Positions 1 to 64,000 of a stretch of DNA of 64,000 nucleotides are shown here, piece after piece. The notes beneath the pieces are model-generated. The model was not told the DNA's origin. It saw only the letters and a program-made list of their open reading frames with translations, and did no database searches. The DNA comes from a candidate division FCPU426 bacterium (GTDB taxonomy: Bacteria; Oederibacteriota; Muellerivitia; Muellerivitales; Muellerivitaceae). The stretch's first letter is position 1, and each line of letters starts with the position of its first letter. The position numbers were made by a program, and so were the translations under genes. Location of the stretch: positions 1,544,760 through 1,608,759 of the forward strand of contig CAWCKJ010000004.1 in the NCBI GenBank assembly GCA_963796105.1, read 5' to 3'.

Positions 1-616
1 CCCGCCTTTCACGAAAAAGGGTTGGTACCGCCATGGAGAACACGAATACAACGAATGTGTCCATCAACCCATAGGCTGGCAACAACCAGTCCGGTTTGTG
101 GCGATGAGGACGCTGGATGAAAAAGCGCGGGAGAAACAATTGAGCCTTCCTGAAATGGAAGGATATGTCTACCGAATCTTCGCGACCAACTGTCTGGGAG
201 CACCCCATCGGGTGGTTGAGGAATACGACCTGCGCGCGGATGTGGAAAACCTGATTGGTGAGGCGCAACGGGAGGGGTTATTAGCAATTCCCTCTAAGAG
301 TTTCCAAAGCCACCATGCTTTTTTCCAGATCGTGATGCTGGCTTACAACCTCTGGAGGTGGATGAAACTAATGGTGGGCCATTGTGGAAAAGAAAAGCGA
401 CCGGGAAAGAAGCCACAGGAGAAGGAACAGATCACCATGCCGGACCATACCCTTCGGATCGCACGTTTGAAGATGCTCTTTGTAGCCGCCCGAATCCAGT
501 ATCACGGCCATCGGGATGTGGTGAGGTATTCAATCCATGATGATAGGACAGCGGGCCTATTGGGTTTCCTCAAATACCTTGATCGAAAACGATTGGAAAG
601 ACCCAGGGCGGCCTAG
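1..616 (+). CDS. IS1380-family DDE transposase, C-terminal part
   Basis: YDLRADVENLIGEAQ and LAYNLWRW motifs; same protein as the C-terminus of ORF 61196-62626. Confidence 0.92.
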   Translation, partial: PPFTKKGWYRHGEHEYNECVHQPIGWQQPVRFVAMRTLDEKAREKQLSLPEMEGYVYRIFATNCLGAPHRVVEEYDLRADVENLIGEAQREGLLAIPSKSFQSHHAFFQIVMLAYNLWRWMKLMVGHCGKEKRPGKKPQEKEQITMPDHTLRIARLKMLFVAARIQYHGHRDVVRYSIHDDRTAGLLGFLKYLDRKRLERPRAA

Positions 617-737
617 AAGTGGCTTGGTGCAAAAAATTCTTTGCACATAAGTTCACTTCTGATGAAAATGGCCACTGTCGGGTCCCGATTCAGGCCGATC
701 TGGCCACGGAATCGGTAAACTCGGTGCAAAATTCAGG
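1..737 (+). mobile_element. IS1380-family element, right-hand part (copy 1, runs off window start)
   Basis: Matches the reverse complement of 61075-61811 in length, ends and encoded protein. Ends in terminal IR GGTGCAAAATTCAGG (723-737), followed by AT-rich TAATA. Confidence 0.93.
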
Positions 738-759
738 TAATAATTAATGGAGAGTCGGC

Positions 760-873
760 ATGTACGAAGCTGAAACCAGAGCCGAACACATAGACCCGGC
801 GTTGAAAAATACCGGGTGGGGCGTTGTGGACGGCAGCCGCGTACTGCGGGAATACCAAATGACCGCAGGATAG
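760..873 (+). pseudogene. Truncated duplicate of the hsdR 5' end (37 aa)
   Basis: MYEAETRAEHIDPALKNTGWGVVDGSRVLREYQMTAG* vs MNEAETRAEHIDPALKNAGWGVVDGSRILREYQITPG at 2493. Confidence 0.9.
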
Positions 874-897
874 ACAAATGCCTAACACCCGGCCTCC

Positions 898-927
898 TTG
901 ACACCCCCCAAAGCCCTGATTTATAAT
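898..927 (+). promoter_or_regulatory. Sigma70 promoter for the AAA ATPase gene
   Basis: Exact TTGACA (898-903), 18-bp spacer, exact TATAAT (922-927), upstream of ATG 965. Confidence 0.75.
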
Positions 928-964
928 CCTTGAAAATTGAAAGGCAGGCTTACGGATTTCACGA

Positions 965-2131
965 ATGAAAAAATGGATCCCCAGACCCCGGCTTGAACAA
1001 GAATTGGCGCGTTCCCTCAAAACGTGGCGCGTCACCTGCCTATTGGGCCCCCGCCAATGCGGCAAAACCAGCGCGGCTAAGGCCGTCGCCGGGAAGGCCA
1101 AGGCCCATTATTTCGACCTGGAGGACCCCGACGATTTTGAGCGCCTTCAAAACGCGAAGGCCGTCCTTTCGCCCATCAAGGGCCTGGTGGTGCTGGATGA
1201 GGCCCAGCGCATGCCCCAGTTGTTTCCCGTCCTGCGGGTTTTGGCGGACCGCAAGCCCCTTGCGGCCAGGTTCCTGATCCTGGGCAGCGCCTCGCCTGAA
1301 CTGGTCAAGGGCGTGACCGAGTCGCTCGCGGGGCGGGTCCATTACATCGAAATGGAAGGCTTCCAACTTTCCGAGGTCGGCGTTCCGGGCATGGAAAGGC
1401 TTTGGGTCCGGGGCGGCTTTCCCGGTTCCTACCTGGCCGCCTCCTTGGCCCAGAGCCTTTCCTGGAGGGAAGATTACATCCGGAATTTCCTGGAACGGGA
1501 CATTCCCCAACTGCATATCCGCATACCCGCCCTGGCCCTCCGCCGTTTTTGGACCATGGTGGCCCACTACCACGGGCAGATTTGGAACGCCACGGAGATC
1601 GCGGGGTCCATGGGAATCAGCCATCCCACGGCCCGCCAGTACCTGGACCTTTTGACCGGGGCTTTCGCGATCCGGCAATTGGCCCCATTGGCGGTGAACC
1701 TCTCGAAGAGGCTGGTCAAGTCGCCCAAAATTTACATCCGCGACAGCGGAATTTTTCACGCCCTTCTCGCGGTGCCGGATATGGGAAGGCTCCAGTCCAA
1801 CCCGAAATACGGCGCCTCCTGGGAAGGTTTCGCCCTGGAGCATTTGCTGGCCATGGCGGGGGAAAGGCACGCGGCTTTCTGGTCCACCCATGGGGGGGCC
1901 GAGCTGGACCTGGTCATCGAAACGGCAAAAGGCCGGTTCGGCTTCGAGTTTAAGGCCGCCGGGAGCCCCGGAATGACCCGGTCCTTGCACGAGGCCTTGA
2001 AGGATTTGAAACCGAAACGCATTTGGGTGGTTCACCCGGGGGAGAAAGCCTACCCCCTTCATGAAAAAGTGGATGCTTTGCCGTTAAGCCAATTGGAAAC
2101 CCTAAGAAAAACGATCGGGGCCCAAACGTAA
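965..2131 (+). CDS. AAA_14 ATPase with DUF4143 domain (paralog 1)
   Basis: Walker A GPRQCGKT, Walker B LDEAQ, ESLAGR, KSPKIYIRDSG, C-terminal ELDLV..FEFK nuclease-like motif. Confidence 0.9.
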   Translation: MKKWIPRPRLEQELARSLKTWRVTCLLGPRQCGKTSAAKAVAGKAKAHYFDLEDPDDFERLQNAKAVLSPIKGLVVLDEAQRMPQLFPVLRVLADRKPLAARFLILGSASPELVKGVTESLAGRVHYIEMEGFQLSEVGVPGMERLWVRGGFPGSYLAASLAQSLSWREDYIRNFLERDIPQLHIRIPALALRRFWTMVAHYHGQIWNATEIAGSMGISHPTARQYLDLLTGAFAIRQLAPLAVNLSKRLVKSPKIYIRDSGIFHALLAVPDMGRLQSNPKYGASWEGFALEHLLAMAGERHAAFWSTHGGAELDLVIETAKGRFGFEFKAAGSPGMTRSLHEALKDLKPKRIWVVHPGEKAYPLHEKVDALPLSQLETLRKTIGAQT

Positions 2132-2175
2132 AGGCGCAAGAATCCGCCTGGGATAAAACCCAAGAAGGGCAAGCC

Positions 2176-2495
2176 ATGTACCGATTAATATTTTTAACAA
2201 TTCATGGGAATCGGCACTATGCCGGGCCGGTTCCCCTATGGAACCGGCACCATCAAAACGAGTGCCTCGGCCGGAAGCCTCGGCACAGATAGACTTCCTT
2301 ATAAAAATTTCCAATAGAAGGTCAGCATGTACCGATTAATATTTTCGATAATTCAAGGAAATCGGCACTATACCGGCCTCAGTATAAAAACTTCCATTAG
2401 AAGGTCAGCATGTACCGATTAATATTTTCGATAATTCAAGGAAATCGGCACTATACCGGCCTCAGTATAAAAACTTCCATTAGAAGGTCAGCATG
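2176..2495 (+). repeat. 83-bp tandem repeat (2 exact units plus 1 diverged upstream copy) abutting the hsdR start
   Basis: TAGAAGGTCAGCATG recurs with ATG at 2327, 2410 and 2493 (period 83). A diverged copy of the unit body starts at 2176. Confidence 0.95.
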
Positions 2496-4847
2496 AACGA
2501 AGCCGAGACCAGGGCCGAACACATAGACCCGGCGTTGAAAAACGCGGGGTGGGGCGTGGTGGACGGCAGCCGCATTTTGCGGGAATACCAAATTACTCCC
2601 GGGCGCATCGAGGGGGTGGGGAGACCCAATAAGCCTTCGATTGCCGATTATGTGTTGGTCTATCGAAACAACAAGATGGCCGTGGTGGAAGCCAAGGCTT
2701 GGGATGAGGAATTAACCGAAGGGGTTGGCCAGGCCAAGGCCTACGCGGACAAAATGGCTGTTCGGTTCGCCTATTCCACCAACGGCCAGGGCGTTTACCA
2801 GATCGACATGCAGACCGGCAAAGAGGGCAAGTTATCTGCTTTTCCAACGCCCGATCAGCTTTGGGCCGCGACTTTTTCCGAAGCGAACGCCTGGCGGGAC
2901 CGTTTCTCCGAAGTGCCTTATGAGGACAAAAGCGGCAGTCATCCATCGCGCTTTTACCAGGACATCGCCATTGACCGGGTGATGGAGGCTATCGCGGCAA
3001 AGAAAAACCGCATCCTGCTTACCCTGGCCACGGGAACGGGAAAGACCTTTATCGCATTCCAGATCGCCTGGAAACTTTTCCATAGCCGATGGAACCTGAG
3101 CGGCCAACCCACCCGCCGTCCCCGAATTCTTTTCCTCGCCGACCGCAACAACCTGGCCGACCAGGCCTATAACGCTTTTTCCGCGTTTGCCGAGGACGCA
3201 TTGGTTCGCATCAAGCCGGACGAGATCCGGAAAAAGGATCGGGTGCCGACTAACGGGAGCATCTTCTTCACGATTTTCCAAACTTTTATGAGCGGCCCGC
3301 CCAAGGAGGGGAAGCCGCCTGTCCCTCAAAGCCCAGCGGGCGTAGTGGGATCGCCCTATTTCGGCGATTACCCGAAAGATTTCTTCGATTTTATCGTGAT
3401 TGACGAGTGCCATCGCGGAGGGGCGAACGATGAAAGCAATTGGCGCGGCATCATGGAATATTTTTCCCCGGCCGTGCAGTTGGGCCTCACGGCTACACCC
3501 AAGCGCCAGGAGAACGCGGATACCTACGCCTATTTCGGCGAACCGGTTTATATCTATTCCCTGAAGGAAGGCATCAACGATGGGTTCCTCACACCCTTCA
3601 AGGTGCGGCAGATATCCACGACATTGGATGAATATGTCTATACCCAGGACGATAACGTTGTTGAGGGTGAAATCGAGGCGGGCAAAAGGTACACCGAGCC
3701 CGACTTCAACCGGATCATCGAAATCAAGGAACGCGAAGCCTACCGGGTGAAACTGTTCATGGACCAGATCAACCAGAACGAGAAAACCCTGGTCTTTTGC
3801 GCCACGCAAGCCCACGCTTTGGCGGTTAGGGACCTGGTCAATCAGATGAAGACCAGCACAGATCCCAACTATTGCCAAAGGGTCACGGCCGATGAGGGGG
3901 AACTTGGAAACCAGTACTTGCGGGATTTCCAGGACAACGAAAAGACCATCCCGACCATTTTGACCACTTCCCAGAAGCTCTCCACCGGGGTGGATGCCCG
4001 CAACGTGCGCAATATCGTGCTGATGAGGCCGATCAATTCCATGATCGAGTTCAAGCAGATCATCGGCCGGGGGACCCGCCTTTATGACGGCAAGTATTAC
4101 TTCACGGTTTACGACTTCGTGAAGGCCCACCACCACTTTAACGACCCGGAATGGGACGGGGAACCACTGGAGCCGGAACCGAAAGAGCCGAAATACAAGG
4201 ATGATCATCATCACCCGGGGGCGAGTGAAAAAAAGGCTGAACATGATAGACCGCAAAGAGTCAAAATAAAACTCGCCGATGGGAAAGCCCGTACCATCCA
4301 ATCAATGATGGTCACGAGTTTCTGGCATCCCGACGGGACTCCCATGAGCGCCCAACAATTCATGGAATTGCTATTCGGGAAATTACCAGGATTTTTCAAG
4401 AACGAGGCAGAGCTTCGCGCGATTTGGAGCGCGCCGGACACGCGCCAGGGATTATTAGAAGGTCTTTCCGAGAAAGGTTTCGGGAAGGATCAACTTACCG
4501 AGATGCAAAAGATCATTGACGCGGAAAAGAGCGACTTATTTGATGTATTGGCTCACGTAGCTTATGCTTTGGCGCCCTTGACCCGCGAGGAACGAGCCCA
4601 AAAGGCAAAACCCCAGATCAGCGCCCAATTCAACGCCCACCAGCAGGCTTTCCTTGATTTCGTGCTCGACCATTATGTAAATGATGGGGTGGAAGAGTTG
4701 GAAACCTCGAAGCTGACGCCTCTTCTTCGCCTCAAGTACCACAATGCTCTTCAAGACGCCTTGGCTGACCTAGGCCCAGCCGAAACAATCAATAAAATGT
4801 TCTTCGGCTTCCAGAAGTACCTTTACCAACCTGTAACATCGAACTGA
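2493..4847 (+). CDS. hsdR: Type I restriction enzyme R subunit (EcoAI/EcoEI-like)
   Basis: ADY..VVEAK nuclease motif, LATGTGKT, IDECHR, QIIGRGTR, C-terminal EKSDLFDVL region. Confidence 0.93.
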   Translation: MNEAETRAEHIDPALKNAGWGVVDGSRILREYQITPGRIEGVGRPNKPSIADYVLVYRNNKMAVVEAKAWDEELTEGVGQAKAYADKMAVRFAYSTNGQGVYQIDMQTGKEGKLSAFPTPDQLWAATFSEANAWRDRFSEVPYEDKSGSHPSRFYQDIAIDRVMEAIAAKKNRILLTLATGTGKTFIAFQIAWKLFHSRWNLSGQPTRRPRILFLADRNNLADQAYNAFSAFAEDALVRIKPDEIRKKDRVPTNGSIFFTIFQTFMSGPPKEGKPPVPQSPAGVVGSPYFGDYPKDFFDFIVIDECHRGGANDESNWRGIMEYFSPAVQLGLTATPKRQENADTYAYFGEPVYIYSLKEGINDGFLTPFKVRQISTTLDEYVYTQDDNVVEGEIEAGKRYTEPDFNRIIEIKEREAYRVKLFMDQINQNEKTLVFCATQAHALAVRDLVNQMKTSTDPNYCQRVTADEGELGNQYLRDFQDNEKTIPTILTTSQKLSTGVDARNVRNIVLMRPINSMIEFKQIIGRGTRLYDGKYYFTVYDFVKAHHHFNDPEWDGEPLEPEPKEPKYKDDHHHPGASEKKAEHDRPQRVKIKLADGKARTIQSMMVTSFWHPDGTPMSAQQFMELLFGKLPGFFKNEAELRAIWSAPDTRQGLLEGLSEKGFGKDQLTEMQKIIDAEKSDLFDVLAHVAYALAPLTREERAQKAKPQISAQFNAHQQAFLDFVLDHYVNDGVEELETSKLTPLLRLKYHNALQDALADLGPAETINKMFFGFQKYLYQPVTSN

Positions 4848-5105
4848 AAAAAACCTAGTCCGAACTTGACCCAAATATCCTATGTCCGGAATTGTTCCGA
4901 TATTTGTGTCTGAAATGGGAACTTATGGCCAATTAAGGCCATTATTAAAAAATATGGTGGTATTGTCTTTTGGGTTGGGGGGTTATAATTTTAGTGAAAG
5001 AGCGTTAATAATATAGACGTCAAAAAAGACGATGCTATACTCACCCCCTTAAATTCAAGTTAAGTTCGCGAGTTCATTGCCGTTAGGGAATACAGGAGTT
5101 GCCTT

Positions 5106-5582
5106 ATGACCCGCTACCCATTGTTCTTTACCTACAGCTTTACGATTCCCGGGAATAATTTTTTGGCCACCATCAGAATATCGAATGGACAGGCTCTGAT
5201 GGTCCAAGACGAGGATGAGTGGTGGATGTACGGTGTTTGCCCCGGTTCTATCTCCGACGGCGGCGCTACGCCCCAAGAAGCTTATTTAAAATTCTGCGAT
5301 ACCTTCAAACAGATTCTGGAAGATATCGCTTTTGATAAACACGATTTTCAGTCGTTTGAATCGGAAGTTAAAAGCTTTGTCCTGGCCGCGGATGCCAGCG
5401 AGCAAAAAGAGTGGTTAAACGCCCGGGAGTCGATACGTTCAGGACAAATACAGCCGGAGGGCCCATTTAAGGATTTAAAGCGCATTACGACCGATCCTGG
5501 CGTAATGGTTACGGTGTCGTGCCTAGACGTTAAAAAATCTTTTGAAGTTGCGGCCGATAACCAATTAGCTGCCGCGGCTTGA
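5106..5582 (+). CDS. Putative divergent HicB-like antitoxin
   Basis: WWMYGVCPGSISDGGATPQEAYLKF resembles the HicB G-x-T-x-E-E-A signature; lies directly upstream of a HicA-like ORF. Confidence 0.5.
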   Translation: MTRYPLFFTYSFTIPGNNFLATIRISNGQALMVQDEDEWWMYGVCPGSISDGGATPQEAYLKFCDTFKQILEDIAFDKHDFQSFESEVKSFVLAADASEQKEWLNARESIRSGQIQPEGPFKDLKRITTDPGVMVTVSCLDVKKSFEVAADNQLAAAA

Positions 5583-5583
5583 G

Positions 5584-5859
5584 TTGACCTCGACTGGTCA
5601 ATGCCGCCTAAGCATTATCAGGGAAATGCTGGAACATTGCGTCCCGGGTTCTCATTTGGAGTTAAAAAAACATCATTATTGGGTTTATTGCCCTGGAAAA
5701 GAAATTTTCAGGGATTTGCCCAAGGGGGAACATGGTGCGCAAGACCCGGAAATCCAAATGGGAAAAATCAAGAAAATGGTCCGGTTTCTTGGGATAGAAG
5801 AATGCGCATCCGGTTTTATCCCGGGAATAAAGTTCAAGCAAACCGCATCGGAAGGTTAA
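5584..5859 (+). CDS. Putative divergent HicA-like toxin
   Basis: 91 aa; KKHHYW..LPKGEH..EIQMGKIKKMVRFLGI follows the HicA pattern. TTG start 1 bp after the upstream stop. Confidence 0.5.
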   Translation: MTSTGQCRLSIIREMLEHCVPGSHLELKKHHYWVYCPGKEIFRDLPKGEHGAQDPEIQMGKIKKMVRFLGIEECASGFIPGIKFKQTASEG

Positions 5860-5894
5860 CCACATGAGTATTTCCAGGGAAGAAAATTAACACT

Positions 5895-6500
5895 ATGGCT
5901 ACCCCGTTCCAATACCGGAAAATCACCCAAGCGATAAATTTTTTCGCTGAAAAAGAAAATAATAAAACCATCAACGTCACAAAAGTCGTAAAACTCCTCT
6001 GGGCCGCCGATCGATATCACTTACGTAAATACGGAAGATTATTAACTTGCGATAATTACGTCGCGATGGAAAGGGGCCCGGTGGGTTCAACGGTTAAAGA
6101 CATCGCGGAAGAAAGCAATTTTTTACCCGCCGGCATTGATTCATATTCGACCAAATACCTGAAGCCTAGGCAATATGTGACCCAGTCATGCCGTGAAGCC
6201 GATATGAAAGTGTTTTCACAAACTGATATTGAAGCTTTGGAATTTGCCAATACTAATTTTGGCTCCATGTCCCAAAGCGAATTAACGCATTTATCACATC
6301 AATATCCGGAATGGAAAAGATTCGAGGGGAAATTAAAGTCCAAAGCTAGTTTGAAAGAAGATATCGACTTCCTTGATTTCTTTCTCGATCCAAACCCTGA
6401 AAACGTCCCGGACGATAAATTCAAAATGGATGACGAGCTTTTAGCTTTAAGCAAGGATATTTTCTCTGAAGAGACTGAAATTACGGGTTTGCTTTCTTGA
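5895..6500 (+). CDS. Panacea-domain (DUF4065/SocA-like) antitoxin
   Basis: KLLWAADRYHL..GRLLT.DNYVAMERGPV..LSH..PEW: GPV and H..PW motifs of DUF4065. Confidence 0.85.
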   Translation: MATPFQYRKITQAINFFAEKENNKTINVTKVVKLLWAADRYHLRKYGRLLTCDNYVAMERGPVGSTVKDIAEESNFLPAGIDSYSTKYLKPRQYVTQSCREADMKVFSQTDIEALEFANTNFGSMSQSELTHLSHQYPEWKRFEGKLKSKASLKEDIDFLDFFLDPNPENVPDDKFKMDDELLALSKDIFSEETEITGLLS

Positions 6501-6506
6501 AAAATC

Positions 6507-6941
6507 ATGACACTTACACCGGAAGAATTAAATGATTATATTTTTCCAGGTTCCGTACTTCGCTTAAGCAATTCCAATACCTTTTCCGTAGAACCCCATT
6601 ACCATATCATCCTGAATAAAAATCCGCTAACTGATCCGGACATAGTCATGGTTATTGCTTCGACCAACATCGAGGGAAGATTGCGGCATGCGCAAAAAAC
6701 AGGCAAGGCTCCATCGACATTGTTGATTTTTGAAAATAAAGATTGTTCTTTTTTAAGCGAGGAATCTATTTTTGATTGTAATTCGCCCTCCGCCATTTCC
6801 TTGAGCGCCCTTTATGACAAATATAATTGTGGGGAATGGACAATTAAGAATAAATTTTCAGTGTCACCTGAGATATTGGAGAAATTTAGAAATGCGGTTC
6901 GGCTTAGCGCTGCTGCGGCCTATTTTAAGGAATTGCTTTAA
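6507..6941 (+). CDS. Putative PanT toxin, PemK/MazF-like fold
   Basis: 6 bp after the Panacea gene; PGSV..PHYHIIL..VIAST..FLSEESIFDCN pattern resembles PemK-like proteins. Confidence 0.5.
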   Translation: MTLTPEELNDYIFPGSVLRLSNSNTFSVEPHYHIILNKNPLTDPDIVMVIASTNIEGRLRHAQKTGKAPSTLLIFENKDCSFLSEESIFDCNSPSAISLSALYDKYNCGEWTIKNKFSVSPEILEKFRNAVRLSAAAAYFKELL

Positions 6942-7025
6942 GGGCGAAATGCCATGGTTTCGGGCCTCAATTTCATTGGAAAGTATTCCTGAAGCAGTTA
7001 AAACCTCTTAAGCACCGGTTGTAAT

Positions 7026-7673
7026 TCAATGCAATAGATCGGTCAATTGATTGAGGGAATCCACCAGCCAATCGGGATGAAGAGAAACCAGCTTTTCCTT
7101 GGGAACAAATCCATGGGCCACCAGTCCCACCCTCAAACCTGCGGCGCGGGCCGCCTCTAGGTCCACAGACGAATCACCGATCATCACCGCCTCTTCCTGG
7201 GTTACTCCCAATTTTTTCAATACTTTTAGCAAGGGGTCCGGGTTGGGTTTCTTATTCTGGGTAGCGTCCGCCCCCAGTACCGCCGTAAAGAAATGAAACA
7301 AGCCCAGTTTTTGAAGGGTTAATTGGGTGAGCTCATGGGGTTTGTTGGAAACCAGCCCCAGCTTTATCCCCCGGCTCACCAGCGATTCCAGCAATTCCCT
7401 GGTGCCCGGAAATACGATGGTTTGATCCACGCAATGCACCTTGTAATGATCCCCGAGGACCTTCAACCCTTCCGCGAGAATGGCGGGGTCCTCCGTGCCA
7501 AGCGCTTTCTTGTTCAAGTGCTCGACGCCCCAGCCGATGTAGCCCACCAGTGTTTCCAAATCCAGGGGAACCATACCGAAATGCAGGCGCGCGGCGTTCG
7601 CGGCGGCGGCGATGTCTTTTTTTGAGTCAATGAGGGTTCCATCCAGATCAAACAGTACCGCTTTGAGTTTCAT
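7026..7673 (-). CDS. HAD-family phosphoglycolate phosphatase-like hydrolase
   Basis: FDLDGTLIDS, SNK, KKPNP and IGDS..D motifs. Confidence 0.9.
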   Translation of the reverse strand: MKLKAVLFDLDGTLIDSKKDIAAAANAARLHFGMVPLDLETLVGYIGWGVEHLNKKALGTEDPAILAEGLKVLGDHYKVHCVDQTIVFPGTRELLESLVSRGIKLGLVSNKPHELTQLTLQKLGLFHFFTAVLGADATQNKKPNPDPLLKVLKKLGVTQEEAVMIGDSSVDLEAARAAGLRVGLVAHGFVPKEKLVSLHPDWLVDSLNQLTDLLH

Positions 7674-8128
7674 TTATAGGCCCTTTCATTTTTGAAATAC
7701 TTTATAGACCGATGATTTATAACAACAAAAATATTAAATTTCACCACAGGTTCTTTCAGAACCACAAAGGCACAGTAGGGAAAAGCCTAATGTTTTAAAG
7801 ACTTAAACCCAACGAAGACTTACTTCGGTGCGAAACCCCACTGTTTAAAAAAGCAATTTAGTGAGGACCTCATAAATAATTATATGGTGATTCCATGCAT
7901 GGCAACCTAAGTTCTTGGATTAAATGTTACAACTTCATCTCACCACAGGGACTCAGGGTCTCAGCTAAAAACTACTAACTTTCACCACGGCTGTGCTCTT
8001 GGCGCGATCTAAATATCACAAAGTGGGGTATTGTCAAAGGCCGGGGTCGTTGTAGTTTTCGAGGGGCCTGCTAAAATAACGGCTCTGTTCGAGTTGTGTT
8101 GAATAACGCGTTAAACAGGAAAATCGCC

Positions 8129-9328
8129 ATGAAACAACTTACACTTCCGCTTCCCCTGGGTTATATCGCCTCCGGCGTCCACGCGGGATTGAAGAAAGAC
8201 CGCAGGTTAGACCTGGCGTTAATTTGCTCCACTCTGCCGGCACAGGCCGTTGGAATGGTCACCACCAACCGCGTGAAGGCCGCCCCGGCCCGGCATACCG
8301 AAAAGGCCCTGAAGGCCGGACATGCAATCCAGGCGGCCGTGGTCACAACGGCAAACGCCAACGCCTTGACGGGCAAGCAGGGGGAGAAGGACGTGCAAAC
8401 CACCGTCAAATCCGCGGCCCATCTTTTGGGTTTAAACGAAAAATCGGTCCTGATGCATTCCACGGGAGTCATCGGGGTGCCTTTGCCCATGCCCAAAGTA
8501 TTGACGGGATTGAGGCATGCGGTTCTTTGCCTGAATCGAAAGGGCGGGATGGACGCGGCCAACGCCATTATGACCACGGATACCTTCGCGAAGGTTTCCG
8601 CCAGACCCTTTTCGGTTGGCGGTAAAAACGCCTGGCTGACGGGAATGGCCAAGGGTTCTGGAATGATTCATCCGAACATGGCCACGATGCTGGTTTATCT
8701 ATTGACGGATGCCGCCATCACCCGGCCGCTTTTACACAAAGCCCTCCGGGAGGCGGTTGAGGAAAGCTTCCACCGGATCACCGTGGACGGGGATGTTTCC
8801 ACCAACGATTCAGTGCTGTTGCTGGCCAACGGAGCCTGCTCCAACAAGCCCTTGGCTACAGTGGGGGCGGATTACCGGAATTTCGTGAAAGTCCTCAGCG
8901 AGGTCTGCCTGGACCTGGCGAAAGCCGTCGTGAGGGACGGGGAAGGCGCGACTAAATTCGTTACCATCACGGTTCGGGGAGCAAAGTCGGATTCGGACGC
9001 TTACCTGGCGGCCATGGCGGCGGCCAAATCCCCCCTGGTAAAAACCGCCCTGTTCGGGGCGGACCCCAACTGGGGAAGGGTCCTGGCAGCCGTGGGTTAT
9101 TCCGGGGCGCAGGCGGAAGAGTACAAGTCGAAAGTCTGGATCGGGGGCTACCGGGTTTACGACCGGGGGAAAAAAGTGGCCTGGTCGAGGGAAAGATTGA
9201 AAAAAATCCTTCAGGGAAACAACGTGGATATCGCGGTGGACCTGGGCCTGGGCAAGGGAAAATGTACCGTTTACACATGCGACCTGACGGATGGTTACAT
9301 CGACATCAACGGCCGTTATACGACCTAA
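8129..9328 (+). CDS. argJ: Ornithine acetyltransferase / N-acetylglutamate synthase
   Basis: STGVIG, IMTTDT, KGSGMIHPNMATML, DGDVSTND, DPNWGR. Confidence 0.97.
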   Translation: MKQLTLPLPLGYIASGVHAGLKKDRRLDLALICSTLPAQAVGMVTTNRVKAAPARHTEKALKAGHAIQAAVVTTANANALTGKQGEKDVQTTVKSAAHLLGLNEKSVLMHSTGVIGVPLPMPKVLTGLRHAVLCLNRKGGMDAANAIMTTDTFAKVSARPFSVGGKNAWLTGMAKGSGMIHPNMATMLVYLLTDAAITRPLLHKALREAVEESFHRITVDGDVSTNDSVLLLANGACSNKPLATVGADYRNFVKVLSEVCLDLAKAVVRDGEGATKFVTITVRGAKSDSDAYLAAMAAAKSPLVKTALFGADPNWGRVLAAVGYSGAQAEEYKSKVWIGGYRVYDRGKKVAWSRERLKKILQGNNVDIAVDLGLGKGKCTVYTCDLTDGYIDINGRYTT

Positions 9329-9384
9329 AAGTTCAAATCGTAAATTCATTCCGGGTTAACTGTTTCGGTGCAACTTCAGTTAGT

Positions 9385-9543
9385 TGTCATTGCGAGAAGC
9401 GTTTAATTCCTTGGTTTAAGCGACGAAGCAACCCCGGTTTATGCGTTCTAAATACGCCTATACTAAGTTTTAATCTTAGAATAATGGCAAACAACCCATA
9501 GACTTGGGTTGCTTCGCTTCATAATTCGAAGCTCGCAATGACA
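9385..9543. repeat. Palindromic intergenic element TGTCATTGCGAG...CTCGCAATGACA (RPE/REP-like)
   Basis: Perfect 12-bp terminal IR plus inner IR CGAAGCAACCC / GGGTTGCTTCG. Confidence 0.8.
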
Positions 9544-9602
9544 TCTTAAAGATGAAGGCTTTTTATAAAAATCGGATGGAGTGATTGAAGTAGGAGAGAC
9601 GA

Positions 9603-10646
9603 TTGAAAAAACCAAAAAACCAAAAGGGCGCTATCGGGGAAATCGGTGAATTCGGGTTCATCGGGAGAATCAGGACCCTCTTAAAGTCCGACCATCCCTC
9701 CGTCATCCAGGGTTTGGGAGACGATGCCGCCATCTTCAAGCCCTCGGCGGGCCACGAACTGATCTTCACCACCGACATGTTAGTGGAGGGCCGTCACTTC
9801 GATTTCCGCTACATCACGCCCTGGCAATTGGGAGCCAAAACCATGGCGGTCAACCTGAGCGACTGCGCGGCCATGGGAGCGAAACCCACCGTGGCGGTGC
9901 TTTCACTCGGGGTGCCTTCATCTTTTCCCGTGAAGGACTTAGAAGCCTTTTATGACGGCCTCAAGGGATGGGGGGAATCCTACGGGGCCAGGGTCGTGGG
10001 CGGCGACACGGTCGGAAGCGAAAAGTTCATCGTGAACCTGGCCTTGATCGGCGAGATTGAGCCGGGAAGATCCTTATTGAGAAGCGGGGCCAAAGCGGGG
10101 GACTCGGTCCTAGTGACAGGCACCCTGGGTGATTCCGCCGCCGGGCTTCACGCCCTCAGCCATCCCTCCCGGAAGGCCCAGGAAGCCGTTCCGCTTTTGG
10201 TCAAACGGCACCTGACGCCTGTACCGCGTTTCAACGTAGGCCGGTACCTTTCCACGAAGAGACTGGCGACCTCCGCCATTGATATCTCGGACGGCCTTTC
10301 CAGCGAGATTAACCATTTGTGCCGTGAATCCGGCGTGGGCGCGGAGATTCAAGAGGATGCCATTCCGCTTTCCATCGCCTTGATCCACTATTGCCATCAG
10401 AACAAGTTGAAACCGTTGGATTTCGCCTTGCGGGGCGGGGAAGACTACGAGCTTTTATTCACCGTGAAGACTTCCCTGGCCGAGCGAGTCTCCCATGAGC
10501 TATCCGCGGAAACGGGCGCGCCGGTTCATATCATCGGGAAGATGGTTTCCGCTTCCAAAGGGGTTCAACTCATCACCCGCGGGGGAAAAAGAAAATCCTT
10601 AAAGCCATCCGGCTATGATCATTTTTCGGGTTTGAAGAAATCTTAA
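9603..10646 (+). CDS. thiL: Thiamine-monophosphate kinase
   Basis: GDDAA, TTDMLVEGRHF, NLSDCAAMG, DISDGL, GGEDYEL. Confidence 0.97.
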   Translation: MKKPKNQKGAIGEIGEFGFIGRIRTLLKSDHPSVIQGLGDDAAIFKPSAGHELIFTTDMLVEGRHFDFRYITPWQLGAKTMAVNLSDCAAMGAKPTVAVLSLGVPSSFPVKDLEAFYDGLKGWGESYGARVVGGDTVGSEKFIVNLALIGEIEPGRSLLRSGAKAGDSVLVTGTLGDSAAGLHALSHPSRKAQEAVPLLVKRHLTPVPRFNVGRYLSTKRLATSAIDISDGLSSEINHLCRESGVGAEIQEDAIPLSIALIHYCHQNKLKPLDFALRGGEDYELLFTVKTSLAERVSHELSAETGAPVHIIGKMVSASKGVQLITRGGKRKSLKPSGYDHFSGLKKS

Positions 10647-10656
10647 AAACCAAATC

Positions 10657-10800
10657 CACCACAGGTTCCTTCGGAACCACAAAGGCACAGTAAAAAATGA
10701 CCGCGAAAGACAAAGGATTAAAACTGTGCCTCGCCTCTTATCCTTGTTATCTCAATATAGCCCAGCAAGTCACTGTGCGGTGCGAAGCACCGCTGTGGTA
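10657..10800. repeat. MITE-like ACCACAG...CTGTGGT element with internal hairpins
   Basis: Terminal IR and hairpins GGTTCC-TTC-GGAACC and GCGGTGC-GAA-GCACCGC. Relatives at 7742, 7941, 44947, 48144 and 57683. Confidence 0.75.
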
Positions 10801-10842
10801 AAAATGAATTTTTTTGAAAGTCCTTAATAACAGGGGTTCTTT

Positions 10843-11316
10843 TTGCTGACCACGAGTTTTAACTGCGAGACGCCGGAACAGACTCTCCAACTGGGGGAGC
10901 TGATCGGCTCCAAGGCATTGCGGGGCGAAGTCTGGTGTCTCAAGGGTTCCTTGGGGGCCGGCAAAACCCTTTTGGTGAAAGGCTTAGCCAAGGGGCTGGG
11001 TTATGAGGGTATGGTGACCTCTCCCACCTTCACGCTCCAGCATATTTATGAGGGGCGGCTGGCGCTTTACCATTTCGATTGGTACAGGCTTTCGAGCCCC
11101 TCGGAGGTGCAGGGCCTGGGCTGGGAGGAGTGGCTGGAGCGCGGCGGGGTGGTGGCGGTGGAGTGGGGCGATAAATTCCCGAAACTCATGCCCGAAAAAA
11201 CCCTTACAATGGAAATTGAAATTCTCTCGGACACAGTCAGGCGCGTGACGCTGGAAGCCGGGCATCCCGGAAGCATCCAGCGATTGGAGGAATTGATTAA
11301 ATGCTGGCCGCCCTAG
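10843..11316 (+). CDS. tsaE: t6A biosynthesis ATPase
   Basis: GSLGAGKT, VTSPTF, HFDWYRL, VEWG. Confidence 0.95.
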   Translation: MLTTSFNCETPEQTLQLGELIGSKALRGEVWCLKGSLGAGKTLLVKGLAKGLGYEGMVTSPTFTLQHIYEGRLALYHFDWYRLSSPSEVQGLGWEEWLERGGVVAVEWGDKFPKLMPEKTLTMEIEILSDTVRRVTLEAGHPGSIQRLEELIKCWPP

Positions 11317-11990
11317 AAACATCGACGCGATTTTCAAGCGTAGCCCTTCTCGACTTGGTCACGGGCGAGGAAATCGCCGAATGCTCCCTGCCCGCGGGTT
11401 GGGAGAGCTCATCGACCCTAGTTCCGGCCCTGGAAACACTCCTTCAACAGAAGGGATTTGATCCCAGGGACCTGGACGCGGTGGCGGTATCCACCGGGCC
11501 CGGAAGTTTCACGGGCATCCGGGTGGGCATGGCCACGGCGCAAGGCCTCTGCCTTCCCTCCAACCTCCTGGCTTATGGAGTCAATACCCTGGACGGTTTG
11601 GCGGAAAATCTCCGGCAAGCTGAGATGCTGGGGGAGGCCCTTTGCCTCCTGGACGCACAAAGGGGTGAGTGTTTTACGGGGCATTACCTAATTGAGCAGG
11701 AGGGTTTCCGCCACCTGAGTCCCCCGGGAATCATGAGCGTGGACATGATGCCGGCCCTGCTGAAAGAACGGGCCTGGATCGTCGGCCCAGGCGCCTTGAA
11801 ATTCGAGAAAGACATCCGGGAATGCATGGGGTCCAGCGCCATGTTCGCTTTCACGTCCCTTCACCAACCCAAAGCCATGAGCATCGCCCGTATCGCCTAC
11901 CGGCGTTGGAGGGATGGAATCCGCTCGACCGTTGACCAGTTGGAGCCCCTTTACCTGCGCCCCCCAGCCGTGGATGAACAAAAAAATTAG
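11301..11990 (+). CDS. tsaB: t6A biosynthesis protein
   Basis: ALETST, GPGSFTGIRVG, DAQRGE, PLYLR. Confidence 0.95.
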   Translation: MLAALETSTRFSSVALLDLVTGEEIAECSLPAGWESSSTLVPALETLLQQKGFDPRDLDAVAVSTGPGSFTGIRVGMATAQGLCLPSNLLAYGVNTLDGLAENLRQAEMLGEALCLLDAQRGECFTGHYLIEQEGFRHLSPPGIMSVDMMPALLKERAWIVGPGALKFEKDIRECMGSSAMFAFTSLHQPKAMSIARIAYRRWRDGIRSTVDQLEPLYLRPPAVDEQKN

Positions 11991-12145
11991 GAGTTGGCAG
12001 GGAGGAATTAGAAGTTGAAAAATTTCAAATATTCACCCACGACAAACAAAATCCCATTATGCTTTCGAGGAAAAGGAAACCAAAGAAATTGAGCCGAAAA
12101 TTATTCCCCTTAATTCCTAATTCCTCATTTCTCATTCCTAATTCG
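11985..12145. repeat. Inverted heptamer arrays (AATTAGG-like x5 ... TAATTCC-like x5)
   Basis: 7-bp periodicity at 11985-12019 and 12111-12145 in opposite orientation. Confidence 0.6.
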
Positions 12146-12150
12146 CCATC

Positions 12151-12600
12151 ATGATCTTCAGGCCCATGCTGTTGGAAGACCTGGACCAAGTGGCGGAGAT
12201 TGAGAAAAATTCCATGCCCTCCCCCTGGTCCAAGGAATTGTTCGAGGAAGAACTCCACCGGGATTTGGCGCATTATTTCGTCATGGAAGAGGATGGGAAG
12301 GTCGCGGGTTACATGGGCTATTGGGAAGCCCCCCAGGAAGCCCATATCATCACTTTGGCGGTTCATTCCGGATACCGGTCCAAGGGTTTGGGAAGCAGGA
12401 TCATCCAACAATGCCTTGCTTATGCCTTCAAGCGGGGGGCCAGGCTGGCAACCCTGGAAGTTCGGGAAGGCAATGAGGCGGCCAGGGGCCTCTATGAGAA
12501 ATGCGGGTTTCGGTTCATCGCGATCCGTAAAAAATATTACAGTGACAACCTGGAAGACGCGATTGTGATGATCCGGGAACTTACGGATGAAACGGCCTGA
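12151..12600 (+). CDS. rimI: Ribosomal protein S18 alanine N-acetyltransferase
   Basis: GNAT; TLEVR..N..A..LY...GF..RKKYYSDN.EDA; follows tsaB. Confidence 0.92.
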   Translation: MIFRPMLLEDLDQVAEIEKNSMPSPWSKELFEEELHRDLAHYFVMEEDGKVAGYMGYWEAPQEAHIITLAVHSGYRSKGLGSRIIQQCLAYAFKRGARLATLEVREGNEAARGLYEKCGFRFIAIRKKYYSDNLEDAIVMIRELTDETA

Positions 12601-12700
12601 GGGACTGAATAGAGTTTTATTTTTGAAATCAATGATCTATCACGAGAATATTTAGTATATAGCTTTGTTTTAATACCGACATTTTGTTAAAAGGTCATTC

Positions 12701-14047
12701 ATGCCTGAACCGTTTCAAAATTTACTATCCACCTTGCGAGACACCAGCGAGGAAGCCTTCGAGGTGGTTTTCAAGAAACCCATCAACCTCCTGGGGGAGC
12801 AAGGGATTAAGGCCCGCAGGATGTTCCTGGGACTTCCCTCGCGCCAGAAAACCACTATTTACGCGGGTGTCCTCTGGGTCATCCCGATCGTCATTGTCAA
12901 CCAATATGTCACCCTCTATATGGTGGATATGGGCCTTTCCAAGACGGAGGTGGGGGTTTACCAGTCCTTGATGGGGCTGGTGAGTTTGGTCGGGTACTTT
13001 CTGGGCGGTTATCTTTCCGACGCCTGGGGAAGAAAAAAAACATTGATTACTTTCGACATACTCAGCTGGGGGGGATATTGTTTTTGCCTGGCGGTGGCGA
13101 GCAATAAGTGGTGGTGCGTGGCGGCCATTTTCTTCATGGCCACCAATTCTGGATCGACAGCTCCCTACATCTGCCTCTTGGCGGAGGGCGTTTCCGCCAA
13201 GGCCAGGTCTCTTGTTTTTTCCGTCCTGGCCATCGTCAACATGATTCCGTCCCTGGCGTTTCTTCCCCTCGTGGGGGGGATCTGGGTGAACCAGATGGGC
13301 CGATTGAAAGCCTGCCACGAGATGTTCTGGCTTTTCTTCGCCCTGATCGCCTTGGGCATTGGTTTGAGGTGGAAATTTCTCCCGGAATCCCCGACCTTCG
13401 AGAAGCCCCCTGACTCCTGGCTTCAAGTTTTCCGAGAGGGTCTGCTCCAATATTGGAAATCCCTCCGGATTTTTTTCCAAAAGAAAACATCCAGGGTCCT
13501 TCTTCTGTCCAAATTCCTGGATGAATGGATCATCTGGGCCTGGGGCACTTATTCCTCCCTTTATTATGTAGACCATCTCGGCTTGAAGGATTCCTATCTC
13601 TCGATCCTGGGTCCTGTCTCCACCTATGTGGCTTCTTTGGTGGTTTTCCTGTTCGTCCCCCAGCTTACGCAAAAACAAGTGGTGAAAATCTTGGGGGGGG
13701 ATCAATTGTTCGGCATTGCCTCCTTCGCGGTCCTCCTGCTTCTTTCCTCCGGCGGAAACAACATCCTCCTGGTTTGCCTGTTATCCGCGAGCTTGGGCGC
13801 CGTCGGGGGAGCCCTTTATGGTTCGGTTACCGTTTCCGTGTGGATGAACATCATGAGGGAAAAGGAAAGGGGGAAGGTGGTGGCGGCCTCTTACGCTGTC
13901 ATCAAGCTGGGCCTCCTGACCGGGACGTTTGGCGCCCTTATCTATGGAAAAGTCTCACCCGTTGTATTGCTTTATTTGATGATCGCTTTGCGAATTTTAA
14001 ATTTTTACCTATTGCGGCGCGCCTCAAGACTCCTTCTGAAAGCTTGA
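12701..14047 (+). CDS. MFS transporter
   Basis: GGYLSDAWGRKK motif A; about 12 hydrophobic segments. Confidence 0.88.
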   Translation: MPEPFQNLLSTLRDTSEEAFEVVFKKPINLLGEQGIKARRMFLGLPSRQKTTIYAGVLWVIPIVIVNQYVTLYMVDMGLSKTEVGVYQSLMGLVSLVGYFLGGYLSDAWGRKKTLITFDILSWGGYCFCLAVASNKWWCVAAIFFMATNSGSTAPYICLLAEGVSAKARSLVFSVLAIVNMIPSLAFLPLVGGIWVNQMGRLKACHEMFWLFFALIALGIGLRWKFLPESPTFEKPPDSWLQVFREGLLQYWKSLRIFFQKKTSRVLLLSKFLDEWIIWAWGTYSSLYYVDHLGLKDSYLSILGPVSTYVASLVVFLFVPQLTQKQVVKILGGDQLFGIASFAVLLLLSSGGNNILLVCLLSASLGAVGGALYGSVTVSVWMNIMREKERGKVVAASYAVIKLGLLTGTFGALIYGKVSPVVLLYLMIALRILNFYLLRRASRLLLKA

Positions 14048-14073
14048 TGAACCGATAACTGAAAAGGGATGGA

Positions 14074-14947
14074 ATGGGTTACCTATACGCCTTAGCGGCT
14101 TTCGCCTGCATCGGCAGTTACCTGGTGCCGATTCGCTTTTCCTCGGCCAAGGGAATATCCTTCCTGCCCCTCATGGGTTTGGGAATGATCCTGATTGAGC
14201 TGTTCCGATGGGAGTCGGTCAAATCGCTCTGGGCCCATCCCCTTTGGTTTTGGGGAAGCCTGGGTTCGGGGTTTCTTTGGGTCCTGGGCCAGGGTTTCGG
14301 AAACCTGGCGCTGGAGGAAATAAGCCTGGCGAAAGCCGCCACTTTCTACAATATCAATACTTTCATCAACATCGGCCTGGGTTTGGCCCTCTTCAAGGAA
14401 GCCTCGGGTTGGAAATCCTACCTCTTATTGCTGGCGGGGGGATGCCTGCTTTTCATCGGAGCTCTCTGGGTGTCCAGAGCGTCCGCTACGCCTGCCAAGG
14501 AAAATAACCTGAAAAAGGGAATCTGGATGAGCTTGTGCGCCGGGTTTTTCTGGGGAATTTACTTCGCTCCGGTGAAGGCGCTCCAGGTTTTTTCCCCTGA
14601 GCCCGCCCTCTCGTCTTTGGACATTCTCGCTGGTCTTGTGTTGGGGGGAAGCCTGCCGGCCCTGGCTTTGGGATTGTTTCAATCCCGGAAGATACTGGAC
14701 TTTCCGAAACACGGCTTGCGGCGTCACCTGCGCCGTGCTTTGGAACGTCGGGACTTTCTTTTTTTTAATGGCCATCCAGACCCTGGGACTTTCACGCGCC
14801 GTTCCCGTGATTAACGCCAACAGCTTGGTTTACGCGGCATGGTCTTTTTTCGTTTTCAAGGAACTTCCATTGTCCCAAGGCGGAAAAGTCCTGGGGGGAA
14901 CCGCCTTAGCTGTTATGGGAATAATTCTTCTGGCCTGTTCCGCGTAA
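14074..14947 (+). CDS. DMT/GRP-family transporter, frameshifted near 14690
   Basis: Two internal repeats each ending in FKE. The C-terminal part is in ORF 14636-14947. Confidence 0.7.
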
Positions 14948-15059
14948 AAAACCCGTAATATTTTCAGATTCAAAAGGGCTTAAAAATATATATTTCCGGT
15001 GGATTTCGAGTTCTTTAACGCTTGAAAGTTTTTAGTTAAAACCACATAATCTTTTTTCC

Positions 15060-15635
15060 ATGAAAACACAAAACAATATCGCATTCAAGGAATGGGCGGT
15101 CATCCTCAAGGCTTTGGAGGAAGGCAAGCAAACCATTCTTTTGGGCAAGGACGGCATCCAGGAAGAGGGCGGGGATTTCAAACCCGAACATCCCGAGTTT
15201 TTCCTTTATCCGACCCTGGAGCACGAGTCCGCGCAAGGGATCAAGCCGGACTGGCGCCCGCGGCTTGCCGCCATCGAGCGTGAAAACAAGGACCCCAAAC
15301 GGATCCATTTCAGGCTTTACGGCATATTGGAAAACACGGTAAAAGTGACCGATTGGGAAATTTGCAAGCGGATCATTCCCTTCACGGTTTTTAGCGATGA
15401 GGCTGTGGAAAAACGCTTCAACGGCGGGGATTGGCAGGGTGTTTTCATTTTTATCGTGCGCGCTTTTTTTTTGCCGGTGCCCCTGGATCTTCCCTTAAAG
15501 CCGCCGTACACCGGCTTTAAATCATGGGTCCCCCTGGAAACTTCCATGTTTACCTCGGGATCCCTTCCCGTGATCCCCGATGGGGCCTGGCCTTACACCA
15601 AAGAACGCATTTTGAAAATGCTGTCAGCCGGTTGA
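15060..15635 (+). CDS. DUF1802 family protein
   Basis: AFKEWAV..AL..G.QTILL.K.GI.E, FFLYPT.EH, G.KSWV. Confidence 0.85.
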   Translation: MKTQNNIAFKEWAVILKALEEGKQTILLGKDGIQEEGGDFKPEHPEFFLYPTLEHESAQGIKPDWRPRLAAIERENKDPKRIHFRLYGILENTVKVTDWEICKRIIPFTVFSDEAVEKRFNGGDWQGVFIFIVRAFFLPVPLDLPLKPPYTGFKSWVPLETSMFTSGSLPVIPDGAWPYTKERILKMLSAG

Positions 15636-15674
15636 GCCCAATCTGAAAATCCTTGCGGACCAATCCCTGAAACC

Positions 15675-16514
15675 ATGAAACTCAAGACAGCTGTCGCGGG
15701 CCAGTTCTATCCCCGGGAAAAAATCCAATTGGAGAAGGTTCTGGAAACTTTCCGGACCCAGAGCCAGCCGGCCCCTTTGCCAGGCGAGCCTGTCGGAATG
15801 CTGCTGCCCCACGCTGGATATCCCTATTCGGGCGCCGTGGCTTCCTTGGGTTATCTTTCCCTTCTTTCCCGCGGCATTGAGACGGTGGTGGTGGCCGGCC
15901 CCAGTCATTATGTTTCCTTCGGCGGGATCTCGATTTTCGCGGGGGAGGCGGTACAGACCCCCCTGGGGGACCTGCCGGTTGACCAGGAGGCCTGCCGGAT
16001 TCTGATGGATGAGGACGAGCATTTCGCTGAATTTCCCCAAGCTTTCACCCGCGAGCATTCCGTGGAGGTGCATTTTCCGCTTATCCGCCATTTCCTTCCC
16101 GGCGCGAAAGTTGTGCCATTAGTCCTGGGACAGGGTTCGGAGGAAACCGCGGTGCCCTTGGTCAAGGGGCTGAAGGCTTTGAGGAAAGTAAAACCGTTTC
16201 TATTCGTGGCTTCCTCGGACCTTTCGCATTTTCCGGATTATGACACGGCCAACAAGGCGGACCGGCAATTTTTGGAAGCCCTCCTGTCAGGGGACGAGAA
16301 AAAGGTAAGGCAAGCCGACGAAAAAATCATGTCCAGCGGCCTGAGGGATTATCATTGCACCCACTGCGGCAGGGAACCGGTCTCGGCGCTTTTGAAATGG
16401 GCCAGGCAGGAAAACGCGGAAAAAATTCAAACATTAGCCTACAGAAACTCGGGTGATGTCACGGGGGATCTTTCGCGGGTCGTGGGTTATTCCTGCGTCG
16501 CTTTTTGTAAATAA
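15675..16514 (+). CDS. MEMO1 family (AmmeMemoRadiSam protein B)
   Basis: VAGQFYP, PHAGYPYSG, EHSVEV, SSDLSH, SGDV..VVGY. Confidence 0.92.
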   Translation: MKLKTAVAGQFYPREKIQLEKVLETFRTQSQPAPLPGEPVGMLLPHAGYPYSGAVASLGYLSLLSRGIETVVVAGPSHYVSFGGISIFAGEAVQTPLGDLPVDQEACRILMDEDEHFAEFPQAFTREHSVEVHFPLIRHFLPGAKVVPLVLGQGSEETAVPLVKGLKALRKVKPFLFVASSDLSHFPDYDTANKADRQFLEALLSGDEKKVRQADEKIMSSGLRDYHCTHCGREPVSALLKWARQENAEKIQTLAYRNSGDVTGDLSRVVGYSCVAFCK

Positions 16515-16767
16515 AAAAACAAGCGTTGTTGAGCCGTTTGAGCAAAGCCAAGAAATCCTATTACCCTTTGAGGATCCACTCCGCCGTCATTGTAAGGGGT
16601 TCAATTCGGTTTTATAATGCGGTATAACCTTAATTTAATCGTGAAGTTCTTGACCTGACTGTCCAGCCGAGCTATACCAACTGACCCCGCCCTTGAAAAG
16701 ACGGCTGGAATTTCTCATCATGACTTAAGTAACTGACTCATAAACGTCCATTCCATGGAGAATATTA

Positions 16768-17271
16768 ATGATTGAAATGAAAGTGAGGGGAATCGCGGTT
16801 GATCCCAACCTGAAGACCCCCGCGGTGATCCTGACCGATGAGGAGGAAAAACGATATCTTCCCATTTGGATCGGCGTGGCGGAAGCCACCGCCATTTTTA
16901 TCCAGTTGAATGAGCAAACCCTTCCCAGGCCCATGACCCATGATCTCCTCAAAAGCGTCATTGAGACCCTGGGGGCCAAAGTGATCAAGGTTTTGGTCAA
17001 CGACATCAACCAGAACACATTTTTCGCGAGGATTTTCCTGGAGTTTCCCGAGGCGGGTGAGAGGTTCGATATAGACGCGAGGCCCTCGGATGCCATCGCC
17101 TTGGCACTGCGGACAAATTCCCCTATCTTCGTGGCGGAAAAGGTGGTGGTCAACGCCACCATAGTGGATAAGGATAAGTACAAGGAAGAGATGAGCGAGT
17201 TCAAGAAATTCCTGGAGAATCTCACCCCGACCGACTTTAAGGATATTTCAGGGCCCGCCGCGGAGAGTTGA
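16768..17271 (+). CDS. Bifunctional nuclease family (DUF151)
   Basis: LPIWIG..EA, PRPMTHDL, DARPSDAIALA. Confidence 0.93.
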   Translation: MIEMKVRGIAVDPNLKTPAVILTDEEEKRYLPIWIGVAEATAIFIQLNEQTLPRPMTHDLLKSVIETLGAKVIKVLVNDINQNTFFARIFLEFPEAGERFDIDARPSDAIALALRTNSPIFVAEKVVVNATIVDKDKYKEEMSEFKKFLENLTPTDFKDISGPAAES

Positions 17272-17413
17272 GCCTGTATCCCCTGGTTTAAAGATTGGGA
17301 ATTTCAATATATGGGATCCTTTATAAAGAAGGACCCACCCCCCTATTTTTCCCAAGAGGTTTATTGGTTTTAACCTTCTGACGGCGCTCAAGTGATCCGG
17401 GAAAGGAACAAAG

Positions 17414-17746
17414 GTGTACGCGTCGAATCAAGTTTCCGGCCCCTTAGCCTTGACGGACGCCCACTTTATCCTTTTATTCCACACGACCCATGAGACCATG
17501 CATGCTGAGTCCATTTTAAAGACGAACCGCATGCGGTTTAAATTGATCCCGCGGCCCCGGGTCATCGAGGATGATTGCGGGTTGGGCTTGGTGATCGTCA
17601 AGGATGACAGGGGCCAGGTTGAGTTTCTCCTGAAAGCCGCTGAAATCTACATCAAGGCCGCATTTCATGTTGAAAAGGACGGAAATTGGACCAGGGAAAA
17701 TTATCCACAAGCGCCAATTTACTACGACTCTCCACCCTCGGGCTGA
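17414..17746 (+). CDS. DUF3343 family protein
   Basis: F.TTH..M.AE..L, LIPRPR.I..DCGL. Confidence 0.75.
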   Translation: MYASNQVSGPLALTDAHFILLFHTTHETMHAESILKTNRMRFKLIPRPRVIEDDCGLGLVIVKDDRGQVEFLLKAAEIYIKAAFHVEKDGNWTRENYPQAPIYYDSPPSG

Positions 17747-17934
17747 ATTTCAGCTTTTCCATATTCCTGGGAATGGGTTTGGGGTGGTGTCTTTATAAAT
17801 GGCTGCACTTGGGGGGGTGGGTCATCATCGCCGGCTTATTGATCGGCATTGTATCCAGTTATGTCCTACTAATAGAAGATTTAAGAGCCCTCACGGCGCC
17901 ACCAGGATCCTCCCCAAATGAGAAAAATAAATAA
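17686..17934 (+). CDS. AtpZ/AtpI (ATP synthase gene 1) family protein
   Basis: Small two-TM protein at the head of the atp operon. Confidence 0.65.
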   Translation: MDQGKLSTSANLLRLSTLGLNFSFSIFLGMGLGWCLYKWLHLGGWVIIAGLLIGIVSSYVLLIEDLRALTAPPGSSPNEKNK

Positions 17935-18331
17935 TATTTTCCAAGAGGGCATTCCCTTGAGTGCTTTGCTATGGAAAGCTTGCCTTGGAACCTTGTTGGG
18001 TGGATTCCTTTTAGGTATTGGCGCCGCCATTTCGGGAAATCCACATCTGGCGTTGGGGTTCTTGTTGGGAGCTTTATTGTCAGTTTTAAATTTCCTTTTT
18101 TTAAATACCCTGGTCGTGAAAGTGTTATCAGCGGGCGGGGTAAAGGGAAACAAGATATTTTGGTCCCAGCAAGTCCTTCGCTGGATTGCATTTGCCTTGA
18201 TTGTTTTAGTCTTGGTGCGTGTTTCCTTTCCCTGTCTTTTAGGCGCCCTTGGCAGTTATCTTTGGTTTCTGGCGCTTTTGGCCTGGCTGGGTTGGCGTTC
18301 CGCCAGGACGGGAAAAAATATTAAACTTTAA
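17918..18331 (+). CDS. atpI: ATP synthase protein I
   Basis: Four TM segments, GALLSVLNF motif, located before atpB. Confidence 0.7.
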   Translation: MRKINNIFQEGIPLSALLWKACLGTLLGGFLLGIGAAISGNPHLALGFLLGALLSVLNFLFLNTLVVKVLSAGGVKGNKIFWSQQVLRWIAFALIVLVLVRVSFPCLLGALGSYLWFLALLAWLGWRSARTGKNIKL

Positions 18332-18396
18332 GCTAAATAATAATTTTCATCCTTCAAAAATATTTTTTGGATATTTCCTCCCGCTTTTAAATAGCG

Positions 18397-18425
18397 TTGA
18401 CCATTCAAGAATCCCCCATTAGACT
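18397..18425 (+). promoter_or_regulatory. Putative sigma70 promoter upstream of atpB
   Basis: TTGACC-17 bp-TAGACT. Confidence 0.5.
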
Positions 18426-18549
18426 AACCCTTGTTTTTCTGGGGAGAACTTTTTCTCAAAGTTTACGGCGAGTTCCAACGCTTTTTCCATTCATGCTCCC
18501 GAACTTTCAGATCCATTATTGTCACAAGACTTGAGAAAGGCTCCAGTCC

Positions 18550-19380
18550 ATGCACGAGGCTGAGAACCCCATAATTATTCCCACCCATCTTTTCGCTTTC
18601 CTGGGTTTCGATAATCTCATCAATCCCTACACGGTTGCCTTGCTTGCCTTCGGCCTGGTTTTCCTCCTGATGTGGAGGGCCCGCGCGAACATGAAATTGG
18701 TGCCGACGGGCGCCCAAAATTTCGTGGAAATGGTTTTCGATTTCGTCCAGAACCTGGCCGAGCCTCTCGTCGGCAAGCACACCGGTTTTTTTTTCCCCGT
18801 GTTTTTCATGCTGTTCATGTTCATCTTTTTCGGGAACCTGATGGGCCTGGTTCCCGGCTTGGTATCGCCCACCAGCCGCCTGGAAGTCAACGCGGGCATG
18901 GCTTTGATTGTTTTTTTCTCCACCCATCTCTGGGGCGTCAAAGAGAAAGGCCTCAAGTATTTTGAGCATTTCCTGCCGCCCAAAATACCGGCCAACTCGC
19001 CCAACTTTCTCCTCAACCTTTTAATGAGGCTCATCTACCTGGTGCTTCTGGTCTTAATGCCCATCATCCACGTCATCGGGGAACTTGTGAAACCCGTCTC
19101 CCTTACCTTCCGTTTATTCGGCAACATGATGGCCAAGGAGAAACTTCTGGCCATCCTGGTTTTCCTGGTCACGGTTTTTTGGGACCAAAACCTCGCCCTG
19201 AAGATCGCGTCCTCCTTTCCCTTCCTTTTAAGGGTGGCCATCGTGATTCTGGGGGTTTTCGTTTCTTTCGTTCAGGCTTTTGTATTCATGCTTTTGGCCA
19301 TGGTTTACATCGGGGGAGCCGTCCAATCCCACGAGAGCCACACGGAAGGCGGGGAGGAACACAGCCACTCCGCTTCCTGA
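18550..19380 (+). CDS. atpB: ATP synthase Fo subunit a
   Basis: KPVSLTFRLFGNM, VQAFVF. Confidence 0.96.
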   Translation: MHEAENPIIIPTHLFAFLGFDNLINPYTVALLAFGLVFLLMWRARANMKLVPTGAQNFVEMVFDFVQNLAEPLVGKHTGFFFPVFFMLFMFIFFGNLMGLVPGLVSPTSRLEVNAGMALIVFFSTHLWGVKEKGLKYFEHFLPPKIPANSPNFLLNLLMRLIYLVLLVLMPIIHVIGELVKPVSLTFRLFGNMMAKEKLLAILVFLVTVFWDQNLALKIASSFPFLLRVAIVILGVFVSFVQAFVFMLLAMVYIGGAVQSHESHTEGGEEHSHSAS

Positions 19381-19459
19381 AGGATTCCTTGCCGGTTGCA
19401 AGGGCGAATGAATATTGATGTACCCTCGTTAAGAGGGTTCCCCGGCCAGCCCCCGCTGA

Positions 19460-19852
<393 letters not shown>

Positions 19853-19869
19853 ATCAGGTTAAAGAACGC

Positions 19870-19898
19870 TCGCCAAGGGGTTTGAGGCCCCTTGGCGA
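19870..19898 (+). terminator. Stem-loop between atpE and atpF (mRNA stabiliser or weak terminator)
   Basis: TCGCCAAGGGG-N7-CCCCTTGGCGA, perfect 11-bp stem without a U-tract. Confidence 0.55.
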
Positions 19899-19919
19899 AC
19901 AACTTAGAAGAGGGAATCC

Positions 19920-20408
19920 ATGGAATTCAACGTCAATTTTTTCGTCTTGCAGCTGGTCACCTTCGCGATCGGGATTTGGCTGGCCACCCTGATCTTCATT
20001 CCTTACCTTAAGAATTGGATGCAAAGCCGCCAAAAACGCATCGAGGACCAGCTTAACACCGCCGAAAAACGCCAAAAAGAGTCGGAATCCCTTAAAGCGG
20101 ATTTGGAACGCAAGTTGAAGGACCTCGAGCAAAGAACCACTGAGACCCTGCAGGAAGCCCGTAAGGAGGCCGCCCGGATGAAGGACGATATCGTCCATGC
20201 CGCCCGCAAAGAAGCGGATCTCTTCCTGGCGGACGCCCGCAGAACCATTGAGAACGAGAGCCAAGCTGTTTCCCTGGCCCTTCAAAAAGAAGTCGGTTCT
20301 TTGGCCGTCTCCATAGCGGAAAAACTCATCCGTTCCTCCGTGGACGCGAAGGTGCAGGATAAAATCGTTCAGGAAAGTATCAAAGAAATAAACGCGCAAA
20401 AGAATTAA
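19920..20408 (+). CDS. atpF: ATP synthase subunit b
   Basis: N-terminal TM followed by coiled coil; operon position. Confidence 0.92.
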   Translation: MEFNVNFFVLQLVTFAIGIWLATLIFIPYLKNWMQSRQKRIEDQLNTAEKRQKESESLKADLERKLKDLEQRTTETLQEARKEAARMKDDIVHAARKEADLFLADARRTIENESQAVSLALQKEVGSLAVSIAEKLIRSSVDAKVQDKIVQESIKEINAQKN

Positions 20409-20432
20409 TTCCGCAGTTTTGGGAGTGAAAAT

Positions 20433-20978
20433 ATGGAATCGGTCATCGCAGAGAAGTACGCCGTAGCCCTTTTGCAGGTGGCCCGTGAGTTGAAAACCGT
20501 GGACGAGCTTGGCGCCGAGATCCAGTCCGTCCAGGATCTCGTGGATTCCTATCCTGACCTCAAAGCGACCCTGGAGCATCCGCGGATCAAGTCCCAGGAG
20601 AAGCTCGATGCATTGAAGGCCCTTTTGGGAAACAAGCTTTCCCGGACCCTGGAAAATTTCCTTCGCCTCCTTTTGGCTAAGAAGCGCATCGGGCACCTGA
20701 AGGCCGTCACGGAGCATTACGAGAGGTTGTGCCTGCAGATGAAAGGAAAAGCCGCCGCGCGGGTTTTAACGGCCATGCCCTTATCCGCGGCCCAAAAAGG
20801 GGCTTTGTCCCAAAAGCTCACCCAGATGTTCGGCTTGACGGTCGAGTTGAAAGAGGAAGTCAAGCCGGATTTGATCGGGGGTATGATGGTTTACCTGGGG
20901 GACCAGCGCATGGACGGAAGCATCCTGGGACAATTGGAAAAAATGAAGCAAAGGCTGATGAAGGTGGAGATCGATTAA
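20433..20978 (+). CDS. atpH: ATP synthase subunit delta
   Basis: IAEKYA.AL, LIGG..DGS. Confidence 0.93.
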   Translation: MESVIAEKYAVALLQVARELKTVDELGAEIQSVQDLVDSYPDLKATLEHPRIKSQEKLDALKALLGNKLSRTLENFLRLLLAKKRIGHLKAVTEHYERLCLQMKGKAAARVLTAMPLSAAQKGALSQKLTQMFGLTVELKEEVKPDLIGGMMVYLGDQRMDGSILGQLEKMKQRLMKVEID

Positions 20979-21012
20979 GGCGTTTTAACACAAGAAATTC
21001 GGGAGGTTCGAC

Positions 21013-22513
21013 GTGGCCATCCAAGCTGATGAAGTGACGAAAATATTAAAAACCCGCATCAAGGAATTCAAACCCGAGGCCGAACTCACCCAGGTCGGAG
21101 AGGTCATCAAGGTCGGGGACGGCGTGGCCGTCGTGTACGGATTGAAAAACGCTATGGCGGGAGAGCTGCTGAAATTTCCCAACGATGTTTATGGAATCGT
21201 CTTCAACCTGGAGACCGATTCGGTGGGAGTGGTGCTCATGGGGGAAACCCAGAAGGTCCACGAGGGGGATCCCGTCTCTTTGACCGGGCGAATTTCCGAA
21301 GTGCCGACAGGGAAGGAGCTTTTGGGACGCGTAGTCAACCCCTTGGGCGAGCCCTTGGATGGAAAAGGCCCCTTGAACGCCTCCTCCAGCCGGCGAATCG
21401 AGTTCAAGGCCCCGGGCGTGGTGCAAAGGCAGCCGGTCAAGGAACCCCTTCATACCGGCATCAAGGCCATCGACTGCATGATTCCCATCGGCCGGGGACA
21501 ACGGGAGCTCATCATCGGGGACCGCCAGACCGGAAAGACCGCCATCGCCCTGGACACCATCCTGAACCAAAAAGGAAAGGACGTGGTTTGCGTCTATGTC
21601 GCCATCGGCCAGAAGCAATCCACTGTGGCCCAGTTCGCCCGCACCCTGGAAGAGCATGACGCATTGAAATACTGCATCATCGTTTCGGCCACGGCCTCCA
21701 CTCCCGCGCCCCTGCAATATATCGCCCCATACGCCGGCTGCGCCATGGCGGAGGAATTCACCTATAATGGCGGCCATGCCCTGGTGGTTTACGACGACTT
21801 GTCCAAGCAAGCCGTGGCTTACCGCGAGTTGTCCCTCTTGCTGCGCGGCCCCCGGCCGCGAGGCATACCCGGGGGATGTTTTCTACCTTCATTCCCGCCT
21901 GCTGGAGAGGGCCTGCAAACTCAACGAGAAATTAGGGGGCGGTTCCCTGACGGCGCTTCCCATCATCGAGACCCAGGCCGGGGACGTGACGGCTTATATT
22001 CCCACGAATGTCATTTCCATCACGGACGGCCAGATCTACCTGGAATCCAACCTGTTTTACTCGGGGGTTCGTCCCGCCATCAACGTCGGTATTTCGGTCT
22101 CCCGCGTGGGCGGCAACGCCCAAACCAAGGCCACGAAAAAGGTGGCGGGAAGGTTGAAACTGGACATGGGGCAATACAACGAGCTGGCGGCTTTCGCCCA
22201 GTTCGGCGCGGAACTGGACAAGGTGTCCATGGCCCAGTTAAGCCGGGGCGCCCATATGGTGGAACTCCTCAAGCAGCCCCAGTACTCGCCCATGCTGATG
22301 GATGAGCAGGTCGCCTCGGTTTTCGCCGGGGTCAATGGGTACATGGACAGCCTCCCGATCGAAAAGGTCAAGGCGTTCGAGACCGGCCTTTTGGCGTTCT
22401 TGAAGAACAAGCGTCCCGAAATTCTCAAGGATATCCGCGACAAGAACGACTTGACCGACGACAACAAGACGAAACTAGTGGCGGCCATAGAGGAATTCGC
22501 GAAAACCTTCTGA
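21013..22513 (+). CDS. atpA: ATP synthase subunit alpha (frameshift near 21850, probably a sequencing error)
   Basis: GDRQTGKT in the first frame; [21 protein letters not shown] continues in the second. Confidence 0.95.
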
Positions 22514-22526
22514 GGAGTCTTTTTCA

Positions 22527-23391
22527 TTGGCACAGATTAGGGAAATCAAGCAGCGCCTGAAAAACGCCAAAAACATCAACCAAATCACCATGGCCATGAA
22601 AATGGTGGCCACGGCGCGGCTGAAAAGGGCACAACAGCGCATCATGGGGGCCAGGCCATACGCCTACCGCATGAGGGATGTCATCCAGAATCTCGCCTCC
22701 AGCGTCAGCGAGGATGTTCATCCGCTGATGGCCTCCCGGGAGAAGGGGCACCTCGGGCCTATTGGTGGTGACGGCCGACAGGGGATTTTGCGGCAGTTTC
22801 AACGCCAATATTATCCGCCGGGCGCAGGCCTATATCCGGGAAAATCCCGATACGGTTCTTCTCACCGTGGGGAAAAAGGGCCGGGATTTTTTCAAACGGC
22901 GGAGCTTCAATATCCGCAAGGAATGGATGCAAATTTTCCCCCAGGTTCCATACGAGTCGATCCAGGAGATGAGGGATGTGATCGAGACCCTTTACGTTAA
23001 GGAGGGGTTCAAATCCATCACGGCCCTTTACAACGAGTTTAAGAGCGTTGTCCAGCAGAAGGTCACATTGGAGACCCTTCTTCCCTTGAAAATTTCGGGG
23101 GAGGAAAAAGAGGGGAAAGCCGATTATGCCGGAGGGGATTACGCTTTTGAGCCGGATGTGAGCACCATCCTGGAATCCCTGCTTTCCAAATACCTGGCCA
23201 CTGAAATCCACCGGATATTACTGGAGAGTTTTTCCTCAGAAATGGGGGCCAGACGCAGCGCCATGGAAGCCGCCACCAAGAACGCCAAGGAAATGATCGG
23301 TAAGTTGACATTGGAGTTCAACCGGGCCCGCCAAGCGGTCATCACCAAGGAAATTTCAGAGATTGTTGGCGGCGCCGAGGCCTTGAAGTGA
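22527..23391 (+). CDS. atpG: ATP synthase subunit gamma (frameshift near 22757, probably a sequencing error)
   Basis: QITMAMKMVA in the first frame; ADRGFCGSFN..NRARQAVITKEISEI in the second. Confidence 0.95.
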
Positions 23392-23433
23392 TAATCGCGG
23401 TTTTTTCGGTTAAATGACTTTAGAAATCAATAG

Positions 23434-24867
<1,434 letters not shown>

Positions 24868-24882
24868 CAAGGCGGTTGGAAA

Positions 24883-25302
24883 ATGGCGAACAGCTTAAAA
24901 TTTCAAGTGGCCGCCCCTGACCGGCCCGCCCTCGATGAGGAAGTGAATTTAGTCATTCTTCCGGGCGGCATGGGGGAATTCGGGGTCATGCCGAGGCATA
25001 TGAAGTTCTTGTCCAACCTAAAACCCGGAACCCTTCAAGTTCTCAAGGACCAACAAAGGGATTTTTATTTTGTCTCAGGGGGATTCGTCGAGGTGAATCC
25101 GGATTCCGTGATCGTGCTGGCGGAAGCTTACGAAAAAGCCGAGGAGATCGACGTGGAAAGGGCCCAGAAGGCCAAGAAAAAGGCCGAGGAAAAGCTGGCG
25201 GAAAAAAAGGACGCCTCCGACGTGGTTCAAGCCAAGGCCTCCCTGGCCAGGGCCGAAGCCCGGTTAAAAGTCGTCGAGGAAGCGAAAAAGTCGAGGAAGT
25301 AA
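24883..25302 (+). CDS. atpC: ATP synthase subunit epsilon
   Basis: GEFGVMPRH, SGGFVEV, C-terminal helical hairpin. Confidence 0.95.
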   Translation: MANSLKFQVAAPDRPALDEEVNLVILPGGMGEFGVMPRHMKFLSNLKPGTLQVLKDQQRDFYFVSGGFVEVNPDSVIVLAEAYEKAEEIDVERAQKAKKKAEEKLAEKKDASDVVQAKASLARAEARLKVVEEAKKSRK

Positions 25303-25518
25303 AGTTCCGATCCCCCGAGGGGCATGGACCTAATTCCGGGTCCGGTCATAAAAACCGGATGGAAAAAGAAGGATGTCCGGGGATCACCACTGCCTGATTC
25401 TCAAAATAACTGGAAAAGAAAGTATAGTTAGTTAATCTCCCGGTTTTCTTCCCCTTGAGTTCAAGTTGTATCAAACGGTAAAATAACGGTGTTTTTCACG
25501 CAATAAAGGGTGTGGTTC

Positions 25519-25917
25519 ATGATCGTTGGAACGGGTGTGGATTTAATTGAAATCGAACGGGTGGAACAAGCGCACGTCAGATTCGGCCGCCGTTTCATTG
25601 ACCGCCTTTATACCCCCGCGGAATCGGAATATTGCCTCAAAAAAAAAGACCCCTACCCTTCCTTGGCCGGGCGTTTCGCAGCCAAGGAAGCTGTGATCAA
25701 GGCTTTCAGCCAGGGCTTCGGGGGCCGTTGGAAGTGGCGGCATATCGAGGTGGTCAGGGAAAAAAGCGGCAAGCCCACCCTCCGCTTGAATGGCATCCTG
25801 GAAAAGCTCCGCTTGGATAGAAAAATCAGCGTCATTCATTTGTCCATCGCGCACAGCAAAAGGGACGCGACCGCGACGGTGATCCTGGAAACAGGGATTT
25901 CAGGTGATAAGGCATGA
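25519..25917 (+). CDS. acpS: Holo-[acyl-carrier-protein] synthase
   Basis: GTGVDLIE, AGRFAAKEA, GKP, HLSIAH. Confidence 0.95.
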   Translation: MIVGTGVDLIEIERVEQAHVRFGRRFIDRLYTPAESEYCLKKKDPYPSLAGRFAAKEAVIKAFSQGFGGRWKWRHIEVVREKSGKPTLRLNGILEKLRLDRKISVIHLSIAHSKRDATATVILETGISGDKA

Positions 25918-27392
25918 CGCGCACGGGGGAATGGAAACCACGCCAATTAAGCCAAACCCAATGGTTTTGGTTTCTCCTCTTTATCGGGTTATTGACCAGA
26001 ATCCCGATGTTAAATGTGGCCAAAGCGGAAACTACAGACGGTATCCTTAGCCTGACTTATTTTTCCCCGAGCCTCGTTGACACTCCCCGGTTTTGCATTC
26101 TTCCGGGGTATTCCGTCCTGCTTTGGCTTGGCCAGTCGTTGGGCGCCGACGGAATTTTATGGGGCAGGATTTTGGCGGCGGCCGCGGGCCTTTTATTCCT
26201 GATTCCGCTTTGGAAATTCGCGGCGAGGTGGGTATCCACCGAGATGGCGGGAATGATCTGCCTCTTCGCGCTTTTTTCCCCCTTGCTCTGGCAATGGTCC
26301 CTGAAGGTCATGGCGGATACCTTGTTTTTGTTCTTTTTCTGGTGGTGCCTGGAGAGATTGACCACCGCCTCGATTGACCGGAACGAAAAATCCTGGCTGA
26401 CGGCATGCCTCGCGGGAGCCCTCGCGGCGTTGGTCCGCCCCGAGGGATTCCTGTTATTGCCCTGGATCATCGCTGTTGGAAAGCCGTTAGGCTTTTTCAG
26501 GCGCGAAAGGTTTTTCCTGCTGTTCTGGCTCGGCCCCCTCTTTTTTTTAAAAGAAAAAATCCTCACGATATTAATAGCCTACCGGGAAGGCCTGGGACTG
26601 ACTTCCGGTCCGGAACATGTTGCATTCCCATTCGTTAATTTCATGGAGCACCTTTACGCCTACATGACCCAGCCTTTTTTCGTGTTTACGCCCCTTCTTT
26701 ATTTGTTCGCCATCCTTGGAACCGCGAAAATGTTTGTCCGGAATGACCCGGTCGGGGGCAGTTTCAGGCGGATCGTTCTTCAGGTCTATTTCTTGGTTTT
26801 GGTTTCCCGGCTGGTCCCGACCACTTACCAGGACCGGCATATGCTTCCGTTTCTTCCGGTCATCCTGGTCGCGGCTGGCTATCACCTGGAGACTTTTTTG
26901 GAGCAATGGAGAAGCCAAAGCACGCCCTTGAGGATGATGCTATGGAAAAACGGACTCATCACCTTGTGCCTCTGCTTCAGCGCCCTTTATTCCTCCGGGG
27001 TTTTGATCGGTCAATACGATTCTTTCGGGGATATCAAACGCTCCGCCGAGTTCCTGAAAACCCTGCCCAGGGACGCCGTGATCTATTCGGATGAAATCCC
27101 GAAAACCCAGTATTGGTCGGGCCGATCCCTGAGGCTCTTGACCCTTCCATTCAATCCCCAGCCGGGGGATTATCTCGTGCTTCATAGCTTTTACACCCAG
27201 CGGCTGAGGTTTGTGGACGAGAACCTTTGGGGGCGTCACGGCGCGGTCCAGCTTCGCCAGGACCATAGCATGGTGGTTCCCCTGCTGACTGACTTGATGG
27301 AAGATCCAAGCATGCAAAACAGGACTGTTTCCACCGCCTACCGGTTCCAACCCCAATTTTTCCTAAGCTTGGTTTACCGGATCGCCAAATAA
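25914..27392 (+). CDS. GT-C (PMT/ArnT-like) membrane glycosyltransferase
   Basis: Multi-TM with early TTDG loop, LVRPEG and DRHMLP motifs. Confidence 0.65.
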   Translation: MTRTGEWKPRQLSQTQWFWFLLFIGLLTRIPMLNVAKAETTDGILSLTYFSPSLVDTPRFCILPGYSVLLWLGQSLGADGILWGRILAAAAGLLFLIPLWKFAARWVSTEMAGMICLFALFSPLLWQWSLKVMADTLFLFFFWWCLERLTTASIDRNEKSWLTACLAGALAALVRPEGFLLLPWIIAVGKPLGFFRRERFFLLFWLGPLFFLKEKILTILIAYREGLGLTSGPEHVAFPFVNFMEHLYAYMTQPFFVFTPLLYLFAILGTAKMFVRNDPVGGSFRRIVLQVYFLVLVSRLVPTTYQDRHMLPFLPVILVAAGYHLETFLEQWRSQSTPLRMMLWKNGLITLCLCFSALYSSGVLIGQYDSFGDIKRSAEFLKTLPRDAVIYSDEIPKTQYWSGRSLRLLTLPFNPQPGDYLVLHSFYTQRLRFVDENLWGRHGAVQLRQDHSMVVPLLTDLMEDPSMQNRTVSTAYRFQPQFFLSLVYRIAK

Positions 27393-27405
27393 AAGGGAGG
27401 AATCC

Positions 27406-29058
27406 ATGAAAGTCGCCTCAAGCCAGGATATGAGAAAAATCGATGAGACTGCCGTTAAGGAATTTTCCCTGCTCACCGGGAAATTGATGGAATCCGCCGG
27501 TAAAGCCGTGGTGGACGCCATGGCCGACAAGTTCGGGGACCTTTCCCATAAAACGGTGGGTGTTCTTTGCGGTCCCGGGCATAACGGCGGTGATGGCCTC
27601 GCGATCGCTCGCCTCCTGAAAGAGATCAAGACCAGTGTCGTGGCCGTCGCGGTGGGCGACGCGGAGGATATGGCCGATGAAACCCTCAAACAGTTCCAAA
27701 AGGCCAAGACGGCCAAGGTGCCGATCCTTTTTTTAAATGACCTGGAAGGGATGAAGACTGTCCTATTGGCCCTGGAAGAATGCGACCTATTGGTGGACGC
27801 GCTCTTCGGGACAGGACTATCCCGGCCGGTGGAGGGTCTCTTCCGGGAATTGATCCGGTCGGTGAAATCCCTGCAGAAACCCATCGTGGCGGTCGACATG
27901 CCCTCGGGATTCTCCTCCGATCTGGGCGTTCCCCTGGGGGAGTCTTTCACGGCCCAACTCACCGTCACCTTCGGGCTTCCGAAATTGGGTTTTTATTCCC
28001 AGACGGCCGCGGCTTTCCTGGGAGATTGGAGGGTGGATAAAATAGGATTCCCGGATCAACTCTTGAACGCCCCTTTTTTAAAGCATGAAGTCACGGAGCT
28101 GGAAACTGTCAGGAAATGCCTCCCGCCCTATGACGATTTTACGCACAAAGGGACGCGCGGCCGGGTCTTGATCGTGGCCGGGGCCACGGGATTGACGGGG
28201 GCCGCGGTTTTGAGCGCGCTCGGAGCCCAGAGGATCGGGGCCGGATTGGTGACAGTGGCTTGCCCCGAAAGCCTGAACCCCATCCTGGAAGCCAAATTAA
28301 CCGAACCCATGACGGCGCCGGTGCCCGAAGTGGAAGGCGGATTTTTTTCCCTGAAAGCCGCGGGCCGGATCATCCACTTGGCCACGAATGTCAATTCGGT
28401 GGTGATCGGCCCCGGAATCGGCCGGCATAGGGAAACCGGGCAATTGTTGAGGGAGCTGTTGACGAAAATGACCCTGCCCATGGTCGTGGACGCGGACGCC
28501 CTCTATCTCCTGGGGGGGCAATTAGACATATTCAAGGCCGTCAAGGCTCCCGTCCTCATGACCCCGCATCCCGGGGAAGCGGCCTGGCTTTTAAAGACCA
28601 CGATCAACGATGTCGAACAAAACCGCGTTAAAGTTGCGAAGCAAATTGCCCAAGGATATAATGTCGTTGTTATTTTGAAAGGGCATCACACCGTTATCGC
28701 GAATCCCAAGGGCGAGGTTCGGATCAATCCCACAGGGGGCCGGGCCTTGGCGACCGCGGGCACGGGGGATGTTCTTTCGGGCATTCTCGGCGGATTGCTG
28801 GCCCAGCGCGTCCCCCTATTTGAGGCCGCCACGGCGGGTGTTTACCTCCATGGGTTGGCGGGGGACAAGGCCACCCAAAGAATGGGGCCGGACGGGGTTT
28901 TAGCGGGAGACCTGCTGCCTCTTCTCCCGAAAGTATTGCGGTTCGTGAGAGAAAATAAAAGGGAGCCCCTATGGCCGTCTCAAAAGAATTCCAAGCCCAT
29001 TGGGAGGCGTTCCTCAAAGTCCTCCAAGTCCGGGAACCCCGCCTCTATGAGCACTTAA
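27406..29058 (+). CDS. nnr: Bifunctional NAD(P)HX epimerase/dehydratase
   Basis: G.NGGDG, DALFGTG, HKGTRG, TPHPGE, ATAGTGDVL. The true stop may be near 28958. Confidence 0.94.
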   Translation: MKVASSQDMRKIDETAVKEFSLLTGKLMESAGKAVVDAMADKFGDLSHKTVGVLCGPGHNGGDGLAIARLLKEIKTSVVAVAVGDAEDMADETLKQFQKAKTAKVPILFLNDLEGMKTVLLALEECDLLVDALFGTGLSRPVEGLFRELIRSVKSLQKPIVAVDMPSGFSSDLGVPLGESFTAQLTVTFGLPKLGFYSQTAAAFLGDWRVDKIGFPDQLLNAPFLKHEVTELETVRKCLPPYDDFTHKGTRGRVLIVAGATGLTGAAVLSALGAQRIGAGLVTVACPESLNPILEAKLTEPMTAPVPEVEGGFFSLKAAGRIIHLATNVNSVVIGPGIGRHRETGQLLRELLTKMTLPMVVDADALYLLGGQLDIFKAVKAPVLMTPHPGEAAWLLKTTINDVEQNRVKVAKQIAQGYNVVVILKGHHTVIANPKGEVRINPTGGRALATAGTGDVLSGILGGLLAQRVPLFEAATAGVYLHGLAGDKATQRMGPDGVLAGDLLPLLPKVLRFVRENKREPLWPSQKNSKPIGRRSSKSSKSGNPASMST

Positions 29059-29654
29059 AACTTGCCAGGCCCAAGGAAATGACCAAGTATAACCTGGTTA
29101 TTTTGGCCAAAACACAGGAAGAACTTAAGGAAATGGAGGTTGGTTTAAAAGTTTATCATGATAAGATAACCGAGTTTGTCCCTTTGGTTTTCGGGGATAA
29201 CCGGGGGATCAAGACCGAGCTGGCGAAGGAAGCGGAATGGGAGTTGTTCGCTCCCGAGGAGCCGGTCCAGGAGGTTGCCCGGAAAAACACGACGGAGCCG
29301 CCTGTTCCCGCCCCGCCCTCGATGGACCAGAACGAGCTATTTCGGGTTTTGGAAACGAGCATCCGCCAAAAGCTCGAGGCCGAGATCAGGGTCTCTTTAG
29401 AGGCTGAAAAGGAAAACCCGGAAAGGCAGAGGGAGCTTCTCCGCAAACTCAAGGAAGATCTTGAACTGGAGGAGGAAAACCGAAGGTTGGCGATTCGAAT
29501 GGCCATGATCGCCGAAGGGGACAAGATCCTCACCCAACTCGTGATGATTTGGCAGCAAGCCAAACAAAACGGGGATGGCGGGCAACAGTGGAACGAAGTG
29601 AAGCAGCGATTGTTGGAGCTTCTGGACGCCACCGTCCAGCTGACGCGCTCATAA
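28971..29654 (+). CDS. Hypothetical protein with coiled-coil C-terminus
   Basis: 227-aa ORF with GGGAG RBS. Confidence 0.75.
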   Translation: MAVSKEFQAHWEAFLKVLQVREPRLYEHLKLARPKEMTKYNLVILAKTQEELKEMEVGLKVYHDKITEFVPLVFGDNRGIKTELAKEAEWELFAPEEPVQEVARKNTTEPPVPAPPSMDQNELFRVLETSIRQKLEAEIRVSLEAEKENPERQRELLRKLKEDLELEEENRRLAIRMAMIAEGDKILTQLVMIWQQAKQNGDGGQQWNEVKQRLLELLDATVQLTRS

Positions 29655-29678
29655 TTTGATTTAAAGGATGGAGGAAAA

Positions 29679-30272
29679 ATGATCAATCAAACCGTGGATT
29701 CCGCCCTGGGATATTTGGCCCTTTCTTTCATAACATGGACCGTGACTTTCGCGGTCATCGTTTTCGGATTCATGCTTCGGCGCAGAATCCTATTGTGGGA
29801 CGATCAATGGAAGGAAAAACTCGAGGAATCCGGCGTTTCGGTCAAGGAGTTCGCGGAGGAACTTGAGGTCACTCATGAGAAAATCCGCTACACTTTCCGC
29901 CTGCTTGGCTTTTTCCTGGTCATCATCGTCGCCCTGATGGGATTGGTGGTTTATCTGGCCATGATCCAGAAACCCATTTTGGGTTTTTCCCAAGTCTTGA
30001 ACGGCCTCTGGCTCCTGGTCTTGGTGGCCCTCTCGATGATCATTCCGGCTTTCGTCAATTTCGCGGTGGGCACCTATGTTTCCGAGACCATGCTCTTGAA
30101 GGCCAACGGGTTCGTGTTCCGCGAGGTCCGCGAGGAAATCATGCAGAAGAAAGCCAAGTTGAAAATCATGGAAAAAGCCAAACAACTCAGGGCGCAAAGG
30201 GAAGCGTTGAGAACGGCCGCGCCGGGCCCCCCTGGTTCCGGGTCGCAAGCCTCCGCGCCCGCGGGCAAGTAA
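29679..30272 (+). CDS. Hypothetical membrane protein (3 TM)
   Basis: GGAGG RBS; hydrophobic segments. Confidence 0.75.
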   Translation: MINQTVDSALGYLALSFITWTVTFAVIVFGFMLRRRILLWDDQWKEKLEESGVSVKEFAEELEVTHEKIRYTFRLLGFFLVIIVALMGLVVYLAMIQKPILGFSQVLNGLWLLVLVALSMIIPAFVNFAVGTYVSETMLLKANGFVFREVREEIMQKKAKLKIMEKAKQLRAQREALRTAAPGPPGSGSQASAPAGK

Positions 30273-30347
30273 AAGCCCCGAGAAGTCATTTTCCCGCCGG
30301 GTTTCCCCGGACTCTTGAAGCCGCCATTTCACGCAAAGGGATCCATC

Positions 30348-30707
30348 ATGCTTAAAAAATTTCTTGTTATTTCCTTTTTGATTTTGGGCCTTACGGGCTG
30401 CGCGTCCGTGGGAATCGTCGATTCCAGCCTGCGGGTGGAAATAACGCCCAGTCCCGTGGAACGTGGAAAGCCCGCGTTGGCGGAGATCAACGCCCCCATG
30501 GAGGCGGAAAAAGTCGTGGGGACCGTGATGGTTTTCGGAAGCCCCCAGCTTTTGTTCCGGAAAAATGAGGAAAAAAACATTTGGTATTTTTACGGCACCA
30601 TCCCTTTCTCCCCCTGGGTTAAACCGGGCTCCTACCGGGTGAGGGTCCTTGTTTATTTGCCGAAGGGAAGCCCCCGCTATACCGAGATTAAAGTCGATCT
30701 TAAATGA
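30348..30707 (+). CDS. Hypothetical lipoprotein
   Basis: Signal peptide with LTGC lipobox. Confidence 0.7.
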   Translation: MLKKFLVISFLILGLTGCASVGIVDSSLRVEITPSPVERGKPALAEINAPMEAEKVVGTVMVFGSPQLLFRKNEEKNIWYFYGTIPFSPWVKPGSYRVRVLVYLPKGSPRYTEIKVDLK

Positions 30708-31567
30708 GGAAAACAGAGTCCGTCTCCGTCATCATCCCGGCCTATAACGAGGAGGGGGCGGTCGCCAAGGTGGTCCAGTCGGTCCGGGGCCGACTTAAAA
30801 AAGCCGGGATGGATTTCGAGATCCTGGTAGTGGACGACGGAAGCACCGACCGGACCTCCCAGGAAGCGCGAAAAGCCGGCGCGCGGCTGGTTTCCATGGG
30901 TGAAAACCGGGGATACGGGGCTTCCCTCAAGGCCGGCATCCGCCAGTCCCGCCACAACCTGATCGCCATTATGGACGCGGATGGGACCTATCCCCCGGAG
31001 GAATTGCCGGAACTCATCCGATTGGTCCAGACGGCCGATATGGCCGTGGGAGCCAGGATCAAACCCCTAGCCGCGATCCCTTTTCTTCGAAGATTTCCCA
31101 AGTGGGTCCTTGGAAAGTGGGCCAACTACCTGGCGGAAAGAAAGATCCCGGACTTGAACTCGGGGCTGAGGGTTTTCAGGAAAAATATCGCGGCCCGCTA
31201 CGAGGGGCTCTTCCCGAACGGTTTTTCCTTCACGACCACCCTGACCTTGGCGCTGGAATGCCACGGGTATATCGTCAAATACCATCCCATCAATTACCGC
31301 GTCAGGATCGGTTCCTCCAAAATCAGGCCATTTCAGGACACGATTAACTTCTTTTCCCTTGTTTTAAGGGTGGTCATGTATTTTAAACCCTTGAAGATTT
31401 TCATCCCCCTGAGCGCTATGATCCTATTGAGCGGGGTTGTCAGCGGGGTTTTGTCCTACTCCCGCGTCCAGGCAGTCAACGGCATGTCCATGTTCTTGCT
31501 GGTGGCGGGACTTCAAATCGCCGCGTTAGGGCTTTTGGCGGATCTGCTGGTGAAAAGGGGGAGATAA
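30704..31567 (+). CDS. Glycosyltransferase family 2 (DPM1-like)
   Basis: IIPAYNEE, VDDGSTD, MDADG; two C-terminal TM segments. Confidence 0.92.
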   Translation: MRKTESVSVIIPAYNEEGAVAKVVQSVRGRLKKAGMDFEILVVDDGSTDRTSQEARKAGARLVSMGENRGYGASLKAGIRQSRHNLIAIMDADGTYPPEELPELIRLVQTADMAVGARIKPLAAIPFLRRFPKWVLGKWANYLAERKIPDLNSGLRVFRKNIAARYEGLFPNGFSFTTTLTLALECHGYIVKYHPINYRVRIGSSKIRPFQDTINFFSLVLRVVMYFKPLKIFIPLSAMILLSGVVSGVLSYSRVQAVNGMSMFLLVAGLQIAALGLLADLLVKRGR

Positions 31568-31570
31568 ACC

Positions 31571-32989
31571 ATGAAGGTATTGCTGGTCAATCCCCCCAGT
31601 GAAAACATGATCACCACCAACATCCCCTCGGTCGTGGACGAGGAGAGGGGATTCAACCCGCCCCTGGGCCTCCTTTACGTTGCGGCCTACGCCAAGGCGA
31701 ATACCCGCCATGAGATTCTTGTCCTGGATTGCCAGGTCGAGGAGGTTTCCCAGGACGAGGTGGAAGGCCGCATCCGCGAAATCAATCCCGACGTGGTCGG
31801 CATTCAAACCCTCACCTTCACCGTCCTGGACGCGCGTCTGGTGGCGAAGGCCGCCAAGAGGGCCAACCCCGCCTGCAAGGTCGTCCTGGGCGGGCCTCAT
31901 GTCCATATTTACGCCCGCGAGACCCTCGCCATGCAGGAGGTGGATTTCGCGGTCAAGGGCGAGGGGGAAATCGCCTTCACCCAGCTTCTCTCGGCCCTGG
32001 AGGGGATGACCCCGATGGAACAGGTGTTCGGGCTGGCTTACCGCGACGCCTCCACCGGGCAGGTCAAGGATAACCCCCCGGCCCCGCCGATGGAGGACCT
32101 GGACCACCTGCCCTACCCCGCCAGGGAATTGACCCCGATACACAAGTATTACTCCATCCTCGCCAAGCACAATCCCATCACCACCATGTTCACGAGCAGG
32201 GGCTGCCCCTACCGCTGTCTATTCTGCGACCGTCCCACCATGGGCCGGAGGTTCCGGAGCCACTCGGCGGTGGCCGTGGTCGACGAGATGACGGCCTGCG
32301 TGAAAATGGGGATCCGCGAGTTTTTCATCTACGACGACACTTTCAACGTGAACCGCAAGAGGGTTTTCGAGATATGCGGGGAGATCAAGCGCCGCAAACT
32401 GGAGATCGCATTCGACATCCGCGCCCGGGCGGACCGGATGGACGAGGAGATGCTCAAGGAGCTTGCCTCGGCCGGATGCGACCGCATCCACTACGGCGTG
32501 GAATCCGGGAACGAGGAAGTCCTCGAGACCCTCTTGAAGGACTTGAACCTGGACCAGGTCCGGGAGGTCTTCAAGGCCACGCGCAAACACGGCATGAAAA
32601 CCCTGGCTTACTTCATGATCGGCAATCCGGGCGAGACCCGGGCCATGGCCCTGAAAACCATCGAGTTCGCGAAGGAACTGGATCCGGATTACGTGCACTT
32701 TTCCGTCCTCACCCCTTTCCCGGCCACGGCCATATATTACAAGGCCCTGGAAGAGGGGCGCTTCGACCACGATTATTGGGCGGAGTTTGCCAAGAATCCT
32801 ACCCCCGATTTCAAGCCCCGCTTGTGGGAGGAATTCATGACGCGGGAGGAATTGATCGCCTTGCTGAAGGAGGCCTATAAGTCCTTCTACCTCCGTCCGA
32901 AAATCCTCATGAAAAATATGGCCAGCACCCATTCCGCGCTCGATCTTTTTCGAAAAGCCCGTGTGGGATTCAAAATGCTTCGGATATAA
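31571..32989 (+). CDS. Cobalamin-binding radical SAM enzyme
   Basis: PPLGL, GGPH, GEGE, SRGCPYRCLFC (CxxxCxxC), GVESG. Confidence 0.93.
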   Translation: MKVLLVNPPSENMITTNIPSVVDEERGFNPPLGLLYVAAYAKANTRHEILVLDCQVEEVSQDEVEGRIREINPDVVGIQTLTFTVLDARLVAKAAKRANPACKVVLGGPHVHIYARETLAMQEVDFAVKGEGEIAFTQLLSALEGMTPMEQVFGLAYRDASTGQVKDNPPAPPMEDLDHLPYPARELTPIHKYYSILAKHNPITTMFTSRGCPYRCLFCDRPTMGRRFRSHSAVAVVDEMTACVKMGIREFFIYDDTFNVNRKRVFEICGEIKRRKLEIAFDIRARADRMDEEMLKELASAGCDRIHYGVESGNEEVLETLLKDLNLDQVREVFKATRKHGMKTLAYFMIGNPGETRAMALKTIEFAKELDPDYVHFSVLTPFPATAIYYKALEEGRFDHDYWAEFAKNPTPDFKPRLWEEFMTREELIALLKEAYKSFYLRPKILMKNMASTHSALDLFRKARVGFKMLRI

Positions 32990-33095
32990 TCTTCTGCGAT
33001 GTCCCGACCCGTCTCCTGGCGCTTAAGATTGGGTTTTCCGTATTTCCGGGACAATCAAGACGGGTTCATATTTCTTAAAAGGAATTTATAAAACC

Positions 33096-34055
33096 ATGCG
33101 ACGCTATCTGCCCATTGTAATCGGCCTTTTGTTATTCGGATGGGTCCTGACCAAAGTCAACCTGCCCGACACGATGGTCTACTTGAAAAAAGCCGATTGG
33201 AAGCTTCTCTTCCTGGCCCTGATCTGCTTTCTCGTCATGGTTTACATCAAGGGGATCCGCTGGAGCTTCCTCCTGAGGATGCAGTCGGCGCGCTACTCAA
33301 TCTGGAATTGCTTCCTGATCTACATGTCGACCTTGTTTTGGGGAAATTTCACCCCTGGCCGGGCTGGTGATTTTTTCAAGGTCTTTTACCTGAGGGAGGA
33401 TTTGAAATTTTCAACCGGAACAGGCATGGCCAGCGTCCTGGTGGACCGGGTGTTCGATTTGTACCTGCTTCTCGTCCTGGGAGGTCTGGGAATCCTCGTT
33501 TATCCCATGCCGGCGGACCCGACCTCCCTCAAGATGATCCTTGCGGTAAAAGTGCTTTTTGGGGTCCTCATCGTCCTCACGCTTTTGGCCTTCAACAAGA
33601 AAATCGGGGAGGTTTTCCTGAAGGCGGCTTTCCAGCGCCTCCTGAAGCAGGAGCACCGGGAAAAGACGGACAAGCTTTTCGAGGATTTCCACAAGGGAAT
33701 GGCCTCTTTTTACAAGCCCGCCATCCTGGTTCCGGCTCTCCTTTCCCTGGCTTCCTATGTCTCCTTCTTCTGGGGCTGTTACATGATCGCGCTCTCCATC
33801 GGGATTCCCGTCAACCTCTTTTACCTTTCCTTCTGCGTTTCCGTGGTGAACATCGTGTCCCTCCTGACTTTCCTGGGCATGGGGACCAGGGAAGCGGCCT
33901 TGATTTTTCTTTTTGCCCTGGTGTCCGTCACCAAGGACCAGGCCCTGGCTTACTCGCTTCTGCTTTTATTCGTGGGGAACATTCTCTTCAACCTCTTGGG
34001 CCTGGTTTGTTTTTACCTGAAACCCATCCGGATCAAGGGACTGACCCTCTCCTAA
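33096..34055 (+). CDS. Lysylphosphatidylglycerol synthase TM-domain (flippase-like) protein
   Basis: RW..LL, TPGRAGD, DRVFD, GMGTRE. Confidence 0.85.
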   Translation: MRRYLPIVIGLLLFGWVLTKVNLPDTMVYLKKADWKLLFLALICFLVMVYIKGIRWSFLLRMQSARYSIWNCFLIYMSTLFWGNFTPGRAGDFFKVFYLREDLKFSTGTGMASVLVDRVFDLYLLLVLGGLGILVYPMPADPTSLKMILAVKVLFGVLIVLTLLAFNKKIGEVFLKAAFQRLLKQEHREKTDKLFEDFHKGMASFYKPAILVPALLSLASYVSFFWGCYMIALSIGIPVNLFYLSFCVSVVNIVSLLTFLGMGTREAALIFLFALVSVTKDQALAYSLLLLFVGNILFNLLGLVCFYLKPIRIKGLTLS

Positions 34056-34076
34056 TTCGAGAGCAAGACTGGAACG

Positions 34077-34838
34077 ATGGCCAAAATCATCTGCGTCACT
34101 AATCAAAAAGGCGGGGTCGGCAAAACCACCACGACCGTCAACCTGGCCGCCTGCCTCGCGGCCCTGGAGAGAAAAACCCTGCTGGTGGACATGGACCCCC
34201 AGGGAAATTCCACCAGCGGGGTCGGCCTGGCGAAAAACGACTATGAGACCAACATCTACCAGGTCTTGATGGGGGAGGCGGACATCCTGGGGGTGGTCAA
34301 AACCACTGAGTTAAAAAAGCTTTTTTGCCTTCCCTCCAACGGCCATTTGACCGGGGCCGAGGTGGAGCTGGTTGGCATGGAAGAGCGGGAAACCAGGCTG
34401 AAAAAGGCCCTGGCCCAGGTCCAGGACGAGTATGAGTACATCCTCATCGATTGCCCCCCCTCCCTTGGTTTCTTGACGCTCAACGCCCTGACCGCGGCCC
34501 ATTCGGTCCTGATTCCCATCCAGAGCGAGTATTACGCCCTGGAGGGCTTGAGCTCCCTCATGGAAACCGTGGAGCGCGTCCGGGAAAGCTTGAACCCGAA
34601 CCTTGAAATCGAGGGGGCGCTATTGACCATGGTGGATTCCAGGACCCGCATCTCCTCCCAGGTTTCCGACGAGGTTCGAAAGTTCTTCGGGAAAAAGGTG
34701 TACAATACGATGATTCCCCGGAACGTCCAGCTTTCCGAGTCGCCCTCTTTCGGAAAACCCATCATCCTTTACGATATCCGGTCCAGCGGGGCCCAAGCCT
34801 ATCTCAATCTCACCAAGGAGGTCGTCCGCAATGGTTAA
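34077..34838 (+). CDS. parA: Chromosome partitioning ATPase
   Basis: NQKGGVGKTT, DPQGN, DCPPSLG, EYYALEG. Confidence 0.96.
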   Translation: MAKIICVTNQKGGVGKTTTTVNLAACLAALERKTLLVDMDPQGNSTSGVGLAKNDYETNIYQVLMGEADILGVVKTTELKKLFCLPSNGHLTGAEVELVGMEERETRLKKALAQVQDEYEYILIDCPPSLGFLTLNALTAAHSVLIPIQSEYYALEGLSSLMETVERVRESLNPNLEIEGALLTMVDSRTRISSQVSDEVRKFFGKKVYNTMIPRNVQLSESPSFGKPIILYDIRSSGAQAYLNLTKEVVRNG

Positions 34839-35691
34839 GAAAGCCCTCGGCCGCGGTTTGGAAGCCTTGATACCCAAAAAGGCCCCGGAGGATAAAAAAG
34901 GCCAAGCCCTGCAGATTCCCCTTTCCCTCATCAAACCCAACCCCTTTCAACCCCGGAAAATTTTCCGGCCGGAAGACCTTCAGGAATTGATCCATTCCAT
35001 CCGGGAAAAGGGCGTCCTCCAGCCCATCCTGACTCGGAAAAAAGGGGACCATTGGGAGATCATCGCGGGGGAGCGCCGCTTCCGCGCCGCCCAGAAACTG
35101 GGCATGCTCACGGTCCCGGCGGTGGAGGTCCAGGTCTCCGACGTCGAGGCCCTGGAAATGGCCCTGGTGGAGAATCTCCAACGCACCGACCTGTCCCCAC
35201 TGGAGGAGGCCGCGGGTTACCAAAGGCTCCAGGACGAGTTCAACATGACCCAGGAGCAGATCGCCCAGAAGGTCGGCAAGGACCGGGCCACCGTGGCCAA
35301 TACACTGCGCTTGTTGAAGCTGACGGCCGAGGTGCAGTCCATGCTTTCCTCGGGCCAAATCACCGCGGGCCACGCGCGCGTTCTCGCTGCCCTTTCCAAC
35401 CCGCAGGAACAATTGAAATGGGCGAAAAAAATTTCTCAGCAAGGACTCCCGGTCAGGGACGTCGAGAAATGGCTGCAAAACCAAAAGGGCACGACGCGAA
35501 AAACAAAAACCTCGGGCGGTTTAAAAGACCCCAATTTGACAAAATTGGAGGAAAACCTCCGCAACTGGCTCGGCACGAAAGTTTCCATCCGGACCTCCGG
35601 AAAACAAAAGGGAACTATTTCCTTCGAGTATTATTCCCTGGACGATCTGGACCGGATCTTGAATATGTTCCGCAAATCCGGGTATCGTTGA
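34831..35691 (+). CDS. parB: Chromosome partitioning protein
   Basis: LGRGL, QPR, AGERRFRA, ENLQR, HTH. Confidence 0.96.
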   Translation: MVKKALGRGLEALIPKKAPEDKKGQALQIPLSLIKPNPFQPRKIFRPEDLQELIHSIREKGVLQPILTRKKGDHWEIIAGERRFRAAQKLGMLTVPAVEVQVSDVEALEMALVENLQRTDLSPLEEAAGYQRLQDEFNMTQEQIAQKVGKDRATVANTLRLLKLTAEVQSMLSSGQITAGHARVLAALSNPQEQLKWAKKISQQGLPVRDVEKWLQNQKGTTRKTKTSGGLKDPNLTKLEENLRNWLGTKVSIRTSGKQKGTISFEYYSLDDLDRILNMFRKSGYR

Positions 35692-35783
35692 CATTCAAAG
35701 TGGATGTGTTAAATTATTTTATGAAGGAAATATTTGTTTGGGTTTGATCCCTTCCTTAATCCAACTTTTTTAAGGAGTGAAAA

Positions 35784-36068
35784 GTGCCCCAGACCGCGGC
35801 AGAAATCGTCGCTAAAAAAATCGAAGCTGAAACCAAACGACTCGCTCCCCAGGCCGTCTTCCGGGCTGATTACGGCAACTACCATGATGACGGGGTCGAT
35901 ATTTACCTGTATGCGCCCCGGAAGGTTTCCGACATGCTCAGGGGCAGGCTGAAGGGCTTGATGGATGGGGAATTGAGAAGGGTGAAAAACGTGCGCGCCC
36001 GGTTGATCATGGAAGACATCGAGAACATGACCGAGGAAGCGAAGAGGAAATACGGGGTTCCTGTTTAA
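35784..36068 (+). CDS. Hypothetical protein
   Basis: 94 aa; AAGGAG RBS before GTG. Confidence 0.6.
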   Translation: MPQTAAEIVAKKIEAETKRLAPQAVFRADYGNYHDDGVDIYLYAPRKVSDMLRGRLKGLMDGELRRVKNVRARLIMEDIENMTEEAKRKYGVPV

Positions 36069-36309
36069 CCATTCCTAAAAACGTTTCCCGCTTCAGCCCT
36101 GAAAATCCTTCAAAAAATGTCTTTATGAACCATTTTTTATTTATTCTTGTTCCTCCAACCGGTTCTTCGCTTGAAAAACACCTTCATTTAGGCTCCCGAA
36201 GGGGGCCTTGACTCTGTGCTCAGGGGGGGTAACATGCCCCCGTTCCTTGCTTTTACATTGGAAAATATTCAGGCTGCGGCCTTAATTCATAATCTCGAAA
36301 GATTTCAAA

Positions 36310-39087
36310 ATGCCTAAACCCCGTTTATTCCTCCTGGATGGCGCCGCGGTAGCCTACCGGGCCTATTTCGCCTTCATCAAAAATCCCCTTACCAACGCCA
36401 ACGGATTGAACACCTCGGCGGTGTTCGGTTTTTTGAACATCCTGCTCACCTTGCTGGAAAAGGAAAAACCGGAATTCTTTTCCGTGATTTTTGACTCCCG
36501 GGAGCCCACCTTCCGGCACAAGCGCTACAAGGAGTACAAGGCCACCAGGGAGAAGATGCCGGAGGACATGGCCGAGTCCCTACCTTATATCGACAAGGTG
36601 GTCAAAGCCTTGAACATACCGTCTTTGGTCCTTCCCGGTTTCGAGGCGGATGACCTGATCGGAACCCTGGTAACCAGGACTAAAAAAGAAGATATCCAAA
36701 GTTTTATCGTTTCCGGGGACAAGGATTTCATGCAGCTCATCGGCCCCGATGTGAAGATGTACAACCCAAAGAAACCCGACGACATGGTGATCGTGGACGA
36801 GAAGGGAGTTCTGGAAAAATTCGGGGTGAGGCCCGACCAGGTCATCGACGTTCTGGCCCTCATGGGGGACGCCTCCGACAACGTGCCGGGGGTTCCCGGC
36901 ATCGGGGAGAAAACCGCCTCAGTTCTCATCAACGAGTTCGGCTCGCTGGACAACCTGTACCAGAACGTTAACAAGGTTTCCAAGCCCAAATTGAGGGAAA
37001 CCCTCCTGAAAAACAAACCCTTGGCGGAACTTTCCAAAGAGCTGGTCACCATCGAGTGCGCGGTGCCGATCAAGGAAAAGCTGGAGGACTTGGTTTGCGG
37101 CAAGCCGGACATGGAGGAGATCAAGAAACTCTTCAAGGAATTGGAGTTCAACCGGTTGCTGTCCCGCGTGGAGCGATACTCGGACGGCCTCCAGGGGGGG
37201 GCGGAGAAAAAAGAAAAAGCGGAACCGAAGCAGAAAGTCAAAAAGGAAAAGGCGCCTGAGGGGGACTTCGTTCCGGAGATCAAGATCGTCTCCTCTAAGT
37301 ACAAGGCACTCCTCACCCCGGAGGCGATCCAGGAGGCGTTGGACTCCGCCGCGAAAGCGGGGGAGGCGGCGGTGGACACCGAAACGACCGGCCTGGACCC
37401 CTTGTCCGCGGAACTGGTGGGCGTTTCCCTGGCCTGGAAAGAGAAGGAAGCGGTATTCATTCCCCTCAACCAGGAACTGGGGAGGGACAAGGTCCTGAAG
37501 ATCCTCAAGCCGTTCCTGGAAAACCCGAAAATCAGGAAGGGCGGACAAAACAGCAAGTATGACTGGGCGGTCTTCAAGACCCACGGCATCGAGCCCCAGG
37601 GATTCGCCTTCGACACCATGGTGGAAAGCTACCTGCTGGATTCCTCCAGCCGCCAGCACAACCTGGACGCGATGGCGCTCAAGCATTTCAACTACACCAA
37701 GATTCCCACCGAGGCCGTGATCGGAAGCGGCAAGAGGCAGATCACGATGGACAAGGTTCCCCTGGAGGCCATCACCCAATACGCCTGCGAGGACGCGGAC
37801 TTCACTTTCCGGGCCCACGCCCTTTTCTCGCCCCGCGTCAAACAAGAGGGTTTGGAGCAGCTTTACCAGGAGGTGGAACTGCCCCTGGTGATGGTCCTGG
37901 GGGACATGGTGCGCCGGGGAATCTCGATTGACGTGAAACTGCTCCAGAAACTGTCGGCTGAAGCCGGGGAAGAGCTGGAAAAGCTCACCAAAAAGATCTT
38001 CAAGGAAGCGGGCGAGGAGTTCAACATCGGGTCACCCCAGCAATTGGGAAAAATCCTGTTCGAGAAAATGCAGGTGCAAAAGATCTCAGGCACCAGGGTG
38101 AAGAAGACCAAGACAGGCTATGCCACCGACGTGGACGTGCTAGAGTCCCTCAAGGGCATCGCGGTGGCGGACATGCTTTTGGATTTCAGGCAAATTTCCA
38201 AGTTGAAAAACACCTACCTGGACGTCTTGCCCACGCTGGTCCATCCCCAGGACGGCCGCATCCACACCTCCTACAACCAGACGGTGGCCGCCACGGGCCG
38301 GCTTTCCTCCACCGACCCCAACTTGCAGAACATACCCATCCGATCGGAATTCGGCCGGAAGATCCGCGCGGCTTTCGTGGCGGAGGGCGGCCAGATGACG
38401 CTTATCTCGGCCGACTACTCCCAGATTGAGTTGAGGGTTTTGGCGCACATCACCGAGGACCCGAATTTGATCGAGACTTTCCAGAACGAGGAGGACGTCC
38501 ATGCCCGCACCGCCTCGCTGATCTTCGGGGTGCCATTGGAAAAGGTCACGCCGGGGCAGAGAAGCCAGGCCAAGACCATCAATTTCGGGGTCATCTACGG
38601 CATGGGTCCCCAGCGCCTCGCCAGGGAGAACGGCGTTTCCATGGTTGAGGCCAAGAAATTCATCGAGGATTATTTCGCCAAGTACCCGGGCATCCAGAAA
38701 TTCACCACCGAGCAGGTGGAATTGGCCAAGAAACAGAATTACGTCTCGACCATCCTGGGAAGAAAAAGACACATCCCGGAAATCCACTCCGCCAACATCG
38801 GGCTTCGGATCAACGCGGAACACATGGCTGTGAACACGCCCATCCAGGGGTCGGCCGCGGACCTTATCAAGGTGGCCATGGTGCGGTTGCATGAGAAACT
38901 GAAACAGAAGAAAATGAAAACCGCAATGCTTCTGCAGGTGCATGACGAGTTGGTTTTCGAGGCGCCCAAGAACGAGGCCGAGGACGCCAAGAAAATGATC
39001 GTCCATGAGATGGAAAACGCCATGAAACTGAAAGTACCCCTCAAAGTGGATGTGGGTACCGGCAGGACCTGGCTGGAAGCCCACTAA
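36310..39087 (+). CDS. polA: DNA polymerase I
   Basis: 5'-3' exonuclease (EADD, GDASDN), DTETT, DYSQIELR, QVHDEL. Confidence 0.98.
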   Translation: MPKPRLFLLDGAAVAYRAYFAFIKNPLTNANGLNTSAVFGFLNILLTLLEKEKPEFFSVIFDSREPTFRHKRYKEYKATREKMPEDMAESLPYIDKVVKALNIPSLVLPGFEADDLIGTLVTRTKKEDIQSFIVSGDKDFMQLIGPDVKMYNPKKPDDMVIVDEKGVLEKFGVRPDQVIDVLALMGDASDNVPGVPGIGEKTASVLINEFGSLDNLYQNVNKVSKPKLRETLLKNKPLAELSKELVTIECAVPIKEKLEDLVCGKPDMEEIKKLFKELEFNRLLSRVERYSDGLQGGAEKKEKAEPKQKVKKEKAPEGDFVPEIKIVSSKYKALLTPEAIQEALDSAAKAGEAAVDTETTGLDPLSAELVGVSLAWKEKEAVFIPLNQELGRDKVLKILKPFLENPKIRKGGQNSKYDWAVFKTHGIEPQGFAFDTMVESYLLDSSSRQHNLDAMALKHFNYTKIPTEAVIGSGKRQITMDKVPLEAITQYACEDADFTFRAHALFSPRVKQEGLEQLYQEVELPLVMVLGDMVRRGISIDVKLLQKLSAEAGEELEKLTKKIFKEAGEEFNIGSPQQLGKILFEKMQVQKISGTRVKKTKTGYATDVDVLESLKGIAVADMLLDFRQISKLKNTYLDVLPTLVHPQDGRIHTSYNQTVAATGRLSSTDPNLQNIPIRSEFGRKIRAAFVAEGGQMTLISADYSQIELRVLAHITEDPNLIETFQNEEDVHARTASLIFGVPLEKVTPGQRSQAKTINFGVIYGMGPQRLARENGVSMVEAKKFIEDYFAKYPGIQKFTTEQVELAKKQNYVSTILGRKRHIPEIHSANIGLRINAEHMAVNTPIQGSAADLIKVAMVRLHEKLKQKKMKTAMLLQVHDELVFEAPKNEAEDAKKMIVHEMENAMKLKVPLKVDVGTGRTWLEAH

Positions 39088-39212
39088 GCGGTCTGGGTAT
39101 CAAAATCGCAAACTCTCGACGTTGGGGGATAGATGTTTTCGGGTAATGGTTTGTGGAATATAATGAGCACATTTCTGGGCCGCATATTCGTGGGATATTT
39201 TGGGGGAAACCC

Positions 39213-39536
39213 GTGGGAATCAATGAGGACGTCGTAAAAAAAATAGTCAGGCGCATTCTTAAGGTTTATAAAGCCGATAAGATTATCCTTTTCGGATCAG
39301 CCGCGACCAACCGTATGCTTCCTGATAGCGACATTGATTTATTAATCGTCAAGAAGGGCGTTAAGGACGCGCTTAGCGAAAGCGTCAAGATCGACACCGC
39401 TTTGAATGGCTTGGGTTATCCTTTCGACGTCATCGTCATGCCCCTGGAAAGGTTCGAGGAAACCAAGAACCATATCGGGGGTCTTGCTTTCCCCGCCAAC
39501 AAGTACGGCAAAGTCATTTATGCCAAAACAGCCTGA
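39213..39536 (+). CDS. Minimal nucleotidyltransferase (MNT)
   Basis: LFGSAA..DSDIDLL; start codon uncertain. Confidence 0.85.
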   Translation: MGINEDVVKKIVRRILKVYKADKIILFGSAATNRMLPDSDIDLLIVKKGVKDALSESVKIDTALNGLGYPFDVIVMPLERFEETKNHIGGLAFPANKYGKVIYAKTA

Positions 39537-39927
39537 TAAAGTCACCCGAAAGCTTGTGGATGAATGGCTTCAAAAGGCTGATCCTGATATTCGCCTTGCG
39601 GAATTTCTCCTAGCTGAAAACACCCCTTTTTGGGATGCCATCGCATTCCATTGCCAACAAGCCGCTGAAAAATACTTGAAAGCCTTCCTTGTCAGCCGGC
39701 AAATAGAATTTCCAAAGACCCATAACATCCGCGAATTATTGGGCTTTATCGCGAGCACCGATAAAAAGCTGGCTCAATACCTTAAGCCAACCACGGTATT
39801 GACGCCTTATGGGGTATTGGTTCGTTATCCCGACGATGCCCAGCGAGTCGATCCCAAGAAGGCCGCTATGGCCGTGGTTTTGGCCCAAAAGGTGGAAAAA
39901 AGCATTAAAAAGAAATTGAAACGTTAA
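39520..39927 (+). CDS. HEPN domain protein
   Basis: FHCQQAAEKYLKA, PKTHNI, RYP; overlaps the MNT stop. Confidence 0.88.
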   Translation: MPKQPDKVTRKLVDEWLQKADPDIRLAEFLLAENTPFWDAIAFHCQQAAEKYLKAFLVSRQIEFPKTHNIRELLGFIASTDKKLAQYLKPTTVLTPYGVLVRYPDDAQRVDPKKAAMAVVLAQKVEKSIKKKLKR

Positions 39928-39988
39928 TTGGTCATTTCCTGAAAATAAAACCTCAATTAAAAACAGATTTTAATTGTTTAAGCGCTAA

Positions 39989-40813
39989 TCAATCCGCGTT
40001 TTTCATCCGGGTCGCGATGGAAATCAGGATCACGGCCATCCCGAAGAAACACACGATCGTCGCCCCCATGGGCCAATCCTTGACGTAGGACAAGGTGGAG
40101 CCCAGCAGGGAAACCACCAAGCCGATCCCCCAAGCCCAATAGAGCCTGTGATGTCCCTTGTGGCCCATCAAATTGGCGCAAACGACCGGCACGATCAGGA
40201 ACGAAAATACCGCCAATACGCCCGACACGCGCACCGCGTCCGTCACCACGAACCCGAAAGCCATATAAAAGAGGAAATCCCACAGCTTGAGGGACAAGCC
40301 CTGGCTTTGGGCCAGCTTGGGGTCGGAGGAGCAAAGCATCAGGGTATGGTGCTTGCGGTAAAGGAAAATCCCGACCACAGCGTAAAAGGCCGCCATGATG
40401 GCGATATCCTTCCAGGTCACCCAGCCCAAGGCCTCCCCGCTCAAGGTTCCTTGCACGTGCTCGGCCCCGTGGGGCGAGTTGGCGAGCAGAAGAAGCGTCG
40501 TGGCGGTGGCGAAGGCGAAAGCGATCCCGATGAAGGCCTCTTGCAGGACCGAATGGTTCCGGTCCCAGAGGAAGCTGAATAGGGCCGCCCCCAGCAGGGT
40601 GAATCCGAAAGACCAGTAATAGGTGGCTGGATCGTGGGGCTCGGCTCCCAGGAGAAAAGCCACCGATTGGCCCAGGGCCGCGATCTGGGCCAGGGCCAGG
40701 TCCACGAAAATGACCCCCCGGGCCAGCACGTGCTGGCCCAAAGATGGAAGAATCAACACCAAGAGAAGGCACGCCAGCATCGGCAATGCCATGACCGAGA
40801 AGAAGTTAGACAT
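39989..40813 (-). CDS. Metal (Zn/Mn) ABC transporter permease
   Basis: HVLARGVIFVDLALAQ, GVLAVFSFLIVP. Confidence 0.88.
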   Translation of the reverse strand: MSNFFSVMALPMLACLLLVLILPSLGQHVLARGVIFVDLALAQIAALGQSVAFLLGAEPHDPATYYWSFGFTLLGAALFSFLWDRNHSVLQEAFIGIAFAFATATTLLLLANSPHGAEHVQGTLSGEALGWVTWKDIAIMAAFYAVVGIFLYRKHHTLMLCSSDPKLAQSQGLSLKLWDFLFYMAFGFVVTDAVRVSGVLAVFSFLIVPVVCANLMGHKGHHRLYWAWGIGLVVSLLGSTLSYVKDWPMGATIVCFFGMAVILISIATRMKNAD

Positions 40814-40821
40814 GGTTTACC

Positions 40822-41736
40822 TCACTTTCCGGAAAAGGCTTTAACCAGCGTGGACACGATGAAATCGAATTTCGAGAAGACATCCTTGGCCTCCGGCACG
40901 CCCTTGACCTCGGTGGGGATCTCATAGGCGGTCCCATCCGCCTTCTTGGCCAATTGCTCGGCCGCGTCAGCCTCGTAATAGGGCTGGTACAGCACCACCT
41001 TCACGCCCGCCGCTTTCATGGCCTCCGCTGTCTCGTTCAAGTAGCGCGGGTTGGGCGGGATGCCGGGCTTTGGTTCCACCGTCCCGAAAAGTTTCAAGCT
41101 GAAGCGGTCGATGAAATAATCGAAATTCTTGTGGTAGGTCACGACCTGCGCCCCCTTGTAAGGTTTCAAGGCTTTTTTCCATCCGGCCAAGGCTTTGTCG
41201 ATTCTCGCGTCGAAATCCTTGGCGTTGGCCGCGTAATCGGCGGCGTTTGCGGGGTCCAGGTCGGAAAAAACCTGGGCCAGGTGGTCGGCCACGACCTTCA
41301 AGTTGAGAGGGTCGGTGTAATAGTGCGGGTTCCCCAGGGGATGCACGTCTCCCTCGGCCCGGCTGACGGTCCCGATTGGTTTCTCCAGGACGTTGACTCC
41401 CTCGGAGGCGTCCACGAAACCCTTGGCCCCGGCCTGGATCTTGGGATTGCGGCTTCCGGGAAGAACCAGGGGAAGCCAGCCCCCGTCCAGTTCCAGGCCC
41501 ACCGAGATGAACACGTCGGCGTTCTGGATGGCCTTCATCAGGCTGGGCTTGGCCGGCACGAAGTGCGGGTCCTCATATCCCTTGCAAAGACTCGTGGCCG
41601 TCACGTGTTTGCCTCCCACCTCCTGGGCCACGGAGGCTAGGTCCTCCAACGCTGTGGCCACCTTCAGGTCCGCGAAGGCGGGCAGGGCTAAAAACCAGGC
41701 TAACATCACCGTCATGATTGCTTTTGTAAATTTCAT
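40822..41736 (-). CDS. Metal ABC transporter substrate-binding protein (ZnuA/TroA-like)
   Basis: EDPH, GDVHPLGNPHY, YH..F.YF, EPKPGIPP. Confidence 0.9.
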   Translation of the reverse strand: MKFTKAIMTVMLAWFLALPAFADLKVATALEDLASVAQEVGGKHVTATSLCKGYEDPHFVPAKPSLMKAIQNADVFISVGLELDGGWLPLVLPGSRNPKIQAGAKGFVDASEGVNVLEKPIGTVSRAEGDVHPLGNPHYYTDPLNLKVVADHLAQVFSDLDPANAADYAANAKDFDARIDKALAGWKKALKPYKGAQVVTYHKNFDYFIDRFSLKLFGTVEPKPGIPPNPRYLNETAEAMKAAGVKVVLYQPYYEADAAEQLAKKADGTAYEIPTEVKGVPEAKDVFSKFDFIVSTLVKAFSGK

Positions 41737-41852
41737 CTTTTTCTCCTTTTTTAAGTTTGTATCTGATTTTTTGTTTTGAATTTAAAGTTTTAAATTGTTG
41801 GGATTTCCGAGAAACGGAAATTTCATTAATTCAAAATTGCCTTTCTCTGTTT

Positions 41853-42977
41853 TTAGTAAGAGTGAGGCGGGTGGAACCCGATCACGTAGTTGAATTGAAG
41901 CATCACCCGGTTGTCCACTTGCCCCGCGTCGTTGCGGGCGTAGCTGTAGTCGGCCCGGACTTCCGAGAATTCCGAGGCCAGCCAAGCGATGTCAAAGGTG
42001 CCCCGCTGGACGTGTCCCGTGAGCGAGTTTTCGGTGGGGTCCACCGCCAAATCGTTCACGGTGTGGAAGCATTCCTCGGCGCGGATTCCGGTCCACCATT
42101 CCTGGCTCAACCGGTACTGGAAGGAACCGTACCACCCGTCCGACTCCTGGTTGTAGGTGCCGTCGTCGTAGGAAACCTTCTTGAGGTATTCCCCCTGGAG
42201 GATCCAGCCGTTCTGGTTGGACCGCCGCAAGGGAACGTTCCGGAAAGTCAGGTCAGCCCCATAGACCGCGTGGTGAAGGCCGTCAACCCCCATGCCTGTT
42301 AGGTCGGAAGCGCCCAATTCCATGGTGGTGTTCTCGTCCACGTCGAAGAGGTTCTTCAAGTGGGCCAGGTAGGGGATGTTGTCCTGCGAATTGGAGCCGA
42401 AATCCAGGGGATGGTTGCCCTGCCCGCCGTTCGCGGTTTCGTCATTGGCCACGGGGGTATAGGCCCCGCCGGTCAGTTCGCAAAACCAAGGGAAGGGGGT
42501 AAGCCAGGATGCCTGGATTCCCGCGTCCTTGAAACCCTCCATGCCGATGGTATTGCCCATGACGATGGGGGACTGAATGAAAGGGAAGGCGTGGGTGTGC
42601 AACTGGCCATGCTTCCCGAACTGGGCCCGCAACTCTCCGACCTTCAATTGCAGGTCCGGGATGCTTTCGCAGGTGGCGTAGGCTTCCTCGGCTTCAACGG
42701 TATCTGGAATTCCGTGGGCCGGGTCGGCCGCGAAAACCAAATTGGCCGTCAGGGTCCAGTAGGGGTCCACCGTTGAAATCACGCTGAGCTCTGCCTCCTG
42801 GAACTGCATACCCATGGGCTCGCTCAGGTTGGGGGCCGCCTGCCCCAGGAAAAGCGCGCTCATGCCGATGGCCGGGTTGGCCAGGTTGGAGATGATCGAG
42901 CGGGTTTGGGCCTGCGAGAAAGCCGGCGCCAAAGTGAGGGTGAAGATGAATACTAATAATTTAAAGCGATTGGACAT
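41853..42977 (-). CDS. Outer-membrane beta-barrel protein linked to metal uptake
   Basis: Signal peptide, NPAI, FGKHGQLHTH, C-terminal G.HPPH.Y. Confidence 0.7.
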   Translation of the reverse strand: MSNRFKLLVFIFTLTLAPAFSQAQTRSIISNLANPAIGMSALFLGQAAPNLSEPMGMQFQEAELSVISTVDPYWTLTANLVFAADPAHGIPDTVEAEEAYATCESIPDLQLKVGELRAQFGKHGQLHTHAFPFIQSPIVMGNTIGMEGFKDAGIQASWLTPFPWFCELTGGAYTPVANDETANGGQGNHPLDFGSNSQDNIPYLAHLKNLFDVDENTTMELGASDLTGMGVDGLHHAVYGADLTFRNVPLRRSNQNGWILQGEYLKKVSYDDGTYNQESDGWYGSFQYRLSQEWWTGIRAEECFHTVNDLAVDPTENSLTGHVQRGTFDIAWLASEFSEVRADYSYARNDAGQVDNRVMLQFNYVIGFHPPHSY

Positions 42978-43027
42978 AATTCCTCCCGTGTAATCGGCTT
43001 GATTTAAGCCGTTAATGAACTTCTAAA

Positions 43028-43321
43028 TTACAGGAGGTTTTTGGGAGGGGACCTGCCGGAGGGAGAGATGAAATGGAATGAGAAGACGAAAGGCTGGAAG
43101 AAAAAAACAAGAGAGACTAGGAGAATGGGAATGAGCGGTGGGGGAGGGGCGGGCGTGGAAGGGGCCTGGGAGCCTGTCACCTGCCAACTGCAAATGGTGC
43201 AGTCGTCACTGCCTTCCAAGCTCTCGTGATGGTGGAAAGTCTCAATCGTCAGGATGGCCAGGAATGCCGCGAGGGCTGAACAGGCCAGGAATATCGAGAT
43301 TTTTTTCTTAAACAAACCCAT
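43028..43321 (-). CDS. Small His/Cys-rich protein (DUF2946-like)
   Basis: TM, HHH, CxxC and terminal RSPP. Confidence 0.65.
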   Translation of the reverse strand: MGLFKKKISIFLACSALAAFLAILTIETFHHHESLEGSDDCTICSWQVTGSQAPSTPAPPPPLIPILLVSLVFFFQPFVFSFHFISPSGRSPPKNLL

Positions 43322-43528
43322 TCTTTTTCAGGTCCGAGTTGGCTTTATTTTTGGCTTAGATAACCGTGATAGTGTAAGGAGAATGGGACCGAAACGGCAA
43401 GGGGTAAAAGGGAACTTATGGTTAATTTAAAGGCTTAACCTTTGGAAAAGGCGGGCTGGAAAACCACGGCCCGATTGGAATACATAAATCCGAAATTGAA
43501 CCGCTCCGGGTTTAACCACCGGGCGATT

Positions 43529-44776
43529 CTATCGGATAGGAAAACCCTGCCCCCCATAAGGGGAGGTGTCCTCCGGTGTGGGGGTGGGGGGCGGGAGTGG
43601 AGTCGCTGTCGCGCCGGGATTCCCCGCCGGCGCTATCACCGGCTCATCGGGTTTGATCAACTTAAGCCGGATGACGCAGTTGTTTTGGATGTCCGTGATA
43701 TAGAGACGGTTCTTGGAATCGCAGGCCACACCGCGGAACCTCGGGGGGGCGGCTAGTTTCAAGTTCTCGTCCTCGGCCCGCCATTGGCCGACGAAGTCGA
43801 AGCGCCCGTTGATGAATTCCACCCGGCCGGTCTGGCCGTCGGCCACGGCGATCATGCCGGATTTGGTCATGCACACCCCCGCCGGCTCCTTGAATTGGTA
43901 GGGACCGTCCCCATACCAGCCCATGACCGTGACGGGGCTGTTGCTGGTGGGGGTGGGCTCGATCGTGACGACGCCCGAATCGGTGCTGACCGGCGACGCC
44001 TCGATGCTGGCCGGTGTCCGGTCGTTAAAGACCTGGATGCGGAAGTTACCTGTGTCGGCCAGGATCCCCTGGTCGATGCCGTTTAAGGCCATTCCCAGGG
44101 GAAGGTTGAGGAAACCGTCCTGGGTGCCGTAAGTCCCCCATGTGAAGTTGAATTTCCCCATGTTAGTGAAGTTGGAGACCCGGGAGTTCCCCGAATCCAG
44201 CACCCAGATGTTCCCGAAATGGTCCCTGGCCACGACGCGCGGATTGTCGAACTGGCGGTGGTGGGTCCCCAGGCTTCCCCAGGAAAGGTTGACGAGGCCG
44301 TCGGGGTCCAGCACGACGACGCGGTGGTTGAGCGTGTCGGCGACGTAGATCTGGCCGCCGGGCGCCACCATCACCCCCGCGGGATGGTCGAATTGCGGAT
44401 CATTGCGCCAGACGGCGGCGGGGCCCCGGGAGCCGATGGATTTGAGGGGCTGTCCGTCGCAGGTCCACACCTGGATGCGGCTATTCTGGGTGTCCGCGAT
44501 GTAAAGCTTGTCGTCGGGGCTCACGAAAATTCCCTCAGGACCGTCGAGTTCGTTCGGGCCCGTGCCTTTTGTCCCCAAGACGGTGTCGAAGGTGTAAATT
44601 TTCTCGCCGGTCCAGCTTTTAGGCAGGGCGTTGGGCGGGGGAGTCTGTTCGGGCGGGACAGCGACGGTGGGCGTTGAAGCCTTATTGGCGTCATCAGTCC
44701 AAGTGACGCCGGGAACGGCCATGAAAGCCAGGCAGAGGATTAGTAAACCGAGTATTATTTTTAAGTAGGAAGACAT
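43529..44776 (-). CDS. Secreted NHL-repeat protein
   Basis: Repeated P.G....YxADT.N.R motifs; Pro/Thr-rich tail. Confidence 0.9.
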   Translation of the reverse strand: MSSYLKIILGLLILCLAFMAVPGVTWTDDANKASTPTVAVPPEQTPPPNALPKSWTGEKIYTFDTVLGTKGTGPNELDGPEGIFVSPDDKLYIADTQNSRIQVWTCDGQPLKSIGSRGPAAVWRNDPQFDHPAGVMVAPGGQIYVADTLNHRVVVLDPDGLVNLSWGSLGTHHRQFDNPRVVARDHFGNIWVLDSGNSRVSNFTNMGKFNFTWGTYGTQDGFLNLPLGMALNGIDQGILADTGNFRIQVFNDRTPASIEASPVSTDSGVVTIEPTPTSNSPVTVMGWYGDGPYQFKEPAGVCMTKSGMIAVADGQTGRVEFINGRFDFVGQWRAEDENLKLAAPPRFRGVACDSKNRLYITDIQNNCVIRLKLIKPDEPVIAPAGNPGATATPLPPPTPTPEDTSPYGGQGFPIR

Positions 44777-45025
44777 GAAAACAATGCTATACGCCTAATT
44801 AATTCCCGTCAATGCTTCGATGGATGAGAACTTGCGTTTCATATTCTCGATTTAGAAGATCTAACGAAATTACAGGCTTGGGAAAATTGCTCTGCCAATC
44901 ACACATTAAGACGTTTTGATTTCTTTTGATTAATGGCATTTCCTTGCTGTGCCTCTGTGCGCTGTCGAAGACAGCCTGTGGTGAAAGAATTTTTGTTAGA
45001 AGTTCTTAATTTAGGGGCGCGCCGG

Positions 45026-45886
45026 CTATTTGCTTTTTTGATCTATTGATGGAGTAACAACGTCCGTTGGGGATGGCTTGAATTGATCCGCCCTTTTTTT
45101 GGCCTCGCTTATTTGCCCGGCGCTCAAGCGTTTTTTCAGCCAATTAATTTCATCCTGAAGCTCCGCGGTTTTGCCGGCTTCCAGGCCGTCATGCCTCAGG
45201 GCCAGCAAGAACCACTTATAGGACTCCACCAGGTCCTTGGGGGTTCCCTCGCCGAGTGAAGCCATCTGTCCCAGGTTGACCTGGGCCTCCTCATCCCCCT
45301 GCCGGGCGGCTTTTTGGAACCAGTAATAGGCCTCGTCCCAATCCCTTTCCATGCCCTCTCCCTGCGCGGCCATCAAGGCCAGGTTCATTTGCGCCGAGCC
45401 CAGGCCTCCCCTGGCCGCTTTCCTGAACCAGGAAACGGCCATGGAGTCATCGCGTTTCACTCCCCAACCTGAATGGTAGAGAACGCCCATGTTGTTTTGG
45501 CCCCCCGGGTCGCCCTTTCGTGCGGAGCGCTCGAACCAAAGCTTCGCCTTGGCGTAATCCCTTTTGACCCCCAGGCCTTTCTCGAACATCAAACCCAAGG
45601 CGCATTGGCCGGCGGGAACGCCCTTTTTGGCGCTTTGCCGGAAATAAACGAGGGCCGAGGCAAAGTCCCGGTTTATCAAGGCCTGTTGGCCCAAACCGAG
45701 GGAATCCTCCGCTGACCGGCTGATTTCAGGCCCCGGCTTTAGCCGGGGACTAGCCGTGTACTTGGCCGGGGATTCTACCCCGGCCAAGTGGTGACCCGAA
45801 GGGTCATCCCTTGACGCCGGGAATGCTCCGGCTATTAAAAGGAAAAACATGAATAAGGATTGGAAGAAATGAGATCGGTTCATCAT
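45026..45886 (-). CDS. Sel1-repeat secreted protein
   Basis: Repeated LG.M...G.GV..D...A..WF.KAA. Confidence 0.9.
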   Translation of the reverse strand: MMNRSHFFQSLFMFFLLIAGAFPASRDDPSGHHLAGVESPAKYTASPRLKPGPEISRSAEDSLGLGQQALINRDFASALVYFRQSAKKGVPAGQCALGLMFEKGLGVKRDYAKAKLWFERSARKGDPGGQNNMGVLYHSGWGVKRDDSMAVSWFRKAARGGLGSAQMNLALMAAQGEGMERDWDEAYYWFQKAARQGDEEAQVNLGQMASLGEGTPKDLVESYKWFLLALRHDGLEAGKTAELQDEINWLKKRLSAGQISEAKKRADQFKPSPTDVVTPSIDQKSK

Positions 45887-45917
45887 GGGGAAGCTTTACT
45901 CTATGGATGAGAGGATT

Positions 45918-46235
45918 TTAGGCGCTCTTTTTACCGCGGACAAGTTCCTTCGCGAAAACAATCCGCACTCCAAAGGCATGAAGAATCTTTTCAAGACTGG
46001 TAAGGGTTGGGTTTCCTTTTTCGGAAAGCGTGGTATAGAGGGCTTCCCTGGCCAACTGTGTTTCTTGGGAAAGTTTTTTCATCCCCCCCAGGGCGTCTGC
46101 CACGTTCTTCAAGGCTCTTAAAAAGTATTTAAAGTCCCCGGTTTCCCAAGCGGCGTTGATGTATCCAATCCGCCTTGCGGGTTTTTTCAATTCCTCGAAT
46201 AAATATTCTTTGTGGTCAATTAACCTGAATTTCAT
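45918..46235 (-). CDS. Addiction-module antitoxin (HigA/HI1420-like HTH)
   Basis: ALKNVA..GGM..LS..T.L.RE.LY..LS..GNPTL. Confidence 0.88.
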   Translation of the reverse strand: MKFRLIDHKEYLFEELKKPARRIGYINAAWETGDFKYFLRALKNVADALGGMKKLSQETQLAREALYTTLSEKGNPTLTSLEKILHAFGVRIVFAKELVRGKKSA

Positions 46236-46236
46236 T

Positions 46237-46365
46237 TTAAACTCCGTTAATCGCCGTCTGAATGCGTTCCTTGGCGGTATTATCCTTCAAACGACGGTGC
46301 CACTCTTTGTAAAGCTCTTTTCCGTCAACTTCCAAAAATTTCACTTCAAAAGAGTGGTTTTCCAT
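46237..46365 (-). pseudogene. Truncated RelE/HigB-like toxin (42 aa; not in the ORF track)
   Basis: MENHSFEVKFLEVDGKELYKEWHRRLKDNTAKERIQTAINGV*, the N-terminal half of an HI1419-type toxin, ending 1 bp before the antitoxin ATG. Confidence 0.7.
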
Positions 46366-46377
46366 GCCTGGGCCTAG

Positions 46378-46395
46378 AGTAATATATATATTACT
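46378..46395. promoter_or_regulatory. Putative toxin-antitoxin operator
   Basis: Perfect 18-bp palindrome AGTAATATATATATTACT, 12 bp upstream of the toxin ATG. Confidence 0.6.
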
Positions 46396-46751
46396 TATTT
46401 TCAAGCCTTTCTTTCGCGAAAAGTTCCCTCAAGCCGCTTCCCCCTTCTTCCCGAATTTCACCAGCCAATATTTGCCCTGGGCTTTTATCGGGGCTGGCTG
46501 TGTACTCGTGAACTTTACCTGGACATCCGTCTTTTCAATGAAAGAGGGCTGTGGAAAATACGAGTGGCGGCTTGAAGAGCCGTTCTTGAAGGCTGCGGGG
46601 GCTGCGGACGGCGAGCCGTCTTTTATAAAAAATCCATAGCGTGGAAATTTAAGGTTTAGGGCCGGAAAGGGCAAGCGGATCTGGAGAAACAAGGGCAACC
46701 ATTTTGGTTTTGTTGGAAATATGAACCGAAGGAAAATTAGAGAACTAAATT

Positions 46752-47583
46752 TTATTGAATTTCTCGGATCTGATTGTTGTTACTATCCGCAACATAAATA
46801 GTTTCAAAAGCATCAACTGCGACTCCATTAGGCCAATAGAAAGATGCAGCGGTTCCAGTTCCATTTGTGGCACTACCTGGTCCTCCTCCTGCCAGAGTCG
46901 AAACTACTCCTCCAGGTGTAATTTCTCGGATAAGATTATTGCCTGTATCCCCGACATATACATTTCCGCAAGAATCGGCTGTATTCGGCAAGAGAGAAAA
47001 GGAAAACCAGGCTGAAGTGCTGGTGGCGGTTGAAAGCAAAGAATGGATAGATGAGAAAGGGCGCAAAAAAGAGAAAGCGGGTTTTGCAAAGATAAAGGTG
47101 ACCGCAGAAACCAAGTGGGAAGCCCAAGCATTCGTCGATCAAGCAATCCAGAAAGGCGCCATGATAAACACGGATGCCAGTCCCAGCTTGAGAAACTTGG
47201 AAAACGTGGATGTGGAGTACCAGGTAACAGCCAATGACCCAGTGGTGTTAAATCACTGGTTACCTTGGGTCCACCGATTCATTTCCAACGCCAAGGCTTG
47301 GATCCTAGGAACCCATCATGGAGTCAACGTGAAATATCTGCCTGGATACTTGAGCGAATATACTTATCGGTTCAATCGTCGCCATGACCCAGATTCCTTA
47401 TTTCACCGGGCCTTAACCGCTTGCGCTTTGGCAAAACCCATTACTGCGCAAGCGTTGTTCGGATAGGCATGTCAAACTGCTTTGGCATGGAAGGGGTACT
47501 AATATTTCTGGAACATCCAGCCATAATGGTAAAAACCGACAAAACCAGAATAGTTAGCGTTTGCAGAACTAATTTTTGAATCA
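46752..47583 (-). pseudogene. NHL-repeat lipoprotein disrupted by an IS1595 remnant
   Basis: N-terminus MIQKLV..MAGC at about 47470-47583; C-terminal NHL repeats GNVYVGDTGNNLIREIT.. at 46752 to about 46980. Confidence 0.7.
46980..47470 (+). mobile_element. IS1595-family transposase, 3' remnant
   Basis: VLVAVE, INTDA, WVHRFISNAKAWILGTHHGV..YLSEYTYRFNRR. No N-terminal zinc ribbon. Confidence 0.85.
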
Positions 47584-48240
47584 TACTTGCCTCCGAATCT
47601 GACCGGCAATCCGAATTTGGGTCATTTGGCAAAGCAATATGACCCTATTTTCTACCCTATAGACGGCATTATGGGGTTTTATTGCCTATATTTTATTTTT
47701 GGAAAAAAGCTAAGAAATTAACGGTATTTATGGTTGATGAAACAAAGCGATATCTGAAGGTTTTCTGGCAATGGCCGAAAGTTCATAGGCTTCCACTCAA
47801 TTGACCATAAATGAATGACTTCTGCGGTCAGTGTTACCTGAAGCTTGCCCAGCCGCTGGGCAAAATTGCCGTATTTATTAGCTTGCGACCACAGAACTGT
47901 CCAGCGGCTGGACAGATAACACCCATGGGAATCGAATCGCGCAACTTTTGCGGAATCGCGCAACTTACCAGCACAAGTCTTGCACCGACTCGGGGCAAAA
48001 TGACGGTAGGTGTCACCAGGTTATCTCGGGTTATCGACGGAAATGTGGGCAGAAAGCCAATATTCACCACATGCCAGCCTTCCACTAAGCTTTTAAAGAG
48101 GCTGGTATCGTACCGATCTCAATAATAACAAACGAAAGATCGGCACAGGGTCCCAGAGACTCAGCCAAAGGGGTGATTTATTGAAAAATTCACCCAGCTA
48201 TGCCGATAGGCCCTCTCCATGCGAGCGGGATCCCCGGCGT

Positions 48241-48513
48241 CTGCGGGCAGGGCTTCCTGTGCCTGCGGGCAGGGTTTCGGGACCTGCGGGCAGGACTTCC
48301 AGCGTCTGCGGGCAGGGCTACTGGCGTCTACGGGCAGGGCTTCCGGCACCTGCGGGCAGGACCCCCGAAACTTGCGGGTAGGGCTACTGGCATGTGCGGG
48401 CAGGGTCTTGGGACCTGCGGGCAGGCCTACCGACGTCTGCGGGCAGGACTACCAACACCTGCGGGCAGGGCTACCAGGACATGCGGGCAGGACTCCCGAA
48501 ACTTGCGGGCAGG
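48241..48513 (+). repeat. 13-unit array of (C)TGCGGGCAGG with 10-11 bp variable linkers (period 21-22 bp)
   Basis: Units parsed by eye; 11 of 13 carry exact TGCGGGCAGG. Confidence 0.95.
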
Positions 48514-48772
48514 GGATCCACTGGAACTGCCCTGGAACCTTGGAACCCAGGAATCCTGGAACTCTGGATGCATATTCCAATTGAAAGCGCGCACCCAATC
48601 CAATCGAATCCGCGCACTAAATCCAATCCAAAGCGCGCACCTAATCCAATCGAAAGCGTGCACCCCTAGAAAGCTATTTCTAGGGTTTGAAGGGAGGGCG
48701 AACGATGCGGGATAACCTTCAACAGGGTTATTCTTGGCCTTTTTTGGTTGTTCCAAAACCAAGGAGGTCGGA

Positions 48773-50320
48773 ATGCCAAGGGAGCGTTCATCCATGCGTC
48801 AAATCAGGGAAGTATTGCGGTTGAAGTACGAGAAGGGGCTGAGTCTTCGAAATATTGCCCGAGGCTGTGGACTAGGCGAAACAACTGTTCGGGAATATAT
48901 CATCAGGGCGCAGAAAGCCGGGTTGGTTTGGCCGCTTCCAGCCGATTTGGACGATGCCACGTTGGAAACACGACTATTCCCCTCGGGTCCCATCGAACCC
49001 AGAAATAAATCCAGACCCCTGCCCACCTGGAATCAAATCCACCAGGAACTTAAACGCAAGGGCGTTACCATGGAGCTCTTGTGGCAAGAGTACAAGAATA
49101 TCCATCCCGATGGATACCTGCGAAGCCGTTTCTTCGGGCTCTACCGGGACTGGACCCAAACCTTGGATGTTTCCATGCGGTTGGACCACAAGGCCGGTGA
49201 AAAGTTAATGGTCGATTACGCCGGCCTAACCATGCCCGTTGTGGATCGCTTGACCGGGGAAATTCGTGAAGCCCAAATCTTCGTGGCCGTGTCCTGCGCC
49301 AGTAATTACGCCTATGCCGAGGCCACCTGGACCCAGGGACTTCCAGATTGGATCGCCTCCCACCAAAGGGCTTTCAGATTCTTCGGTGGTATCCACGAGT
49401 TGATAGTTCCCGACAATCTCAAAAGCGGCATTACCCGTCCTTGCCGCTATGAGCCCCAACCCAATGCCACCTACCAGGAACTCGCCAACCATTACGGTAC
49501 TGCCATCCTTCCGGCCCGGGTCCGAAAACCAAGGGACAAGGCCAAGGTAGAAAAAGGCGTTCAGGATATCGAGCGTCAAATCCTAGCGGTTCTTCGCCAC
49601 CGGCAATTTTTCTCCCTCGCCGACCTCAACGAGGCCATCGCCGAGCTTTTGGTGAAGTTCAATGCCAAACCCTTCCAGAAGATTCCCGGTTCCCGAAAGT
49701 CCCTCTTTGAGGAGCTGGAAAAGCCCCTTTTGAAGCCTCTTCCTGAGGTTCCCTACGACTTCGCCCAATGGAAACAAGCCCGGGTGCATATCGACTACCA
49801 CGTCGAAATCGACCGACACTATTACAGCATTCCCTACCAATTGGTCGGCCAAAGTATTTGGGTTCGAACCACATCCTCCATCGTGGAATGTTTCCACCAA
49901 CACAAGCGGGTGGCCAGCCATTTACGGTCCTTCGTGAAAGGCTATCACACTACCTGCAAGGACCATATGCCCAAGAATCACAAGGACTACGGGGATTGGA
50001 GCCCCGAAAGACTTTTGCGCTGGGCTCATTCGCTGGGGGATTCAGTCGAGAAATGCGTGGAACAGATATTGGCTTCCAAAGTTCATCCCCAGCAGGGTTA
50101 CCGGGCCTGTCTGGGACTTATCCAACTTTCCAAGCAGTTCGGCGCGGCGAGGCTCAACGCCGCCTGCTCGCGCGCTTTGGCTTCCAACGCTGTTTCCCGA
50201 AGGAGCATCCAGTCCATCCTCAAGACCGGCCTGGATCAGCGTCCCTTGGAAAGCCAAGTGGTGTGTTTACCCCTTCCCCTGCACGACAACGTACGGGGAT
50301 CGGCCTATTACCAGCTTTGA
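48773..50320 (+). CDS. istA: IS21 transposase
   Basis: N-terminal HTH, VDYAG, VPDNLKS, PRDKAKVE, HDNVRG..YY. Confidence 0.96.
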   Translation: MPRERSSMRQIREVLRLKYEKGLSLRNIARGCGLGETTVREYIIRAQKAGLVWPLPADLDDATLETRLFPSGPIEPRNKSRPLPTWNQIHQELKRKGVTMELLWQEYKNIHPDGYLRSRFFGLYRDWTQTLDVSMRLDHKAGEKLMVDYAGLTMPVVDRLTGEIREAQIFVAVSCASNYAYAEATWTQGLPDWIASHQRAFRFFGGIHELIVPDNLKSGITRPCRYEPQPNATYQELANHYGTAILPARVRKPRDKAKVEKGVQDIERQILAVLRHRQFFSLADLNEAIAELLVKFNAKPFQKIPGSRKSLFEELEKPLLKPLPEVPYDFAQWKQARVHIDYHVEIDRHYYSIPYQLVGQSIWVRTTSSIVECFHQHKRVASHLRSFVKGYHTTCKDHMPKNHKDYGDWSPERLLRWAHSLGDSVEKCVEQILASKVHPQQGYRACLGLIQLSKQFGAARLNAACSRALASNAVSRRSIQSILKTGLDQRPLESQVVCLPLPLHDNVRGSAYYQL

Positions 50321-50341
50321 AATCAATCACAAGGAGGACGT

Positions 50342-51091
50342 ATGCTTCAACACCCTACCCTGGACAAGCTTTATCAACTGAGATTGCCCGGCATGCTCAA
50401 GGCCCTGCAAGAGCAGATGGAAAATCCTGAATGCAGTTCCTTGAGTTTCGAGGAAAGGTTCGCTTTGTTGTTGGACCGGGAGGAGATGATGAGATCCAAC
50501 AGCCGCCTCACCGCCAGGCTGCAAAGGGCGAAACTACGTCTTCCGGCAACGATGGAGGACGTGGATTACCAACAGCCCCGCGGTCTAGACAAGGCGAAAA
50601 TCCTGTCACTGGCATCCTGCGCTTGGCTTCGATCCCATGACAACTGCCTGATTACAGGGCCCACGGGCTGTGGAAAGAGCTACCTAGCCTGTGCCCTGGG
50701 GCACCAGGGCTGCCGTGAAGGGTTCCACGTTCTTTACTTGAGGGTTCCCAAACTTTTCCAAGACTTGGCCCTGGCCAAGGCGGATGGACGATATGGGAAA
50801 ATCCTCGTCTCCTTCTCCCACTATGACCTTTTGATCCTGGACGATTGGGGAACGGCGGTTCTCACCGATGAGCAACGCAAGGACTTGTTTGAGATATTGG
50901 AGGACCGATATGACCGGCGATCCACCTTGGTAACTTCCCAAGTCCCGCCAAGCCATTGGCACGAAATCATCGGAGACCCGACTTTAGCTGACGCCATTCT
51001 TGACCGGCTAATCCACAACTCCCATTCCATCGTCTTGAAAGGAGAATCCATGCGGAAAAATCGTAAAATCCAGGCCAACCCTGACGGCTAA
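50342..51091 (+). CDS. istB: IS21 helper ATPase
   Basis: GPTGCGKS, LILDDWG, ADAILDRL. Confidence 0.96.
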   Translation: MLQHPTLDKLYQLRLPGMLKALQEQMENPECSSLSFEERFALLLDREEMMRSNSRLTARLQRAKLRLPATMEDVDYQQPRGLDKAKILSLASCAWLRSHDNCLITGPTGCGKSYLACALGHQGCREGFHVLYLRVPKLFQDLALAKADGRYGKILVSFSHYDLLILDDWGTAVLTDEQRKDLFEILEDRYDRRSTLVTSQVPPSHWHEIIGDPTLADAILDRLIHNSHSIVLKGESMRKNRKIQANPDG

Positions 51092-51290
51092 ACCATTTTC
51101 TTCTTTCAGAATTGGTTCTTGGCCGTGTAGCATCGGAAATTAATAAATCAGTCAAAGGAATTTAAAACCAGAATAACCCCGCGTCGAACACCTTCTAAAT
51201 GCGCGCTTTGGATTGGATTTAGTGCGCGGATTTAATTGGAGGGAATGCGCGCTTTCGTTGGATTATGAACTCTGGAACTTCTGGAACTGG

Positions 51291-51436
51291 CCCTCCCTAC
51301 GCATTAAGCTTCGGGAGGCAGGCCTGGAACCTTGGAACTCGGGAATCCTGGAACTCCTGGAACTGGCCCGGAACTCCGGAATTGCCCCGGAACCCCGGAA
51401 CTGGCCCTCCCTACGCATTAAGCTTCGGGAGGCAGG
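51291..51436. repeat. Two identical 32-bp REP-like elements
   Basis: CCCTCCCTACGCATTAAGCTTCGGGAGGCAGG at 51291-51322 and 51405-51436. Confidence 0.85.
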
Positions 51437-51613
51437 CTTGGAACCACTGGAACTCGGGAATCTTAGAACTGTTCTGGAACCACTGGATACCGGGAATTTT
51501 AGAAATTTAAAGCCAGGGCCCAAGTCGTAGGGCATTTCAGGGTGTTTGGCCGTCTTGATAATAGATCATTGAAATATGTACGATAGTCGTTCAATATTCA
51601 AGAAACCATTAAA

Positions 51614-52762
51614 GTGATCCAACGTCCAGAACTTATTAAACGGATCGAGTCCGGTTTGAAATCCAGCCCCATCACCACGCTCTTGGGGCCCCGCCAATGC
51701 GGCAAGACTACCCTGGCCCGGCAGGTTTCCCAAACCGGGAAGTCCCATTACTTCGACCTGGAAAAAAGAGGGGACTTGGCGCGCCTGGAGAATCCCGAAA
51801 GGACCTTGGAGGGATTGCGGGGCATGGTGGTGTTGGACGAAATCCAGCGCAAACCGGACCTCTTCCCCCTCTTACGGGTCCTTGCGGACCGCAAACCCCT
51901 GCCAGCCCGGTTTCTATTATTGGGCAGCGCTTCACCTTGGCTGATGAAGCACACCTCCGAATCGTTGGCGGGCCGGGTGCGTTTCATTGAAATGGGTGGT
52001 TTCGCGCCTTGGGAAGCGGGTTGGAAAAACCAGGAACTCCTTTGGGTCCGGGGGGGGTTCCCGCCTTCCTTCCTCGCCTCGACAGGAGAGGACAGCTTGG
52101 CTTGGCGTGAAAACTTCATCCAAACTTTCCTGGAAAGGGATATTCCCCAGCTTGAAATCCGCGTTCCAGCCGCGACCCTCGGGCGATTCTGGACGATGGT
52201 GGCCCATTACCACGCCCAGGTTTGGAACGCGTCTGAGATCGGGGCATCCCTGGGTTTCTCCCACAACGCGGCACGCCGGTACCTGGACGCGCTTTCCGGG
52301 GCTTTTGTCCTGCGCCAACTGCGGCCTTATTTCGCCAACCTTGGCAAACGGCTCGTGAAATCCCCGAAGGTCTATGTCCGGGACAGCGGTTTGTTGCACG
52401 CGCTTTTAAACCTCCGGACCATCAAGGAACTGGAGTCCCATCCCATACTGGGCGCTTCTTGGGAGGGCTTCGCCTTGGAACAGGTCTTGCGTCTTACGGG
52501 GGAACGGAACGCCTTCTTCTGGGGAACCCATGCCGGCGCGGAATTGGACTTGCTGGTGGAGAAAGGGGGGAAACGGTGGGGCTTTGAGTTTAAGATGGAT
52601 GACGCCCCCTCCTTGACTAAATCCATGCGGATGGCCTTGGGGGATTTGAAGCTGGAGCATTTGTGGGTGGTTCATCCGGGGGAAGCCGCCTACTCCTTGG
52701 ACAAAAAGGTGGATGTCATTCCACTAAGCGGTTTGGAACGGCTGCCCAAAGCTTTGTATTAG
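51614..52762 (+). CDS. AAA_14 ATPase with DUF4143 domain (paralog 2)
   Basis: Same motifs as 965-2131, with long identical peptide blocks. Confidence 0.9.
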   Translation: MIQRPELIKRIESGLKSSPITTLLGPRQCGKTTLARQVSQTGKSHYFDLEKRGDLARLENPERTLEGLRGMVVLDEIQRKPDLFPLLRVLADRKPLPARFLLLGSASPWLMKHTSESLAGRVRFIEMGGFAPWEAGWKNQELLWVRGGFPPSFLASTGEDSLAWRENFIQTFLERDIPQLEIRVPAATLGRFWTMVAHYHAQVWNASEIGASLGFSHNAARRYLDALSGAFVLRQLRPYFANLGKRLVKSPKVYVRDSGLLHALLNLRTIKELESHPILGASWEGFALEQVLRLTGERNAFFWGTHAGAELDLLVEKGGKRWGFEFKMDDAPSLTKSMRMALGDLKLEHLWVVHPGEAAYSLDKKVDVIPLSGLERLPKALY

Positions 52763-52852
52763 TTTTTTCCGGCGCAACTTCGCGTAAAAAAATCGGATGA
52801 ATCCGTGGCTCATGCCGCCTGTCTGGCCAAGCTTTAGCGTAGCCAGATGGGT

Positions 52853-53932
52853 TTACTTTTGGGAATCGGTTTTCTTGAGGTTAATGCCGAGGCCCAGGTC
52901 GAAAGGCATTTGGGCCATGATCCGTACAGAGTTGGCGGAGGTATCCTCGATCCAATGGGCCCTCACTTCCGCGTCGAAGGTGATGCCCGAGTCGATTTCC
53001 GTGATGAATTGGGCGCCGAGTTCCTCATAAGTGCGGTTGGAAAGGTAATAAACACCGTTGTAACCGATCGAATTGTAGTTGGAATCTCCCTCAACCGAGT
53101 AAAAGTCTTTTCCGACCCAATCGATGCCGAAAAGGTTGAGCCCTGGAACCAGCCAAACCACAGCCTTGGCGTAAAAGGCCCAGCCGACTTCGGGGCCGGG
53201 ATAAGCGTCCAGGTTGAGGGTCTTGCTGGTGAGACCCATGACCGCCAGGGTATCGGGGGATTTATCCGCACCGGGGATTTTAAGGGCAGGCCCCAGGGCC
53301 ACCGCGAAATTGTTCCAAACCGGTCCGGGATAGCCGACTCCGCCCATATGGTACCCGTGGAATTGTCCCATCAAGGAAAGGAAGGATGCCGCCGGTAGTT
53401 CCGCGGTGCCTCCATAGTCGAAGGTCTCCCTTTGATCCGGGGTTAAAAGGTCCTGCCAGTCGAGGAAGGCGTCCATCTTGAAGACATCCCCCGTCTGAAG
53501 CCATTGGACGCCGTATTCCACCGGCCTTGTCAGTTCCAGGATCGTGGACTCAAGCGGCTCGATATATCCGTGGCGATGGAGGGTTTGCAGGGTCCCCATC
53601 ACGCCGGTGGAATCATTGTCATGGAACCGGAAGGAAAGGATGGGTTTAACATCAACGGAGGTGTCTTGGGCGCTGGGGTGGTCCAGGAAGATCCCGGCCC
53701 AAAACCCAGTCCGGTCGCCGGTCGTCCCATCCAAATAACTCTCGAATTGCTGGCCCAGGGTGGTCGCCCTTAAGCGGAAAGGCTCGAAGAACTCGGTGTT
53801 GTCCCCGTAACAAGTGAGGTTGTTCCTTAAGGTCACATCGTCCGCGCGGACAGCCGGGGCCGCGCATCCCAAGAGGAACACGGCTGCGAGGACTGTTTTC
53901 AAGGCAGTGTGATTCTCACGAGTTGGAGTCAT
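52853..53932 (-). CDS. Putative outer-membrane beta-barrel protein (paralog B)
   Basis: Signal peptide, then DDVT..DNTEFFEPFRLR; homologous to the adjacent gene. Confidence 0.7.
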   Translation of the reverse strand: MTPTRENHTALKTVLAAVFLLGCAAPAVRADDVTLRNNLTCYGDNTEFFEPFRLRATTLGQQFESYLDGTTGDRTGFWAGIFLDHPSAQDTSVDVKPILSFRFHDNDSTGVMGTLQTLHRHGYIEPLESTILELTRPVEYGVQWLQTGDVFKMDAFLDWQDLLTPDQRETFDYGGTAELPAASFLSLMGQFHGYHMGGVGYPGPVWNNFAVALGPALKIPGADKSPDTLAVMGLTSKTLNLDAYPGPEVGWAFYAKAVVWLVPGLNLFGIDWVGKDFYSVEGDSNYNSIGYNGVYYLSNRTYEELGAQFITEIDSGITFDAEVRAHWIEDTSANSVRIMAQMPFDLGLGINLKKTDSQK

Positions 53933-54995
53933 GGTCCTCATTTTTCTCGGTTTTCTTTTTTTTATAGACCGGCACATCGAACGGGGCGTAAACCGCCAGC
54001 CGGAAGGAATAGGCCCAGAAGTCATCAATCCAATGGGACCTTGCCTCCGTCACGAAAGAGGCGCCCCCCTCCAAAGGAAATGACTTTTGCCCGCCGATTT
54101 CCTCGTAGCTTCGGTTCGCCTGATAGAAATTCTGGTACTGGCTGTAGGAATTGTAATTGTAATCGCCTTCCTGGGACAGGAAGTTGTGGGCCGTCCAGCC
54201 GATGGCGAAGAATTCCCATCCGTTCCCGGGGTCCAGGGCGGCCTTGGCGTAGCCGCCTTGCCCCCAATCAATCCCATTCACGTTCCACCCGTCTTTCATG
54301 GTCCCGCTGGCGATCCCGAAGGCGTCCAGGTGGAGGTCGCCGAGCGAGCCCAGCGGGGTCTTGAAGCGAAGGCCCAGGGCCGGCACGTAATTGTTGTAAA
54401 CCGTCACGTAATAAAGTTTTCCTCCCTCGTGGTAGCCGTGGTATTGAAACTCCAGGGACAGGGGACTGTCAGGCCAGAATTTAGCCACCCAGCCATAGTC
54501 GAAGGTCTCGGGAACGCCCGGAGTGTTCAGGAGCTGCCAATTGAGGAAAAGATCGGCGTGGAAATCAGGATCTTTTTGGAGCCATTGGGCGCCGTATTCC
54601 ACTGGGCGGGTGAATTCCAAGGTGGTGACTTCCAGGGGCTCCAGGAAACCGTGGCGGTTGACCGTTTGAAGGCTTCCCATGATCAACTGGGTGCCCCCTT
54701 CCCGGTACTCGAAGGAAATGAGGGGTTTGACCGTCAAGTCCGGGTCCGTGACACTGCGGTAGTCCGCGAAAACGCCCGCTGTCAGGAAATCCTTCCCGCC
54801 CAATCCCGCCTCCAGCCAGGTTTTTCCCTGCTGGCCCAGGATGGTTTCCCTCAGGCGGTAAGGCTCGAAGAACTCGGTATTATCGGCGTAAAAGGTGAAA
54901 TAGTTTTTCCAGGTCACGTCATCGGCGAAGGCGCGGGGGACAAAACTGATGACAAACCCCGCGAGAAATATATATCGAAGGATTCTTCGGTTCAT
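53916..54995 (-). CDS. Putative outer-membrane beta-barrel protein (paralog A)
   Basis: Signal peptide, then DDVT..DNTEFFEPYRLR; aromatic-rich beta pattern. Confidence 0.7.
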   Translation of the reverse strand: MNRRILRYIFLAGFVISFVPRAFADDVTWKNYFTFYADNTEFFEPYRLRETILGQQGKTWLEAGLGGKDFLTAGVFADYRSVTDPDLTVKPLISFEYREGGTQLIMGSLQTVNRHGFLEPLEVTTLEFTRPVEYGAQWLQKDPDFHADLFLNWQLLNTPGVPETFDYGWVAKFWPDSPLSLEFQYHGYHEGGKLYYVTVYNNYVPALGLRFKTPLGSLGDLHLDAFGIASGTMKDGWNVNGIDWGQGGYAKAALDPGNGWEFFAIGWTAHNFLSQEGDYNYNSYSQYQNFYQANRSYEEIGGQKSFPLEGGASFVTEARSHWIDDFWAYSFRLAVYAPFDVPVYKKKKTEKNEDHDSNS

Positions 54996-55011
54996 GTAAT
55001 AGGACTCCTCG

Positions 55012-55821
55012 TTAAAAAACAGGTTTTTGACCCCAGGCTGAAACAGTCGAATAGTATATCGCGGCTTGGTTCGGGTCGCCCGCGATTTTGACGTACAGGT
55101 CCAGGTCTGATTCCGTTGCGGCTCCGGTCTGGAGGTACTGATCCCGCAATTGCAATGCCGAGAGCCGCATGATTTCCGCCGTTCCTTTCCCCCCTTGTTC
55201 CAAAGGGGCGTAGGCCTCTTCCTTTATATTCATGAATCCCTGTTGGGCCAGGAAGCCGCGAAGTTGGCCGCCGAATGAATAATCGTTGTGTTTTTTGGAG
55301 AACAAACTCTTGATCGCGTCCTTGGTCGCGTAAAAACCCCTGGAAATTTCCGGATGGGGCGTATCCAAGCGAGCGGCCGAAAAATCCGCGTCTTCCAACA
55401 GGAGCCATCCCCCCGGTTTCAATGCGGCAGTCATCTTGTCCAGGATTTCCGGGAAGTTAGGATTGTGCATCAAGACATAGCGCTCATGGATCATGTCGAA
55501 CTTTTCACGGGCCAAGTCCATTTTAGTCAAGTCGCCCTGGATGATCCTGAGATTCGGGAGGAGGATTTTTTCAACGAACCTGGTATCCAGGTCAATAGCC
55601 GTGACGGTTCCGGATTCACCGGCGGTTTCCGACAGCCAATCAAGCAGGCCCCCTGCGCCTGGTCCCGCCTCCAAAATGGACATACCCGGCCGGAGGCCAA
55701 TCCCGCTTAAAAGTCTTTTCGTGAGGGGATCGAAAAGCTCCTCGATGATCCGAAGCCGCTCATATTCCGCCCGATCCCTGGTGTCTTTAAAAATGTAATG
55801 ATGTGATGTCATGGCCCTCAT
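55012..55821 (-). CDS. Class I SAM-dependent methyltransferase
   Basis: LEAGPGAG, FDMIHER, LKPGGWL. Confidence 0.9.
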   Translation of the reverse strand: MRAMTSHHYIFKDTRDRAEYERLRIIEELFDPLTKRLLSGIGLRPGMSILEAGPGAGGLLDWLSETAGESGTVTAIDLDTRFVEKILLPNLRIIQGDLTKMDLAREKFDMIHERYVLMHNPNFPEILDKMTAALKPGGWLLLEDADFSAARLDTPHPEISRGFYATKDAIKSLFSKKHNDYSFGGQLRGFLAQQGFMNIKEEAYAPLEQGGKGTAEIMRLSALQLRDQYLQTGAATESDLDLYVKIAGDPNQAAIYYSTVSAWGQKPVF

Positions 55822-56035
55822 CTTATGAAGTCATTCCCGGGGATTGCAAGTTTGGATTGGATTAACCGTCGTCCATTTAAGGCCTAAAATGATTTCCATG
55901 TAACGGATTGTAATCCGCCGCAATTCTTCCTATTGCTAAACAAAAACGTGGTGAATTAACCAACCTTAACGTCTAAAATCTGGGTTCGTTATTAATACTG
56001 CGGCACTCATTCAAATCCGTAGTAGGAGGAATTTT

Positions 56036-56659
56036 ATGCTTCAAGCCATCAAGGCCTTCGCCCTTTTGGGGGGTGAGTGGGTCCTTTACCTTTTATTAGC
56101 CTTGTCCATCTGGAGCATCGCGGTAATCTGGGACCGGTTTTTCCTGTTCCGGAAAAAAGCCAAGGACGCGGAACTCCTTGAGGAAAAAATTCCCGCGATG
56201 CTAGCCCAGGGGCAATTCAAGGAGGCGAAGGAACTGGTGGAAAAATCCGAGTCTCCTTCCGGGTCCATCTTGAAAGTGGGGTTGGCCAATATTTCCGCCG
56301 GGACCGAAGCTCTGGAGCAAATCATGGAAAGCCAAAAAATCCGGGAAAAAATGGCGATGGAAAAAAACCTGCTGGTACTGGGCACCCTGGGAAGCAACGC
56401 TCCTTTCATCGGCTTGTTCGGGACCGTCCTGGGGATCATCAAGGCTTTCAATGACCTGGCCCTGGCCGGAACCTCCGGGCCGACGGTCGTCATGAGGGGT
56501 GTCTCCGAGGCCCTGGTGGCCACCGCGGTCGGGCTTTTGATCGCCATCCCCTGCGTGGCCGCCTTCAACTATTTCCAGAACCTGGTCAAGCGCTCGCTCC
56601 TGAACGCCGACAGGCTTTCGGGCCTGCTCCTGGCCTACGTCCCCAAGGAAAGGGAATAG
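56036..56659 (+). CDS. exbB: MotA/TolQ/ExbB proton channel
   Basis: APFIGLFGTVLGI, EALVATAVGL. Confidence 0.9.
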   Translation: MLQAIKAFALLGGEWVLYLLLALSIWSIAVIWDRFFLFRKKAKDAELLEEKIPAMLAQGQFKEAKELVEKSESPSGSILKVGLANISAGTEALEQIMESQKIREKMAMEKNLLVLGTLGSNAPFIGLFGTVLGIIKAFNDLALAGTSGPTVVMRGVSEALVATAVGLLIAIPCVAAFNYFQNLVKRSLLNADRLSGLLLAYVPKERE

Positions 56660-56662
56660 GAA

Positions 56663-57067
56663 ATGGCCCATACCCGCCACGATCCCGACGAGCCGATCAC
56701 CCAGATCAACGTCGTGCCGCTGGTGGATATCATGCTGGTTCTTTTGATCATCTTCATGCTGACGGCCAGCTTCATCGCGACGCCTTCCGTGCCGGTGCGC
56801 CTGCCCAAGGCCTATACCTCCGACCCGTCCCTCCCCCGGAGCATCTCGGTGGTGCTGAACACCAAGGGCGATATTTTCTACCAGGGCAAGAAGATCGTGA
56901 GGGAGGATTTGACCAACCGCCTGCGTGAGTCGGCCGCCACGAACCCGGAACTGAGGGTCGTGCTTTCGGCGGATGACACAGTGACCCACGGCAAGGTGAT
57001 CGAGGTCCTGGACATGATGCGCCAGGCGGGCGTCACCCTGGTTGCCCTGGGAGTGGAGAAACCTTGA
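56663..57067 (+). CDS. exbD: ExbD/TolR family protein
   Basis: INVVPLVDIMLVLLIIFM. Confidence 0.9.
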   Translation: MAHTRHDPDEPITQINVVPLVDIMLVLLIIFMLTASFIATPSVPVRLPKAYTSDPSLPRSISVVLNTKGDIFYQGKKIVREDLTNRLRESAATNPELRVVLSADDTVTHGKVIEVLDMMRQAGVTLVALGVEKP

Positions 57068-57660
57068 GAAGCCCCGCGTTCCTTTCCGTCCGCCCCCTGC
57101 CCTGGCTTTTATCCCTGGGGATCCACGCGGCATTCATCTTCGGGATCTTATGGGTGGCGCGCCCCCGCCTCCTGGACCTGACCATGGTCACCTTGGAATC
57201 GGCACAAGCCAAGGCGGCTTCCTTTTTCCAGCCGGCGAAGGAGGATTTGTGGCAAAGGCCCATGCTGAAGATCACAGGCAAGATTCCTCCCCCGAAACCC
57301 AAACCGGAACCAACACCCCCGCCCCCGTCCGCCCAAGCGGGCCCGGCCCCGGGGGAGGGAATCGGCCAGATCCGAACGGTGGCCCAAGTCAGCCAATTGC
57401 CACAATTCAAGAATCAGGTCCAGGCCGTATATCCGGAGGCCGCCAAGAGCGCCAACCTCGAGGGAGTGGTAATGCTTCAAGTGGATATCGACGCCAGCGG
57501 TTTCGTCATGGACGTGAAAGTGATCCAAAGTTTGGGGTCCGGGTGCGACGAGGCGGCGGTGAACGCCATGAAGGAATCCACATTCACGCCGGCCATGGCT
57601 GGTTCGGAAGCTGTTCCGGTGAGGATCAGGATTCCGTACCGGTTCAAGATCAACGGGTAA
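57064..57660 (+). CDS. tonB: Energy transducer TonB
   Basis: TM helix with His, Pro-rich linker, YPEAA..EGVV TonB_C domain. Confidence 0.88.
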   Translation: MRSPAFLSVRPLPWLLSLGIHAAFIFGILWVARPRLLDLTMVTLESAQAKAASFFQPAKEDLWQRPMLKITGKIPPPKPKPEPTPPPPSAQAGPAPGEGIGQIRTVAQVSQLPQFKNQVQAVYPEAAKSANLEGVVMLQVDIDASGFVMDVKVIQSLGSGCDEAAVNAMKESTFTPAMAGSEAVPVRIRIPYRFKING

Positions 57661-57758
57661 AAGACATCAACAAGACCTTTTTCACCACAGGGACACAGAG
57701 GCACAGTAAGGAAAATCATTTAAAGTTTGTTCTTTTGGCAAACCACAAAGGATTTGAT

Positions 57759-60191
57759 TTGAAATTAGCTAATAAATATTTTTGGCTATCAATCCTGTTT
57801 CTCTCCGGCTTTGGATATGCCGCGCAAGGGCAGGAACTGACTCCCGAAGTGGTGACGGAAACCGGGCAAGCCCAACCGGCTGAAGTTTTCTACGTCCTTT
57901 CAGGCCGGATTTTGGAGAAGGGAACCAAGGACCCCGTCCTGGGGGGAAGCCTTTTCCTGGAGGCTGTGGGAAACACCTTAATTGCTGAACCGGCGGCCAA
58001 CACCCTTGAGGCCCAATCTGAGCAGACGCCCGTTCCAGACCTTACTCCTGTTCCGACACCCTTAACCTACTCCGCGGACACTGATTTGAAGGGGAATTAC
58101 AAGGTTTCGGTGCCGACGGGAACCTACCACCTCGTTGTCGCGGGGGAGGGATACAAAAAATACGCTCGCGGTACTTTTTCCATCAATAAAAATACCCATA
58201 AAGACTTTTACATGGAAAGGGATGGATTCACCCTGCCTGAGGTCCTGGTGACCACCACCAAAGTTCCCAAAACCCAGGTCAGCCACGAGACCCTGTCCAA
58301 GGCGGAGTTGGTGGAGGTGCCGGGAACCCAGGAAGACGTTTTGAAAGCCATCCAGGCCCTGCCGGGGGTGGTATCCACCAGCACGCTGAACGGCCAGCTT
58401 TTAGTTAGGGGAAGCGGGCCCAATGACAACCAGTATTACGTAGATAACATCCCCATCGGCTATCCTTTTCACTTCGGCATCATATCCACGCTCGATTCCA
58501 ACCTGGTCAAGAACCTCGACTTTTACTCGGGAGGGTTTGGGCCCCAGTTCCCGAATTCCATGGGCGGCCTGGTGGACGTCACCCAAAGGGATCCCCGGGC
58601 CGACCGCTGGGGTTTCCGTGCGGACGTGAACATATTCCTGTCGGAGATCGAACTGGAGGGGCCGGTCTCTCCCGACAGCTCCCTGGCCATCGCCGGGCGC
58701 CGGAGTTACCTGGATCTTTTCATCAAGGATTTTTCAGGCTCAGGGGCCTCCATCGTGGTGCCGGATTTCGCCGACTACCAGGTCAAATACAGCTACAACT
58801 CCTCCCCGAAAATGCATTGGGATTTCGTGGCCCTGGGAAGCGCGGATTCCATCGGCGGGGACATCTCGAACTCGGCCACCTTCGCGGCGAATGACCCGGA
58901 CCTTGTGGGGAATTTCAACTTCACCAACGGTTACAACAACCAAGGGGTCAATTTCAGGGACCTTCTGGACGACCACAACAGGATCACCAATGCCCTTTAC
59001 CATACTGACAGCTATTTGAACTTTTCCCTGGGCCCTGGCCTTTTCGAGAACAATTCCATCGAGGATTTCGGGGACAAGTTCTCATTCGTCCATGACTTCA
59101 ATCCCGATGCCAGCCTTGAAGGGGGAGTCCAATACGACCATTTCATCAATGAGTTGAGCGCCTATTACGCCGTATACACTGACCAGAACGGCCAGCCTAA
59201 CGGGACCTTCAACCTGACGACGGCGCCCAAGGTCGCTTCTCAAGGTACGGTTAGCTCCGACGACTTTTCCGCATACCTGGACCAGAAGTTCAAGACTCTC
59301 GAGAAAAAATTGGAATTCTCCCTGGGCGCGCGAGCGGACTACGTGAATTCCGACGAGACGGTGTTTGTCACTCCCCGCGCCGCGGCCGCCTATCATTTGA
59401 CATCCGATACCACCCTCAAGGCTTCCTTCGGCCTCTATGACGAATCCCCGGACCGTATTCTTGGCGCGCCTTACCTTGACGCTAACCTGGGAAATCCCCG
59501 CCTGGCACCTGAGCAATCCATCGACACGGTTTTGGGTGTGGAGCAAAAGCTGAACGAATCAGGGCTTCTATTCAGGGTCGAGGGTTACAAGAAGGATTTT
59601 TCCGACTTGATCGTCTCCAACCCCGTCCTCAGCCAGGGCCAGGCCTATGTAAATACCGGCTCGGGTTACGTCCAGGGGATCGAATTCTTCCTCCGTCAGC
59701 CGCCCACCGACCGCTTCTTCGGTTGGATCTCCTACTCCCTCAGCAATTCCCAACGGCGGAACACCCCAGACGGTTCGATTTTTCCTTTCCAATACGACGA
59801 GCCCAATTGTTTCATCGCGGTGGGCACCTATAAATTGAATCCGGGATGGGACATGGGGGCGAAGATCCTCTATAACACGGGGCTTCCCTACACACCGGTG
59901 GTCTCGGCGGTGCCAACGTCCATAACTGTCAATAATCAGGCCACCACCATTTACGTGGCCCAATACGGCCCCACGGATTCGGCCCGGCTTCCCGCCTACC
60001 GGAGGCTGGATTTTTCGACATCCATCAAAACCACCTACGATACCTGGGAATGGAAGGTCTATTTGGATATAGTCAATCTTCTCGGGACCAAGAACGTGCT
60101 GGGTTACCAATACAACAGTACCTACACCCAAAAATCAGAGCGGGACGACCTGCCGTTCCTGCCCTACCTGGGGTTTGAGGTGAAGTATTAA
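57759..60191 (+). CDS. TonB-dependent receptor
   Basis: Plug LPGV..VRG..DN, GGFGPQF..GG, terminal GFEVKY. A TTG start gives a signal peptide. Confidence 0.9.
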   Translation: MKLANKYFWLSILFLSGFGYAAQGQELTPEVVTETGQAQPAEVFYVLSGRILEKGTKDPVLGGSLFLEAVGNTLIAEPAANTLEAQSEQTPVPDLTPVPTPLTYSADTDLKGNYKVSVPTGTYHLVVAGEGYKKYARGTFSINKNTHKDFYMERDGFTLPEVLVTTTKVPKTQVSHETLSKAELVEVPGTQEDVLKAIQALPGVVSTSTLNGQLLVRGSGPNDNQYYVDNIPIGYPFHFGIISTLDSNLVKNLDFYSGGFGPQFPNSMGGLVDVTQRDPRADRWGFRADVNIFLSEIELEGPVSPDSSLAIAGRRSYLDLFIKDFSGSGASIVVPDFADYQVKYSYNSSPKMHWDFVALGSADSIGGDISNSATFAANDPDLVGNFNFTNGYNNQGVNFRDLLDDHNRITNALYHTDSYLNFSLGPGLFENNSIEDFGDKFSFVHDFNPDASLEGGVQYDHFINELSAYYAVYTDQNGQPNGTFNLTTAPKVASQGTVSSDDFSAYLDQKFKTLEKKLEFSLGARADYVNSDETVFVTPRAAAAYHLTSDTTLKASFGLYDESPDRILGAPYLDANLGNPRLAPEQSIDTVLGVEQKLNESGLLFRVEGYKKDFSDLIVSNPVLSQGQAYVNTGSGYVQGIEFFLRQPPTDRFFGWISYSLSNSQRRNTPDGSIFPFQYDEPNCFIAVGTYKLNPGWDMGAKILYNTGLPYTPVVSAVPTSITVNNQATTIYVAQYGPTDSARLPAYRRLDFSTSIKTTYDTWEWKVYLDIVNLLGTKNVLGYQYNSTYTQKSERDDLPFLPYLGFEVKY

Positions 60192-61074
60192 GAAAGGGAT
60201 TCTATACACATGCACATGCTGACGAGGATGCTCATTTTCCTGGCGACCACATGTTTCATCCTGTTCTGCCTCCACTATTTCATCTGGGCAAGGCTGGCCC
60301 GTGACACGGGGATGGATTACACCTGGAGGATCTGGGCGGCCATCGCGCTTTTCATCCTGGGGGCCATGATTCCCGTGGGGATGCTCCTGGGACGCGCCGC
60401 TCCCAAGGCCGTTTCCACGCCGGTGATGTGGGTGGTTTATTTCTGGATGGGAATGATGTTTTTCCTGGTGGTCCTGCTGACCGTCGGGGATATCGTGAGG
60501 TTATTCATGGCCGCTGGTCCCGCGATCCTCAAACAGGAACTCTTGGACCCGGAGAGAAGGCGCTTCCTGGCGTTGTTGATCGGGAGCCTGGCGGTGATTG
60601 GATCCTTCGGACTGTCGGTCACAGCGCTATTCGGAGCCACAGCCAGGGCCATCCAACTAAAAAAAGTGAAATTGCTGATAAAGAAACTTCCGGATAAGCT
60701 GGGGACCTACCGGATCGCCCAGATTACCGACCTGCACGTGGGGCCGACCATCGGGAGGGAATTCATCCAGGAAGTCGTCTCCCGAGTGAACGCGATGGAG
60801 CCTGATTTGATCGCCATCACGGGGGACCTTGCGGACGGGACATTGGCCCAACTTGGAGAATCGGTAGCGTCCCTCAAGGAACTTAAGGCGAAGGACGGTG
60901 TTTTTTTCATCACGGGAAACCATGAGTATTACACAGGGGATTTGGAGAATTGGCTCGCGTGGCTGACAGCCTCGGGAATCAGGGTCCTCCGCAACGAGCG
61001 CGTCTCCATAAAGGATAGTTTCGACCTGGCTGGCGTGGATGACTGGACGGCCCATGGAAACGGGCATGGTTATA

Positions 61075-62718
61075 CCTGAATTTTGCACCGAGTTTACCGA
61101 TTCCGTGGCCAGATCGGCCTGAATCGGGACCCGACAGTGGCCATTTTCATCAGAAGTGAACTTATGTGCAAAGAATTTTTTGCACCAAGCCACTTCTAGG
61201 CCGCCCTGGGTCTTTCCAATCGTTTTCGATCAAGGTATTTGAGGAAACCCAATAGGCCCGCTGTCCTATCATCATGGATTGAATACCTCACCACATCCCG
61301 ATGGCCGTGATACTGGATTCGGGCGGCTACAAAGAGCATCTTCAAACGTGCGATCCGAAGGGTATGGTCCGGCATGGTGATCTGTTCCTTCTCCTGTGGC
61401 TTCTTTCCCGGTCGCTTTTCTTTTCCACAATGGCCCACCATTAGTTTCATCCACCTCCAGAGGTTGTAAGCCAGCATCACGATCTGGAAAAAAGCATGGT
61501 GGCTTTGGAAACTCTTAGAGGGAATTGCTAATAACCCCTCCCGTTGCGCCTCACCAATCAGGTTTTCCACATCCGCGCGCAGGTCGTATTCCTCAACCAC
61601 CCGATGGGGTGCTCCCAGACAGTTGGTCGCGAAGATTCGGTAGACATATCCTTCCATTTCAGGAAGGCTCAATTGTTTCTCCCGCGCTTTTTCATCCAGC
61701 GTCCTCATCGCCACAAACCGGACTGGTTGTTGCCAGCCTATGGGTTGATGGACACATTCGTTGTATTCGTGTTCTCCATGGCGGTACCAACCCTTTTTCG
61801 TGAAAGGCGGGTCATGCCGCTTGTTCCCGAAGATGAAAGAAAACCCTTCTTTTTCACAGGCTTTCACGCTTTCCCAGCCGATCATTTCACCGTCACCGCG
61901 CACCAGAATCGTCCGGACACAGGACGGCAAGAGTCGCCGGAATTGTCTAATTTGGCGGGCCACTTCCTCAGAACTAAGGGTGGTTCCGCGTCTTTGGGTT
62001 CCGCACAAATATTCCCGGGTTTCCTGGAGAAAACACAGAATGGGCCTCAGTCCCTTCTTGCCCCGGTGCTTGGGGTTGTATCCTTTTCGGCTTCCCTCGA
62101 TATTTCCGTAGACCGTTGCGGTGGTGGTATCGATGTTGATCTCCACCTTCTTGGGGGCATATTTCACCTGTCCCCAAACCTTGGCCCGTAACGCCCCACT
62201 CAGATTCAGCAACGATGCCGACTGCCCGATCCCCAGCGACCTCAGGTATCTCCAAAAAGTTGTCACTACCGGCAACAAGGGAACCCGCAGTAAACCGCAC
62301 AGCATGACCTCACCCCGCAGGTAGGCAAAATGGCCAAGTCTTTGGAACCCGATGAAAAGAAGCATTAGGATGCCGCTTACCATCCGGTAGTGGCCCAAAT
62401 TCGGAAGGCGTTTAGGTGCGGCATAGTGTTTTTTGAATTCCCGCTCAAAATCAAGAAGGTCGAACATCTTCGCCAATGCCAACAATCCGCCAAAAGCTGT
62501 TAGGCGGTCTTCGCAAATACCTACGGGAGTATTGGCCGTAATCTTGGGCGCGATTCTCCCGTTTCGATTGGCTTTTTTCTGGACTTGCGGGTTTGATTTC
62601 TGAGGCGTATCTTGACGTTTCACCATCTGGGGGACCCTCTTTTAGGATGAGTTGGCTTCGCAACCCTTATCCTATAATGGTTTCCTAGATGGTTTTTTTA
62701 TTAGGCGCAAAATTCAGG
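61075..62718 (-). mobile_element. IS1380-family element, complete (copy 2)
   Basis: IRs CCTGAATTTTGCACC / GGCGCAAAATTCAGG (14/15 match). TTATA duplicated at 61070-74 and 62719-23. Confidence 0.96.
61196..62626 (-). CDS. IS1380-family transposase
   Basis: LTAFGGL, IDTT, GYNP, VRGDGE, Y..R..VEN.I.E. Confidence 0.94.
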   Translation of the reverse strand: MVKRQDTPQKSNPQVQKKANRNGRIAPKITANTPVGICEDRLTAFGGLLALAKMFDLLDFEREFKKHYAAPKRLPNLGHYRMVSGILMLLFIGFQRLGHFAYLRGEVMLCGLLRVPLLPVVTTFWRYLRSLGIGQSASLLNLSGALRAKVWGQVKYAPKKVEINIDTTTATVYGNIEGSRKGYNPKHRGKKGLRPILCFLQETREYLCGTQRRGTTLSSEEVARQIRQFRRLLPSCVRTILVRGDGEMIGWESVKACEKEGFSFIFGNKRHDPPFTKKGWYRHGEHEYNECVHQPIGWQQPVRFVAMRTLDEKAREKQLSLPEMEGYVYRIFATNCLGAPHRVVEEYDLRADVENLIGEAQREGLLAIPSKSFQSHHAFFQIVMLAYNLWRWMKLMVGHCGKEKRPGKKPQEKEQITMPDHTLRIARLKMLFVAARIQYHGHRDVVRYSIHDDRTAGLLGFLKYLDRKRLERPRAA

Positions 62719-63050
62719 TTATAACTTGCCCAAGGCGCTGGAAGGCCGCGATTCCGGAAAAGCCCTTGTCCTGTTGGCCCACCAGCCACATGGATTCGAC
62801 AACGCCGCGAGCCTCGGGGTGGATCTCCAGCTTTCCGGCCACACCCATGGCGGTCAGGTTTACCCGTTCAATTACATCGTCAAATTATTCCAGCCTTATC
62901 TCGCGGGCCTTTATCAAAAAGGGAACTCCCATATCTACGTCAGCTGCGGGACCGGCTATTGGGGCCCGCCCATGCGTCTCGGGGTGCCGGCGGAAATTAC
63001 CGAGATCGAGTTGTGCCGGGGATAATGGCTGTTCATTACGGGAGACAATA

Positions 63051-63440
63051 TTGTCGAAAAAAAAGAAGAAGGCACATCACAAGATTTTAATCGGCTTAAA
63101 TGCCCTCCTGGTCCTCATAGGTCTCGCTTGTTATATCGCTCATTGGGTGGACGAAAAAAGCAAAACTCCCATCGCGGCACAAACGCTTGAAAACCCCGGA
63201 CAAATCAAGATGTTGTTCATCGGCTTCAGGATCAAAAATTCCAGGTGGCCGGCCAATCTAGTGGAACTGGAAAATTACCTGAATGAGGATAAACCGAAAG
63301 AAAATATCGACTTGTCGGCCTACCAAAACTTGACCTTCGGGGAAACGCCTGGGAAGAAGTTTAAAATCCATTACGACAGTTACAAAAAAGGGAATGTCAC
63401 GGGGGGGCCATACGACGCGGAACTCGCGTTAGGTTCCTAA
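63051..63440 (+). CDS. Hypothetical single-TM protein
   Basis: GGAG RBS, TTG start, basic N-terminus followed by a TM helix. Confidence 0.6.
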   Translation: MSKKKKKAHHKILIGLNALLVLIGLACYIAHWVDEKSKTPIAAQTLENPGQIKMLFIGFRIKNSRWPANLVELENYLNEDKPKENIDLSAYQNLTFGETPGKKFKIHYDSYKKGNVTGGPYDAELALGS

Positions 63441-63512
63441 TCTGACGATATCAATTTGCCAACGGGTGTGAAAGGGATAAACTATTAAAAGATTTTCTTT
63501 GGAGACAAGAAT

Positions 63513-64000
63513 ATGTTTCGATCCCTTTATTTAACGGGTTTTTCCCTGGTGATTCTTTCGGTATTTTTGTTTTTTCCCACGGCCTGCAGTAAAACCTACA
63601 GCGTCACCGCTCCTAAAAACAAAACCATCAATCCCGGCACCGGGCAGGTGACCACCCTGGCGGGATCCGGCACTGCGACCTACAGCGACGGCATTGGAAC
63701 CAGCGCGGCCTTCAGCTTTCCCACGGGAGTCGCGGTCGATCCTTCCGGGAATGTTTACGTCGCGGATTTGGGGAACAACCTGGTCCGGAAAATCACGGCG
63801 GACGGCATGGTGACGAAACTTGCCGGGACCCTGGTTCCGGGAGTGAATAACGGCCCCGGGAGCATCGCGTCCTTCTTTTTCCCCCAAGGCGTCGCGGCCG
63901 ACGCCTCGGGGAATGTCTATGTCGCGGACCAATACAACAACCTGATCCGGAAAATCAACCCAGGGGACGTGGTTTCAACCCTGGCTGGGATGGGCCTGCC
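63513..64000 (+). CDS. NHL-repeat lipoprotein (runs off window end)
   Basis: Signal ending PTAC, then PTGVAVDPSGNVYVADLGNNLVRKIT repeats. Confidence 0.88.
   Translation, partial: MFRSLYLTGFSLVILSVFLFFPTACSKTYSVTAPKNKTINPGTGQVTTLAGSGTATYSDGIGTSAAFSFPTGVAVDPSGNVYVADLGNNLVRKITADGMVTKLAGTLVPGVNNGPGSIASFFFPQGVAADASGNVYVADQYNNLIRKINPGDVVSTLAGMGL

Follow-up and report, generated by a model that had tools for sequence, protein, structure and literature searches.

Do the four small genes that follow a type I restriction gene in this candidate division FCPU426 genome form one undescribed defence system, or are they two gene pairs that stand side by side? The initial annotation had considered both, with one Panacea protein possibly guarding two RNase-like toxins. 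The genes are located at positions 5106-6941 of the window (the whole 64,000-nucleotide stretch of DNA analysed). ORF1 (5106-5582, 158 aa) encodes a predicted HicB-like antitoxin, ORF2 (5584-5859, 91 aa, TTG start) a putative HicA-like RNase toxin, ORF3 (5895-6500, 201 aa) a single-domain Panacea (PanA/SocA, DUF4065) antitoxin, and ORF4 (6507-6941, 144 aa) a MazF/PemK-fold protein and putative PanT RNase toxin.

Gene order and setting of the cassette

All four ORFs are on the forward strand, and their tight packing was reproduced, with intergenic gaps of 1, 35, and 6 bp. The GC content of the cassette was 42.8% vs 53.7% for the whole window, so that the AT richness noted in the initial annotation is real but mild, since 7.6% of 2,706 equal-sized genome windows had a GC content as low or lower. 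The preceding gene on the same strand is hsdR (2493-4847), coding for an EcoAI/FtnUII-family type I restriction subunit R (NF046051, E 9e-249); the cassette had been described as lying directly after it, which is right for the order of the genes, but 258 bp separate the end of hsdR from ORF1. Ahead of hsdR in the same island is a gene for an AAA_14 + DUF4143 ATPase (965-2131, forward strand; PADLOC candidate PDC-S01), and hsdM, hsdS, RhuM, Bro-N, and an IS1380-like transposase are found upstream of the window start. The setting is a defence island, and taken as a cluster the four genes are no more than modules that have piled up there in the ordinary way.

An AGGAG was found 7 nt 5' of the ORF1 ATG. 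A possible sigma-70 promoter 5' of ORF1 (TAGACG-16-TATACT at 5014-5041, forward strand, with TG preceding the second hexamer) was a chance-level match, as the promoter and terminator scan gave 4 promoter sites against 4.4 expected. In agreement with their description as divergent, ORF1, ORF2, and ORF4 had no significant match in Pfam, NCBIfam, PADLOC, or PHROGs. Viral contigs scanned with the ORF1 alignments and ORF3 gave no match, and neither did phages and plasmids searched with ORF4 using tblastn. Four public DNA sequencing runs were listed at low shares and did not span the cassette, and no RNA run was listed.

The Panacea pair and its relation to ORF1 and ORF2

ORF3 is a Panacea protein, as annotated: it scored over the curated cutoff of PF13274 (E 2e-18; 67.8 bits vs 25.7) and matched phrog_1281 (E 1.6e-18). 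For ORF4, 301 relatives were obtained at E ≤ 0.001 in a profile search, and an AF2 model with a pLDDT of 96 was built from an alignment of 134 (the query and P0002 plus 132 more of the 150 sequences listed). The best Foldseek match of the model was 1ne8 (E 8.8e-6, probability 1.0), and 56 matches were at E ≤ 0.001, those listed being MazF-family or type III toxins. Comparison with 4mzm using VIA gave Z 10.4 and rmsd 3.4 over 109 aligned residues, and the Atlas search returned a cluster named PemK at 0.96. The MazF/PemK fold proposed for ORF4 is confirmed at the level of the predicted model.

A Panacea gene adjoins the ORF4-family ORF in 15 of 17 other loci, being upstream and co-directional in 14 and convergent in 1; the other 2 loci were truncated, 3 of the 17 had been retrieved by searching with Panacea, and a further match, which has an internal stop, is not counted. 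ORF3 likely neutralises ORF4. The pairing of Panacea with a MazF-like toxin is already published: in Kurata 2022, PanA was validated together with MazF/PemK-like toxins in two pairs, from P. moraviensis and B. ruminantium, and PanAT toxin clusters T5, T6, and T25 are EndoA/PemK/MazF-like (PMC8832971). As in PanAT, the single-domain Panacea gene is placed directly 5' of the MazF-fold gene with the antitoxin first, and the gap of 6 bp, below the 100 bp allowed between PanAT partners, compares with -4 to 9 in three of the published rows (PMC8832971). Within the ORF4 family, His31 is invariant and S/T52-S/T53 are conserved. MazF toxins have a catalytic Arg and a Thr pair. Judged by motif order, His31 of ORF4 may occupy the position of the catalytic Arg, which would set it apart from the PanAT toxins, as does its score below the threshold of PF02452, a family matched by only 4 of the 134 ORF4 relatives. 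A PDB sequence search with the ORF4 profile returned chance-level matches only.

Word-based searches yielded two relatives each of ORF1 and ORF2, and profile searches of genomes and metagenomes yielded 52 ORF1-family loci, duplicates included. The initial annotation had proposed to check whether the two pairs co-occur elsewhere; they do not in everything searched, and a second locus with all four genes was not found in any search. Among the 52 loci, Panacea or ORF4 matches were limited to the window's own loci. Of the 42 distinct genes of the ORF1 family, 36 had at least 1 kb of downstream sequence, the window's own included, and none of the other 35 had a Panacea or ORF4 gene there; these counts cover loci other than those of P0007 and P0008, which are closest to ORF1, and in that small clade the four genes may occur in this order. 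Conversely, ORF1 or ORF2 was present in 0 of the 17 other ORF4-family loci. In 99 genomes of the host's phylum, ORF1 was found in 4 and ORF4 in 9, with one genome (G006) carrying both modules on different contigs, and in 401 Acidobacteriota genomes ORF1 was found in 17 and ORF4 in 7, none shared. This genome has a second ORF1-ORF2 pair (C4:451175-450414; approximately 40% and 33% identical) that stands alone without Panacea and has a hairpin and T run 3' of it.

ORF1-ORF2 and ORF3-ORF4 are independent pairs, placed side by side only in this genome among everything searched. The description of two stacked pairs is borne out, each occurring without the other, and the undescribed four-gene system and the cross-wired Panacea guarding both toxins are not supported because the pairs never co-occur elsewhere in anything searched. 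That the four genes co-evolved as one defence system, with Panacea guarding or coupling the two RNases, is very improbable: it would fit the co-directional, tightly spaced genes, the lack of a terminator-like site between the pairs in the chance-level scan, and the ability of Panacea to neutralise diverse folds and perhaps to act as a sensor (PMC8832971, PMC10440598), but each pair was found alone, the GC content of the pairs differs (47.0% for ORF1-ORF2 vs 39.9% for ORF3-ORF4), and in locus L032, probably also in L025, a Panacea pair lies directly 3' of hsdR sequence without ORF1 or ORF2 between.

The HicB-like and HicA-like genes

Full-length relatives of ORF1 have approximately 156-169 aa. 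The AF2 model of ORF1, made from 17 sequences, had a pLDDT of 84.8, and its core of three strands and a helix matched HicB N-terminal domains, which have a partial RNase H (beta-beta-beta-alpha) fold, with Z 3.6-5.2. The matches included 2dsy (Z 5.2, rmsd 2.9, 72 aligned), 6g1c (Z 5.0, rmsd 4.0, 71 aligned), 6g1n, 4p78, 6u0i, and 5yrz, and they tied with unrelated folds such as dihydroneopterin aldolase. Foldseek gave no match to the model at E ≤ 0.001 in PDB or BFVD, the best BFVD row being "Antitoxin" at E 0.11. The Atlas search, taken as a lead only, returned unnamed clusters at 0.92-0.96 and HicB families at 0.76-0.77, and a PDB sequence search with the ORF1 profile gave chance-level matches only. 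Using hhalign, the ORF1 family was aligned to 36 ordinary short HicBs at 76.8% (P 2e-5). The HicB likeness given in the initial annotation is probable, with moderate support overall from the hhalign result and from fold matches that lean towards HicB but tie with unrelated folds.

The TTG start of ORF2, 1 bp past the ORF1 stop, is supported by homologous N-terminal residues in its relatives; the form in the protein database is shorter, with 77 aa from an internal ATG. A conserved His, expected near residues 23-36 in HicA, is present as His30 in at least 90% of 32 ORF2 members, and L16, C19, and C74 are invariant. His30 aligns with the HicA His in hhalign, where ORF2 compared with 32 HicAs reached 29% (P 6e-4, 59 columns). 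The ORF2 profile scored HicA sequences no better than reversed controls, 1 of 32 members matched PF07927 (E 0.14, with no significant Pfam match in the family), and a PDB sequence search with the profile gave chance-level matches only. From the profile and fold comparisons, the reversed controls, and the null Pfam and PDB searches, ORF1 is probably HicB-like and ORF2 plausibly, but less certainly, HicA-like; of the HicA claim the aligned histidine stands, but the rest of the likeness is weak. In HicA the histidine is catalytic, and HicB masks the active site (PMC11594946).

An ORF2 homolog was found in 45 of the 52 ORF1-family loci, with the start of one at the contig end in two more, and was undetectable in 5 despite intact flanks. 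The roles may be reversed, or the pair may be something other than a toxin-antitoxin module, with ORF1 an unstable toxin or regulator and ORF2 an accessory protein that is not an RNase. The weak similarity of ORF2 to HicA, its two invariant cysteines, absent from the HicA alignment, and the 5 loci without ORF2 are points in favour, as is the case of SocB, a toxin held down by ClpXP (PMC4963847). This is nonetheless quite unlikely, as ORF1 aligned to HicB and not to HicA, ORF2 to HicA and not to HicB (neither cross-comparison gave a match in hhalign), His30 falls on the HicA His, and hicB before hicA, the order seen here, is the common type (PMC10865869) and was found in at least 9 of 10 PF07927 loci of this genome.

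According to Gerdes 2024, hicBA without a DNA-binding domain is the commonest arrangement and comprises classes 2, 7, and 8, with HicB lengths of 63-103, 216-233, and >330 aa (PMC10865869). The ORF1-ORF2 pair resembles these classes in having a HicB-like gene first and a tightly coupled, small HicA-like gene second, and in the lack of a recognisable DNA-binding domain in ORF1 (none of the HTH, RHH, or Phd domains of HicB classes 3-6 was seen in Pfam or among whole-model fold matches). It differs in that ORF1, at 158 aa, is outside all three length ranges and carries additional elements, namely a hairpin at the N-terminus, helices, and the conserved Ala-Ala tail; neither ORF matches PF07927 or PF15919. 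How operons without a DNA-binding domain are regulated is asked in the same paper, and a term search of its full text found no ssrA, degron, or Clp (PMC10865869).

The ORF1 tail and a proposed mechanism

A feature absent from the initial annotation is the ssrA-like C-terminal tail of ORF1, AADNQLAAAA* (5550-5582, forward strand), a predicted ClpXP degron. The single tmRNA in the host genome encodes ADNQLALAA. Tagged proteins carry an initial alanine before the encoded tag and so end in AADNQLALAA. The ORF1 end is identical to this host tag at 9 of 10 residues, and the next-best match among 9,303 genome ORFs (≥100 aa) was 5 of 10. In the model, residues 143-158 had pLDDT < 50. The tail has the features of an ssrA-class degron, namely terminal Ala-Ala, a low-confidence tail, and tag-like upstream residues; it differs from the tmRNA tag in being encoded in the gene, not added by trans-translation, and in having Ala in place of Leu at -4.

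At the DNA level, tail and tag are identical at 23 of 30 positions, as would be expected if the assembly had joined tmRNA sequence to the gene, an explanation of negligible probability. Of the 7 differences, 5 leave the amino acid or the stop unchanged, public run X4 has a contig that matches 5499-5717 without a difference, and the tails of P0007 and P0008, whose whole proteins are 68% and 61% identical to ORF1, are the same as that of ORF1. The mostly silent differences and the same bases in the public-run contig argue that the tail is not a chimera, and the X4 contig together with the two identical ends rules this candidate out.

Terminal Ala-Ala was present in 39 of 42 distinct ORF1-family ORFs. 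Of the three others, one is the first part of a gene split by a frameshift, with Ala-Ala at the end of the second part; one is a fragment of 66 aa; and one is a gene on a long branch. As controls, 0 of 36 ordinary short HicBs, 63 of the 9,303 genome ORFs, 1 of 134 background ORFs in Acidobacteriota loci, and 0 of 36 ORF2, 0 of 17 Panacea, and 0 of 134 ORF4 relatives had this end. Both terminal positions use several Ala codons, residues -10 to -3 vary freely, and in a tree computed without the tails (42 rows) every major clade has the Ala-Ala end, the family members being kin and not independent cases. Tags were compared for 20 genes with a credible host tag, after 4 of 24 had been set aside (from genomes G100 and G451, with tags mis-called at relaxed ARAGORN settings, and G067, with none). 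The match to the own host tag was 9, 7, and 6 of 10 in three genes and 2-4 of 10 in the other 17, so that full tag mimicry as a family rule was mostly not seen. Part of the 9 of 10 match is inherited, given that relatives mostly have 2-4 of 10 and that the whole family shares Asp-Asn or Asn-Asn close to the tail.

The key signal read by ClpXP in E. coli is a terminal Ala-Ala, which strong degrons require but which does not by itself make one; 39% of Ala-Ala 5-mers in a screen were poorly enriched (PMC10862746). A 2016 review states that aligned antitoxin families have no conserved intrinsic degron, HicB showing only small hydrophobic residues, and reports HicB of E. coli as a Lon substrate (PMC4963847). 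An ssrA-like motif is present internally in RK2 ParD (PMC6191456). In a literature search mostly outside subscription journals, no antitoxin family with an encoded ssrA-like C-terminus was found.

These data bear on whether ORF1-ORF2 could be a toxin-antitoxin pair in which the Ala-Ala end is weak or structural, the 9 of 10 match is partly inherited and partly chance, and turnover follows another route such as Lon. The median host-tag match of approximately 3 of 10 among relatives, the family-wide DN/NN motif, the poorly enriched Ala-Ala 5-mers (PMC10862746), and the listing of HicB under Lon (PMC4963847) lean this way. We consider it unlikely, as Ala-Ala is kept exactly at the C-terminus in all major clades while positions -10 to -3 vary, the low model confidence of the tail is consistent with disorder, and two distant members are near their own host tags (7 and 6 of 10).

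The favoured reading, which appears fairly likely, is that of two independent modules, likely type II toxin-antitoxin pairs, with ORF1 as a degron-bearing antitoxin. We infer ORF2 toxicity, ORF1-ORF2 binding, ORF1 degradation, and the trigger as follows. ORF1 would bind ORF2 and mask its histidine as HicB does with HicA (PMC11594946), and the exposed ssrA-like tail would deliver ORF1 continuously to ClpXP, leaving it permanently short-lived; the host clpX is over the cutoff, and a clpP-like ORF, recognised by eye, adjoins it. With a strong Shine-Dalgarno sequence on ORF1 and a coupled TTG start on ORF2, the antitoxin would stay in excess during growth. If ORF1 synthesis stopped, by loss of the island or phage shut-off of host expression, ORF2 would be freed quickly, since ORF1 would be degraded at the rate of a tmRNA-tagged protein. 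ORF3 would neutralise ORF4 separately, either directly or as a sensor (PMC10440598). The role is likely addiction or abortive infection inside the defence island.

More speculatively, tmRNA-tagged products may compete for ClpXP and so provide a feedback that replaces DNA-binding autoregulation. Extended to a new hicBA-like class with a hard-coded ssrA tag in place of such autoregulation, a ClpXP queue shared with trans-translation products, and a tail in this lineage that converged on or was captured from the host tag, the reading becomes doubtful, if less so than the weak or structural tail. In such a class, toxin-cleaved mRNAs would lead to tagged proteins that crowd ClpXP and stabilise the antitoxin (negative feedback), and phage shut-off of host synthesis would drain the antitoxin so that the toxin fires.

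What earmarks antitoxins for destruction is for the most part undefined; the 2016 review reported no intrinsic degron in the classes it aligned (PMC4963847). On the best reading, the Panacea and MazF-fold pair is known, and what is new is a hicBA-like family with a conserved Ala-Ala end, a predicted degron, and a near-exact host tag in one clade. A conserved Ala-Ala family with one clade carrying nearly the whole host ssrA tag makes the questions of degron and regulation testable by a two-residue change.

SocAB of Caulobacter is reportedly a type VI toxin-antitoxin system with Panacea as a ClpXP adaptor. The toxin, SocB, is kept low by ClpXP (PMC4963847), and the present cluster is similar in combining a Panacea protein with a predicted ClpXP substrate. 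It differs in that the tagged protein, ORF1, is the antitoxin predicted for ORF2, outside the Panacea pair, that the ORF1 family never travels with Panacea in the loci searched, and that ORF3 scored only 14 bits on NF047745 (cutoff 190).

Probable repeated insertions at the hsdR start

The start of hsdR (window 2493..4847, plus strand), the gene preceding ORF1, is the probable site of repeated insertions, because its first 24-37 codons are present in two extra copies, both upstream of the intact gene (96% and 86% identical), and Bro-N, IS1380-like, and AAA-DUF4143 genes lie between hsdS and hsdR. The extra copies were located at C4:1542669-1542740, upstream of the window, and at about 760-870 in the window. 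The IS1380-like transposase (window 98-616) has about 21 full, near-identical copies genome-wide.

Relatives of the ORF1-ORF2 pair

A stand-alone paralog of the predicted HicB-like antitoxin and putative HicA-like toxin genes (ORF1-ORF2) was found in the same genome at locus L001 (7413-8176; G000:C4:450414-451175, minus strand). It shares the stop-then-TTG junction of the window's pair and is followed by a hairpin and a T run. A duplicated stretch resembling a tRNA start was seen by eye about 500 bp upstream, and the genome has an intact tRNA-Ser(CGA) gene at a distance of about 10 kb, which together suggest that the region is an integrated element.

The ORF2 family (window 5584-5859) has two invariant cysteines, C19 in the first and C74 in the last predicted helix, which are not present in the ordinary HicA alignment and could form a disulfide or a metal site. 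At locus L093 (1465-2468), an ORF1-family gene without the Ala-Ala end precedes an ORF2 homolog that is extended at the C-terminus by about 85 aa. The genome also carries ten ordinary hicA loci (PF07927; L033-L042), with short HicB-like genes upstream of hicA wherever ORFs were listed. None of these HicBs has the Ala-Ala end; many have small hydrophobic C-terminal residues (IAV, VAI, IHA).

Panacea and ORF4-type genes elsewhere

A second Panacea gene in the genome (L133, G000:C12:224002-224316) is preceded by an AbrB-like/PIN-like pair, identified by eye; an ORF4-type partner was looked for at this gene and not found. On Phaeobacter inhibens plasmid NZ_CP081254.1, an annotated Panacea gene is followed by a 126-aa ORF4-like ORF (L023, 2567-2947), which is missing from the PLSDB gene table. 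The window's pairing of Panacea with the ORF4 family (MazF/PemK-fold putative toxins) is also phage-borne, in Marinitoga camini virus 1 (L021, 2495-3593), as UF08_38 and UF08_39, both annotated as hypothetical.
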